Part shown: one piece after another, positions 1 to 64,000 of the stretch
How the letters are laid out: each line of letters begins with the position of its first letter
How positions within the stretch are numbered: position 1 is the stretch's first letter
DNA from: Octopus vulgaris
Taxonomy: Eukaryota
Direction of reading: 5' to 3'
Length of the DNA stretch: 64,000 bases
NCBI GenBank assembly: GCA_951406725.2
Contig: OX597817.1
Span: forward strand, 22,940,001-23,004,000
Notes under the pieces: model-generated
The model's input: the letters and a program-made list of their open reading frames with translations, nothing else
The model's database searches: none
Told to the model about the DNA's origin: nothing
Made by a program: the position numbers and the translations under genes

Positions 1-160
1 ATCAAAGAATGTATAACTGGATATAAATACTTTTGTGATAACCCGTACTTCACACAACAAAACTTATACAAAGTTTAACATTTTTTACATTTTATCTAAA
101 AAGTGAAAGCGGTCAACTCAATAAACATATTTTAAATTGCATTCTTAAAACTTCTTTCAG

Positions 161-245
<85 letters not shown>

Positions 246-280
246 TGCGTGCGTGCGTGTGTGTGTATGTGTGTGTGTGT

Positions 281-566
281 GGAGGCACACTGGCCCAGTG
301 GTTAGGGCGGCGGACACGCAGTCGTAGGATAACGGTTTCGATTCCCAGACCGGGCGTTGTGTGTGTTTATTGAGCGAAAACACCTAACAGCTCCACGAAA
401 CTCCGGTGATCCCCGCTGTACTCTTTCACCACGCTTTCTCTCACTCTTTCTTCTGTTGGCCTACTCGCTTAGCCAGCGGGGTGCCGTCATTCGAAGGCTA
501 AAACAATGCGAACGCATTGTGACCAGCGTTGTGTAGCAACATCTAAGGGTCTGGTCGGTCACATGA
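281..566 (+). mobile_element. tRNA-derived SINE (family A)
   Basis: Pol III A-box-like TGGCCCAGTGGTTAG and B-box-like GGTTTCGATTCCC. The head and body (GAGCGAAAACACCTAA..GCTCCACG) recur at 34614-34730. Flanked by microsatellites. Confidence 0.7.
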
Positions 567-621
567 TATATATATATACATACATAGTTTTTATCCAAAT
601 CCTGCTTCGTTTGTTTCACTT

Positions 622-669
<48 letters not shown>

Positions 670-879
670 CATATTCATAAAATAAAACAAAATAAACAGA
701 ATTTGTATAAAAATTTGTATAAATAGCTTGCGCCTCTTTTATGTATTCGTAATAAGCAAACCTCTGGAAACTATCGATACATACATACATACGTATATGT
801 GTTTGTGGGTGTAGGTGTGTAGGGGTGGGGGTGTGTATTTCATCATGCTGAACCGTTAATCCCTATATATATTTTGTCT

Positions 880-1045
880 CTCTCCGTTGTGTTTTTCGTT
901 CTTCCCACATTTTTTCCCCTATGAACCATTTCTGTCGAAGAGCGTTGGCACGGAACATTAAAGACGTTTTCATTCTTCCCGAACGCTAAACTAAAATACC
1001 TGCTTGTTCCATATCCTGCCTTCGTCTTTTGTCTTCTGTAAGTTT
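880..1045 (+). repeat. Short dispersed repeat with hammerhead-like motif (CTGTCGAA-GAGC..GCTC-GAAACGTT family), decayed copy
   Basis: Similar to 47820-47915 (+) and 53395-53500 (-). All share TTTCTGT(C/A)GAAGAGCGT and the downstream AAACTAA(T/A)A motif. Confidence 0.5.
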
Positions 1046-1081
1046 GAATTATGCATACATATATATGTGTGTGTGTGTGTT

Positions 1082-1126
<45 letters not shown>

Positions 1127-1143
1127 AAATATATATATATATG

Positions 1144-1187
<44 letters not shown>

Positions 1188-1724
1188 TACATATATTGAT
1201 ATTGATATATACGTTTATGTTTGTATATGTGCGTGTGTTTCAGTATGTGTGAGTGTGCATGATGCATATGCGTGTGCCTGTGTATATTAGTTTAGAGTCT
1301 TCTGGTTCATGAATTTTATGGAAGGTTATCATCACAGATAATCTTGCACACACACACACACACACACACCACACAAAAACCAAAATTGCATCTTAATTAT
1401 TGAATGAAAAACTGTTTTGTGCACAGTAGTGTTGATAAGGAAAATATGGGTAAAATACGTCTCCATGCATGTATGCGTACGTATACGTAAAATCAAAGGT
1501 TTGCAGAAATTGCAATCATCCAAAGTAAAAATAAAATTTAACCAAATTTTTATCTGAGCTATACATTAACAGTCGGATATCGATGAAAGGTAGTTTTAGG
1601 GAAAGATCACATAAATATATATATTTTAATTATTGAATGTGTTGTCGTTTGAAGACTATTGAAATGTAAAACGCAGCGAATTCTGAAACATTTGTCTGAG
1701 GGAAAGGAATTCAGGGGTGGGAGT

Positions 1725-1890
1725 AAGGCAATGACAGCGGACCCAGGGCTCAACTGGTACGTATTTTATCAACCCCAAAATGATGAAAGGCAAAGTTGAT
1801 CTCGCCGGAGTTTTGAATTAAAACGAAAGAAACGTCGAAATGCCGCTGAGCACTTTGTACGGCGTAGTAATTAGTTAAAGCTTGCCACTT
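1725..1890 (-). mobile_element. SINE family B (Meta-like domain), decayed
   Basis: Reverse complement matches the body of 2575-2810 (GATGAAAGGCAAAGTTGA..., CTGGTAC). Confidence 0.55.
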
Positions 1891-2089
1891 TAGCTAATTC
1901 TGAAACATTAAAATAAGTTTTTGAAATTTTCTGAAATATTCTTTAACAGCTGTTATATACTGCTTTTTTACAATTGCGGTAAAAATCATTAAAACAATAT
2001 GGGGCTTTGTATCATTGACAGAATCTAGCACCAGACCACAAAGGAAGAATTCAAATAATTAGCAAAAGCGAACATACATGAATATATCA

Positions 2090-2340
2090 AATGTCCTTCC
2101 TGAGACATAGACTCATAAGAACAGTTTGCCGGGTTCGGATGCGAATATATTCACCCCACCCCGAACAGGAAGCCGCTCCATCACACGATTGCTCACCCTG
2201 TGTTAGCCAACTGAGTGGGCTAAAGCCACGTTGAACGAAATATTTTGTTAGAAAGTACAATGCATTGTCCGGGCCAGTGATCGATTCCATAATCGTATGA
2301 TTATGTGTGCAAACCCTTGAGCACTAAGCCACACGCCTCC
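2090..2340 (-). mobile_element. tRNA-derived SINE, decayed
   Basis: Minus-strand head GGAGGCGTGTGGCTTAGTG... with a B-box-like ATCGATCACTGGCC. Related pieces lie near 35000-35110 and 39790-40115. Confidence 0.45.
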
Positions 2341-2574
2341 ACGTATACGCGTACACGTACTTATGAATATATATATATATATATATTTCTGATATTGTTA
2401 TATGTCTATGTATATAAACGTATATTTATTGTTCATAAATGTGAAGGCTGTCGACAGTGACTTCTAAGTTTCGGTTAGCTAAACCATCATCGAATATATA
2501 AATATATGTAAATATAAGAATATATATGCATGTGTGCATATATAACATAAGTATATATATATATATGTCATATA

Positions 2575-2810
2575 GCGGCGTGCTGGCAGAAGCGTTAGCG
2601 CGCCGGGCGAAATGCTTAGCGGTATTTCATCTGTCGTTACGTTTTGAGTTCAAATTCCGCCGAGGTCGACTTTACCTTTTATCCTTTCGGGGTCGATAAA
2701 TAAAGTACCAGTTTCGCACTGGGGGGGGGCGATGTAATCGACTTAATCCCTTTGTCTGTCCTTGTTTGTCCCCATCTATGTTTTAAGCCCCTTGTGGGCA
2801 ATAAAGAAAT
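2575..2810 (+). mobile_element. tRNA-derived SINE family B with Meta-domain-like core
   Basis: A-box TGGCAGAAGCGTTAG, B-box GAGTTCAAATTCC, and core GGTCGACTTT.CCTTT.ATCCTTTCGGGGTCGATAAA.TAAGTACCAG. Many copies in the window. Confidence 0.75.
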
Positions 2811-2850
2811 ATATATATGTCATGTGTGCATATATACATCCATCTATATA

Positions 2851-2915
<65 letters not shown>

Positions 2916-4093
2916 GCACACACACATTTATTTACATATGCATATGTATGCTCACACTCTCTCACACACATATATGTATATGCCTTTGTTGTGTGAATTT
3001 TAATCAACCCCCCACTGACCAGCATGCTGGCATTCAGAAAGAAACATCAGGTAAATACATTTAATGACGACCCTAACGTAAATTCAAACACATTTAATTG
3101 TAAATATGAGTAACTTTCATGATATTTTATTTATTTTTTACACCATAAATGCAGGAAGTCGAATCCATTCCATCAGTCAGGCCCTCCAAGCTATTAAAAA
3201 AGGAGAAAAAAAAATTGAAGAAAAATCAATAAATATTCCAGAATAAAATGAGAGTAGAAAAAATTATACATATAACGACGAAAAAGTTAAAACACTGAAG
3301 ATTGGAGAAACATTTGCTCTAAGAAAATATAATAGCTGACTGGTTTGATAACAAAGAGAAGGTTAATCAAGCATTTGACTTCAACGAAGTGTGAAACCTA
3401 GAATTTAATTATCTCAAGATGCACTGCTGAATGGTTTTAGCGAAGATTTAAGAAGATTTTAGAAGCAAATAGACATAAACCCGCATGTTTAATCAACTAT
3501 TAAACTAATTAACAATGGCGAAATAGGCTATTAAAGAAACAGTTCTGGAAGTAAGTTATATCAAATGAAAAGAGCAAAACAGATTAATTAATAAAAATTA
3601 ATTAATCAATAAAACATTAAGAAAAGTAAAAAGAAAAACAAATGAATTCAAGTGTAAAAAATGCAGTAAAGAAATAAATATATTAGTAAGTGAAAAATAA
3701 ATAAAGATACTTAAAGTTTTATCGGGAATGCCCAGAAGACTTGCGCATTCATTTATCTATTTTGGGGCCGATAAAGTGTCTAATCTCTATCGCAGATTTC
3801 ATATTCTCGTTTAGTTTCTTTTTGCTTTTATTCCTGAGATCACTGAACTAGATTATAGAGGAATAGGTCAAACGAGACAAAAGAAGGAAACCAACAGTAA
3901 AGACAAAGAGAAAACAAGTGAAATAAAGTAATTATTGTTTAAATTTTTCAACAGACGCACACGCACGAGGCTGCGTATGTTCGTGTTTCAGTATAGCTAT
4001 GTATATGTATGTATATATGTATATATATATATATATATGTCTAAATACATACATATATATATATATATATAGACATACACATATATATATATA

Positions 4094-4136
<43 letters not shown>

Positions 4137-4193
4137 ATATTTACACATATATATATGCGAGTGTATGTATATACAGATGCATATACATACATA

Positions 4194-4254
<61 letters not shown>

Positions 4255-4408
4255 GTATATACGCACTATATATATATATATATATTATATATATATACAT
4301 ACATATATATGTTTGTATATATATATATATACACATATATATGTGTGTGTATATACATATATATATGTGTATATATATATATGTGTGTATGTGTGTGTGT
4401 GTGAGTGC

Positions 4409-4457
<49 letters not shown>

Positions 4458-4859
4458 TATATGTGCATGAATGAAAGAGAAAGAGAAAGTGAAAGAGAGT
4501 GAGAAAGAGAGAGAGTTGAGCTTAATTAGGGTGATTATGCAGTAGGCCAGTAGCGTGGTGCGATAAAACATATTATGAAGTTTCATAATTCTACTGCCAT
4601 ATTGTAAACACTGCGTTTTAAGCGTAATATATAAATTTTATATTGAGATGTTAATTTATGTTAAAATAGTCTGGTGCACGAAATTGTTACTGGATTCTAT
4701 GCCAATGTATATCACATTACTGAACACTACGAAATCTTGAAATTTCCTGCTCCATTTTAGTCTATTAAGTCTTGGCTGTCTCCATGAGGAGCCAGAAACA
4801 GATGACTATTACTCCTTACCCCCACAGGACATGGTCAATGTAGCACCGACTAAAGCGAC

Positions 4860-5330
4860 CCCTCACATTTAGCATGTCTCCTTAGCTACCCAATCGTACT
4901 AAACACAACAACTGTCAAATGAGATCCACAGGAACACTCTCCTTCATAAACCAGTAATTCCTCAACTGTTTACGAAGCTGAAGAACCTCTAGAGAGATAG
5001 GTTGTGCCTTTGCCAAATCCCCTTCAGAGAACAAGCAACTGGGAAAGACAAAGAGGTGCCCCTCTTCGACGCTACAAAGATTAGCAAAAGTCTATTATAA
5101 AGCAGTCCAGCGTCCGACTTCCTGATTTTCGAGACGACCGAAATCAACCGACAAAACATAAACATCAATGTAATATTCTTTGAGAGATAAAGAAAAGCAG
5201 CGGTGAAACAACGGCAACGGAATGTCAGTCAGCTGGAAACCTGAGCAACTCAACACGCATTTGTGGCCAATGCAATCGTGTGTTCTACGTAAGGATTGGC
5301 TTCCTCATCTACATTCGCCATCAGCATTGA
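4860..5330 (+). mobile_element. RTE-like LINE 3' remnant
   Basis: Degenerate translations resembling an RTE C-terminus: ..GKRQRGAPLRRYKD.. and a terminal CGQCNRVFYVRIG motif. Contains stops and frameshifts. Confidence 0.45.
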
Positions 5331-5684
5331 GGATGCAAATATTCGTCTTGAAAGAAAAATCAACCGACGATTCCAGTCTACACCCAGAACCACGCTAATA
5401 ACTTAGGAGTGAAGTCGATTTTTGATAAAACTTTTCCCCGCGGGTTTGCACACTATGGCAACGCCATTGTTATGCTTTCGTTATTCTATGTAATGTCCTT
5501 TCCTTTTTCTTTCAGATTCTTCAGTTTTGGGGTGAACGACGGTAATAGCCCATCTAGACAACTTTTTTTCAGAAAATAAAGTGTAATGATACATATTAAG
5601 CACACATTAAGTATATATTTAACAGAAAAACATAACAATATTCTTTTATAGTTCATGCAGAAGGACCAAAATTTTAGGGAGGAG

Positions 5685-5855
5685 ACCAGTCGATTAGATC
5701 GACCCCAGTAAGCAGCTGGTACTTAATTTATCAACTCCGAAAGGATGAAAAGCAGAATCAACCGTGGCGAAATTCGAAATCAAAACGTAAAGACAGACAA
5801 AATACTGTTAAGGATTTCGCCCGGTGTGCTAATGTTTCTGCCAGCTCGCCGCCTT
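5685..5855 (-). mobile_element. SINE family B copy
   Basis: Reverse complement of the family B head and core (CCAGCTCGCCGCC end; CGAAAGGATGAAA). Confidence 0.65.
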
Positions 5856-5899
5856 GAAAGACCTAATAATATTATACCGTTTATTGACATAATAAATTA

Positions 5900-6780
5900 T
5901 AGCAATATGAGCGCCATGGTCTGCCTCTCCTGCAGTTTTGATGGTCGCCCATAAGACATCTCCCGACGTAAATTGGCGTCCATTGGCATAAACGTCTTGT
6001 TTAATGATGGACCATAGATTTTCGCTAGGGTTGAGATCCAGAGATGCTGGCGACTATACAATCAACCTTTTACTTTGTATGCTGTAAGGCCCTAGTAATG
6101 TTTGGGTGCTCCTAACAGTGTGGGAGGGGATACGAAATTTATTAAAAGTGACAGTGTTATGTCATCTAGCCAGGGACCAAAGACTTCCATCAGGAAATTG
6201 CAGTAGGCGACTTCGGTCACTTTAACCCCGTCAGGCGCCAACAAGTCTGTCCCCAATGATACAAGCCCACAACATGACTACTACACCATGTTGTTGACGC
6301 TCATTTTCAAAATAGACCTAGCCATCTGCCGAACTGTCAGGTCCGTCAAGGGTCGCCTTGGTTTCGCCAGTGATCAGAACACAACACATGTCTAATGTCA
6401 TGTACTTTTGGTCCCATTGAAGCCTCCAACTTCTGTGACAGACCGATAAAAGAAGCAGTTTCAAGGGTTCTTGCACGGAAGCCATGGTCCTGAGAATGCA
6501 ATTTCTGGTGGTTTTGGTACAAGAGGAAGTCTGGAGGCGATGAAAATGGCCTTGCTTGTTTGTGAAGTTTTCCCACGTAACTTGTGGCCAATACCATTAA
6601 AACTCTAGCTGTCAAAGTCCTGGATGTCCCACAATCAGATCGTTTCTTCCTTGTCGAAGGCATTTTCAGGAATTGTCTGACTGTGATTTAACTTCGCAAT
6701 GATATCAAAGTGGTGCCTGTAGCACTTACCGTGTTGATGACAGATTTTTCTTTATCGATAAGGCCTCTTCAACATCCCAT
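5900..6780 (-). pseudogene. Tc1-like DD34E transposase remnant
   Basis: Minus strand at ~6005-6056 reads SPASLDLNPSENLWSI (Tc1 SPDLNPIENLW motif), and a VMLWAC-like segment lies near 6260-6280. Heavily disrupted. Confidence 0.6.
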
Positions 6781-7218
6781 TTTTTGTAGAGATGAGAGGC
6801 GCTATTAGCGCCGTTCAACGACAGCTGAAGAATCTGAAATAAAAAAGAAAGAACGTTACACAGAATAATGAAAATATAACAATAATGTTGTCATAGTGTG
6901 AAATCCAGCTGGGAAAAGTTTTATCAAAATCGATTCACAGAAAACCTAGAAATCCTAAATTTTACCCCTAAGCTATTAGCGACGTTCTGGGTGTATTTTA
7001 CATTACTCTCCCTTTCTCTCTCCTTTCTCTCCCATTATAGATACATACATTGTCATGCAGTCAATGCCATTGACTTTTCTACGCAAGAATTGGTTTACGG
7101 TGTTATCAATGGTATCACCACACAGAAAGACTTCAGCAAAGAAGAAAATAAGTACTCGGATACGAGATACTGTATAACCGACGACGACGACGGTTAATAC
7201 ACAGAGGCCTTGTGCATA

Positions 7219-7271
<53 letters not shown>

Positions 7272-8061
7272 CATATAATATAATATAATATAATGTAAGT
7301 CCCGTTCTCTGTATATGTGAGTGGGTGTAAAATATTATAATGGTCGTATTTTTCAATTGGTTTTCACCAAACTGGGAACATACATTGCTTATGTTCCAGG
7401 GGTAGTTTTAGATTCTTAAAATTTGTCGGGTGATGAATAACAGGCCCCCTGGGGGCAGAAAGCACCCGTTCCTGGGTTATGTGGGGGACGGTGGTAACTA
7501 TTTGAGAAGTAACCTTCAGAAATTGATAGTCTCCCTTACATCCATTGGTCATAAAATAATATAAAAAATATTACTTTTGATATTAGATTCACGTCTTTGA
7601 AAGTTTTTAAAAATATTTACTTCAGGGCTTCTAGCGTCAGGGACGTATATATCTCTCTATCCATCTCTCTCTACCTCTCTATATATTTCTATCTTGTTCC
7701 TTCGATACTGGCTCTTTGGCTTAATGAGAAATTTCGCTTCAACCTGTACAATTCATTATTTTTCCGTAAAATTTCATATTTACTTTCTGCCCGTCGAATT
7801 AAGAAATATAATTTCCGTTACTGAGTTATTTTCATTGTTTATTATTTTCTGCACCTATGTATTTCTGTATACGTATAGAACCATGCCTTGAGTGTCAAAT
7901 CTGTCTACAACGTCAAGGTCAGCCAAAAGAATGTCTCTCTCTAGCTAAAGATAGCCAGTTGCAGAAATGGAAGCATACCAAGCAACGAACATATATGTAT
8001 ATGTTTATATACGCACACATATATCTATATACATATATGCATACATACACAAACATATATG

Positions 8062-8133
<72 letters not shown>

Positions 8134-8536
8134 CACACAGTTGCGGTATCAGTTGGTGTACCACGCTTGAATCCTCTACGGGTAAAAGTTTTTCACCACT
8201 GTCAATAATGGTGTCCTGAGTTGTAAATAAATCTCGATTGACAGAAACAGTGAAGTTCGACGGATAAATTGTACCTGTGATTCGAAGTATCTGCTTAGTC
8301 ACACTGTGTCACGGTGATTGTAATTGAGATTTATATTAGTCTATGAAGCAGGCATTCATTTACATGTGATTCTGATGTAGAAGAATTTCAATTGACGGCG
8401 CAAATGAAAATACTTATAGATGTAAATTATATACACATATGTAAATATGCAAGTGTATGTATTATATACATGTGTGTTTATGTGTTTCTGTGTACGAATT
8501 TTGTGTGTGGAATGGTGTCTGTGTGAACGTAAATTA

Positions 8537-8595
<59 letters not shown>

Positions 8596-9379
8596 TTGTT
8601 AGCACCTGGTCGCTTCAAATATAGTATCATTTCATTAATCGTAATACTTGGTTACTTTAGTGTATCCTATTTAGCCTAATTATGTGGAAGTCTATTTAAT
8701 GACAAATAACATTAAAACGCCAATGTAGATTTCAGTACACGATGAAATAGGAAAGAATAATTGTTTTTAAGCAATTATATTTTATTCATCGGCCGGTACG
8801 GAAGACAACTCCGGAAGTGTTTCGCTTTGTTGAAGGCATTCAACGGAAATGTAAGCTCACCGTATCTTGCCGAATTATTAGAAATCAAAGCGTGAAGTTA
8901 ATACTATATTGTGAGAGTATCAGCATTCGTATCCTATTTAAAATGTTCCAAAGAAAAGAAAACATGTAATAGATTTGTATTCTATAGGTAAAGGGGAGAA
9001 TAATTATTTGATTAATTTAACAGAGTATAAAAGAAATTTTAAACAACGTATACACTCAATCACACACTCGCACACAACACGTACGCATACACAAACCAGG
9101 TCTATGTATATCTACATATTTATGCGTGCACATGTTTCCTTGTGTAGGTGAAAATGGCCGAATGTTTAAAACATTCTCTTCACAACAACTGATACCCGAG
9201 TTCGATTATATTCGGTGGAAACTTGTTCAAATCTTACTTTCTATAGTCTCTATATTGGACTCTTGGATACGTTTGTATATATATATATATATATGTAGGT
9301 CCAGAGTTGAGTCGGGGTTAACCACAGTAAATAAGGTACTCAATACATAGCAGAGTAAATTAATTTATTTTATAGAAGG

Positions 9380-9430
9380 AGCTTCTACAGGACTAGAACT
9401 GTTTCATTCAAAAGAAATCATCAGGAAGCT
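9380..9430 (-). ncRNA. Type I hammerhead ribozyme (predicted)
   Basis: Minus strand: AGCTTC-CTGATGA-tTTCttttGAAt-GAAA-CAG ttctagtc CTG-TA-GAAGCT. Stem I AGCTTC/GAAGCT, stem III ACAG/CTGT, GUA cleavage triplet. Stem II is weak. Confidence 0.65.
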
Positions 9431-9453
9431 AGGTGACAAGAATCTTGTCACCT

Positions 9454-9503
9454 AGCTTCCTGATGATTTCTTTGAATGAAAGAGTTCTAGTCCTGTAGAA
9501 GCT
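9454..9503 (+). ncRNA. Type I hammerhead ribozyme (mirror copy, one stem III mismatch)
   Basis: AGCTTC-CTGATGA-TTTCTTTGAAT-GAAA-GAG..CTG-TA-GAAGCT. Confidence 0.5.
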
Positions 9504-9716
9504 CCTTCTATAAAATAAATTATATATATATATATATATGCACTACTATTACTCCATTTAGGTTTCTACTCTTATTGTTAATCGCGTTAAACTCTCAGGT
9601 TTGTGTGTGTGGATTTGGTAGACAGAAACAGAAAGAAGCCCGTCGTATATATGTATACGCATATGTATGTGTGTTTGTGTATGGCCGTTGTCAAATGGCT
9701 GAAACAAGTAAAAGAG

Positions 9717-9749
<33 letters not shown>

Positions 9750-11436
9750 GGGGTACTGCGCAGTGTCAGTCGGGCTATTAGGTAATACAAAACGTATATC
9801 TATAATGAGAGAAAAAAAGAAGAGGGACTTGAACTTGATTCTCGTTTAATACATCAGTTACATATGTTTTGTTTTCGGTAACACATGCTGTTAAACTATT
9901 GGATGCAACTTATAAAGGTAACTCTCATAAGCAAACACAACTTCAGTTAGGTAAACGAGAAATATAAGATTCGGAAATACGCTTATTCAAAAATCACTAA
10001 GAGTAGTAGAATAAGGCTTCCAAAAGAGAAAAAATAACACTCATGAAGAGAATCAAAACACTGCCTTACAACGTCTAGATTAGAGTGGAGAGATGTTTAG
10101 TCATCTCCATCGATACACGCGCTGTCATCTCTTGGAAGATTTATGTAGCCTTACAAAAACACTCGTTCCTTCAATTATTTTATGAGATATGAACATTTTC
10201 CCGTTTACCAGAAGAACTTAGAAACTAACATATGCCCACTACAGCCCTCTGTATCTTATCTACTGGTGAGAATTTCGAAATGTTACGTTCTTTGTGTTCT
10301 TAAAGTACTGTTGGCTTCTTGATCATTTGTTGTGTAACCTCCTGAGACCGGTCACAATTAATAACTTCTAGGTTCTAATTTACTGTCTGTTTCTAAGATT
10401 GTCCATACAATTATATAAAGTGAAGTCAATTACATATATTTTAGAAGGCATCTCCTCGTTTTATAGAAGCCAGGTTTATTATTTGTAAAAGTTAACTTCA
10501 GTTATTGTAGGAGCCATCTGTTGCTGACTTAAAAGCTGATAGCTGCTGTTATATAAAACATAACAAGTATGTGTGGTCTGATGCATTTCTTTAAAAATTT
10601 GTACCGACTAAAAAGCCAAAGAAGCGGTATTGAGACATGTGACATCATGGTAAACGAAATCCACTATAATCTCATAGCTTCTCTTATTAATCGCAGCCAA
10701 TTCTTCCGTATATCACATCCGTTGTTAATGTAGCTTTTGAATAGAGAGTAGGAAAATGCGGAGAAAATTATAGAGTAGTTTTCACCTCGAGAATGCTCGT
10801 TTAGGACTGATCAGGTATTAAACGACATCTAAAATTGCAGCTTTAGAAAAGGCTATAATTATATGAAAGAGGTCTTAAATATTTAGGTTGTAGTCTATGC
10901 ACTAAATCCACAGGACGCACTGCGGCAACGAAGGAAAGAAGTCGGCGTAAATGATACGAAACCATGCATAATCTTCTATAACACCAGAACTATAGGAAGA
11001 TTGCTGTAGTCGAGGTGTGATAATTGTATCCGAATTATCAAACACCATATGAGTAGGTTGGTGTTAGCTCGTCAGACTAAACACATCCGGCACATATGAG
11101 TTCACAATTATCATCGTTGCCGCTGCTGTCACCATCACAACCTACTTCACTTCACAACGAAAGTGACTGCCATGATCGACATCGCCGTATCAGTGTCTTT
11201 GGAGTCTTACCAATCGATCTCGTCAACTATGTGAAAGCACACACACACACAAACACACACACACACTAACACACACACGCACACACACACTCAAACGCAC
11301 ACACTCAAATGAACACACACGCACACACGCACAAACAAATAAACATATGCACAGTTATATGTGAATGTATATATAATTATATATTTGTATGTATATGTGT
11401 ATCTGTATCTATCTAGTTCTCTCTGCCTCCCTCCCC

Positions 11437-11473
<37 letters not shown>

Positions 11474-11582
11474 CATAAATATACACATATGCATCTACTT
11501 ACAATTACATATATTTACACACATATACGTATTTGCATTAATATATATATCAATATATATATATATATAAATATAAATATAT

Positions 11583-11645
<63 letters not shown>

Positions 11646-12109
11646 CATGTATACATGTATATATATATTTATACATATATGTATATATATGTGTGTGTGT
11701 GTTACATAAGTGAGGATATAGGGATGAATGAATATTGTATACCTCAAGGATTAATGTCACAAATGCAGTGAATTGCATCATAATTGATAATCTGGATCAG
11801 CTATTAACACGTTACTATCTCTACAAACTCAATCGGCACCAGTGGGCGAGGAATAAGAATTGTTCGTATTACGCATTTCCCAAGAGCATTGACGGAATAA
11901 GTGTAATAATTACAAACTAAAATAGAATTTGAATTAAATATTGCATTCTACAGAAAGTTACCACCTGTGTTATGGTGCAACAAGCAATATATCACTTTTA
12001 AATACAGGCATATCCAGCACACATGCGAGATAATAGTGGAAGTAATTTATACAAGCATAGAAACGTAAAATGTTCACGTACAACTATCTCTCTCTCTCTT
12101 TCCCCCGCT

Positions 12110-12194
<85 letters not shown>

Positions 12195-12357
12195 ATATAT
12201 ATATATATATGTGTGTGTGTGTGTATACATATAAATATGTATGTAAGATATTATATACGTATATATATATATATATATGTGAGAGTGTGCGTGTATGTGA
12301 GTTTGTATGCAAGACACGCACATCTGTATGAATATATATGTATTCACACACACACAC

Positions 12358-12440
<83 letters not shown>

Positions 12441-12504
12441 CACATGCATATATACCAATATGTATCTGTCTGTCTGTATGTATGTCTCTCTCTGTCTCTC
12501 TCTG

Positions 12505-12595
<91 letters not shown>

Positions 12596-12827
12596 TACTT
12601 CTAATATAGGATAAAATATTTTTCCAGTTGATTCAATATAGAGATAACGAATTTCAAGAAAAAATTCTGTTAACTTGCCTTTCTCGATTTCAGCACGACG
12701 TGTATTTATGATGAATGTATATTGTAACGTGGGGATTGACAATTTAAAGTCTATTCTCAGCATATTGGCATACAAAACTTTTTTTCTTTTCTCCTTGTTT
12801 ATAAATTATATATATATATATATATAT

Positions 12828-13898
12828 ACAATTGCAGCGTGGGAGGTGTTTATAAGCCATTTAAGAAACACACAAAAGCCGTTCGATTCACTCCAACATT
12901 TAAGTTTAATTTGTCAAAATATTTTCGTCGCTAAAATCCGCGACCTGTTCACTGACAAAGTCCGTGCTGCATCTAAGAAAGTAACAGTTAGTTCGTCATA
13001 TATATGTATGTACGTATGTATGTGTGTATGTATGCATACATGTGTGTATGTATGTACGTATTCATGTCCGCACATACGCCTGTGTATGCATGTATGTATG
13101 TATGTATGTATATATGTATGTGTGTGTATAAGCACGCACATACACTCTATAAAACATAAAGTTATAAACCTGTAGCGATGGATGGATGTAGAGTGACCAC
13201 TCATCACAACGCTATCAAATTTCAACTCCCTACGGCCGAGGCTAGAAAGTGAATTTATGACGCTTGCTCACAAGAACTATACCCTAAAATCTATTATCAG
13301 ATTTTTATCTCTATATCACAGAACTAATGTTTTACTATTGTTCGTATGTATGTATGTATGTGCGTATGTATGTATGTATGTATGTATGTATGTATGTATG
13401 TATGTATGTATGTATGTATGTATGTATGTATGTATGTATGTACATACGTACGCATGTGCGTATGTATGTATACGCGCCCGTATGCATGTGCCCATGTATG
13501 TGTGTGTGTACATGTACGTGCGTATGTACGTGTGTATGCCCATACGTAGGTATGTATGTATGTTTGTATTCATGTGCTACGTATGTATGTGAGTGTCTAG
13601 GAGAATGGGCAGATGTGTCCGTGAGAGTGTGTACATGTGTATGTGTATGTGAACGTATGTCCGTGTACTGGCATGTGTCCGTCCAAGTTGTGTACATGAC
13701 TGTTACTTAGCTGAAGGTTGTATACATATTTACATATATGTTTGTATAGACGCACACACATATATATATATGTGTGTGGGTGTGTGTTTGTTCCTCTCAT
13801 CGTCGTCTAACCGTGAATGGGTACAACGCCTAGGTGCGACTGTTCGTATCAAACAACGTCTGCTCATACCGTTGTATATAACTGCACATACGCATTGC
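12828..13898 (-). repeat. Inverted pLTR copy
   Basis: Reverse complement of 15807-16865 and 20084-21126, differing mainly in (CATA)n tract length. Confidence 0.9.
12910..12959 (-). ncRNA. Minimal type I hammerhead ribozyme, G3-C8 core variant (pLTR copy 1)
   Basis: Minus strand TTTGTCA-GTGAACA-G-GTCGC ggatttta GCGAC-GAAA-ATAT-TT-TGACAAA. Confidence 0.7.
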
Positions 13899-13947
13899 AA
13901 CCTGTATGTAAGGACTACAGGTGAAAGGGAGAGAGAGAGAGGGGTGG

Positions 13948-15888
13948 TTATAGAATAGTCCTTCTGAATGGGATGTGGATGTTATTCCATTCGGACTTTC
14001 GGTTGAGAGTAGGTTTGTATTCTTGTATACAAACAGCTTCTGTGACCTGTCTCAACATTGCATCGGTGGGATGTGTAGATAGGATGTTCAACTTAAGCTC
14101 CCCTAAGGATCCCTTGTGGCAGTCTACAGCATGTTGGTAGAAGATGGAGTTTGGCTTCCTTTCAATGTAGTTGTCCAGGTGTTCTTTGAACCTATCATTG
14201 ATGCTTCTAGAGGTCTCACCTATGTATGACTCCGGGTTAGCCGCGCAAGCTCCCTCCTGGCACTTAATCTGGTATACAGTGCCCTTGGTTTTACAATTTA
14301 CGTGTGGATTTGTCGAACACACTGCACAATTACTCTGACAGGTGATTGTATCAAATGGATATGATCTGCATAATGCCGATTTGATAGTCCTACCTGTCTT
14401 TTCTACAACTTTAACTTTTAGGCCCGTAGTGCGCAGGACTTTCTTGAATGCCTTACTTAGCTCGTTCATAGGTGTGGCGTCAACGAACATCACTCCGTGA
14501 AATCTCCTGTTATCGTACCAAGTAACGTTTCTCATCTTTTTGTTGGTGTCCCTCTCTAACCTATTCCAGAACTTGTTGCGGTACAGGGGGCATATACCGT
14601 TTTCGTCGTTCCCTAGAATGCGTTCGAATCTAGCTTTCGCTCCTTTGTACACCCTGACTCTATCGTCTTGTGTGTATCCGGAACGTTGCATTCGGAATAT
14701 GTAGTGCTGGATGTGTTGTTGTCGTTCTTGTGGTTGGCATAGTGGTGATACATTCCCTATTACTCTAACTAAGTCTGCCACTAGGATGTTGAGTTTGGCA
14801 GTATTCGACACAGCTGAGTCACTACGGATTACTAGTGGATTAGCCATCGGTTTCTGATAGTGTGAGTGGAGTATACATGGTTTAATGGTACCATTAACTA
14901 TAGCGTCTTCCATCCATAGCTCAGTATCTAGGACGGGTAATCGTTTACTGGGGTGTCTAGAGGGGTAGTCTATGGTAAGTTTTATACTGCTGTGGATAGA
15001 GTCAGCTATGTGTTGTATAGATGTCATCACCTGTTCTTCACTTGGTAGAGGGCCCATAACTGTGTCTGTATTACATTTCACAACAAGGTTAATGTCGTCG
15101 ACGTAACGAGAGTACATAGCCAAGTGGATGTTACGGTTTGCTAGGCACTGTTTAAAACGCTTGTCCCACCATACCATGAAGAGGTTAGCAACGTCACCGG
15201 CGATCCCCACTCCAATAGCACCGCCTTTCGTTTGCTTATACAGTTTGTTGTCAAATTTAAAAATATGTGTTTTTAGCGTAAATCTCAGGCTGACACCGAT
15301 GGCATGTGCGATGGTGGTTCTAATATCGTGTGCACTTGAGGGTGGGTAGTCCGGCTTTGTCCATCCCTGCCAACGCTCACAGTGAGTCTTCCTGTAAGCC
15401 GAGGTAATGGTAGGTGGTCTACCGCGTTTGTTACGGGTGGGACAAGCATATAGAAGGTTATTGCGCGACAGGTATTCATTGGTACACGTCAGGGCCAGGA
15501 AGAGCCCTAGTTCATATACATCCACATTCTTAAATATCATACCACTCTCACTAACTATTTCTATACATTTATCGACAGCAAAGTCTATATCGATGGAGGG
15601 GTATAGTGATACCACATCCATGCTACCCACGATGTGGTTCTTGAGGTCACACGTGTTGTTGCATTCGCGGATCCTGCTAAGGAGGTCCTCAGTACTGTCA
15701 CATACATCTGCAGATAGTTCTATTAACGGTCGTAGGAATTGTGAGAGAAAGTATGATATTTTGTGGTTGTTTGCATTGTTGGCACCACAAACGGGTCGGG
15801 TGGGTGGCAATGCGTATGTGCAGTTATATACAACGGTATGAGCAGACGTTGTTTGATACGAACAGTCGCACCTAGGCGTTGTACCCAT
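13948..15888 (-). CDS. Penelope-like reverse transcriptase / GIY-YIG endonuclease, 646 aa; first 27 aa come from the antisense pLTR across the inversion junction
   Basis: RT motifs SMDVVSLYPSI, YKQTKGGAIG, YSRYVDDI and LPVLD. Cys-rich linker CQSNCAVC..C. GIY-YIG motifs GTVYQIKC..SYIGETSRSINDRFKEH and EAVCI..PTLN. Confidence 0.85.
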   Translation of the reverse strand: MGTTPRCDCSYQTTSAHTVVYNCTYALPPTRPVCGANNANNHKISYFLSQFLRPLIELSADVCDSTEDLLSRIRECNNTCDLKNHIVGSMDVVSLYPSIDIDFAVDKCIEIVSESGMIFKNVDVYELGLFLALTCTNEYLSRNNLLYACPTRNKRGRPPTITSAYRKTHCERWQGWTKPDYPPSSAHDIRTTIAHAIGVSLRFTLKTHIFKFDNKLYKQTKGGAIGVGIAGDVANLFMVWWDKRFKQCLANRNIHLAMYSRYVDDINLVVKCNTDTVMGPLPSEEQVMTSIQHIADSIHSSIKLTIDYPSRHPSKRLPVLDTELWMEDAIVNGTIKPCILHSHYQKPMANPLVIRSDSAVSNTAKLNILVADLVRVIGNVSPLCQPQERQQHIQHYIFRMQRSGYTQDDRVRVYKGAKARFERILGNDENGICPLYRNKFWNRLERDTNKKMRNVTWYDNRRFHGVMFVDATPMNELSKAFKKVLRTTGLKVKVVEKTGRTIKSALCRSYPFDTITCQSNCAVCSTNPHVNCKTKGTVYQIKCQEGACAANPESYIGETSRSINDRFKEHLDNYIERKPNSIFYQHAVDCHKGSLGELKLNILSTHPTDAMLRQVTEAVCIQEYKPTLNRKSEWNNIHIPFRRTIL

Positions 15889-16699
15889 TCACGGTTAGAC
15901 GACGATGAGAGGAACAAACACACACCCACACACATATATATATATGTGTGTGCGTCTATACAAACATATATGTAAATATGTATACAACCTTCAGCTAAGT
16001 AACAGTCATGTACACAACTTGGACGGACACATGCCAGTACACGGACATACGTTCACATACACATACACATGTACACACTCTCACGGACACATCTGCCCAT
16101 TCTCCTAGACACTCACATACATACGTAGCACATGAATACAAACATACATACATACCTACGTATGGGCATACACACGTACATACGCACGTACATGTACACA
16201 CACACATACATGGGCACATGCATACGGGCGCGTATACATACATACGCACATGCGTACGTATGTACATACATACATACATACATACATACATACATACATA
16301 CATACATACATACATACATACATACGCACATACATACATACATACGAACAATAGTAAAACATTAGTTCTGTGATATAGAGATAAAAATCTGATAATAGAT
16401 TTTAGGGTATAGTTCTTGTGAGCAAGCGTCATAAATTCACTTTCTAGCCTCGGCCGTAGGGAGTTGAAATTTGATAGCGTTGTGATGAGTGGTCACTCTA
16501 CATCCATCCATCGCTACAGGTTTATAACTTTATGTTTTATAGAGTGTATGTGCGTGCTTATACACACACATACATATATACATACATACATACATACATA
16601 CATGCATACACAGGCGTATGTGCGGACATGAATACGTACATACATACACACATGTATGCATACATACACACATACATACGTACATACATATATATGACG

Positions 16700-16720
16700 A
16701 ACTAACTGTTACTTTCTTAG
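16700..16720 (+). promoter_or_regulatory. Candidate branchpoint plus 3' splice acceptor in the pLTR
   Basis: AACTAAC-TGTTACTTTCTTAG: a CTAAC branch motif, short pyrimidine tract and AG. Present in all three pLTR copies. Confidence 0.4.
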
Positions 16721-16733
16721 ATGCAGCACGGAC

Positions 16734-16783
16734 TTTGTCAGTGAACAGGTCGCGGATTTTAGCGACGAAAATATTTTGACAAA
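16734..16783 (+). ncRNA. Minimal type I hammerhead ribozyme, G3-C8 core variant (pLTR copy 2)
   Basis: 7-bp stem I TTTGTCA/TGACAAA, core GTGAACA(+G), 5-bp stem II GTCGC/GCGAC, GAAA, and palindromic stem III AAAATATTTT. Predicted cleavage after 16776. Confidence 0.7.
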
Positions 16784-16832
16784 TTAAACTTCAATGTTGG
16801 AGTGAATCGAACGGCTTTTGTGTGTTTCTTAA

Positions 16833-19800
16833 ATGGCTTATAAACACCTCCCACGCTGCAATTGTTTTCGTTTCAGCACACGATCTCAGATCAAATTACT
16901 TGCTATGCGAGTACATCTCCGTAATTCCGAAAGCTTGAGCCAGGCTACCAAAACTCTGAGGACAGCCGTTACTTGTTGCTTGAGAAGAATAACAGCTAAG
17001 CAACAGCTTCATTTCATTAGACACTGCATCTCACTGAAGGTTTACCCGAAAAGGATTTACAATACAGTCGAAGCACTGAACCTGAAGAAGGGACAAGCGT
17101 CGAGACTAAAACGTATTTTAATGACGAACCTTAAGTCCGAGCTATACACACACCTTGCCACTAAAGACAAGGAAAAGCGAGATGCCCTCGCTAAAGTGAA
17201 GGACTTACTTACTAATCAATAATTCAAACAGTTGAAAGAACTACTCCGTCGTGAAAGTAACTCTGTATGGAACAGGTGCGTACAACACTTTGAAGAGAAA
17301 CTGTCATGGACGATACAACTACCATACAACCAAAAAACAACTAAACAGTTTGTCAAAACTGAATCGATTGATGGGATCTCTATGAACGACAAACCAGTAG
17401 AGGACGACCAGCTAACAAGCAACGTAAGAGTGTACGGTGGAGTACAACTGGATACTAATGAACTCGCGGCCCTGGAACTTCCTCCAAAGTTCGCCACGTA
17501 TAATAAGGTTAGTAAGATCTCTATACTATCTGACATTGAAAAGTGCTTCACCAAACTTAGATGGAGAACACACTTAACCAAAACCACAACCAAAATCCTG
17601 ACACACAATACATGCCTGACTATAACCGTTGCTTTTATGATAAACGTGACATGTCATTCGACATGAAAAGGGTCTACCCTACCAACTTACCCTTCAACAA
17701 AAGAGTATGCATGCCACCCTATACTGACGCTGCTTTGGAAGCGAAGTTTACACTTACTAAAGCCAAGATTCTATCAGCCTTCTCCAATTACACCCAAAGG
17801 CAGATACAAGAACGATCGGTATATAAGACCCACGATCATAACACCAAAATTAAGAAAGGCCTTAACATATTAAAAAGACGCATCAAAAACAGAGAGATTG
17901 TATGTTTCCCGACTGACAAATCAGGTAGGATGTCTGTTGACAACATACCTAATTACATCACGAACATGCAACCACACATCAGAGACATGACAGAAACCAC
18001 AACACTCGAATATATCGAGAACGAAAAGATCGTCAATGCTCACATGGGGATGTGGAGTATAATTCTCCAGTCGGAGAAGCGCACAGCTAACAACTTCTTA
18101 ACCACCAACAACGAAATCCCACCCCTATATGGCCTTCGCAAAGATCACAAGAGCCACACGGACAATATACTTGGGCCACCCACCCGACCCGTTTGTGGTG
18201 CCAACAATGCAAACAACCACAAAATATCATACTTTCTCTCACAATTCCTACGACCGTTAATAGAACTATCTGCAGATGTATGTGACAGTACTGAGGACCT
18301 CCTTAGCAGGATCCGCGAATGCAACAACACGTGTGACCTCAAGAACCACATCGTGGGTAGCATGGATGTGGTATCACTATACCCCTCCATCGATATAGAC
18401 TTTGCTGTCGATAAATGTATAGAAATAGTTAGTGAGAGTGGTATGATATTTAAGAATGTGGATGTATATGAACTAGGGCTCTTCCTGGCCCTGACGTGTA
18501 CCAATGAATACCTGTCGCGCAATAACCTTCTATATGCTTGTCCCACCCGTAACAAACGCGGTAGACCACCTACCATTACCTCGGCTTACAGGAAGACTCA
18601 CTGTGAGCGTTGGCAGGGATGGACAAAGCCGGACTACCCACCCTCAAGTGCACACGATATTAGAACCACCATCGCACATGCCATCGGTGTCAGCCTGAGA
18701 TTTACGCTAAAAACACATATTTTTAAATTTGACAACAAACTGTATAAGCAAACGAAAGGCGGTGCTATTGGAGTGGGGATCGCCGGTGACGTTGCTAACC
18801 TCTTCATGGTATGGTGGGACAAGCGTTTTAAACAGTGCCTAGCAAACCGTAACATCCACTTGGCTATGTACTCTCGTTACGTCGACGACATTAACCTTGT
18901 TGTGAAATGTAATACAGACACAGTTATGGGCCCTCTACCAAGTGAAGAACAGGTGATGACATCTATACAACACATAGCTGACTCTATCCACAGCAGTATA
19001 AAACTTACCATAGACTACCCCTCTAGACACCCCAGTAAACGATTACCCGTCCTAGATACTGAGCTATGGATGGAAGACGCTATAGTTAATGGTACCATTA
19101 AACCATGTATACTCCACTCACACTATCAGAAACCGATGGCTAATCCACTAGTAATCCGTAGTGACTCAGCTGTGTCGGATACTGCCAAACTCAACATCCT
19201 AGTGGCAGACTTAGTTAGAGTAATAGGGAATGTATCACCACTATGCCAACCACAAGAACGACAACAACACATCCAGCACTACATATTCCGAATGCAACGT
19301 TCCGGATACACACAAGACGATAGAGTCAGGGTGTACAAAGGAGCGAAAGCTAGATTCGAACGCATTCTAGGGAACGACGAAAACGGTATATGCCCCCTGT
19401 ACCGCAACAAGTTCTGGAATAGGTTAGAGAGGGACACCAACAAAAAGATGAGAAACGTTACTTGGTACGATAACAGGAGATTTCACGGAGTGATGTTCGT
19501 TGACGCCACACCTATGAACGAGCTAAGTAAGGCATTCAAGAAAGTCCTGCGCACTACGGGCCTAAAAGTTAAAGTTGTAGAAAAGACAGGTAGGACTATC
19601 AAATCGGCATTATGCAGATCATATCCATTTGATAGAATCACCTGTCAGAGTAATTGTGCAGTGTGTTCGACAAATCCACACGTAAATTGTAAAACCAAGG
19701 GCACTGTATACCAGATTAAGTGCCAGGAGGGAGCTTGCGCGGCTAACCCGGAGTCATACATAGGTGAGACCTCTAGAAGCATCAATGATAGGTTCAAAGA

Positions 19801-20034
19801 ACACCTGGACAACTACATTGAAAGGAAGCCAAACTCCATCTTCTACCAACATGCTGTAGACTGCCACAAGGGATCCTTAGGGAGCTTAAGTTGAACATCC
19901 TATCTACACATCCCACCGATGCAATGTTGAGACAGGTCACAGAAGCTGTTTGTATACAAGAATACAAACCTACTCTCAACCGAAAGTCCGAATGGAATAA
20001 CATCCAGATCCCATTCAGAAGGACTATTCTATAA
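16833..20034 (+). pseudogene. Full-length Penelope-like ORF (N-terminal domain, RT, GIY-YIG), interrupted as assembled
   Basis: ORF pieces 16833-17222 (in-frame TAA), 17232-~17570, a frameshift after KLRW, then 17561-19894. A 1-G deletion near 19880 is seen relative to the inverted copy, and the natural stop is at 20032-20034. Confidence 0.85.
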
Positions 20035-20083
20035 CCACCCCTCTCTCTCTCTCCCTTTCACCTGTAGTCCTTACATACAGGTT

Positions 20084-21179
20084 GCAATGCGTATGTGCAG
20101 TTATATACAACGGTATGAGCAGACGTTGTTTGATACGAACAGTCGCACCTAGGCGTTGTACCCATTCACGGTTAGACGACGATGAGAGGAACAAACACAC
20201 ACCCACACACATATATATATATGTGTGTGCGTCTATACAAACATATATGTAAATATGTATACAACCTTCAGCTAAGTAACAGTCATGTACACAACTTGGA
20301 CGGACACATGCCAGTACACGGACATACGTTCACATACACATACACATGTACACACTCTCACGGACACATCTGCCCATTCTCCTAGACACTCACATACATA
20401 CGTAGCACATGAATACAAACATACATACATACCTACGTATGGGCATACACACGTACATACGCACGTACATGTACACACACACATACATGGGCACATGCAT
20501 ACGGGCGCGTATACATACATACGCACATGCGTACGTATGTACATACATACATACATACATACATACATACATACATACATACATACATACGCACATACAT
20601 ACATACATACGAACAATAGTAAAACATTAGTTCTGTGATATAGAGATAAAAATCTGATAATAGATTTTAGGGTATAGTTCTTGTGAGCAAGCGTCATAAA
20701 TTCACTTTCTAGCCTCGGCCGTAGGGAGTTGAAATTTGATAGCGTTGTGATGAGTGGTCACTCTACATCCATCCATCGCTACAGGTTTATAACTTTATGT
20801 TTTATAGAGTGTATGTGCGTGCTTATACACACACATACATATATACATACATACATACATACATGCATACACAGGCGTATGTGCGGACATGAATACGTAC
20901 ATACATACACACATGTATGCATACATACACACATACATACGTACATACATATATATGACGAACTAACTGTTACTTTCTTAGATGCAGCACGGACTTTGTC
21001 AGTGAACAGGTCGCGGATTTTAGCGACGAAAATATTTTGACAAATTAAACTTAAATGTTGGAGTGAATCGAACGGCTTTTGTGTGTTTCTTAAATGGCTT
21101 ATAAACACCTCCCACGCTGCAATTGTTTTCGTTTCAGCACACGATCTCAGATCAAATTACTTGCTATGCGAGTACATCT

Positions 21180-21181
<2 letters not shown>
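20084..21181 (+). repeat. Downstream pseudo-LTR
   Basis: Direct repeat of 15807-16920. Ends GTACATCTCC directly before (TA)n. Confidence 0.9.
20995..21044 (+). ncRNA. Minimal type I hammerhead ribozyme, G3-C8 core variant (pLTR copy 3)
   Basis: Identical to 16734-16783. Predicted cleavage after 21037. Confidence 0.7.
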
Positions 21182-21219
<38 letters not shown>

Positions 21220-21555
21220 AAATTTGTAACTATTTTCAGCCAATGTGCTTGGGTTTCTGATGTATATTATATCTGGCTGAGTGGAGTGTTGGATGGAGCT
21301 GCTCTTGTTTGAGCTTACTGTCGTGATGCGGTTTCTTCTGGTATCTGAGATAAAAGTTTGACCAAACTTTCTTCGGTATCTACATTGTGATGACGTTTGA
21401 TAGAATGTAGAATAACTGTGGAACTTTGGAATGCAAGTATTACAGTACTGTGTCATTTATCTCGATGGAGAATACGTGATCTTTGGTTCAAAGTGCTGTA
21501 ATTTGGCATAGCTTTCATAGTTGGGATCTTGACCTTGATTATGTACATTATTACT

Positions 21556-21985
21556 TAGGCGCAGGAGTGGCTGTGTGGTAAGTAGCTTGCTAACCAACCA
21601 CATTGTTCCGGGTTCAGTCCCACCGCGTGGCATCTTGGGCAAGTGTCTTCTGCTATAGCCCCGGGCCGACCAATGCCTTGTGAGTGGATTTGGTAGACGG
21701 AAACTGAAAGAAGCCTGTCGTATATATGTATATACATATATATGTATGTGTGTGTGTGTGTGTGTTTGTGTGTCTGTGTTTGTCCTCCTAGCATTGCTTG
21801 ACAACCGATGCTGGTGTCTTTACGTCCCCGTCACTTAGCGGTTCGGCAAAAAGAGACCGATAGAATAAGTACTGGGCTTACAAAGAATAAGTCCCGGGGT
21901 CGATTTGCTCGATTAAAGGCGGTGCCCCAGCATGGCCGCAGTCAAATGACTGAAACAAGTAAAGGAATAAAAGAGTAAAAGAGCA
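21556..21985 (+). mobile_element. tRNA-derived SINE family C (CORE-like segment, internal microsatellite)
   Basis: A-box TGGCTGTGTGGTAAG, B-box GGTTCAGTCCC and CTTGGGCAAGTG. Homologues at 46235-46730 (-), 42010-42235, 9600-9715 and 40800-40855. Confidence 0.75.
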
Positions 21986-22178
21986 TCTTCCGCGTCATCT
22001 CTCTACTGACAAGGGCTTCAGTTTCCTTAACCTGTCCAGCATCTCATCTGTCAATATTCTTTGTGTAGTAGCATTGTACAGGCGTCATGCTCCGCTGCCC
22101 GCTTGATGCTCCGTGATGACCACGGTTGGAGGCAGCAATCCAAAGGACTGAGAATGAAAGTACTGAATAACCGTAATA

Positions 22179-22284
22179 TAGTATCCTTTTCCTTGGATAC
22201 CCTGGTATCCTTTTTCTTCGATACATAGTATCCTTTCTCTTGGGTACCATGGCATCCTTTTTCTTGGATACATGGTATCCTTTT
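22179..22284. repeat. ~23-bp minisatellite (about 4.5 units), each unit a GTATCC...GGATAC hairpin
   Basis: Units such as TAGTATCCTTTTCCTTGGATACC and ATGGCATCCTTTTTCTTGGATAC. Confidence 0.75.
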
Positions 22285-22663
22285 ACCCTGTTACTCACTT
22301 GCATAATGATGCCGTCTTGCTAATATATGCACAGGGAGCTTTGCATCAATATTCGTAAAGATTCCTCGGTTAGGCACCGATTCTCATCCTGGATTTGCGC
22401 TACACTTAGTCTTGTGTATCCTGATCGTAGTATGTATGTGGATTCCTGTAGAGCGCGTAAAATGTCTCAGCTCTGAACTGTATGGGATGTCATTACTCTC
22501 CTTGTTTATTGCATTGCGGTCTTACTGCAGTTTTTGTTTGTCATCGAGATCCTTGTCTGCCTATGATAGTTTTGTATATTCAGCGCTATGCAGATGAGAA
22601 TTGATGACTGTATGGCTAAGGGATGTCTGTGAGACCCACTACAAGCAGTAATGGTGCCAGCAC

Positions 22664-22916
22664 GAAGAAGAAGAAAAAGAAGAAGAACAACACCAACAGA
22701 ATCTACGAGGAGGAGAAGAAGAACAACAAGAGCAACAACAACAACAGTAACAACAACAACAACAACAACAACAAAAGTAACAACAACAACAACATAATGC
22801 ATGAGGAGTAGGATGAGGAGGAGAAGAAGAAGTAGAAGAAGACGAAGAACAACAACAACAATAGAATGTACGAGGAGGAGAAGAAGAAGAAGAAGAAGAA
22901 GAAGAAGAAGAAGAAA

Positions 22917-23009
<93 letters not shown>

Positions 23010-23060
23010 AAGAAGAAGAAGAAGAAGAAGAGGTACAGCAACAACAACAACGAAAACTAC
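22664..23060. repeat. Compound trinucleotide microsatellite (GAA)n/(CAA)n/(TAA)n
   Basis: Directly visible. Confidence 0.95.
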
Positions 23061-23832
23061 TACCCAGCCATAATTTGTGATAATCATGGAAAAAAAACTA
23101 AAGAGGGAAATTGTGTTAATAAAATATATAATGTGTAGCTATTACTCATCAAAAAATATAAAACCAAAATTGATTTCGAAACAAAGATGAAATATTTTCT
23201 ATGCAACTTATACTTATGATAATTTATATATTTGTGATAATATGATTTAGTTATTTTCAGTAACTAGATATCACTCTAAAACAAGGTTAAGCGTACAAAG
23301 TAAAAATAATAGAAAAAAAAAGGTGTAATGTATCAGCGCATTATAGACGATTCTGCAGCATCATCACCCCAAACTTCACAATCTCTCCAATTAACATAAT
23401 AGGAAATGCTATCAACATGATTATCAATATTAGAATAAAATTCAGAAAAAAAGATATACATTTCATCAACTTCATATACATTTACATATTAGACATTTTT
23501 TAAAAAAACCATTAATGTATTGATATGTTCTAAATATCAGATGTGTATAGATATACACAGCAATTCTTCCACTATAGATATAAGACCTGAGTTTAATTTT
23601 TTTTTCCTTAAAGGAGACTGGTAGTCGCTTAGATCGACTCTAGTGTTGAACTGGTACTTACGTTGAAAGATAATGTCGACCTTCACGAGATTTTTAACTC
23701 AGAACGTAAAGATCCCGAAGAAATGTTGCTAATCATTTTGTTCTACGTGCTAAAGGTTGTGTCAGTTCACTGCCTTAACAAATAATACTAATAATAATGT
23801 TGATAATAATAATAATATTAATAATAATGTTG

Positions 23833-23922
<90 letters not shown>

Positions 23923-23924
<2 letters not shown>

Positions 23925-24123
23925 GTATTGAGAAGAGCATTGTCGATGTGAGAACTGTTGCTGCTCATGCATTTTAATTTAACTTTAAAAAAAAAAAAAA
24001 AAATTAACGAACTACTGAGTTTGGTTTAATGGCCTACCAATATACACTATGAGTTTCTTTGCCCTAGGAGTCGGGAAGACACTCGGCAAGAAATGGAAGA
24101 AAATTTGAAATAAGAAAAAAAAC

Positions 24124-24124
<1 letters not shown>
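23923..24124 (+). mobile_element. ~200-bp 5'-truncated copy of the R4/Dong-like LINE at 57037-61005
   Basis: Reverse complement of 57037-57240 (end of ORF ..VLRRALSM* plus 3' UTR). (TAA)n on both sides. Confidence 0.9.
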
Positions 24125-24178
<54 letters not shown>

Positions 24179-24186
24179 CAATAATA

Positions 24187-24773
24187 ATGCCCTGATGCAG
24201 TACCAGGCAGTGGCTAAATGCCCTGATGCAGTACTAGGCAGTGGCTCTCATAGCTTCTGATCTTAACTGATTGGAAGTGTTATCATGTACATTGTTTGTC
24301 TTCGTATAAAAGATGGGCTACAGCAAATATTCTGCGCAATACCACAGATTTGCTTGTCAGTGGTTTCACCTTAACGAGTTGAGCATGTCCCTTAGTGGCT
24401 GACGATATATGTCTCTCTGATCACGAGCAGAGCTAGTGGGGGAGCACCATAACCACGTGTTGAGAGGCATTCTTTGGGGTTTGAATATTTCACCTCTGGA
24501 AACATGGGTGTTTCGTTCAACTTCCTTAAACAACCCTTATTCAGGGACCTTTTGAGCGGGATGGGTTACTCGACCAGAAGAAAATTCTAATTGGGCCCCA
24601 CCTGCAAGGTCATGTGCTGGTTATCTTGATATGAGATCACCATGTCGCGCACATATGGTTGTGATGCATGTGCCTAGTGTACTATTATCAGATGGGTAGT
24701 CATGATGGGTATACTGGGCTTCGTATATTTTACCCCAATTTCACTTTGATGGCATGCACTTCTCTTTCACTCA
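24187..24773. mobile_element. ~560-bp non-coding interspersed element embedded in (TAA)n
   Basis: High similarity to 40972-41528, plus an inverted fragment at 56678-56770. Duplicated 29-bp terminus at 24187-24246. Confidence 0.8.
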
Positions 24774-24779
24774 ATAATG

Positions 24780-25663
24780 AAAATAATATGATAAAACGTT
24801 GGTAAGAAATGACCCTTCATGGAAAACTTTGGCTTCAGCTAAACAGAATAGAAATAGACAAACTAAAAACCCAACAGTGACTGAGAAACTCAGGACTCAC
24901 AGCAGTGGGTGAAGGATTTTAATTACAGCACAAGATCAAATTCTTCCCAGCGGAAATCATCAAATGCACGCAATGAACATAAACACAAGTAACTACAGAA
25001 TATGTGATGATGCAAAAAGAAAAAAATAACTATAAATCATATTGTCTCTGGCTGCCTATTCCTTGTTGAAAAGGAATATATTCACAGACACGACAGAGTT
25101 GGGAATTATATAGACTGAAAACTATGCTAACACTGGATTAAAAACAGAAAAAAAGTGGTATGGGCACACGCTAGAAAAGGTCACAGAACATGAGAAAACA
25201 ACAATACTCTTGGATATGCTAATACACACAGACAGAGAAAGTATGCCCAATAGGCAGGGTATAGTTGTCATAGATTACCAAGAACAAAAGTGCTTTCTAA
25301 TCGACGTTTCAATACCAACAGATGACAATGCTTCTCTAAAAGACGCGGAGAAACTTTCAAAATACAAATATCTGGAAATATAAGTAAATCGAATTTGGAG
25401 CTTAAAAACAAAAACAATTCCTCTCGTAGAAGGTGCATTAGGTATGATAAAAATATATTCAGACAAGTATATAACAAAAACATCAGGACTTACAAAAATA
25501 TATAACGTACAGAAAATAGCACTAGTAGGCACCGCACGCATCCGACGAAAAGCATTTCCAATACAGTGAAAATAAGAGCATCACTACAAACAAAAGCACA
25601 TATCCAAGGCACACAGATCTGTGTTTGGTAGAGCAGTGAATTCACGCGACAAAACTAAGACTA

Positions 25664-25666
<3 letters not shown>
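24780..25666 (+). mobile_element. Older degenerate R4/Dong-like LINE 3' fragment (family 2)
   Basis: Similar to 25702-26720 (HRHDRVG, KCFLIDVSIP, same 3' UTR ending CTACTG-(AAT)n). Multiple stops. Confidence 0.8.
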
Positions 25667-25701
<35 letters not shown>

Positions 25702-25703
<2 letters not shown>

Positions 25704-26717
25704 TTTAAGGAAGCTGACAAATACAAACAAGAAATCATACCACCTAATAAACATGAAGAAGAAGAAGAAGAAGATGAAGAAACAACAAAAGCTATAAAAA
25801 AAATGAAATCCAAACTAAAAATAGAACAGCAACGAACCATGATAAAACGATGGCAAGAAAAGCCCCTTCATGGTAAATACTGGACTAAACTAAACGCAAA
25901 AGAAATAGACAAAGAAAAATCCCAGCAATGGTTGAGAAGCTCAGGACTCAAAGCAGAAACAGAGGGATTTTTAATTGCAGCACAAGACCAAAGCCTCCCC
26001 ACCAGAAATTACCAAAAACATGTAATGAAAAGAAATATTACAAGTAACTGCAGAATATGTGGAGATGGACAAGAAACAATAAATCATATTATCTCTAGCT
26101 GCCCAGTCCTGGCTAAGAAGGAATATATTCACAGACATGACAGAGTTGGAACTTACATACATTGGAAGCTATGCCAACATTATGGAATAACAACAGAAAA
26201 AAGATGGTATAGGCACACACCAGAAAAGGTCACAGAAAACGAGAAAGCAACCATACTCTGGGATATGCCGATACACACAGATAGAGAAATTAAGGCCAAC
26301 AGACCAGATATAGTTGTCAGAGACCATGAAGAAAAAAATGCTTTCTAATTGATGTATCAGTACCGGCAGATGACAACGTGTCTCTAAAAGAAATGGAGAA
26401 ACTCTCAAAATACAAAGACCTGGAAATAGAGGTAACTAGAATGTGGAATCTGAAAACAGAAACAATTCCTATCATAGTAGGTGCATTAGGCATGATAAAA
26501 AAATATTCAGACAAATACATAACAAAAACACCAGGACTTACAAACACATATAACATACAGAAAATTGCACTACTGGGCACTGCACACATCCTACGCAGAA
26601 CACTTTCCATACAATAACCATCAGAGCATCACAACAAATCACAGCACAAACCCAAGGCACACAGAGCTGTGCTCGGTAGTGAAGTGAAAGCACGCTATAA
26701 AAATAAAAATAAAACTA

Positions 26718-26720
<3 letters not shown>
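25702..26720 (+). mobile_element. 5'-truncated R4/Dong-like LINE (family 2): CCHC finger + restriction-like endonuclease
   Basis: CRICGDGQETINHIISSC, RHD, RPDIVV..(LIDVS)..KLSKY. (TAA)n on both sides. Confidence 0.88.
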
Positions 26721-26764
<44 letters not shown>

Positions 26765-26798
26765 CAATAATAATGATAATAATAATAATAACAATAAA

Positions 26799-29006
26799 AT
26801 TCCCAAATCAAATGAAACAACAAAACCAGAAAACTACAGACCAATAACCTGCCTCCCTACTATGTTCAAGGCATTTACTGCAGTGATATCGCAAAGGATG
26901 AACAAGCACCTGGACGAAAACAAACTGTTCCCAGAAGAGCAGAAAGGATGCCGCAAAGGCTCATATGGCTATAAAGATCAACTAATGATTAATGAAGTCG
27001 TAACTGAAGACAGCCACAGAAAGAAGAAAGGCCTCAGTATGGCCTGGATTGACTACAAAAAGGCGTTTGATAGCATCCCCCACACATGGATCCTCGAAAC
27101 ACTAGCCATTAACAAAGTAGCACCAACAATCATAAAATTCAAAGAGCACTCTATGAATAAATGGCAAACAGTCCTACACCTCCAAACAAAAGAGGGACTC
27201 ATGAAAACAAAAGACATCCCCATTAGAAAAGGAATATTCCAGGGAGACACGCTCTCTCCACTCCTTTTATGCTTGGCACTGTCACCTCTATCTGATATGC
27301 TAAATAGAACTGGATGCGGATATAAATGTTACGGCAAAACGATCAGCCACCTTTTATATATGGATGACCTAAAACTATACGCTGCAAATGACAAACACTA
27401 TTAAAGACAGTTCATGGATTTACCAAAGAAATAGATATGAAATTTGGATTAGAAAAATGCGCCAAAGTAACCATGAAAAAAGGAAAACTAGTTAAGAGTA
27501 ACAACATCACACTAGATAAAACCAATGAAATAAAAGAATTAGACCAAAGCCAAACTTACAAATACTTAGGAATCCATGAACTAGATAAGACACAACACAC
27601 ACAAATGAAAGAGAAAATAAAAAAAAGAATATTATAGACGAGTTAGATCAATACTAAAAACAGAGCTCAATGCTAAAAACAAGATAATAGGTATCAACAC
27701 TTTAGCTGTCCCAGTTATAAGTTACAGCTACAATATCCTTAACTGGACACGAAATGAACTGACCAAAATAGATAGGAAAACAAGAAAAATACTGTCAGGA
27801 TCTAGGATGCATCACCCAAAATCTGACATAGAAAAACTATATATACAACGTATAGAAGATGGTAGAGGCCTTATACAGCTAGAAAACTACTATAAAATAA
27901 CCACCATAGGACTGCAAAAATACCTACTTCAGAAGGAAGGAAAACTGATCTAGATAGCAGCAAAACAGGAGCAAAACAAAAAACTGTTCTCAGTATTTAA
28001 GGAAGCTGACAAATACAAACAAGAAATCATACCACCTAATAAACACAAAGAAGAAGAAGAAGATGATAAAGAAACAACAAAAGCTATAAAACAAATGAAA
28101 TCCAAACTAAAAATAGAACAGCAACGAACCATGATAAAACGATGGCAAGAAAAGCCCCTTCATGGTAAATACTGCACTAAACTAAACGCAAAAGAAATAG
28201 ACAAAGAAAAATCCCAGCAATGGTTGAGAAGCTCAGGACTCAAAGCAGAAACAGAGGGATTTTTAATTGCAGCACAAGACCAAAGCCTCCCCACCAGAAA
28301 TTACCAAGAACATGTAATGAAAAGAAATATTACAAGTAACTGCAGAATATGTGGAGATGGACAAGAAACAATAAATCATATTATCTCTAGCTGCCCAGTC
28401 CTGGCTAAGAAGGAATATATTCACAGACATGACAGAGTTGGAACCTACATACATTGGAAGCTATGCCAACATTATGGAATAACAACAGAAAAAAGATGGT
28501 ATAGGCACACACCAGAAAAGGTCACAGAAAACGAGAAAGCAACCATACTCTGGGATATGCCGATACACATAGATAGAGAAATTAAGGCCAACAGACCAGA
28601 TATAGTTGTCAGAGATCATGAAGAAAAAAATGCTTTCTAATTGATGTATCAATACCGGCAGATAACAACGTGTCTCTAAAAGAAATGGAGAAACTCTCAA
28701 AATACAAAGACCTGGAAATAGAGGTAACTAGAATGTGGAACCTGAAAACAGAAACAATTCCTATCATAGTAGGTGCATTAGGCATGATAAAAAAATATTC
28801 AGACAAATACATAACAAAAACACCAGGACTTACAAACACATATAACATACAGAAAATTGCACTACTAGGCACTGCACATATCCTACGCAGAACACTTTCC
28901 ATACAATAACCATCAGAGCATCACAACAAATCACAGCACATACCCAAGGCACACAGAGCTGTGCTCGGTAGTGAAGTGAAAGCACGCTATAAAAATAAAA
29001 CTACTG
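26799..29006 (+). mobile_element. 5'-truncated R4/Dong-like LINE (family 2): RT + CCHC + RLE, disrupted
   Basis: NYRPITCL, WIDYKKAFDSIPH, IFQGDTLSP and YMDDLKLY motifs. The 3' part is nearly identical to 25702-26720, and it ends in (TAA)n. Confidence 0.9.
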
Positions 29007-29013
29007 AATAATA

Positions 29014-29071
<58 letters not shown>

Positions 29072-29082
29072 GAATAATAATG

Positions 29083-29149
<67 letters not shown>

Positions 29150-29176
29150 TAATAATGATGATAATAATAATAATAA

Positions 29177-29278
<102 letters not shown>

Positions 29279-30299
29279 TAATAATAATACTCCCGTCTTA
29301 CATAATAACACTTTCACCCGCCTACTCTCTTTGGTCCTTATTTGCCACACATCATGTGCTTCTCGTAACTTGTATCAGATACCTTTATCTCCTACCATTT
29401 CTTTCTCCTCTAAGTGAGCATTCCGCCAACGACGGAAGTAAAAATACAATTAACTCCAACCACGAAGTTTGAGTTTACTGAAACTTATATACGCAAGAAC
29501 CATCCAAACTTTTCCCCAAAACTTCAGATCCAAAACTTTGGGACAATCACCTTGAAAATTGATTCTATGAGCGCTACTAACAAGCAGGAGAGAAAGAGAA
29601 ACTGCGAGCATGTGCAGAACTCTGACTCGAGAATCCCAATACCTCTCTCTTCTTAAGTGGACCACAACCTCAAGGTAGATCTTAACGTCAACTATGCAAT
29701 ATACACTGAGAGTAACCTTTATGTAAGTTTGAACTTTTTAACAAGTACTTTATGAGTAGCACTTGGCAGTATTGGGCTGGATCGTGTCTCCTAGAAAGAG
29801 GTAAAGAAACAACTTTTCATGTTGAGATTCATCTAAAATGATAAAACGGCAGTTCTAGAGAAGAAAACCTCGAAAAATATATCTAGGCAGATTCTGCTTG
29901 TGAGCTGTGACCGACAAGCAATCTACAAGGACATTTTTCAAAATAAACCATGTGAAGTACCAGAAACACCAGTGCGAGATGTGACGCAGCGTAACTACCG
30001 CATACAGAGGATGGATGGTATCCATATTAGCGTTAGTGGAAATACATTTAGTGATGGTTTTACTACACCAAAAATCACTTAAATAGCCTCTATGAATAAA
30101 ATGTCTAAAAGAAATATATTACATAACGGTGTAAATGGGACTGGACGCCTGTGAGAAAGGCACTGACCCTAGCAGATGTTCCACTGAATGGCATGATGGG
30201 TTCGAATGTCAACCAAAGACTGTTAGCATACAATAATGGGGAAAAAGTGAAGTAAAGAAATCAATGCGGTCGTTGTTTCGATACTATCCAAGCCAACCC

Positions 30300-31580
30300 G
30301 TATGTGTAAATGAGTGCCAATAAGAGGATATTAAAAACAGACTGTACAGCGATTGATAACAATGAAGAGCATTTGAAATAACAAAACAATGGATAAGCGA
30401 CTGGGCCAGATATATTACGAGAAAGGATTTAGAAAATAATATCCGAAGACGAATACAAGATAGTAGACCATAACAGTGGCAATAAAGAAGACCTGGCCGA
30501 GACTAATACAACTCTTCCAATACGAAAGTAATATAGATCAATCCGCTCAAAAAATCAACGATACGGGACAGAACCATCAGAGAAGAGTAAAGGCTTGTAG
30601 ATCGTGTCGTAGAGGTTATATAATCGGTGGAATTCGGAGTGATGAAAGTGGGCCAATGGGAACTGCAGAGGCTAACACTGAAAAGTAAACTTAATCTTAA
30701 GCTATATACACACGAACAATAATAGTGAAACTAATAGACTAAAATACTTACGATGCAGAAAACATTGAAGACGTCTAAGTAATGGGAGTAGACAGAATAG
30801 AAAGATGTACTATGAACTTTGCTGGAAGTGGTTGATACTTGGTGACATAAAATGGATAAAGAGTGGTTTGTCAGTTCTAGACAGAAGGAAAGTCGAACTG
30901 CTGAATCATCGAAAGTACGACATGCTGAAACAGAACTATGATACTGATCTTAAAGAGTTAAAAGTAGTAATCGAGGAACTAAAACAGCGTATGCTAGCCA
31001 AGATAATAAAAGTCACACTATATAATCAGAGTTTCAAACTGTACGGACAAAAGAAAATCTACAGTATAGAAGAGAGAAGATATTATCAGGAAACCAAAAA
31101 AGAAAGACACATTCACCAAAATTGCAAAGGAAAACGAAAGATTTTGGAAAAAGATATGAGGTAACATACGTCATTAACACGGAGTGGTTAGGTAATCAGC
31201 AAGATAATATACGGAAGGAGATGTTAAGATATGGAAGGAGAACGTTCAATGTGTAAGCTGAAAACTGAGCGACAGGAAAGAAGCATACCGAGATGGAGTT
31301 CAGAGATATTGGTTGAAGAAATTTATAGAATGTCATGAAAGCAACGTGAATTATTATGCACGTTACTTTAAGTGCACGGAAAAATCCCATATTAGATGAC
31401 AAAAAGCAGAACAATATTTTACCACAAAGAAATATGGTGGAATAATATTGCTAACAACATCAAACCAGTATCCTATCTGCCTATCATGTGTGAGATGTTA
31501 ACTTCATAACTGGCAGATGCAATGGATGAGTTCTTGGTTCAGAATAGCATCTTACCCGATCAAAAAAACTTGCAAACATG
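30300..31580 (+). mobile_element. Highly degenerate R4-like LINE fragment (pre-RT / early RT)
   Basis: IEELKQRMLAK..YNQ resembles IKETLKQKVQAK of the 57037-61005 element. An NIKPVSYLP..MDEFLVQNSILPDQ segment resembles early RT. Confidence 0.45.
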
Positions 31581-32814
31581 GACGCAAAGGAACAAGATAA
31601 ACTCACAAAGCAGCAATGGTCATACATTGCACGACTGGATCCAGTGCGGTTGCTTTGCGCGCATTTCGAATATACTTACTCGTGTGGCATTTGTTCCTTT
31701 ACAATTTCTTTCGAACAAGTATACCCCCTGTATAACCCTACTAAGCTGCTGATTTCTGGAAGTTTTCAGCATAAGATCACGGTAAATGAGATAAAGGTAT
31801 ACATACACTCAAAATATTGAAACACATGGACCATGTAGCCCTGTTACAAAAGAACCTCCAACTAGAGCCTACCAGATACAAAGGGTACAAAACCCACTCC
31901 TAATTGTTGTTTTCCAATCAAAAGGCACATGCTAAGGGTTGCTTAATTCATTCATACCAGTTTTGCCTCAGTAACTTACGTCTTGACAATTCATTGGGAG
32001 TGAGTAATTCTCTTTCAACCCTCACTTTCATTGCCAAGGGGAACACGAACGAGTAGATGAGGGCTTGACCTAAGAAGAATGCCTTGTTCTCAATCGCTTG
32101 AGCCACATCCGCCAGTCAAATTCTTTCATCATAGCCACTATAAAATTAAAGATAAGTGGTGTGGTGGATTTTCTGATGAATTCGGCTCTTAGTCGGTTTC
32201 ACCTCATAATTGACAACCATTATTTGGCATAAATCCGCAAATCTACTACGTTGGAGCAATTCACAACTGCATGCAACAAGGTTTTATCGTTTTGCGTGCT
32301 TCTCGGACAGTTCTGCCAAGCGGTACTGCACTCCTGTCGCTGTAGACTTTATCTCGAAACGATAGTGCTCCTAAGTTATACTGCCGGGCTAGAAATTTCT
32401 GGAAGTTATACATAGTAGTCCCAGCCGGAAAGACCAACGAAAAAGATCAGCTAGTTCTTCCACGGTGGCTATTAACCTGTTCTCCGAGAACGTCATTGCT
32501 CGTACTCACATCTATTTCTCTATATTACTACAATGGAAATCCTACTCACTGAATTGTCCGACTGATAAGGAGTGGTGGATGCAGCAAAAATTATTCGTAA
32601 ATAAAAAAAAATTCTTTACACAATTACCAACAACATGGGTGCACTAAACTATGGAAACATGCACATTACAGCAATATCATGATGAAGCACATGAATCATA
32701 GAATATATGAAGACATTTATATTTCAGAAAATAATCTGACGAACTAAATTGAATGTACACTTAAAGACGTTGTGATATTTATCGATATACATACATACAT
32801 GCATACACTCATAC

Positions 32815-33330
32815 TACATCCCTATACGGCACGATGTTGTTGCTAAATCAACTTACAATGCTATCCACAAAAAAGACTGTCCTAAAATAAACTTAGAAAA
32901 TCACTCTGTTATGGAATATATTCATAGACACCAACTCAAAGAATACTATTGGAATATTTCCATCAAAACGTCTGATAAATGTAAGCATAACAGGCCGGGT
33001 ATTGTTGTTTGGGACACAAGGACAAATGTATGTATCATCATAGAGGTTAGCTGTTCTGCAGATATAACTATCTCTTTTAAAATGAAAGAAAAAGAAGATA
33101 TCTGTAGGCAATTGCTTCAAAACCTCCAGCTTCTATATCCAGAGTATGAATTCATATTCATAACACTAATAATTGGATCTCTAGGTTTTGTAAGTAAATG
33201 CTTTTATGGGAATCTGGATAAACTGGAATTTTCAGAAAGAAAATTTGACCGGCTGATTCGTACATTGCAAGTCCAATCTGTGAGTAGAACAAAAAATATG
33301 CAAGAATGTTCTCAAGTTCCAAATGTGAAT
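32815..33330 (+). mobile_element. Degenerate RLE-domain LINE fragment
   Basis: RHDVVAK, KHNRPGIVVWD..IIIEVSC..KEKED and LIIGSLG motifs. Confidence 0.6.
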
Positions 33331-33865
33331 TTGTGTGTGTTAACTACATTCCAAAGATGGAGCCTTGTATCTTTCTTGGAAACAAGCTCCCTTCTTAGTG
33401 GAAGATTTATAATAATTATAAAAGAGAAGAGACATACATATATCAATCCGAAAGATTAAGATGCATAGTCAACCTCGGGGGAATTTGAAATTATAATGGT
33501 GATTTGAACTTAAAGAGTGGTGAATTGCTTCTAAGAACTCTGTTGAGCGCGCTAACGACTCAGACAGGTCACCGCATTGCGGGCGCTAGAATAATAGTAT
33601 CCATTGCTTAAACGTTGCGACTCTTCGAATTTGCAGGAAACGAATACAGGACAGTATTTTGTCCGACTCTATCACTCGACGAACTTGTTGATGATAACAA
33701 TGATGATGTTGATGATGAAGGTGCTCGTGATAGTGAATAGGATGAGGAACTGTCTATTTCACTTCTCTATCAATTTATCCCGTTATATACATATACTAAG
33801 ACACACATACAGGTACACATATACATGCACACAAACACACACACGCAAACACACACACACACACG

Positions 33866-33897
<32 letters not shown>

Positions 33898-34265
33898 CTG
33901 ATGCAGATATAAGAATATGAAGGAATGTACATACACACGCACAAACACAACACGCACATACACACATACGTAACAAAGTGTGCGTGTCTGTACCTGTATG
34001 TATAAAAGAGATAGATAGATAAATAGATATATATTGTGCGAGAGGGGCAGAGAGAAAGAGAGAGGGAGAGAGATTGTTTGGGCTCGCAGCCAATAGTGAA
34101 AATAGATGCAGTGCTGACACAACGACCTAATGGCTTACGTGACAACCATTCTTATTGGCTTATAAATATATGGAGACGTAAATTCGTATCAAATGAGAAT
34201 TTAAATGCATGAAATCTAATACATATGAAATAAATTAGTTTTTTATGACATTATATAATATGTAC

Positions 34266-34318
<53 letters not shown>

Positions 34319-34613
34319 GTAACTAGATACGCATGAATTTTACAAGTCACATGGTGCAACTTGATTTATCTAATAGAGCATTTATTTGCTGAAAACTTTC
34401 AGCATCTAATTATGAACTGGTTAGGAGCCTAAGATGATGTTATATGTGAAATTTATAAAGCAGAAGAGGGCATCGCATCTCGCATGTACTGAACTAGAGA
34501 AATCAGTTCAATATTTCCCTTACGATAAAACTTGAAAATCTATAACTTTTTGTGAGTACCCATCTTTCTGCGGGTGTGTGAGAGATAAGTATCCATGAAT
34601 TATTCTGGTAAAT

Positions 34614-34730
34614 GGAGGCACGTGGCCTAGTTGTAAGAGCAGCGGACTCGCGGTCGAGCGTTCGCGAGTTCGAATCTCAGACCGGGTGATGTGTGTGTTT
34701 ATGAGCGAAACACCTAAGCTCCACGTGGTC
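34614..34730 (+). mobile_element. SINE family A 5' part
   Basis: tRNA-like A and B boxes (TGGCCTAGTTGTAAG, GAGTTCGAATCTC). Matches 281-400. Confidence 0.65.
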
Positions 34731-35911
34731 CTAATGAGCCAGGCTTGTCATGAGAAGGAACAAGCAACAAGTGTGGTAACTAGTAATCGACCAATAAAAG
34801 TGTAAAGATCCTCCTTTATGGGATTGCACGTAGAAAGTTCCATTCTGAGGCACATGTCCGGGCAAGGTTGTTAATGGAAGACCAGCAGTCACCCATGCAT
34901 ACCAGCCTCCTCTCTCTGCGCCACCAGTGTGGTCCAAGGGAAAGCCAAATGCCGATACAGCTTGGCATCAGTGATGTCGCAACTCATTCCCTATAGCCGA
35001 TTGAACTGAAGTATCTTGATCAAGAGCACAACACATAGCCTGGCCTTGGAATCGAACTCACTACCTCATGATTGTGAGCCCATCAATCTAACCACTGAGC
35101 CATGCGCCTTCAATCGAATAGTAGGGTCTTATTATTATAAAATTGCTGGGAGGTACAAGACGAACAAATCTATCGTGTTCATATTCAACCAAAGACGAAG
35201 AAATACTTCGTATGCTCAGCAAGGTAATATGTTAGAAATATATGACTAATACTTTTGTACCGGTTATTACCAGTTGAAATATGCTTCAGGCCTATTCGAA
35301 CCCGTAAGAAAGCAACTGTGTTTTGTCATGGAGAGAATTTCCTGTGGTAGACAAATTGTGCAAATACACGATAATCAGCTCGCAGCGCTAGCTACCCAGT
35401 TTGTTAGAACTAGCATTTCGGAGTGGTTTTCACCTTTTCAGTCATAGAAACCGGAGAGATTGCGATTCAAGCTGATTATACTGCTTTGTATTTCCTTGAA
35501 GAGCTTAGAGCTGCAATTCACTTCTTAAAAGTTCGTTTTCAATAGTCTTGTAGGCATGTTTATGTCGAAGAATAAAAAAAAAAATAATTGTAAAGAAAAG
35601 AATGGAAATATTAAACTTAAGAATAAGGGAAAAGTTGTAATGGGGCAATTATTTTTTTGTGCATATTTTTTGTGTGGGTACTGACATTAAATACTTTAAG
35701 TACTAGATTGTTCTTGTAATTAGGGGCAATTATATGAAAGATATGCGCGCGCGCGTGTTTGTGTGTGAGTGTCAGCGTGCCTGTGTGCGTACGTATAAAT
35801 ATGTGATCGCATGTGTGGAGGGGCGTACTTGGCAACGCTATTAGTACTTAGATCATAATGTCATCTATTATTTTTTCTGGTTCATTACTGAATATCACTC
35901 GGAAGACTGGA

Positions 35912-36078
<167 letters not shown>

Positions 36079-37672
36079 TTCTGTTTCTCTCGCTATCTCC
36101 ATAGCCTTCTCGCTAACGTTACACTTCTTCCTCTCATATACTTCCAATTATTCTCTCAGTAACCCCTCACACTGCACGCCTTATTAAGATAACCTATGTA
36201 TAGAATATGCGTTTTGGTGTAGTATTCTTATCCCAATAGATGAAGCATTAGATCTCATCAACCTTACTTTCCTGCTGAGTCTTTGACTGATGACCTCTAA
36301 CCTCCAATATGTGTTTTTAATTTTTTTAAAGAACACCCACAATGCCTTGTCTTATAATCTCCCACAAAAATAGTATTATATTACATGATTTGCAGTCAGT
36401 TTATGCTTACTGATGGTAATTCTGGTTTATCAAACCATCCGATAACGGAGACAAACAAAAAGCAGCATCACATATTTTCATTCTAATGCATAAGGTCAAA
36501 CGTTTGGCACTTTTTGAAACAATTTTCACTGCTTCTACTGTTGATATATACCATTCAATGCCATATGACCCGCTAAATAGTAGCCAGTAATATTTCGGTT
36601 ACACAGGGTTTATAGTGAATTTTGTTTGGTGTGTGTAAAGTTATTGATTGATTTATCCTTAAGTCTTAACCATATCCTTTCGCGTAATAAGCATCTGCAT
36701 TTTCACGATATAGCCTGTACTACTAAATTTTGCGATCAATCCCTTAGTAGCTTAATAAAAGCAGATGCCAATCCTATATATAATTATGAGAATTTCCTGA
36801 ACAGGATATCCTCTAGCCAGGTGTGTTTTGGCTTTGCTTTTCATTTTTTTGCTTTCAATATTCATTTTTTTCTTTTGGCTGCAAATCAACGAATTCCCTG
36901 AATGGTGAGCTGTTTTAACATCGAAACAAACTACAACTTGTTTGCATACATACAAGCCTGCCTGCATGAATACATACATGCACCATACAGTTATTCATAT
37001 AAGTGCTTGTGAGTGGATGTATGTGTGTATGTATGCTTGTGTGTACGTATTTATTAAAGGCAGAACGTATAAAATGTCATAGTTTTCTTGAAATACCGAA
37101 CTCCATGTATTGTATACTATAGAACAGGAACTGCATCATTTGCAATATATAGGATCTCCATAATTTCCGCTGAGGCTTATGCGTCATTGTCTGTTATAAT
37201 TGATATATATATATATATTTCATAATACTTATATAATTAAACAGTTCTAAGTTTCATAAAGGTTTTTGTCGCAATACATGGGCTTTCAAAATGAGATTAA
37301 CGCTGTCATCATTACTACCCAAAATAAGTTATTTTAAAGGCATCTTTAATACTCACTGAAACAAGATTTTCTCCCCTTGCAATAATACACATGCTTTTAG
37401 AAAGAAAGTACTTGTATGACTCTCCTGTAATCAAAATTTTGCTTCCTTTCCAGAATTTTTTAAAAAGAAAGTAAAATATGATGTTTCGGGTCTACATCAT
37501 TTTTCACATTCAACTCTGTTTATCTTTCGATCTATATATTTGTGTGAACATTTTCTAATAGGAGATATCTTACAAGCTTCTCCTACCTGTAGAGGTGTGT
37601 AACGTCTATCAGCAAATGAAACACGAGTAATGTTGAACAGATAACACACGATATGTTTTCCATTTGCTTATT

Positions 37673-37749
<77 letters not shown>

Positions 37750-37989
37750 CATACAGAGTACATTGACACAGATAAGAGATGGTTATCATAGGACATCTAA
37801 CACACTAGAAGGAAAAGCCGAAATTCAAACCACTATTAGGGATAAAACTTCCAAGGGAATGAAAAATAAGACATTTACCATCTTTTTCCTGGACGATGGT
37901 TTCGAATTCTAAATAGAAAATAAAATAATTTGCTTGGCGAAGCTCTTATCAGCAGGGACGCCAAGATTAAGATATAAATACGAGGCAAT

Positions 37990-38250
37990 ACAGTACATGC
38001 CTCATGCTTACTTATTCTTCCACTGCTCTAGGGACCAATTCTGTAGGTTTTATTCCATTCTAAACGTTTTGCAACGTTTGCTTTGCAAGTAGGGGTTTTC
38101 TGATAGCAGCCCTCCCGTGAAATTCGGCTTTGTGCAACTTCCGGCGAAAAGTTTTGTGGCGGTAGAAACTAGGTTCGTAAATGGTGGACTTCTTCAAATG
38201 ATGTTTCACAACTTTTAAATTGGTGAGGTCATTACCAACGGAAAATGGAT
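37990..38250 (-). mobile_element. Tc1-like transposase fragment
   Basis: Similar to 43450-43650 of the Tc1-like element. Confidence 0.45.
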
Positions 38251-39789
38251 ATTGTTCGGCATGACAAATATTATTTCTCAGGAGACTAACAATTGTTATA
38301 TTGTTATAATATGGACTCTCGTCTCCTTGTATGTTATTGTCGGCGCTGTAATATTCTTGTTGCCACTATTATGTTCTGGCGTTATTCCACGTCTTATTAT
38401 CTTTGACTCGTCTATCCTGCTATCGTTGATAGCTCCGCAAAACAATGACTACGAAACGTCTACCTTGATGTTAACTCTAACTACTATATATCACGTAACT
38501 GACACTGACTCCAACTGAGAACTCGTACAACGACTCTACTACTAATGACCTCCTACAACGACTGACTGCCTGACTTTTACTCTTAAGTAAAAAGTGTTAC
38601 TTTCTGTTTTTGTTGTTTTAGTTTGCCGTCTCAGCACACACATTGATCCAGTCCTTTCCTGGCATTTAAAGGTTGAACATATCGTTCACAATTAATTTAT
38701 TATTATATCAATATTGTTATAAACAATATCGACTGTAGGTGTACTGACGGAATCAATAAGGCATCAGATAAAATACCTTTTATTGTATAGTTGTGGCTCA
38801 TTAGGTTCTTATTTCAAATCCTGTTTAGATCCGTATCCCCTTTTATCCTCCAGAATATAATACAATTAGCGTTCCAGTCAAGTTTTGAGATCGAATTTAT
38901 CAATTACCCACTCCTTGTAATGAATTATTAATATTATCGTAAACATTATTTATATTAATAAATACCAACCTCAGTATGGCACTAGTTACTTTATTTACAA
39001 GCTTGGATGAGGATGGCGATAGATTTGGAGCTAAGAACAGGTCGAATATTATTCATTACCAGAAGTTATATTGCCTGAGGCTCTGCCTATCCACCACGCT
39101 TGAAATTCCTTACACAGAGAAAATACTTCGAATTTAGGAGCGCAAAATAGTCGTTTATATTCCTCGATAGGTACTTTATTAAAGTTGTAAGAATGAATAG
39201 TTAAGTTCACTCCAGTGGTCTTATAACTAAGGCCATAGAGAACCAGAATAAATAAAACAAGCATTTTTCCCAACGCACTTACCACTCTATTACTTCACCA
39301 GCCTTTAATAGCTTGAATTGGTGCAAATGTACAAATTTAGTGGAAGGTGCTATTTAATTAATTCGGTAGCAGATCTTAACTGAAAGTTTATTTATCGATT
39401 CCAGCAGAATTAAAGGTTCAGTTGACTTCAACGCGCTTTGAGGTCAGAACTGTATGATGGGGCCAAATGCCACAAAGGAATTTGGAAGACTATGTAAAGA
39501 GTACAGAAGCTGGCTACCCGCATGGTTCTTGGTCTCACGCTCGGCTCAAAGTCTCTCTTGACCAGAAATGGCCTGAACTCTTTGCATGAACACCACCCTG
39601 TACATAACTCCATGTCCCCCTACATGGCCTTGCTTTTTGCTTTTTGAGCCAAAAATTTAACTTAACTTAATTCAACTTAACTTAACGATCCTACCCACAT
39701 TGATTAAAATCTTAATAATACCGCGAGAAATGCAATAGAAGTTGCCTGGCTTAATCGGTCGATCTGCGATTAAAATGTTTATTTGTAGT

Positions 39790-40115
39790 TTTCTTTCTAA
39801 CAGGCACTCTGTCAGTTACGGCCACGATGTTCCAGTTCATCCGACCAATGAAACAGCCTCCTCATGAAATTAACGTACAAGTGGCTGAGCACTCTGTAGA
39901 CACGCGTACTGTTTACATAACTCTCAGCCAGGTTCAGCATGACACAGAATGTGACAAGGCCGACCATTTGAATTACAGGTGCGACTAATTTTTGCCAGTT
40001 GAGTGGACTAGAACAACGTGAAATAAACTATTTTGCTCATGGACACAACACGCCTCCGGGAATCGAACAGATGGTCCTGCGATCATGACCCGATTACGCT
40101 AGCCATCAAGCCACG
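39790..40115 (-). mobile_element. tRNA-derived SINE, decayed
   Basis: Minus-strand head CGTGGCTTGATGG..GTTCGATTCCCGG. Body related to 2090-2340. Confidence 0.5.
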
Positions 40116-40848
40116 ATGCTACTAATCGTACCTTGTTTATTTGACGTTCCGGCCTCTATATTCAATCATATAAACCCCATTCAATAACTCGAGTCGATTT
40201 TATCAAATGTTCCCTCTATAATGAATTATTAAATCATTGTATTCGTGATGGAATCATTTAGATGAATCGTTAGAGCGTCGCAGAAAATGCCCTTTACTCA
40301 ATTTGCTCCAAGGTCAACTTGACATTTCGTTCTCTTACCACCGAGAGAAAAGATATATATTTAAAACCTTTTGTCATATTCAGTTGGCTGGCTCGTGCAA
40401 CCAACTAAATATCCTGTTTTGTACTTATTTCAGAAACCATTTATAATAATCAGTAAGAATAATGAGGCTGGATGATTTGGATAAGAACACCGGAGTTACA
40501 ATAGAAGTTTTAAGTACTGTCTTTGTACGGCCTCACCGAATGTTTCTTTACACTAGAGAATAGTGTAAAGGAAATACATGCTACTATTACTTGCAAATGA
40601 TGCGGAGGGTATCTCGCTGCTCCATTCACTCTGTTTAAGCATGAAAACCCTGTGATATGCGTGTTCCGGGGACATAAAAGACCCTCACCCTAACACTAAC
40701 CCCAGGGATTTTGCCTGTGATTTTCTTCATCGTGCGTCATCATGAAGGGATCTCTCATGGCTAAAAACGTAATATTCCTTGTTCTAACAAGACATCCACG
40801 AAGCCTTGTGAGTGGATTTGGCTGACGGAAACTGAAAGAAGTCTGCCG

Positions 40849-41596
<748 letters not shown>

Positions 41597-41663
41597 AATA
41601 AAAAAGACTGAAAAAACTACAGAAGGTTTGTGTTATAAGGTTATTAGTCTTCTGTGGCATCTT

Positions 41664-41780
<117 letters not shown>

Positions 41781-41901
41781 CGGTTTAAGTAATTGAGATT
41801 CAAGTGAGTTCTAATGAATTCACATGAATATGGTCCTTAACTAGGATGCACCGGAAATCTATATGGTGTTAACCATACGACAAAGTGGGGTGATTAGTTT
41901 T

Positions 41902-41981
<80 letters not shown>

Positions 41982-42628
41982 GTATATGTATACAAATATA
42001 TATATATATATATTTGTGTGTCTGTGTCTTTGTTTGTACCCTCACCACTACCATCGTTTGACAACCGATCTTTGTGTGTTTACATCCCCGTGACCCATTG
42101 GTTCGACAAAAGAGACCGGTAGAAGTACCAGGCTTACAAAAATTAAGTCCATGGGCCGATTCCTTCGACTAAAAGGCGGTGTTCCAGCATGGCCGCAGTC
42201 AAATGACTGAAACAAGTATAAGCGCAAAAGAATGAATGAATGAATACACATAGCAAGTATATACCTTTAAAACGTAGTTATTTTCGTTAGACGGTATAAG
42301 TAAATCTATCTTACGATGTTGTTGAACATAAAGAAGTAAAAGGATCATATCAGACTCTCAGCAAAGGTTTCATTTTTCTAAAGTTTGAAACATTATCTGA
42401 AAGCTATTAGTTGCTTGCAAATTTTATGTATCCGCCATTTCTGAAGTTTGAAATAATGCCAAGAAATAAACACAGACACAGGCACATGTACAGACATAGG
42501 CAAGCGCACAAATACGCGTGCGCTCACACACAGAGAGGCATACACACGCACACACAGTCACAATACGGATATATCTATATATATGTGTTCGTATGTGAGT
42601 TTTATACACACAATCACACAAATATATA

Positions 42629-43830
42629 CAGGGGTTGGACAAAATAATGGAAGCAACTTAAAATTTCAAACAAATTTATTTTACAGTTCTATATTTAAGA
42701 GATGAGGATTTATGTACATTATTTACATTATTTACATTATTTACATTATTTATATTTGACAGATATTTGTCCTCATCTTGTTTGCTGTTAACACAACGTT
42801 TCGGCTGATATATTCTCCAGCCTTCATCAGGTGTTTTGGGGAAATTTCGAACCTGGGTTTTTATTCCTAATGTAAATAATGTAAAAATGTATTTTAATAT
42901 GGGGTAGCACCGCCTTTGGCAGTAATTACAGCTTAAATTCTACTAGGTGTGGACTCGTACAAAGTTTGAATTGTTTCTAAGGGAATTTTTGTCCATTCTT
43001 CATCTAAAACAGTCTTCAGTTTTTATAGTGATGATATCGATCCCTTACTTGTTTTACTAAAATGCACCATAATGTGTAATAATATTGAGATCTGGGGACT
43101 GTGGTGGTCATACAAGATGTTCAACCTCATTAGGATGTTCCTCTTGCCATTCAGTAAGAATTTAGCTGTGTGAATTGGTGCATTATCATCCTGAAAGATT
43201 ATGTTACCATCTGGAAACAGTTCCACAAGCATAGGATGAATTTGATCAGATAAAATGCTTAAATATTCTTTACTATTCATTCTCCCACGAAGAGGCCGGC
43301 AGATTTCCAAAATATTGAGCTCCCAGCCCCTCGATCATCACAGATCCTCCTCCATGTTTAACAGAAGAAGGTCGTCTAGGTTAAATGGTTCTTTTCGTTG
43401 TCTCCACACGTATACTCGTATACTATGATCGGAAATAAAGTAAAGCATGACCTATCCGAGAAAATAACATTCTTCTACTGCTCCAAGGATCAATTCTGTA
43501 GGTTTTACTCTACTCTACATGCTTTGCACCCTTTGGTTTTGCAAGTATTGGTTTTCTGATTGCAGCCCTCCCGGGGAATCTGGCTTTGCGCAGCTCCCGG
43601 CAAATAGTTTTTGTAGAAACTGGGTTGTCAAGGTGGTCATTAAGCTCTGCAGTAATTTGGGGAGCTGTACTTTTGTGATCCTTTCTAACAATTTGCGTAA
43701 GAGTTCGACGGTCCCTGTCTGAATGTTTTACTTTTCATTCAGGGTTTTGTTCCAACGATGAGGTTTTTCCCTCTTTCTCAAAGTCTGTCATTACTTTCGA
43801 GGCAGTACTTCTTGATACGCCAAGCATTTC
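42629..43830 (-). mobile_element. Tc1-like DNA transposon remnant
   Basis: TA-CAGGGGTTGGACAAAATAATGG terminus. Minus-strand IFQDDNAPIHTAK and PPQSPDLNII motifs. Confidence 0.7.
42790..42835 (-). ncRNA. Minimal type I hammerhead ribozyme, canonical core
   Basis: Minus strand AACAC-CTGATGA-A-GGCTG gagaatatat CAGCC-GAAA-CG-TT-GTGTT, with palindromic stem III AACGTT. Confidence 0.78.
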
Positions 43831-44606
43831 CTTATAATATAAACTGCAATTAGCCAGAGAAAATATTTAGTTAAACTCTATATCTCGTGGTCTTAGAATA
43901 AAGAAGCGCCTATATGATAATAGCAACGATTCCTTTGAAATGCTTTCTCACAATTATTATATATATATTATTACCAATAGCAAATCAGTTTATTTAAATT
44001 AAAAATTTGTCCGAGACACATACAAGAAATTTACACCATCTGTTTTTGGCTGAATGGAAGCGGTGTACATATAATAATAAAGAAATACAATGAAGAACAT
44101 ATGCAAAATGGTAATTGTAGATATTGTCACTACAACTCCCAAATCTTTATTTGTTAATCGACCAAATACGATAATAATCAGTTTACTCGTACCTTAACCA
44201 AGATAATTCTCTCGTCATATAACATGCGATTTTAAGGAGGAAATTAAATACAGCACTAAATCCAAAACTAAATGTTTTAATTTCAAGAGTAAAAGTGGGT
44301 TAAGCAAATGGCACGTACGTGTCTTTCTCGACATAAATTACGTTCAATATATTCTCAACTAGCTCAAAAGCTGCCCAATAAGGCTTTTAAGCTTCCTCCT
44401 GATGAGGGCTCCTCATTGGGCCTTGAGCCCAATAATGACACTTCATGCTTTGTGTACATATTAAATTTTTATTAAACTTGACCAATATTTTTAGTCAAAA
44501 CAATGATATAAATTGTGGACTTGGAACGTATTGCAAAGCTTCATGATAAACAGTTTTTGTCTTCCCATACGGGGGTCTGTACAATTTTTTTTCTGTCTAA
44601 CCTCTT

Positions 44607-44654
<48 letters not shown>

Positions 44655-44693
44655 TCTTTGTGTTAATAGTTTTCAACCATCACCATCAACAGT

Positions 44694-45079
44694 ACCTATT
44701 TCTTTATTACCCACAAAGGGACAAACACAGAGGGGACAAACAAGGACAGACAAACAGATTAAGTCGATTACATCGACCCCAGTGCGTAACTGGTACTTAC
44801 TTAATCGACCCCGAAAGGATGAAAGGCAAAGTCGACCTCGGTGGAATTTGAACTCAGAATGTAGCGACAGACCTATTTCTTTACTACCCACAAGGGGCTA
44901 AACACAGAGAGGACAAACAAGGACAGACAAACGGATTAAGTCGATTATATCGACCCCAGTGCGTAACTAGTCCTTAATTTATCGACCCCGAAAGGATGAA
45001 AGGCAAAGTCGACCTCGGCGGAATTTGAACTCACAACGTAACGACAGACGAAATACCGCTAAGCATTTCGCCCGGCGTG
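44694..45079 (-). mobile_element. Two tandem SINE family B copies
   Basis: 44694-44872 and 44871-45079 are near-identical reverse complements of 2575-2810. Confidence 0.8.
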
Positions 45080-46234
45080 AACAGTACCGTCACCATCGCC
45101 ACCACAACTGCCATACTCACACCTTTCAGACTTCTCACACCACCAGCATCAACACCTTTGACTTCGCCGCTTTCCCCTCCACCACCAACACCACTGCCTT
45201 TCACATTTTTTACTATCACCGTCATGCTTGACCGCCTCAGCTACCACAACCATCACCGTCGCCTCCGGCTCGCTCACATCTACAGCCCATATTATTACTA
45301 TCACCCCATTACCATCTGAACTGTCATAGAGTAAAGAAACAAATATAAAGTAAAGAAACAAATCTACTACCACCCTCACTATCTCTATGCTTACTATTAC
45401 TCTCTCCCCAGCAAGAGGAGAAGAAATGTCATTGAAAAGTGAGAGAAGGGGTCAAAGTAACACTGAGATACAGAAATACGTTATGGTATTTATTATTATA
45501 GATAGTGTCCTCCTAATTACGTCATTGCCGCTCTCTGTCTCTCTCCCTCTCTCTGTATGTTTGTACGTAAGTGTTTGTCTCCATGTATATTTCTATGCTT
45601 GATATATATGTACACACACACAGAAAACAAATTCATTTCATTTCACACGGATAGAGATATAGGAAAACAAAAATTGAAAATGCACTGAGATTAGTTAGAA
45701 TATTCTATATTAATATATTTAAAGCTCTAACCGGTTTTACAGTTTACACTGATTTTCAAAAAGTTGAAGTAGAAAGACGTGGTTTATGTCACAGCTGTTT
45801 TGCTTCTGAACACCGCATTGGTGGATAGAATTTCTTTATTTCTGCATCAAGGCTACCATATGTTAAGAAAAATGTCATATCTTATAAAAATTTTAAGCTG
45901 AACGCATGTAGGAACGGTTTTCATCTCCATTTTTCACAAAAATATGAAGTATCGGGGATTTTGCGGAGATTCTCGTATTATATTCTGTGCTGATGAAGAG
46001 AAATGACCCAGAAGTCGCGATACACAGATATTGTTTTGTGCTGACTTTTCGAAAATAAAAGGTTACATATAGCATGTCGTATAACCAGCAGAAGATTATG
46101 TTTCCTTGGGCTAAATAATAGTACCATTCATCCTAATCAGGACTATCACATTATGTTGGCAAATAATATTTTACAATTAATGTTTCTCGTTGAGAGATTT
46201 ACAAATAGTAATTTTCTATTTCATATATATATTA

Positions 46235-46529
46235 CTCATTTACTCTTTCACACATTTTACTCATTTGACTGCGGCCGTACTGGAGCATCGCTTTAAAGGG
46301 TTTAAGTCGAAGAAATCTGTCCGAGGACTTATGCTTTGTAAATCTAATCCTTAGTCTATCGATCTTTATCGCTGATTCGCTATGTTATGGGGACATAAAC
46401 ACATCACCATCGGTTGTCAAGCGATGGCGTAGGAAGCAAACACAAACAAAAAGGCATGCACACATAACTACATACACACGCGCGCGCACACACAGACTCA
46501 TACACACACACAGACTCATACACACACAC

Positions 46530-46571
<42 letters not shown>

Positions 46572-46730
46572 CGACGTGCCTCTTTCAGTTTCTGTCTACC
46601 AAATCCACTCTTAAAGCTTTGGTTGACTCAAGGCTTTAGTTGAAGACACTTGCCTTAAGTGCCACACGATGGGAGTGAACCGGGAACCATGTGGTTGCGA
46701 AGCAAGCTTCTTACCACACAGCTACGTCTA
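46235..46730 (-). mobile_element. SINE family C copy
   Basis: Reverse-complement similarity to 21556-21985 throughout. Confidence 0.7.
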
Positions 46731-47221
46731 TTCCACCTATATTTGTACTTTTATGTTTACTCACCCATTTAGGATTTGTCTTTGGTGTCTGTCTGGCTCT
46801 CCGGTTCACTTTGCCTGCCTATCTTTCCCTGTGTATTTTAACCAATGATTACTTGCTCATGACAGTAAATTCTTACCGAATAAAACACTAATAATCGAAC
46901 GCGTTGTCAGACGCAAAGAAGCGTAATAATGTTTATGTCTATTGCTTTTGTATAATGAATTATGTTTCTATATATTCTAATTATTATTGATTTCTGTGAT
47001 CAATTATCATTATCATTATCATTATCAGCATTAATTATTTAAAAACATACTGCTGTTCGCTTTCCCGCCAGTGTGTTTGTACCATAAATTTTATTAATTT
47101 TTTCATGTTTCTGTTCCGATGTTCCAGAGAAGATTCATCGATTATATTCACATACTCAATGTCATAGTTGTGGTGGTGCTGATGTTGCTGTTGTTTAGAG
47201 CAGAGATGCTGAGGAACTTAC

Positions 47222-47513
47222 TGATGTGAAGGGGAGTTGATGTTTGTGACTGTGCCGTTCTTATTGCTGTTGTCTGTTGTAGCGTTGATGCTGATATAAA
47301 TAGATCTACTTGTCCTAATGACAGTGGTTGAAAAGCAGTAGCATAAATTATCATTGACCGATCATGTAATCCATTATAGAATGAATCCATGAAATCTCAA
47401 GGATACATTGAGTGGAACATCGACTTGCTTTCCTCTTAAGTGTAGATATAGTAACAGAAGCCCTAGATCTGATTGCAGCAGATACGAGGACTGAGACACG
47501 TAATGTGGTTTGC
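47222..47513 (-). other. Candidate host-gene exon (292 bp)
   Basis: Minus-strand acceptor TTTCTTTCTATTTTCAG| and donor |GTAAGT flank unique sequence. The ATG at 47390 opens a frame running through the donor. No recognisable homology. Confidence 0.3.
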
Positions 47514-48210
47514 CTGAAAATAGAAAGAAATGATTAAATTTCGTTGGAAATAAATAACCGTGGAAGGTTCTCTTTGTACATAGCGAAGTTAAATTGATCC
47601 TAAGTTAGCTTCCACGATGGGCATATTTTTTCTTCAAATGCATTAGTGAATAGTTAGATACGTGATGGTAGAATCCCTGATATATAAACTCGCAATTGTA
47701 CTCGGATCTGAGTGTGGTAAAGTGGTTCTGGAGAGTCGACAATAGTACAAAAACTAAGTAAGAAAGTGGATACTAAAACTTGGGAGGAAGTTCTCTCCAT
47801 GGCTTTTTCTTTTCTCTTTGTTTCTTTCTGTAGAAGAGCGTAGACTCGAATCGTTAAAGTTCACTTACGTATTTCCTGAATATTGAAACTAATACACGCT
47901 ATTTGTTTTTCTTTCGCTTTCCTAATATTCTCGTACAATTTTGGCAGCATTTCTTCAACAAGTTGACATGGCAACATATTGTATAATAAAGGATGTTGCT
48001 GAGCATTGCACAAGCACTTCGATTATCTATCGTATACCTCAAAGAGAAACAATGATTCAGTTTGATAGATGTCTAATGCTTTTAAATTGAATTTATAGTC
48101 CAACCTATGGGCTTCCATAGAATTCCTGTTTTCTTAATACTCATAAAAGTGGAAATAAACTGAGACTCTTGGAAGAATATGAACATACATACATACGTAT
48201 ATACATACAT

Positions 48211-48286
<76 letters not shown>

Positions 48287-50219
48287 TATACATCTATATA
48301 TATATATTCCATAGCAATACCTTCCACCACATTCTCAGTTTATCTATTTATCGATCTATCTATCAATATATATATTTTATATTATATAATTATATATGTA
48401 TATGTATATGTGTGTATGTGTATATAATATGGGTAATAACTTTATAGTTTGCTTTTCAAAGCGTTGTTTGAGTATCAGCAACGAGATGTTATAATGCAGT
48501 ACGATCTCTCCTTTTCCTGGATATATATGTGGAAATCCGTGAATATCAGTTTAGATTATATGAAAATATTTGAATATAACATTCAATGAACAGGTTGTAT
48601 TAAAAATCACTACAACTGTTTCGGTGCATCGATATTAGCTGGTAATTGCAAAAATTTACATGTTGTCATGGCATAATGCATTAAAATGATAAAGCAATAG
48701 CTGTATGCATTCATATTTTCAGGTGAGTAGAGTACTAAGAATTAATCATCTTCAGTTTCTCTCTGAGTTATATTCACACCACTGTTAAATTTACTAATGT
48801 ATATAATGTACACAATTCCTCATCTCTTAAATATAGAACTGTACTCCTTAGATTTCATTGATGGCGGTTTGCCAATTGGATACATGTATATAAAATTTGA
48901 CAGTACTCTCTTCATGTGGAGTAAACAGTGTTGTCTCCAGAAAGGGCCACCACATACCGATTGATGTTGTCATTTCCAGATAATTATCATGCGACCAAAC
49001 CCACTGACTGCCTGAAAACAGGACTGTACTACAGCTTCCAGTGACATATTGCACCTGCCGTTTTCGCAAAGATCCCGTCACTAAAGAGCTTGAGAAGGCG
49101 TAATCGAGGTTGTGGATGTAGAAATATCTTCACGCCTAATCAATGGAGATTTCAGTAGGGTGCTATATGGGCAGTACTCTCTCAACCCTATAAAGCCAGG
49201 ATTCATCAGCTATGGCCAAGTAGGCTGAGAGAGTGACAGCTAGGTCCTAGGTCAATGAACCCATTCTCTTAGTCAGGGTCTTTTGCAGAGCATAAAATGT
49301 CTCCATGCACCACGCTAAGAACGGCTAGTTATCTCACAGCTAGGACCGTGACGGGTACTAAAATAAGATATATATCTGTAAGCAAAATAGCTAATTGTAA
49401 AATCTCAAGAACAGATCAGAGTAGTAATATACTAGAAGCAGAGTCAGTCGCCACATCAAAAAAGCTTTTCCAATTTGCTACTAGTTTAACCCTAGGTTGA
49501 TGCTCCGCCAGCTGGTTATCGGTGCGACTCTGCACCCTTTACATACAACATATATTGTTAGCAGGGGGTGGGGCAACACCTACCACTCTCTAGCAGGTAA
49601 CAGGATCGCAAGACTGACCCAGTTTCGAGATATTTTGCTCATCCTAGTCGCGAGCACCTGTCCGCCATGCTAAAGTGGGGTAGATATTCGCTCCCCCTAC
49701 TAACAATATATATTGTACACATTGTACATATATTGCACCGATAACCTCTTGGCGGAGAATCTGCCTTGAGTTGAACTAGTAGTAACATGGAAAAGCCACT
49801 TTGGTGAGGCGACTGCTTTTACTTTATATATGTAATGAGGATTATAATTATAATTAAGGGTACGAGATAGTACCAGTATTGCTAGAAATAAGAGTCGAAA
49901 AATACTTAAATAAGCCACAATATTACTGAAAATTTAACGTATTACTTTGAATGAACAAGTTATATTAAAAACCATTACAATTGATTCGGTGCATCTATAT
50001 GAGCAGGTAATTGCCGGAATTTACATGTTTTCACAGCATAATGCATTAATATGATAAAACAGTAGCTGCATGCATTCATATTTTAAAGTGAGTAGAGTAC
50101 TATCAAGCACTTTTAATTATGAATATATATATAATTATAATAATAATTATCAATTTATAAATGTATCTTTTTGACTGTTAAGCTTGCTAGCCACTTCTAT
50201 TAATGTTATTATTGTTGTT

Positions 50220-50278
<59 letters not shown>

Positions 50279-50283
50279 CATCA

Positions 50284-50345
<62 letters not shown>

Positions 50346-50809
50346 TAATAATAAAGTCTTAATTGTGTATAATTATACATCTCCATCGTTTGAATTTGGC
50401 GCTAGTCTTTCGGCACTAGTCTCACAAAGATATTAACAAGCACTACGAAGCAATCATTACTTTAATCCCAGGCAGCTAGTCCACTGATGAGGACTAACAG
50501 TAATATCTCAGAGTTACAAATCAAGTGATGTTATTATAGATGTAAATACGTTTGCATCTTTCTCCCTCAATAGGTAGGTTGGCTTTTTACTCGCTCCTCG
50601 ATTGTGTCAGCATATTAAATTTTCAAGGAAATTGTGGGTGCAGTATGTTCCGACTCTTATTACTAGTAAAGTTGGTACTATCTCTTACTCTTAATTATAA
50701 TTATAATTATAATTATAAATTTATATATTCATCATTTTTTATGCTTGCTAGCCACTTACATCAGTATCATTTTTTCATAATAGTATCATCATATATACAT
50801 ACATATATA

Positions 50810-52078
50810 GCGGGCTGAGTGAAAAGTAAGCAACCTTTTGAAACATGAAATTCACCATAATATATTTCATATACGCGGAAATTTTATTCATCACAGGGAG
50901 TACTATTACAATCAACACATTTATGCTGACGAGTTACAAGTTTGTTTATTCCAGTAATATAAAAACCTGTAGTTTTGAAGCTGATGAAGTCTTTGAACGC
51001 ACTTTCAGCAAAGGTTGGATTTTTGATCAGCTTCTCTCACAGAAAACCATCAAGGTACTTGAAAAGTGGTTCTCGGTAGGAGAAAGGTCTGAGGAATAAG
51101 CTGGTTGAGGAAGAAATTCGTAGTCAAGTTCCCTCAACATCTGTAGCGTCATTAGTAAAACGTGTGATCGAGCATTGTCATGAAGAATGATTAGGTCTCT
51201 TCTCTTGACAACTCTGAGACAGAGGAGTAGCATTTTTTCGTTCATTTTGACAATTTCATGGCAATATTTCTACAGTAATGTTTTTTCTGGGTTTTATGAA
51301 GTTATAGTGGGTGAGTCCAGCAGTACACTACCGACCAGTTACCATACGATTCTATTGAAAAAGCTCGGGTTTAGGGAAGATCTCCCGTGCTTCACAACCA
51401 ATACGTAGAATAGTTTTTCTTATTGTACAGAATCCATGTTTCATCGCAAGTTACAAAACGGGCGAGAAAAGGATCGGCCTGAGAAGTGACGGGTAAATTT
51501 CATATCTGCGCATTTCTGATTTTCATTCGAGTCGTGTGGTATCCGTTTGTCGAGCTTTAATCTATTTTCTGATTTTCCGATCGCATACAAATGGTTGCCG
51601 GCAGTTTCCTGGATAACATGAAGTTCTTATGCCAGTTCTCGAGTGGTTTTACGTGGATCTTTCTCCATGAAGATCTTTAACTGACAGTCTTCGATGACAG
51701 ATGGGAGTCCATTACGCTCACGTTCTTCAAGGTTCAGGTCTCTACTGTAAAATTGTTTAAACCATTTTCGAGTTGACCACTCACTGGTCATTTCCTCACC
51801 CTTTTGTTGATATCGTGAGCAGTTTCAAATGCTTTATGTATTTTTATGGAGTTGAATAGCAAAATTGCTGTAATATCGCACTTTGACAGTTCAAGTTCAG
51901 ACGATTGTACTAACAGTGGAAAAAATATCAATGTTAATTCATCGATGCATTTGGGAAAATCTGTGTCTGTATTATCAGACAGTTGCAAAAGAAATGTTTT
52001 AAAAAAAGTAATAACTGTACAAAAATCTGGTACAAATGCTTCATGGATCAAAACGTTGCTTACTTTTTACTCAACCTG

Positions 52079-52079
<1 letters not shown>
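50810..52079 (-). mobile_element. Full-length decayed mariner element (~1.27 kb)
   Basis: Imperfect TIRs (CGGGCTGAGTGAAAAGTAAGCAAC / GTTGCTTACTTTTTACTCAACCTG) with TA flanks. Transposase motifs ELSKCDITAILL, VTCDETWILYN, LHDNARSH and PAYSSDLSPTENHF. Confidence 0.85.
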
Positions 52080-52110
<31 letters not shown>

Positions 52111-53581
52111 ATGTGTGTGTGTATGTATGTATGCATACACACAGACACACGCACACTTACATATATACTTAAACGTACATATACATGCATGCATATATAC
52201 ATATCGTACATTCAAACTCACCCGCGTGCACACATATATGACATCTGCCCGCTTATGACTGGAATATCATAATTCTGACGATGATCCATTCAAAATACTA
52301 ACATTACCAGTGCATAACGTTAGGGTTCCAGCAGTCGGCTACACCCGAATTCGCGTCCATTGCTTCCAGGTTCACTGCTGGATCGGTATCGGATAATTGC
52401 CCCTCTGGTGATTGCACAACCTCAAATTTTTGGTTCAATATGGCTTGCACACCCACCTTCATACTGACCCTCTCCGGCGTACTGTCATGATCCAGAGACA
52501 AACCAAATCAAGGTAACTCCTGACAGTGTGGGTTTCAAGCTTAAGAATATGAAAGCTCAATGATCTAGGAAATGATAAGGAAAAAGTTCAATGCCATTTC
52601 CTGTATATCTGGTTTTGTGATCTACTCCCAGGAGTGACTTTCTCCATGAGACTTGATTTCACAGCAGCTAAGGCATGTGTTACTGCCAGCAGTCTTCCAC
52701 CAACACAAAATTTCTGAGGGCCCGTGCTACAGGTAGATTGTTATGAAAACTACGATACGTATAACGAAACTTTCGACAGGACTTGTTTTCAATAATATTG
52801 GGATGCTAGCAACACTCTTCATCAGAAAAGTTTGTGGGGGTGGCCGGTTTAGGCATCGACAACCCGACAATGAAAAACGTTCTACTAAATTCCATGATAC
52901 CAGTGGCAATCATGAGGGTCTTCACAAGTGACCTCAAATAATATATACATGTGTGCATGTTTGTGGGTGTACTCGCGCAGGGCCGCCGCTCAACCTCTGC
53001 CACCTCTGCGGTCGAAGGTTGACGGGCCCCATGTACATAGATGTTCAAAGTACATAGATGATCCATCTATTTACTTTACACAGAAAGTCCTTAATCCGTT
53101 ATCAGTTATTAACCAAATATTATTACTCAGTTTTGTACCGTTAATGATAAGTTTTAGAACTTTCCATGTTGGCGGTGCCCGCGAAAAGTTCGCAGAATAT
53201 AGGGCCGAGGGCAATCAAAACAACACAGAACAGTACAGACTAGACATATGAAAGTGAATAAATGTGATTGAAGACAAGCAAAATATAGCCTCAGCGTTAA
53301 AAGGATCAGAGTGGTGGGTAACGCTTGAATAATATATGTATATGTATGCATATATATAGTGAGAATTTACGAAAAACAAAAAAAAAATCAGAAGAAGAAG
53401 GATGTGTAAACAGCAAATAGATGTATTAGTTTAACTCTCGGGGAGTGAGAAACGAAACTGTATTATGTTTCGAACCTACGCTCTTCGACAGAAAGAAAAA
53501 CAGAAATAAACAGGGAGAGAAAATATATTTATATATTTATACATATATATATATATATATTTATATGTATATATATATGCT

Positions 53582-53618
<37 letters not shown>

Positions 53619-53741
53619 GTGTATATATATATGTGTGTATATATATAAATGAATATATATATGTATATATATATATGTGTGTGTGTGTATGTATTTATAT
53701 ATATGCTTGTATATATGTATATATGTATATATATGTACATG

Positions 53742-53840
<99 letters not shown>

Positions 53841-54304
53841 AGACACACATGCGTATACCTGTATATACTGCTTGTAGCTCAAGTTTTCACTGCACGTTGC
53901 CGCTGATGTCATCTCCGAAAGAAATTGACTTTTCCTTATAAATGTCGAATTAAACGTTAAATGAAATCAGTAAAATAAAGACAAAAAACTCACAGATTAC
54001 ATTTCGATTGATCAATATTTTCCAAATATTAGTTCTCCCGTCGTTTGCTAGCTTAATTATAGAGAAGAGAATGGTGGCGAAGAAAAACATTAATCTAGAT
54101 ATATCTAAAGAAAATGTGATTAATTACTGTTATCTAGAGTATTCATTATGTGATCATCAATAGATATTTAATTGCTTTATGAAGTCGTTTAGAGGCAATC
54201 AAAAGCAAAACCTAGACTAGTTTGTTATATTTTATTACTGCAGATTAGATATTAGCGAAAGATTTGTTAGTTATTTCAATACTTATAAGATAGATGCGTA
54301 CGAT

Positions 54305-54363
<59 letters not shown>

Positions 54364-54393
54364 ATATATATGTATGTATGTATGTATGTATGC

Positions 54394-54446
<53 letters not shown>

Positions 54447-55019
54447 CATCCATGCATACATATATACATACATACATATATATATATATATTCCGTATAT
54501 GTACACGTGGAGAAAGTGGTAGAGAGAATTTCGATTCTCAAATAAAGACAATTCATTTGTTTTACGCCATTAAAATGATTAATCAATATTTTCCACATAT
54601 TTATTTATTACGCTAGTTAATGAAGTGGATGTGGATAATATCCACTTTATTACCTTTCTATTTGTACGAATATATATATATATATATATATGTGTATGTG
54701 TGGAAAGCGAGGGGGTGAGAATTACGCACATTACATTCTCACACACACATTTATATATGTAAACGTTTTTGTGCGTGTCTGTGTGCGTGTGTGAGTATTC
54801 ATATACGTGGGTGTATGTGTGTTAAATCACACAGGTGTTGATAACATAAGTACTAATTAACTACTGAGCTAAATTAGATCGACCATGTCCTTCATTATAC
54901 TTTCTAACCTTGTGCAGATGATAGGAATATTGATATAATAATAATCGTTTTTTATTAAGACGACGAGGTAGCCCAGTCGTTTGCAGGCCGGACAAAAAAT
55001 TATTACCGGCACCTCGTCT

Positions 55020-55495
55020 GTCTTGTCTTTCTGAGTTAAAATCGTACCGAGCTCGATTTTGCATCTTTCGATGTTGATAAAACAGTAAACAGTTGAGCAC
55101 TAACAACGTGAGTCAAGCTTTCGCCCCTCTTCCTACACATTCTACAGAGGTCCGTTATACTTGTGTCGTATATATTCTTTTCTACTGAGTTGGTATTCAA
55201 TGCCTGGTCCTGGGCTTCTCTCCATTTCATGATGGGTGCACTATAGCATAGTATAGCAACCGCCCATATGTTGATTGCAGTCACAAGGTTCCTTGAGTTG
55301 AGCTTTGATTTCAAGAGAAGTTTAAGGCGATTAAAGTATGCAGTGATGACCTTGTTTTTCCTTTCTTTATGCAAGATATTGTCCAGCTCCGGGATCCGAA
55401 GGTACTTGTATCCATCTCATCCAGGTCTTCCATTCCCTCTCCGTTTGGCAATTCTATGCTCCCAAAGAATTTATACCTTTCTCTCCGCTTCAAGC
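55020..55495 (-). mobile_element. Degenerate R4-like LINE fragment
   Basis: YFNRLKLLLKSKLNSRNLVTAINIWAV and LCRMC..ESLTHVVS motifs, abutting (TAA)n. Confidence 0.65.
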
Positions 55496-55518
55496 CGTTA
55501 TTGTTGTTGTTGTTGTTG

Positions 55519-55588
<70 letters not shown>

Positions 55589-55684
55589 CATCATCATCAT
55601 CATCATCATCATTATCATCATCATTATCATTATCATTATTATTATCATTATTATTATTATTTTTATTATTATTATTATTATTAC

Positions 55685-55743
<59 letters not shown>

Positions 55744-55919
55744 TTTACTTTTAAACTGCAGGTTTGTTATAACCACTTACTGTGATAAACCCGGCGTCAT
55801 AGGGCGAGTGGAGGATAAGAGATGCTGCAGTATGACTGAAAGCATGGGGAGAGTAAGTGGCAGGACTAGTAGCGAAATATCTTCATGTAATGCAACACAA
55901 GCATTTACACTGATCCCGC

Positions 55920-56660
55920 ATATTTGAGGATGTGTGCAGGACATGTCAGCACGATCTTCTGGTTGGTTCCCCTGGGATCTTATTTAGATGTTTCTTACAT
56001 TCCTTTCTTATCATTCCTAGGGCACCCACAATAATAAGAACAGTTTTCGCTTTGAAATGCCGCATGTTTTGTGTTTCAGTATACAGGACCTTATGTTTAC
56101 TTAATTTGTCAAATCCCTTTACATATATATTTTTATCAATAGGGACACTTACATCTATTAGTCTACAAATATTTTCTCCTTAGACCTGTCAAGTCCTTAG
56201 ACTTTCCTTAGACTGTCTAGTCATTTAGCATAGATGTTCTGTCCCTATTGACTAGAAAATTCCAGAGGATAATGGCATTTTTACCTTCAATGAGAGGTTC
56301 AGGATGATGTTCATACCAGTAAGCAGGTGTAATGATTTTTAATATTTACATATGTTCAAATGGAAATACTGTGCAAGCCTATCGTTGTGATTTTTGTATT
56401 CGCTTGGTGTCAGCAGCGGACATTCCGAGACTCGATGGTCTATTGCTTCATAAGATTTATCGCAGAATCTGCTTTAAGGTTCAGAACAATTTTGGAAAAA
56501 GATAGCCTGGTAGATTTTGGTAAGCAACTTTTAGATCTTGTGCCGCCAATATGAAACCTTCAGTCTCTGCTTTCAGTCCTGAGTTTCTCAGCAACTGATG
56601 AAATATTACTTGGCCTACTTCAGCATTTCGGTTCTGTCCATACAGAGGTTTCTGGCTTCA
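55920..56660 (-). mobile_element. Degenerate R4-like LINE 3' fragment
   Basis: Minus-strand LRNSGLKAETEGF, ETIDH..GC, RHD-like and IIVGALGMI motifs. Confidence 0.6.
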
Positions 56661-56970
56661 CCTCTCCTCAATTAATATTGAGTGAGGGAGCAGTGTATGC
56701 CATCAAAGTTACACTGGGGTAAAATATACGAATCCCAGTGTACCCATCATGACAACCGGTCTGATAATACATCGTTTCATTCGGAAAATAGAAATAAATT
56801 TTAATGAGTATTACTTACTCGGATATAGTCCTACAGTTTCTGATTTTTTTAGGCTCCATTTGTTGTCTTTATTCATGATGTTTTGGGATGGATTTCGGAG
56901 CATCTTTTATCGCTCTTACATGTTAAACGTTGCCGGTGTTCTATTATTATTATCATTATTATCATTATTA

Positions 56971-57036
<66 letters not shown>

Positions 57037-57037
<1 letters not shown>

Positions 57038-60000
57038 TTTTTTTTTTCTTCTTTCAAATTTTCTTCCATTTCTTGCCGAGTGTCTTCCCGACTCCTAGGG
57101 CAAAGAAACTCATAGTGTATATTGGTAGGCCATTAAACCAAACTCAGTAGTTCGTTAATTTTTTTTTTTTTTTTTTAAAGTTAAATTAAAATGCATGAGC
57201 AGCAACAGTTCTCACATCGACAATGCTCTTCTCAATACGTGTGATGTACCAGTTAAGACAATCTTTTGCACTTCTTGCAGGGATGGTAAGCCAGGGATCA
57301 TTCTCATATAATTTTCGGTTCCCTTCTTGATCATTCCTAGTGCTCCTACGATCACTGGTATTGTAACCGCCTTGAGATGCCACATTTTCTCAATTTCAAT
57401 GAGTAGGTCTTTATATTTTCTGAGCTTGTCAAACTCTTTTGCTGAGATATTATGATCACAGGGGATGCTCATGTCGATCAATAAGCAAACTTTATTGTTT
57501 TGGTCTTTCACAACAATATCTGGTTTATTGGCCTTGATGGTTCGGTCTGTATGTACTGGAAAGTGCCACAGAATGGTTACATTTTCTCCTTCAGTTACAG
57601 CCTGAGGGTGGTGATTATACCACTTGTCGGCAGTTTTGATATTGTAATGCCGACTTATTAGCCAGTGGAGATATTGGCCAACTCTGTCATGTCTTAATTT
57701 ATACTCCACTGGTGCTAAGACTTTACATCCAGAGATTAGGTGGTCCACTGTTTCAATCATGTCGTTGCAGAATCGGCATTTTGGGTCTGCTCCATTTTTC
57801 ATCACATTGGCCTGGTAGTTCCGGGTTGATAGGCTTCGGTCTTGAGCAGCCAGGATGAAACCTTCGCTCTCTGCTTTTAGCCCTGAGCTCCGCAGCCACT
57901 GATGGGTTTGCTTCTGGTCAACATCAGCTTGTTTGCTGCGGGTCACATATTTGCCGTGCAGAGGTTTCTCCTCCCACCTATCAGCCAATTGCTCGTGCGC
58001 TTTTTTCATTGCCATCATTTTCACCTTCTTTGCAACAATAGTTGCCGTACTTCCCTCGGGTTGTTCAGTTTGGGTATCCTGCACGAGATCAATAGCAAAT
58101 TTTTTGCTTTCCTTGATGATAGAATGAAGCTTCTTTCGTCTCTCGTGATTTTCCACGAGCTTTAGCATCCAGTCATTCGATATTTCGAGATATTTGGCCA
58201 GTCCAATTGTGGTTGTTTTGTAAGCTAGTTCAAATTGGATCAGGCCTCGACCTCCTTGGGCTCTGGGAAGGTAAAGGCGATCTACGTCTGCCTTTGGGTG
58301 GTGCATCCTATTACAACTCAGCAGCTTGCGTATTTTCCTATCTATATTCTTTACTTCACTCATATTCCAGTTCAACACATTGTAGCTATAAGTAACAACT
58401 GGAACTGCTAGGGAATTTATAGCTAACACCTTGTTACGTGCATTTAGTTCAGATTTCAGGACTGCACGAACTCTCCTATAACATTCCTTCCTGATTTTCT
58501 CTTTCATGCTTGCATGCTGAATACCAGAGCCTTCATTTATCCCTAAATATTTGTATGTTTGTTCTTGCTCAAGCTCTCTTATGACTGTGTCAACATCTAA
58601 CACGACTGAATTTGTGGTCTTCACTTTCCCTTTCTGGAAAGTGGCCTTGGCACACTTCTCAAGTCCAAACTCCATCCCGATGTCATCGCTGAATGATTTC
58701 ACGGTGCGCAATAGGCCTTCAAGTTCATTATTGTCTTTACCATAAAGTTTTAAGTCATCCATATAAAATAGATGGCTTATTTTTTTATTGGCAATTTTAT
58801 ACCCATACCTTGTTCTGTTTAATTCACTTGTAAGGGGTATTAGGGCTATGCAGAATATTAAAGGTGAAAGTGAGTCACCTTGAAAAATTCCACAGTTGAT
58901 GTTTATATTTTCTGAGGCAAGTACTCCATTAGAGTGGTATAATTGGAGATTCGTATTCCACAACGACATATTGTGCTTCAGGAAGTTTGAAATCACCGGG
59001 TGAAATTTTGAAGATGTCCAGCGATCTCAAGATCCATGGATGCGGTATACTGTCGAAGGCCTTTTTATAGTCAATCCATGCGGTGCTGAGATTTCTGCAC
59101 TTGTTGTGACAGTTCTCAAGGATCATACGATTGATTAGCAGTTGATCTTTGCATCCGTAAGAGCCTCGGCGGCACCCTTTTTGTTCAATGGGGAAAATAT
59201 CGTTCTTCTCCATGAATGCATATGTTTTCTCCGCCAGGATAGATGTTAGGATTTTATACGTGGTGGATAGACAGGTTATAGGCCGATAGTTTTTTGGAAG
59301 GTTGGTTTCGTTATTCTTTGGGAGTAGGTAAGTAATGCCACTTGCTAACCATTCAGGTGTTTTCTTTGGGTCTCTCATAATTCCATTGAGCAGCTGAACT
59401 AGCTTACCGTGTGCGCACGGGAGCGATGCGAGCCAGAAATTCGGCACCCTATCTTTACCGGGGGATTTCCAATTATGGGCCTTCGTGAGTGCCTTTCTTA
59501 GGTCTGCTATTGTGATGTCTTCCCATGCCTGTTGTTGTAAATTTTGGTAGGATCCTTCAGTTTGTATAATCCAGTCTGCATTTATGTTGTACGTCTTCTT
59601 GTCACTCCAAATCCTTTTCCAAAAGTTTTGAACTTCTTCCATGGGAGGGGGGGTCTTTAACGGTTACTTTCTCCTTCCCTATTTCTCTGTAGAATTTTTT
59701 GGCATTGGATGTGAACAGCTTATTTTGCTTGTAAAACTTGTTTCTCTTCTCAAATCTTCGTATTCTTTGGGCTTTTGCTTGGACTTTTTGTTTCAGCGTT
59801 TCTTTTATTGATATCAGTTCTACTCTTGGTGAGGATCCAAATTTTCTCTTCATCTTTCTTCCTGTTCTGGATCTTACATCATTTCCACATATTAGTTCAT
59901 TTAATATTGATATTTCCCCTCTCATAAATTCAATCTCTTTTTCAATTTTACTTCTCCAGGTTTGATTTCTTCCCAGGTTTTGTTTTCTTTGTTTTTTCGG

Positions 60001-61004
60001 GGGCATACAGCTGGTTTCAATTGCCCTAGCAGAAGCGTAAATAATTTCATTTAACTCAGTAAAATCAGGTTTTAATTCTCGTATTATTTCATTTGTTACA
60101 TAGTTGCAAATTTGGATTTGTTTTTTATTTTGGTTTGTATTTGAGAGTTTATGAAGCGGTTCTCTATCATTCATACTTGTATGTCTTACAACTTCAAGCG
60201 TATTCAGGATTTTCTGCCTCATTTCTGCTATAGACTCTCTGTGTTCTTCAGCAAATGCGAGATCTTCAGTTACTGTTGTTTTTTCGTTTTCCTGGCTATC
60301 TTTAACAGGTACAATAGAATTTCTTGTATCTTCAGGCCTTTGCGTACTTTGGTCAGATGGCAGTCTTTCAATTAAGCCTCGTGGCGGGCTATACTGTTCA
60401 TCTGTTTCTTCATTTCCTTTGTGTCTTATATTTATGTCATTTTCCGTTGCGTGCTTGATCGCGCTTATTTCACTGTCTGTGAGTCTGTTATTTCTAAAGA
60501 TATCCCTCCTCACATTTGCTAATTTGTTCTCGTCCAAATAGGGCCTACTGTCTTGATTCCGTGTTCTCCATATACTGTAAGAGTTTGCGGTGTGTCTCTC
60601 TTGAGATGGCCTACCTAATGCATAGTAATAAGCGTATATTACTTCTTTATACTCTTCTCGGGTCCATTTGTTCCGCTTACATTTTTCTTTCTGTGGTGGT
60701 TGTGGTGGTGAACTTGGAGGGCTCGAGTTGGGGGATTTCTCGTTCAAGTGACCATCCATGTCCGTATTCGGAGAAGAGTTTGTGCCAGTTGATGACTTTT
60801 CGATCCCAGGCTGGCTCTTCCCTGGGGGACGCGCTTCCAGATTAACCATAGGACAAGCGATTTGGTATACTGATTTAGTTTTCCTTTTAGTTTCCAAAAA
60901 CATTTTGGTGCTACGATAATGTTATCATTTTTTTAGCTTTGATTGGCTCGTGGGGAGACGGCCATCATTGCCGTTACAATTATAATCGTACCATTATATC
61001 GTAC

Positions 61005-61005
<1 letters not shown>
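57037..61005 (-). mobile_element. Near full-length R4/Dong-like RLE non-LTR retrotransposon (family 1) in (TAA)n
   Basis: Single long ORF with RT, CCHC finger and PD-(D/E)xK endonuclease, short UTRs, and (TAA)n tracts on both sides. Confidence 0.92.
57212..60903 (-). pseudogene. R4/Dong-like polyprotein (RT-CCHC-RLE) with two frameshifts as assembled
   Basis: ORFs 59602-60903, 58929-59642 and 57212-58996. Motifs KSPGKD, NYRPITCL, DYKKAFDS, QGDSLSP, YMDD, CRFC..HLISGC, RHD and KPDIVV..LID..K. Confidence 0.88.
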
Positions 61006-61073
<68 letters not shown>

Positions 61074-61080
61074 CATTTTA

Positions 61081-61150
<70 letters not shown>

Positions 61151-61364
61151 AGGCGATCTGACGGATATTTAGCACGCTAGACAAACTGCTTAAAGGTATT
61201 TCGCCTGTCGGTACTTACTTAGTTCAAATTACACCGAGGTCGACTTTGCATCTCATCCTTTCGGGGTCCATAATTTAAGTACCAATGGAGCACAGGTGTG
61301 GATGTAATTAAGTTGTCCCCTACCTCCATATTTCCGGCCTAGTGCCTAAAGTAGAGCGGATTGG

Positions 61365-61365
<1 letters not shown>
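61151..61365 (+). mobile_element. SINE family B copy, decayed
   Basis: AGTTCAAATT..CCGAGGTCGACTTTG..CATCCTTTCGGGGTC..AAGTACCA. Further partial copies at 62320-62440 and 63905-64000. Confidence 0.65.
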
Positions 61366-61398
<33 letters not shown>

Positions 61399-61462
61399 AT
61401 TATTATTATTGTTATTATCATTATTATTATTATTATTATTATTGTTATAATTATAATTATTA

Positions 61463-61511
<49 letters not shown>

Positions 61512-62789
61512 TGTGGCATACTATCGAATTTTATTTCCTGTACAATGAGGCCCTGTTCTATCTTGAGTAAGAACAATTTTTGTGTTTTTTTTCTGCAATA
61601 CAAGCTTTGCAAATTCTCCATTATCCACCGGATGTAACTGTCATTCTTAATTATATCGAGGATCCAATCTGCTTTTCGAAGGATTGAGTTCACCGGAAGG
61701 GTGTGATCACTTGTTTTGTACAGTCATTGTTTGTGTTTTGCTTTATTGTTCTTATAAAAAAAAATTACCCCTTTTCCTCGTCTCTATCTTTCTTTTTCTT
61801 CGCTTCCTCCGCATTACATCATTGTACTAATATTGATCATAGTGGATGTGGTTTCAACAGAATATCATTGAGGATGTAAGAAGTAATAATACATTAACAT
61901 AATGTATAATAACGAAACTATATAACTGAGGTTTTGAACCTGCGATAATAGAGTTGTGTGGTATGCCAAAGATAAGTAGCGTTCATATATATATTTTATA
62001 AACACAATTTGAGTGTAATGGGGCAACTGTTAATAGGGTTGTCTCAATTCATATGGATGTGCAGTTTCATACCTGAGGCAATTTGGTTTACAAGTTTTCA
62101 TTCAAAATGCTCTTAGTAAAGTGTCTAATTTAATTAAAAAGTTTATATTTAAATTAAAGTTTTAATTTACTTTTTTATATTTTAATCTTGCTACTTTTCA
62201 CTTTGTTACTATTGTTTGTAATCAATTTTGTATAAAAGTCTTTTGTGTGTTTATGTGAAGAATGCTTAAATAATATATTAAAGACCATCATAATTATCAT
62301 TATTATTCATATTATATAAAGCGGCGAGCTAGCAGAATCGTTAGCACGCTGGACGAAATGCTTAGCGATATTTTTCCCACACTAAATTCTCAATTCAAAT
62401 TCCTCAGAGGTCGACTTTATCAGTATTTTCAGAGTCGATTAATGCATACATCGAAAGAAAAGTAGATACATACATACACAGTAAATTCATTGTTAAATTA
62501 AATGTGGGAGAGAGGAAGGAAGAGAGGAAGTGAGAGAGACAGAGTGAATGATGACTGAAAGGAAGGTGGCGTTCGTTTTGTGTTTTTTAAAGTTTATCAG
62601 TATTTTCAGAGTAGGCTCTTAGATACATCGAAAGAACAGTAGAAACATAGATTGAAAAAAAGTAGATACAGAGATACATTACATATTGTTAAATCAAAGA
62701 GAAAAAACTGCAGCGAATATTGGATGTCATGTTCACTTTCCATTACCACATGAGGAGAAAATTAAAGTAAAGTGGCTGAGTACTCCACA

Positions 62790-63325
62790 TATATGCACAC
62801 CATTAACGAAGTTAATTTTTTCTGTAGTGATAGTGTTTTACGTAGGATTTGTGCGATGCCTACTGGTGCTATTTTCTGTATGTTAGTCCCGGAGTTTTTG
62901 TTATGTATTTGTCTGAATAATATTTTATCGTACGTAATTCGCCTATAATGATAGGAATTGTTTCTGCTTTTAGACGCCACATTCGTGTTATCTCTCCTTT
63001 CAGATCTCTGTATTTTGAAAATGTCTCCATTTCTTTTAGACAAACATTATCTCCTGTTGATATTAATACATCGAATGCTTATTTTTCCTTCGTGATCTTT
63101 GACAACTATATCCGGTATATTGGCCTTAATTTCTCTTTCTCTGTGTATTGGTATATCCCAGAGTATTCTGCTTTCTCATTTTCTGTGACCTTTTCTGGTC
63201 TTTTCTGTGCCTATACCATCTTTTTTCTGGTGTAATTCTATAGTATTAGCATAGCTTCCAGCGTATATAGGTCCCAACTCTTTCATATCTGTGAATATAT
63301 TCCTTCTTAACCAGGATTGGATGTG
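62790..63325 (-). mobile_element. Degenerate R4/Dong-like family 2 3' fragment
   Basis: Reverse complement resembles 26100-26650 (EKVTENEKA.ILWDIP..DREIKAN.PDIVV). Confidence 0.75.
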
Positions 63326-64000
63326 CCTGATTGGATTGGGGAAGAACTACATTAAGCTATGAAGAATGTAGCAAAATGAAGTATTTTAGGACAGGATATA
63401 AAAATTCCCCGATTTCTACCGGTCACCTAATCAAACCTCAGATTTGCGACTTGTGTGGTTAGCTAACATACAGTATTGACAAGGAATCTGCTGCTGGAAA
63501 TCAACATGTTGTTCCAGGTGCCCAAAGCTATCAGTCGCCGTATCAACAAAAGAAGTAGACGTTAATCGATGGAGATGCTCTTCAACAATTTCTAGTGAGA
63601 CGCGTGTAGCAGGTTCGATTAAGAGAAATACTAGTTAAATACTAACCCTATAATTAACTGTTCATTTTACTCTAAATTTCTGACTTGGTGCTCATTTTAG
63701 AAACAATAATCAATGACGGCAATAGATTGGTAGAATAATTGTGGAATTTGCCCTGGATAGTTACGCCCTCAGATCTAATCCTATAGAGGACAACTTCGCT
63801 TTTATTGTTTAGAAACCGACAAAATAAAATACATACTGTGGTGAATGTAGTCGATTTCCTCCACATTTGTGGTCATATTTGAATGTTAGAAACAATTATT
63901 TTGGGAGCTGTATTGGCGGAATTGTTAGAGTGTCGGACAAAATGTTACAACATTTTTACGAGTCGTTATCTGCTGAGTTTAAATTCTGCCAAAGTTGAAT

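What the first reader, a model, noticed from the sequence alone, without database searches (positions are those of the whole stretch)
16734..16783. Penelope pLTRs carry a hammerhead ribozyme with an inverted G3-C8 catalytic core
Seen: TTTGTCA-GTGAACA-G-GTCGC(ggatttta)GCGAC-GAAA-ATAT-TT-TGACAAA, identical in all three pLTRs (12910-12959 -, 16734-16783 +, 20995-21044 +). It folds as a minimal type I hammerhead: 7-bp stem I, 5-bp stem II, GAAA and a palindromic stem III. The core is GUGAACA instead of CUGANGA, so both partners of the 3-8 tertiary pair are swapped. There is also an extra G after A9 and a UUU cleavage triplet. Established: C3-G8 is a Watson-Crick pair in the active fold, and Penelope-like elements carry minimal hammerheads thought to cleave as dimers via palindromic stem III. 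Inference: the compensatory double change suggests selection for an active but attenuated ribozyme that CTGATGA-based searches would miss. G3-C8 variants may already be reported in other taxa.
Basis: partly seen in the sequence, partly recalled or inferred. Interest (0 to 1): 0.85.

Follow-up and report, generated by a model that had tools for sequence, protein, structure and literature searches.

The report
Octopus retroelement hammerhead with swapped core
A jumping gene present in thousands of copies in an octopus genome carries a hammerhead self-cutting RNA motif whose paired core letters are swapped (G3-C8 instead of C3-G8); related elements keep that pair in other forms, so it is likely a slow but working natural variant, although cutting is untested and the inserted copies carry the motif uncut.

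Summary
Confirmed. The 50-mer is identical at all three places and folds into hammerhead stems I and II, in the pLTRs of a Neptune-like Penelope element of an octopus genome. The family is large (9,739 exact matches to a downstream 24-mer); 77 of 79 sampled copies have G3 and 80 of 83 have C8. Subfamilies change loop II but not the core. Homologous elements carry C3-G8 (sister family) or U3-A8, so G3-C8 is a derived pair-preserving swap. Rfam misses it. The extra nucleotide after A9 and U17 are normal for Penelope hammerheads. Engineered C3G/G8C is known to rescue a Penelope hammerhead partly; I found no natural G3-C8 in print, but four key papers were not available. New here: most copies are short and start about 15 nt upstream of stem I, often after an untemplated G; none of 91 starts at the cleavage site. 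Uncut, likely capped RNA is therefore what gets inserted; a canonical-core family behaves the same. Against strict selection: stems are not significantly more conserved than flanks, and relatives carry U3·G8 or C9. This scan noted G3-C8 before in phages and protist elements. New variant of a known kind; activity untested.

The parts
16734..16783 (+). Minimal type I hammerhead motif, G3-C8 core, inserted G after A9, palindromic stem III, UUU triplet; predicted cleavage 16776|16777 (upstream pLTR)
20995..21044 (+). Identical hammerhead in the downstream pLTR, 4,261 nt from the first
12910..12959 (-). Identical hammerhead in the inverted, 5'-truncated copy
16716..16722 (+). Inferred RNA 5' end (peak at A16719): 43 of 91 genomic copies begin here, often after an untemplated G
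16702..16720 (+). Branch-point/polypyrimidine/AG-like sequence (possible 3' splice site) overlapping the inferred start; consensus recalled, splicing untested
   Evidence: no matching donor seen
16833..20034 (+). PLE ORF region (N-terminal domain, DKG motif, RT, CX3CX2C linker, GIY-YIG); broken by a stop at 17220-17222 and frameshifts near 17561-17666 and 19882-19894
15803..16920 (+). Upstream pLTR (3' UTR part of a truncated tandem copy running into the ORF start)
20080..21182 (+). Downstream pLTR; ends at 21182 in (TA)n; 21127-21182 is the 56-nt tail present at this end only
12828..15808 (-). Inverted 5'-truncated copy (RT C-terminal part, intact GIY-YIG end, pLTR); ends in (TA)n at the position equivalent to 16865
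16862..16926 (+). Two clusters of copy 3' ends (16862-16867 and 16923-16926), the inferred internal RT start sites

Best explanation
This is the hammerhead of a Neptune-like Penelope element in which the core pair is swapped to G3-C8, and it is likely still able to cut but slowly, probably only when folded by the element's protein or as a dimer, so that uncut RNA survives to be copied. Shown: the motif, its fixation across the family's subfamilies, its homology to C3-G8 and U3-A8 hammerheads at the same place in related elements, and that copies run through the cleavage site and mostly begin about 15 nt upstream of stem I. Inferred: RNA polymerase II starts near A16719; the element's protein primes reverse transcription at two internal sites about 90 and 150 nt downstream of the cut site; priming in the upstream pLTR runs off the capped 5' end and makes the thousands of short copies, priming in the downstream pLTR makes long copies. 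Inferred: G3 pairs with C8 as C3 does with G8, and U17 avoids the inhibitory G3-C17 pair. Untested: any cleavage.
For: Unfiltered descriptor scan: every homologous family with a hit has a Watson-Crick 3-8 pair (sister family C-G, L118 C-G, L120 U-A, L121 C-G, L130 C-G, this family G-C); L122 U-A and L123 C-G came from a pair-filtered listing. The window family is sister to the C-G family (100/99). Subfamily-level changes fall in loop II (4 of 8 columns), not in the structured part (1 of 35, a CpG; Fisher p 0.003); the one stem I change keeps a U.G pair. G3-C8 holds in 71 of the first 100 of 311 copies of an older loop type. All other core letters are canonical. Engineered C3G/G8C partly restores a PLE hammerhead, which cut only with protein, and unprocessed RNA was the insertion substrate (PMC11167929). 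G3-C8 was more active with G17 than C17 (PMC3884650, data not shown there). 5' ends: 43 of 91 at 16716-16722, 0 of 91 at 16777; G before A16719 in 29 of 46 copies, 14 of 22 with non-inverted flanks; untemplated G is read as a cap mark in L1/SVA (PMC4859970).
Against: No cleavage was measured. The structured part is not significantly more conserved than the flanks (1 of 35 vs 11 of 137, p 0.46). Only one copy with a two-sided stem II change was seen (L275). Relatives in the same genome depart from the core: C9 in the sister family with intact ORFs, U3.G8 in 9 of 18 old copies, which suggests relaxed catalytic constraint. 21 of 27 related loci showed no hammerhead (many contigs short). The double hammerhead is not favoured by nearest-neighbour energy. 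Some -1 Gs come from inverted arms or duplicated loci.
Confidence: 0.6

Rival explanations
1. The motif is a catalytically dead or near-dead hammerhead relic. The fold or sequence is kept for another job near the RNA 5' end (protein binding, internal promoter, splice-site context), and G3-C8 was reached by drift through unpaired states.
For: Insertion needs no cleavage: copies run through the site, and HHR mutants did not impair insertion in vitro. Relatives carry C9 or U3.G8. The motif lies within 15-65 nt of the inferred start, where Penelope has internal promoter elements (PMC2377424 passages). C8-to-G copies (33 of 100 listed of 434) outnumber G3-to-C copies (10 of 100 listed of 284).
Against: Three different Watson-Crick pairs at 3-8 among six homologous families found without a pair filter (24 of 720 orderings by hand arithmetic, families not independent). 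All other core letters and the palindromic stem III are intact. G3.G8 copies are scattered over subfamilies and are not a master form.
Confidence: 0.3
2. The ribozyme is efficient in vivo, and cleavage either destroys the template or releases unit-length RNA, so that only the uncut minority appears among insertions.
For: A canonical C3-G8 family in the same genome also shows 0 of 30 copies starting at its cleavage site, so insertion ends cannot rank activity. About 8 of 100 listed copies in a junction-enriched search start at 16777 (read by eye; six checked).
Against: Junctions near the site are flat rather than peaked (by eye 8, 6, 9, 6, 6 copies for 0-4 matching upstream letters). Published metazoan PLE hammerheads are slow, and G3-C8 rescue is partial.
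Confidence: 0.1

Closest known systems
Minimal type I hammerheads of metazoan Penelope-like elements (Cervera & de la Pena 2014, PMC4209133)
   Same: In pLTRs upstream of the ORF start; nucleotide inserted between 9 and 10.1; G10.1-C11.1; short palindromic stem III; U17 common; thousands of dispersed solo copies.
   Different: G3-C8 core: none of the 56 rows of their Fig. S3 has it (C3-G8 or U3-A8 only); inserted letter is G (their consensus H; one row has G); stem I is longer (7 bp).
Natural U3-A8 core variants (Perreault 2011, PMC3088659; Cervera 2014)
   Same: Natural covariation at the same 3-8 pair.
   Different: Those need two transitions and keep pyrimidine-purine order; G3-C8 needs two transversions and reverses it.
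Anolis Poseidon element PAc hammerhead and its engineered C3G/G8C mutant (PMC11167929)
   Same: Same core as the engineered double mutant; internal RT start sites giving a tail; uncut RNA as template.
   Different: Natural rather than engineered; Neptune-like (CX2-5CxxC linker, (TA)n targets); hammerhead lies wholly upstream of the likely ATG.
Non-LTR retrozymes (PMC7229834; bioRxiv 10.64898/2026.07.22.740005)
   Same: Short non-autonomous sequences with type I hammerheads, related to PLE pLTRs.
   Different: Copies here are dispersed singles or inverted pairs with PLE tail ends, not head-to-tail arrays delimited by the cleavage site.

Membership tests
Hammerhead ribozyme (type I) | Stems I and II around the core, open at stem I | tested here: met
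Hammerhead ribozyme (type I) | U4 G5 A6, A9, G12 A13 A14, A15.1-U16.1, H17 | tested here: met
   no subfamily-level change in 91 copies
Hammerhead ribozyme (type I) | Literal C3 and G8 (CUGANGA) | tested here: not met
   G3 and C8
Hammerhead ribozyme (type I) | Watson-Crick pair between positions 3 and 8 | tested here: met
   G-C here; C-G and U-A in homologs; pairing in the fold is inferred
Hammerhead ribozyme (type I) | Score against Rfam hammerhead models | tested here: not met
   no hit up to E 10
Hammerhead ribozyme (type I) | Site-specific self-cleavage | not testable with these tools
   needs an assay; genomic 5' ends uninformative
PLE minimal hammerhead | Located in pLTRs of an RT + GIY-YIG element | tested here: met
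   Pfam gave no hit on the window ORF and only sub-threshold RVT_1 and GIY-YIG hits on homolog P0045
PLE minimal hammerhead | Inserted nucleotide 9/10.1, G10.1-C11.1, palindromic stem III | tested here: met
PLE minimal hammerhead | Cleaves as a dimer | tested here: inconclusive
   dimer -27.2 vs two monomers -29.4 kcal/mol, model lacks tertiary contacts
Neptune clade of PLEs | CX2-5CxxC linker before a C-terminal GIY-YIG; (TA)n targets | tested here: met
   against PMC8557442 passages; the linker is shared with Nematis
Neptune clade of PLEs | Phylogenetic placement with reference Neptune RTs | not tested
   tree had no named reference PLEs
Non-LTR retrozyme | Head-to-tail tandem units bounded by the cleavage site | tested here: not met
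   91 sampled copies are dispersed or inverted, none starts at the cleavage site

The most novel reading that the evidence does not exclude
G3-C8 is a third natural, working hammerhead core, carried here by about ten thousand copies in an animal genome and invisible to CUGANGA and Rfam searches; it is a protein-gated ribozyme tuned so that capped, uncut RNA can be reverse-transcribed from inside, and the short copies are a genomic record of that mechanism.
Probability: 0.35. Interest if true: 0.7.

Novelty: new variant of a known kind. Interest (0 to 1): 0.45.

Why it matters
If it cuts, nature uses the core inversion so far known only from mutagenesis, and hammerhead censuses built on CUGANGA or UUGANAA miss whole families. 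The family also offers a natural test of an open question, whether Penelope elements need their ribozyme: one genome holds G3-C8, C3-G8/C9, U3.G8 and canonical cores that can be assayed side by side, and the copy ends show that uncut RNA is what gets inserted.

Tried and rejected
Rfam scans: no hammerhead. Pfam and PDB sequence search: nothing useful on the window ORF. Other G3-C8 families in the genome: a loose pattern gave 995 matches against 1,766 in the control, and no second family among the 100 listed. Viral contigs: no PLE relative; GTDB: one locus, no hammerhead seen. Sequencing runs: no RNA holder listed; the four runs laid were contigs, which cannot show RNA ends. A G3.G8 master subfamily as evolutionary intermediate: rejected, 7 of 100 in the loop type where it seemed enriched. 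A peak of 5' junctions at the cleavage site: not seen. Splicing as the cause of the 5'-end cluster: no fitting donor in the window pLTR and no long shared upstream exon, but three independent flanks share four upstream letters, so it is not excluded. The sigma-70 scan is irrelevant to a eukaryote. Extra G and UUU as novelty: rejected.

Full report
Observation. The 50-mer lies exactly at 16734-16783 (+), 20995-21044 (+) and 12910-12959 (-). It folds into a 7-bp stem I and a 5-bp stem II (z -3.4), which persist in the 207-nt context. The core reads G3 U4 G5 A6 A7 C8 A9, an inserted G, stem II opening with G10.1-C11.1, G12 A13 A14 A15.1, a self-complementary hexamer and U17; the predicted cut is 16776|16777. 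Rfam finds no hammerhead there.

The element. The copies sit in one composite insertion: an inverted 5'-truncated copy (12828-15808) followed by pLTR, ORF region and pLTR (15803-21182), both ends abutting (TA)n and differing by a 56-nt tail. The ORF region has DKG, RT and GIY-YIG motifs and a CX3CX2C linker (motif names from PMC8557442 passages), so it is Neptune-like; placement against reference RTs was not tested. This copy is broken by a stop and two frameshifts. The best homolog is labelled Octopus vulgaris (54%) and matches this 2.8-Gb genome at 100%, so the host is an octopus. Only 2 of 150 scored matches cover the whole N-terminal 129 aa at high identity, against 9,739 exact matches to a 24-mer that begins at the cut site: the family is mostly short copies.

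Is G3-C8 the family form? A 34-mer over the core has 1,836 exact copies; 2,322 more have the same core and stem II with another loop II. In 91 copies picked by the downstream 24-mer only (the first matches on contig C1; a few share flanks and are not independent), G3 is in 77 of 79 and C8 in 80 of 83 copies covering those columns. An older loop type has G3-C8 in 71 of the first 100 of 311. Columns with a shared variant (10% or more) number 4 of 8 in loop II, 1 of 35 in the structured part and 11 of 137 in flanks; loop against structure p 0.003, structure against flank p 0.46. So the loop is free, but extra conservation of the stems over flanks is not shown. A stem I change in 17 of 91 copies keeps a U.G pair; one copy has a two-sided stem II change (L275). 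The G3-C8 core also appears in contig ends of runs with three different organism labels; these may be close relatives.

Homologs. A descriptor scan without a 3-8 filter found, at the pLTR position, C3-G8 in the sister family of this genome (which has C at position 9) and in L118, L121, L130, and U3-A8 in L120. A looser, pair-filtered listing added L122 (U-A) and L123 (C-G). 21 of the 27 outside loci showed no hammerhead, many being short contigs. In a tree of 22 RT segments the window family is sister to the C3-G8 family (100/99), inside a clade with L118 and L120 (midpoint root, six short loci left out). G3-C8 is therefore derived, and three Watson-Crick pairs occur at this position. Against strict constraint: old relatives sharing stems I and II show U3.G8 in 9 of 18, C3-G8 in 3, U3-A8 in 2, unpaired in 4.

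What the copy ends say. 3' ends cluster at 16862-16867 and 16923-16926, the two-site tail that Frangieh et al. tie to internal RT initiation (PMC11167929; passages and section 3 part 1). 5' ends: 8 of 91 run upstream of 16713, 48 start at 16713-16726 (43 at 16716-16722), 35 start at 16734-16768 (some of those scored 16734 are alignment stops at an indel), none at 16769-16777. A G that the template lacks precedes A16719 in 29 of 46 copies, 14 of 22 with non-inverted flanks (22 of 36); some are explained by inverted arms or duplicates. Untemplated G is read as a copied cap in L1 and SVA (PMC4859970, passages). I infer a capped transcript starting about 15 nt upstream of stem I; a 3'-splice-site-like sequence ends at 16720, so splicing is an open alternative. 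A search enriched for junctions next to the cut site gave 461 matches; by eye most of the 100 listed are mutated intact copies and the true junctions are flat, about 8 at 16777. Uncut RNA is thus the template. A canonical C3-G8 family (7,813 pattern matches) also has 0 of 30 copies starting at its cut site, so this does not rank activity.

Mechanism. Most likely (0.6): a slow, conditional ribozyme. G3-C8 would hold the active-site pair; U17 would avoid a G3-C17 mispair (inferred from PMC3884650 passage, data not shown there). A transcript from the upstream pLTR would hold two hammerheads 4.26 kb apart, but the double hammerhead scores -27.2 against -29.4 kcal/mol for two monomers, so help from protein is likely, as found for PAc. 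Rivals: dead relic kept for another role (0.3), efficient cutter whose products are not inserted (0.1).

Literature. Cervera 2014 (main text parts 1-2 of 4, supplement file 2 parts 1-2 of 3; file 1 not searchable): inserted nucleotide and palindromic stem III are conserved, U3-A8 is natural, no G3-C8 in 56 rows. Perreault 2011 (passages): natural U3-A8. Engineered C3G/G8C gives partial rescue. Also seen as passages only: PMC6765202, PMC6155905, PMC7229834, PMC2377424, PMC8557442 (plus a supplement term search); bioRxiv 2026.07.22.740005 part 1 of 5. Searches showed no natural G3-C8 in the listings or passages read. Not held: Lunse 2017, Przybilski & Hammann 2007, Hammann 2012, Arkhipova 2017; these and their supplements may bear on novelty.

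Earlier scan notes report G3-C8 in phages and in protist PLEs (unchecked). One narrow viral scan gave 54 matches, 12 with C8; one (L344, 170-kb contig) reads as a full type I G3-C8 hammerhead. Verdict: a real, high-copy natural core variant of a known ribozyme in a known element class; activity untested; interest 0.45.

Noticed in passing
L111-L116 (e.g. L112:2137), L120:2497: The sister PLE family, with many intact ~1,310-aa ORFs, has a hammerhead with C at position 9; a metagenome relative has C9 with U3-A8.
   Followed up: partly
L145-L162: Old related family in the same genome with U3.G8 in 9 of 18 copies, suggesting a wobble master form.
   Followed up: partly
window 16833-17219; G000:C3:178452969: Only two full N-terminal matches of this family against ~10,000 short copies; the window holds one of the few near-full-length copies.
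   Followed up: partly
L117:6238-6292, L283-L312: Unrelated canonical C3-G8 minimal hammerhead family, 7,813 pattern matches, often next to (TAA)n, starting ~50 nt upstream of stem I.
   Followed up: partly
L397-L416: C8-to-G copies are about five times more frequent than G3-to-C copies, though both are the same transversion; scattered over subfamilies, unexplained.
   Followed up: partly
L036, L038, L229, L236, L265: Many short insertions are inverted pairs joined near their 5' ends, one arm with the tail and one without.
   Followed up: no
window 16702-16720: Branch-point, pyrimidine tract and AG just upstream of the hammerhead, like the D. virilis Penelope intron that ends at helix I.
   Followed up: partly
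L344:61-95 (-): Type I hammerhead with G3-C8 and a long stem III in a 170-kb viral contig.
   Followed up: partly
window 25668-26348 (+): 226-aa ORF resembling the C-terminal zinc-knuckle/endonuclease part of a non-LTR retrotransposon (resemblance recalled).
   Followed up: no
L144: PLE relative on a 2.7-kb contig of a bacterial MAG, probably eukaryotic contamination.
   Followed up: no
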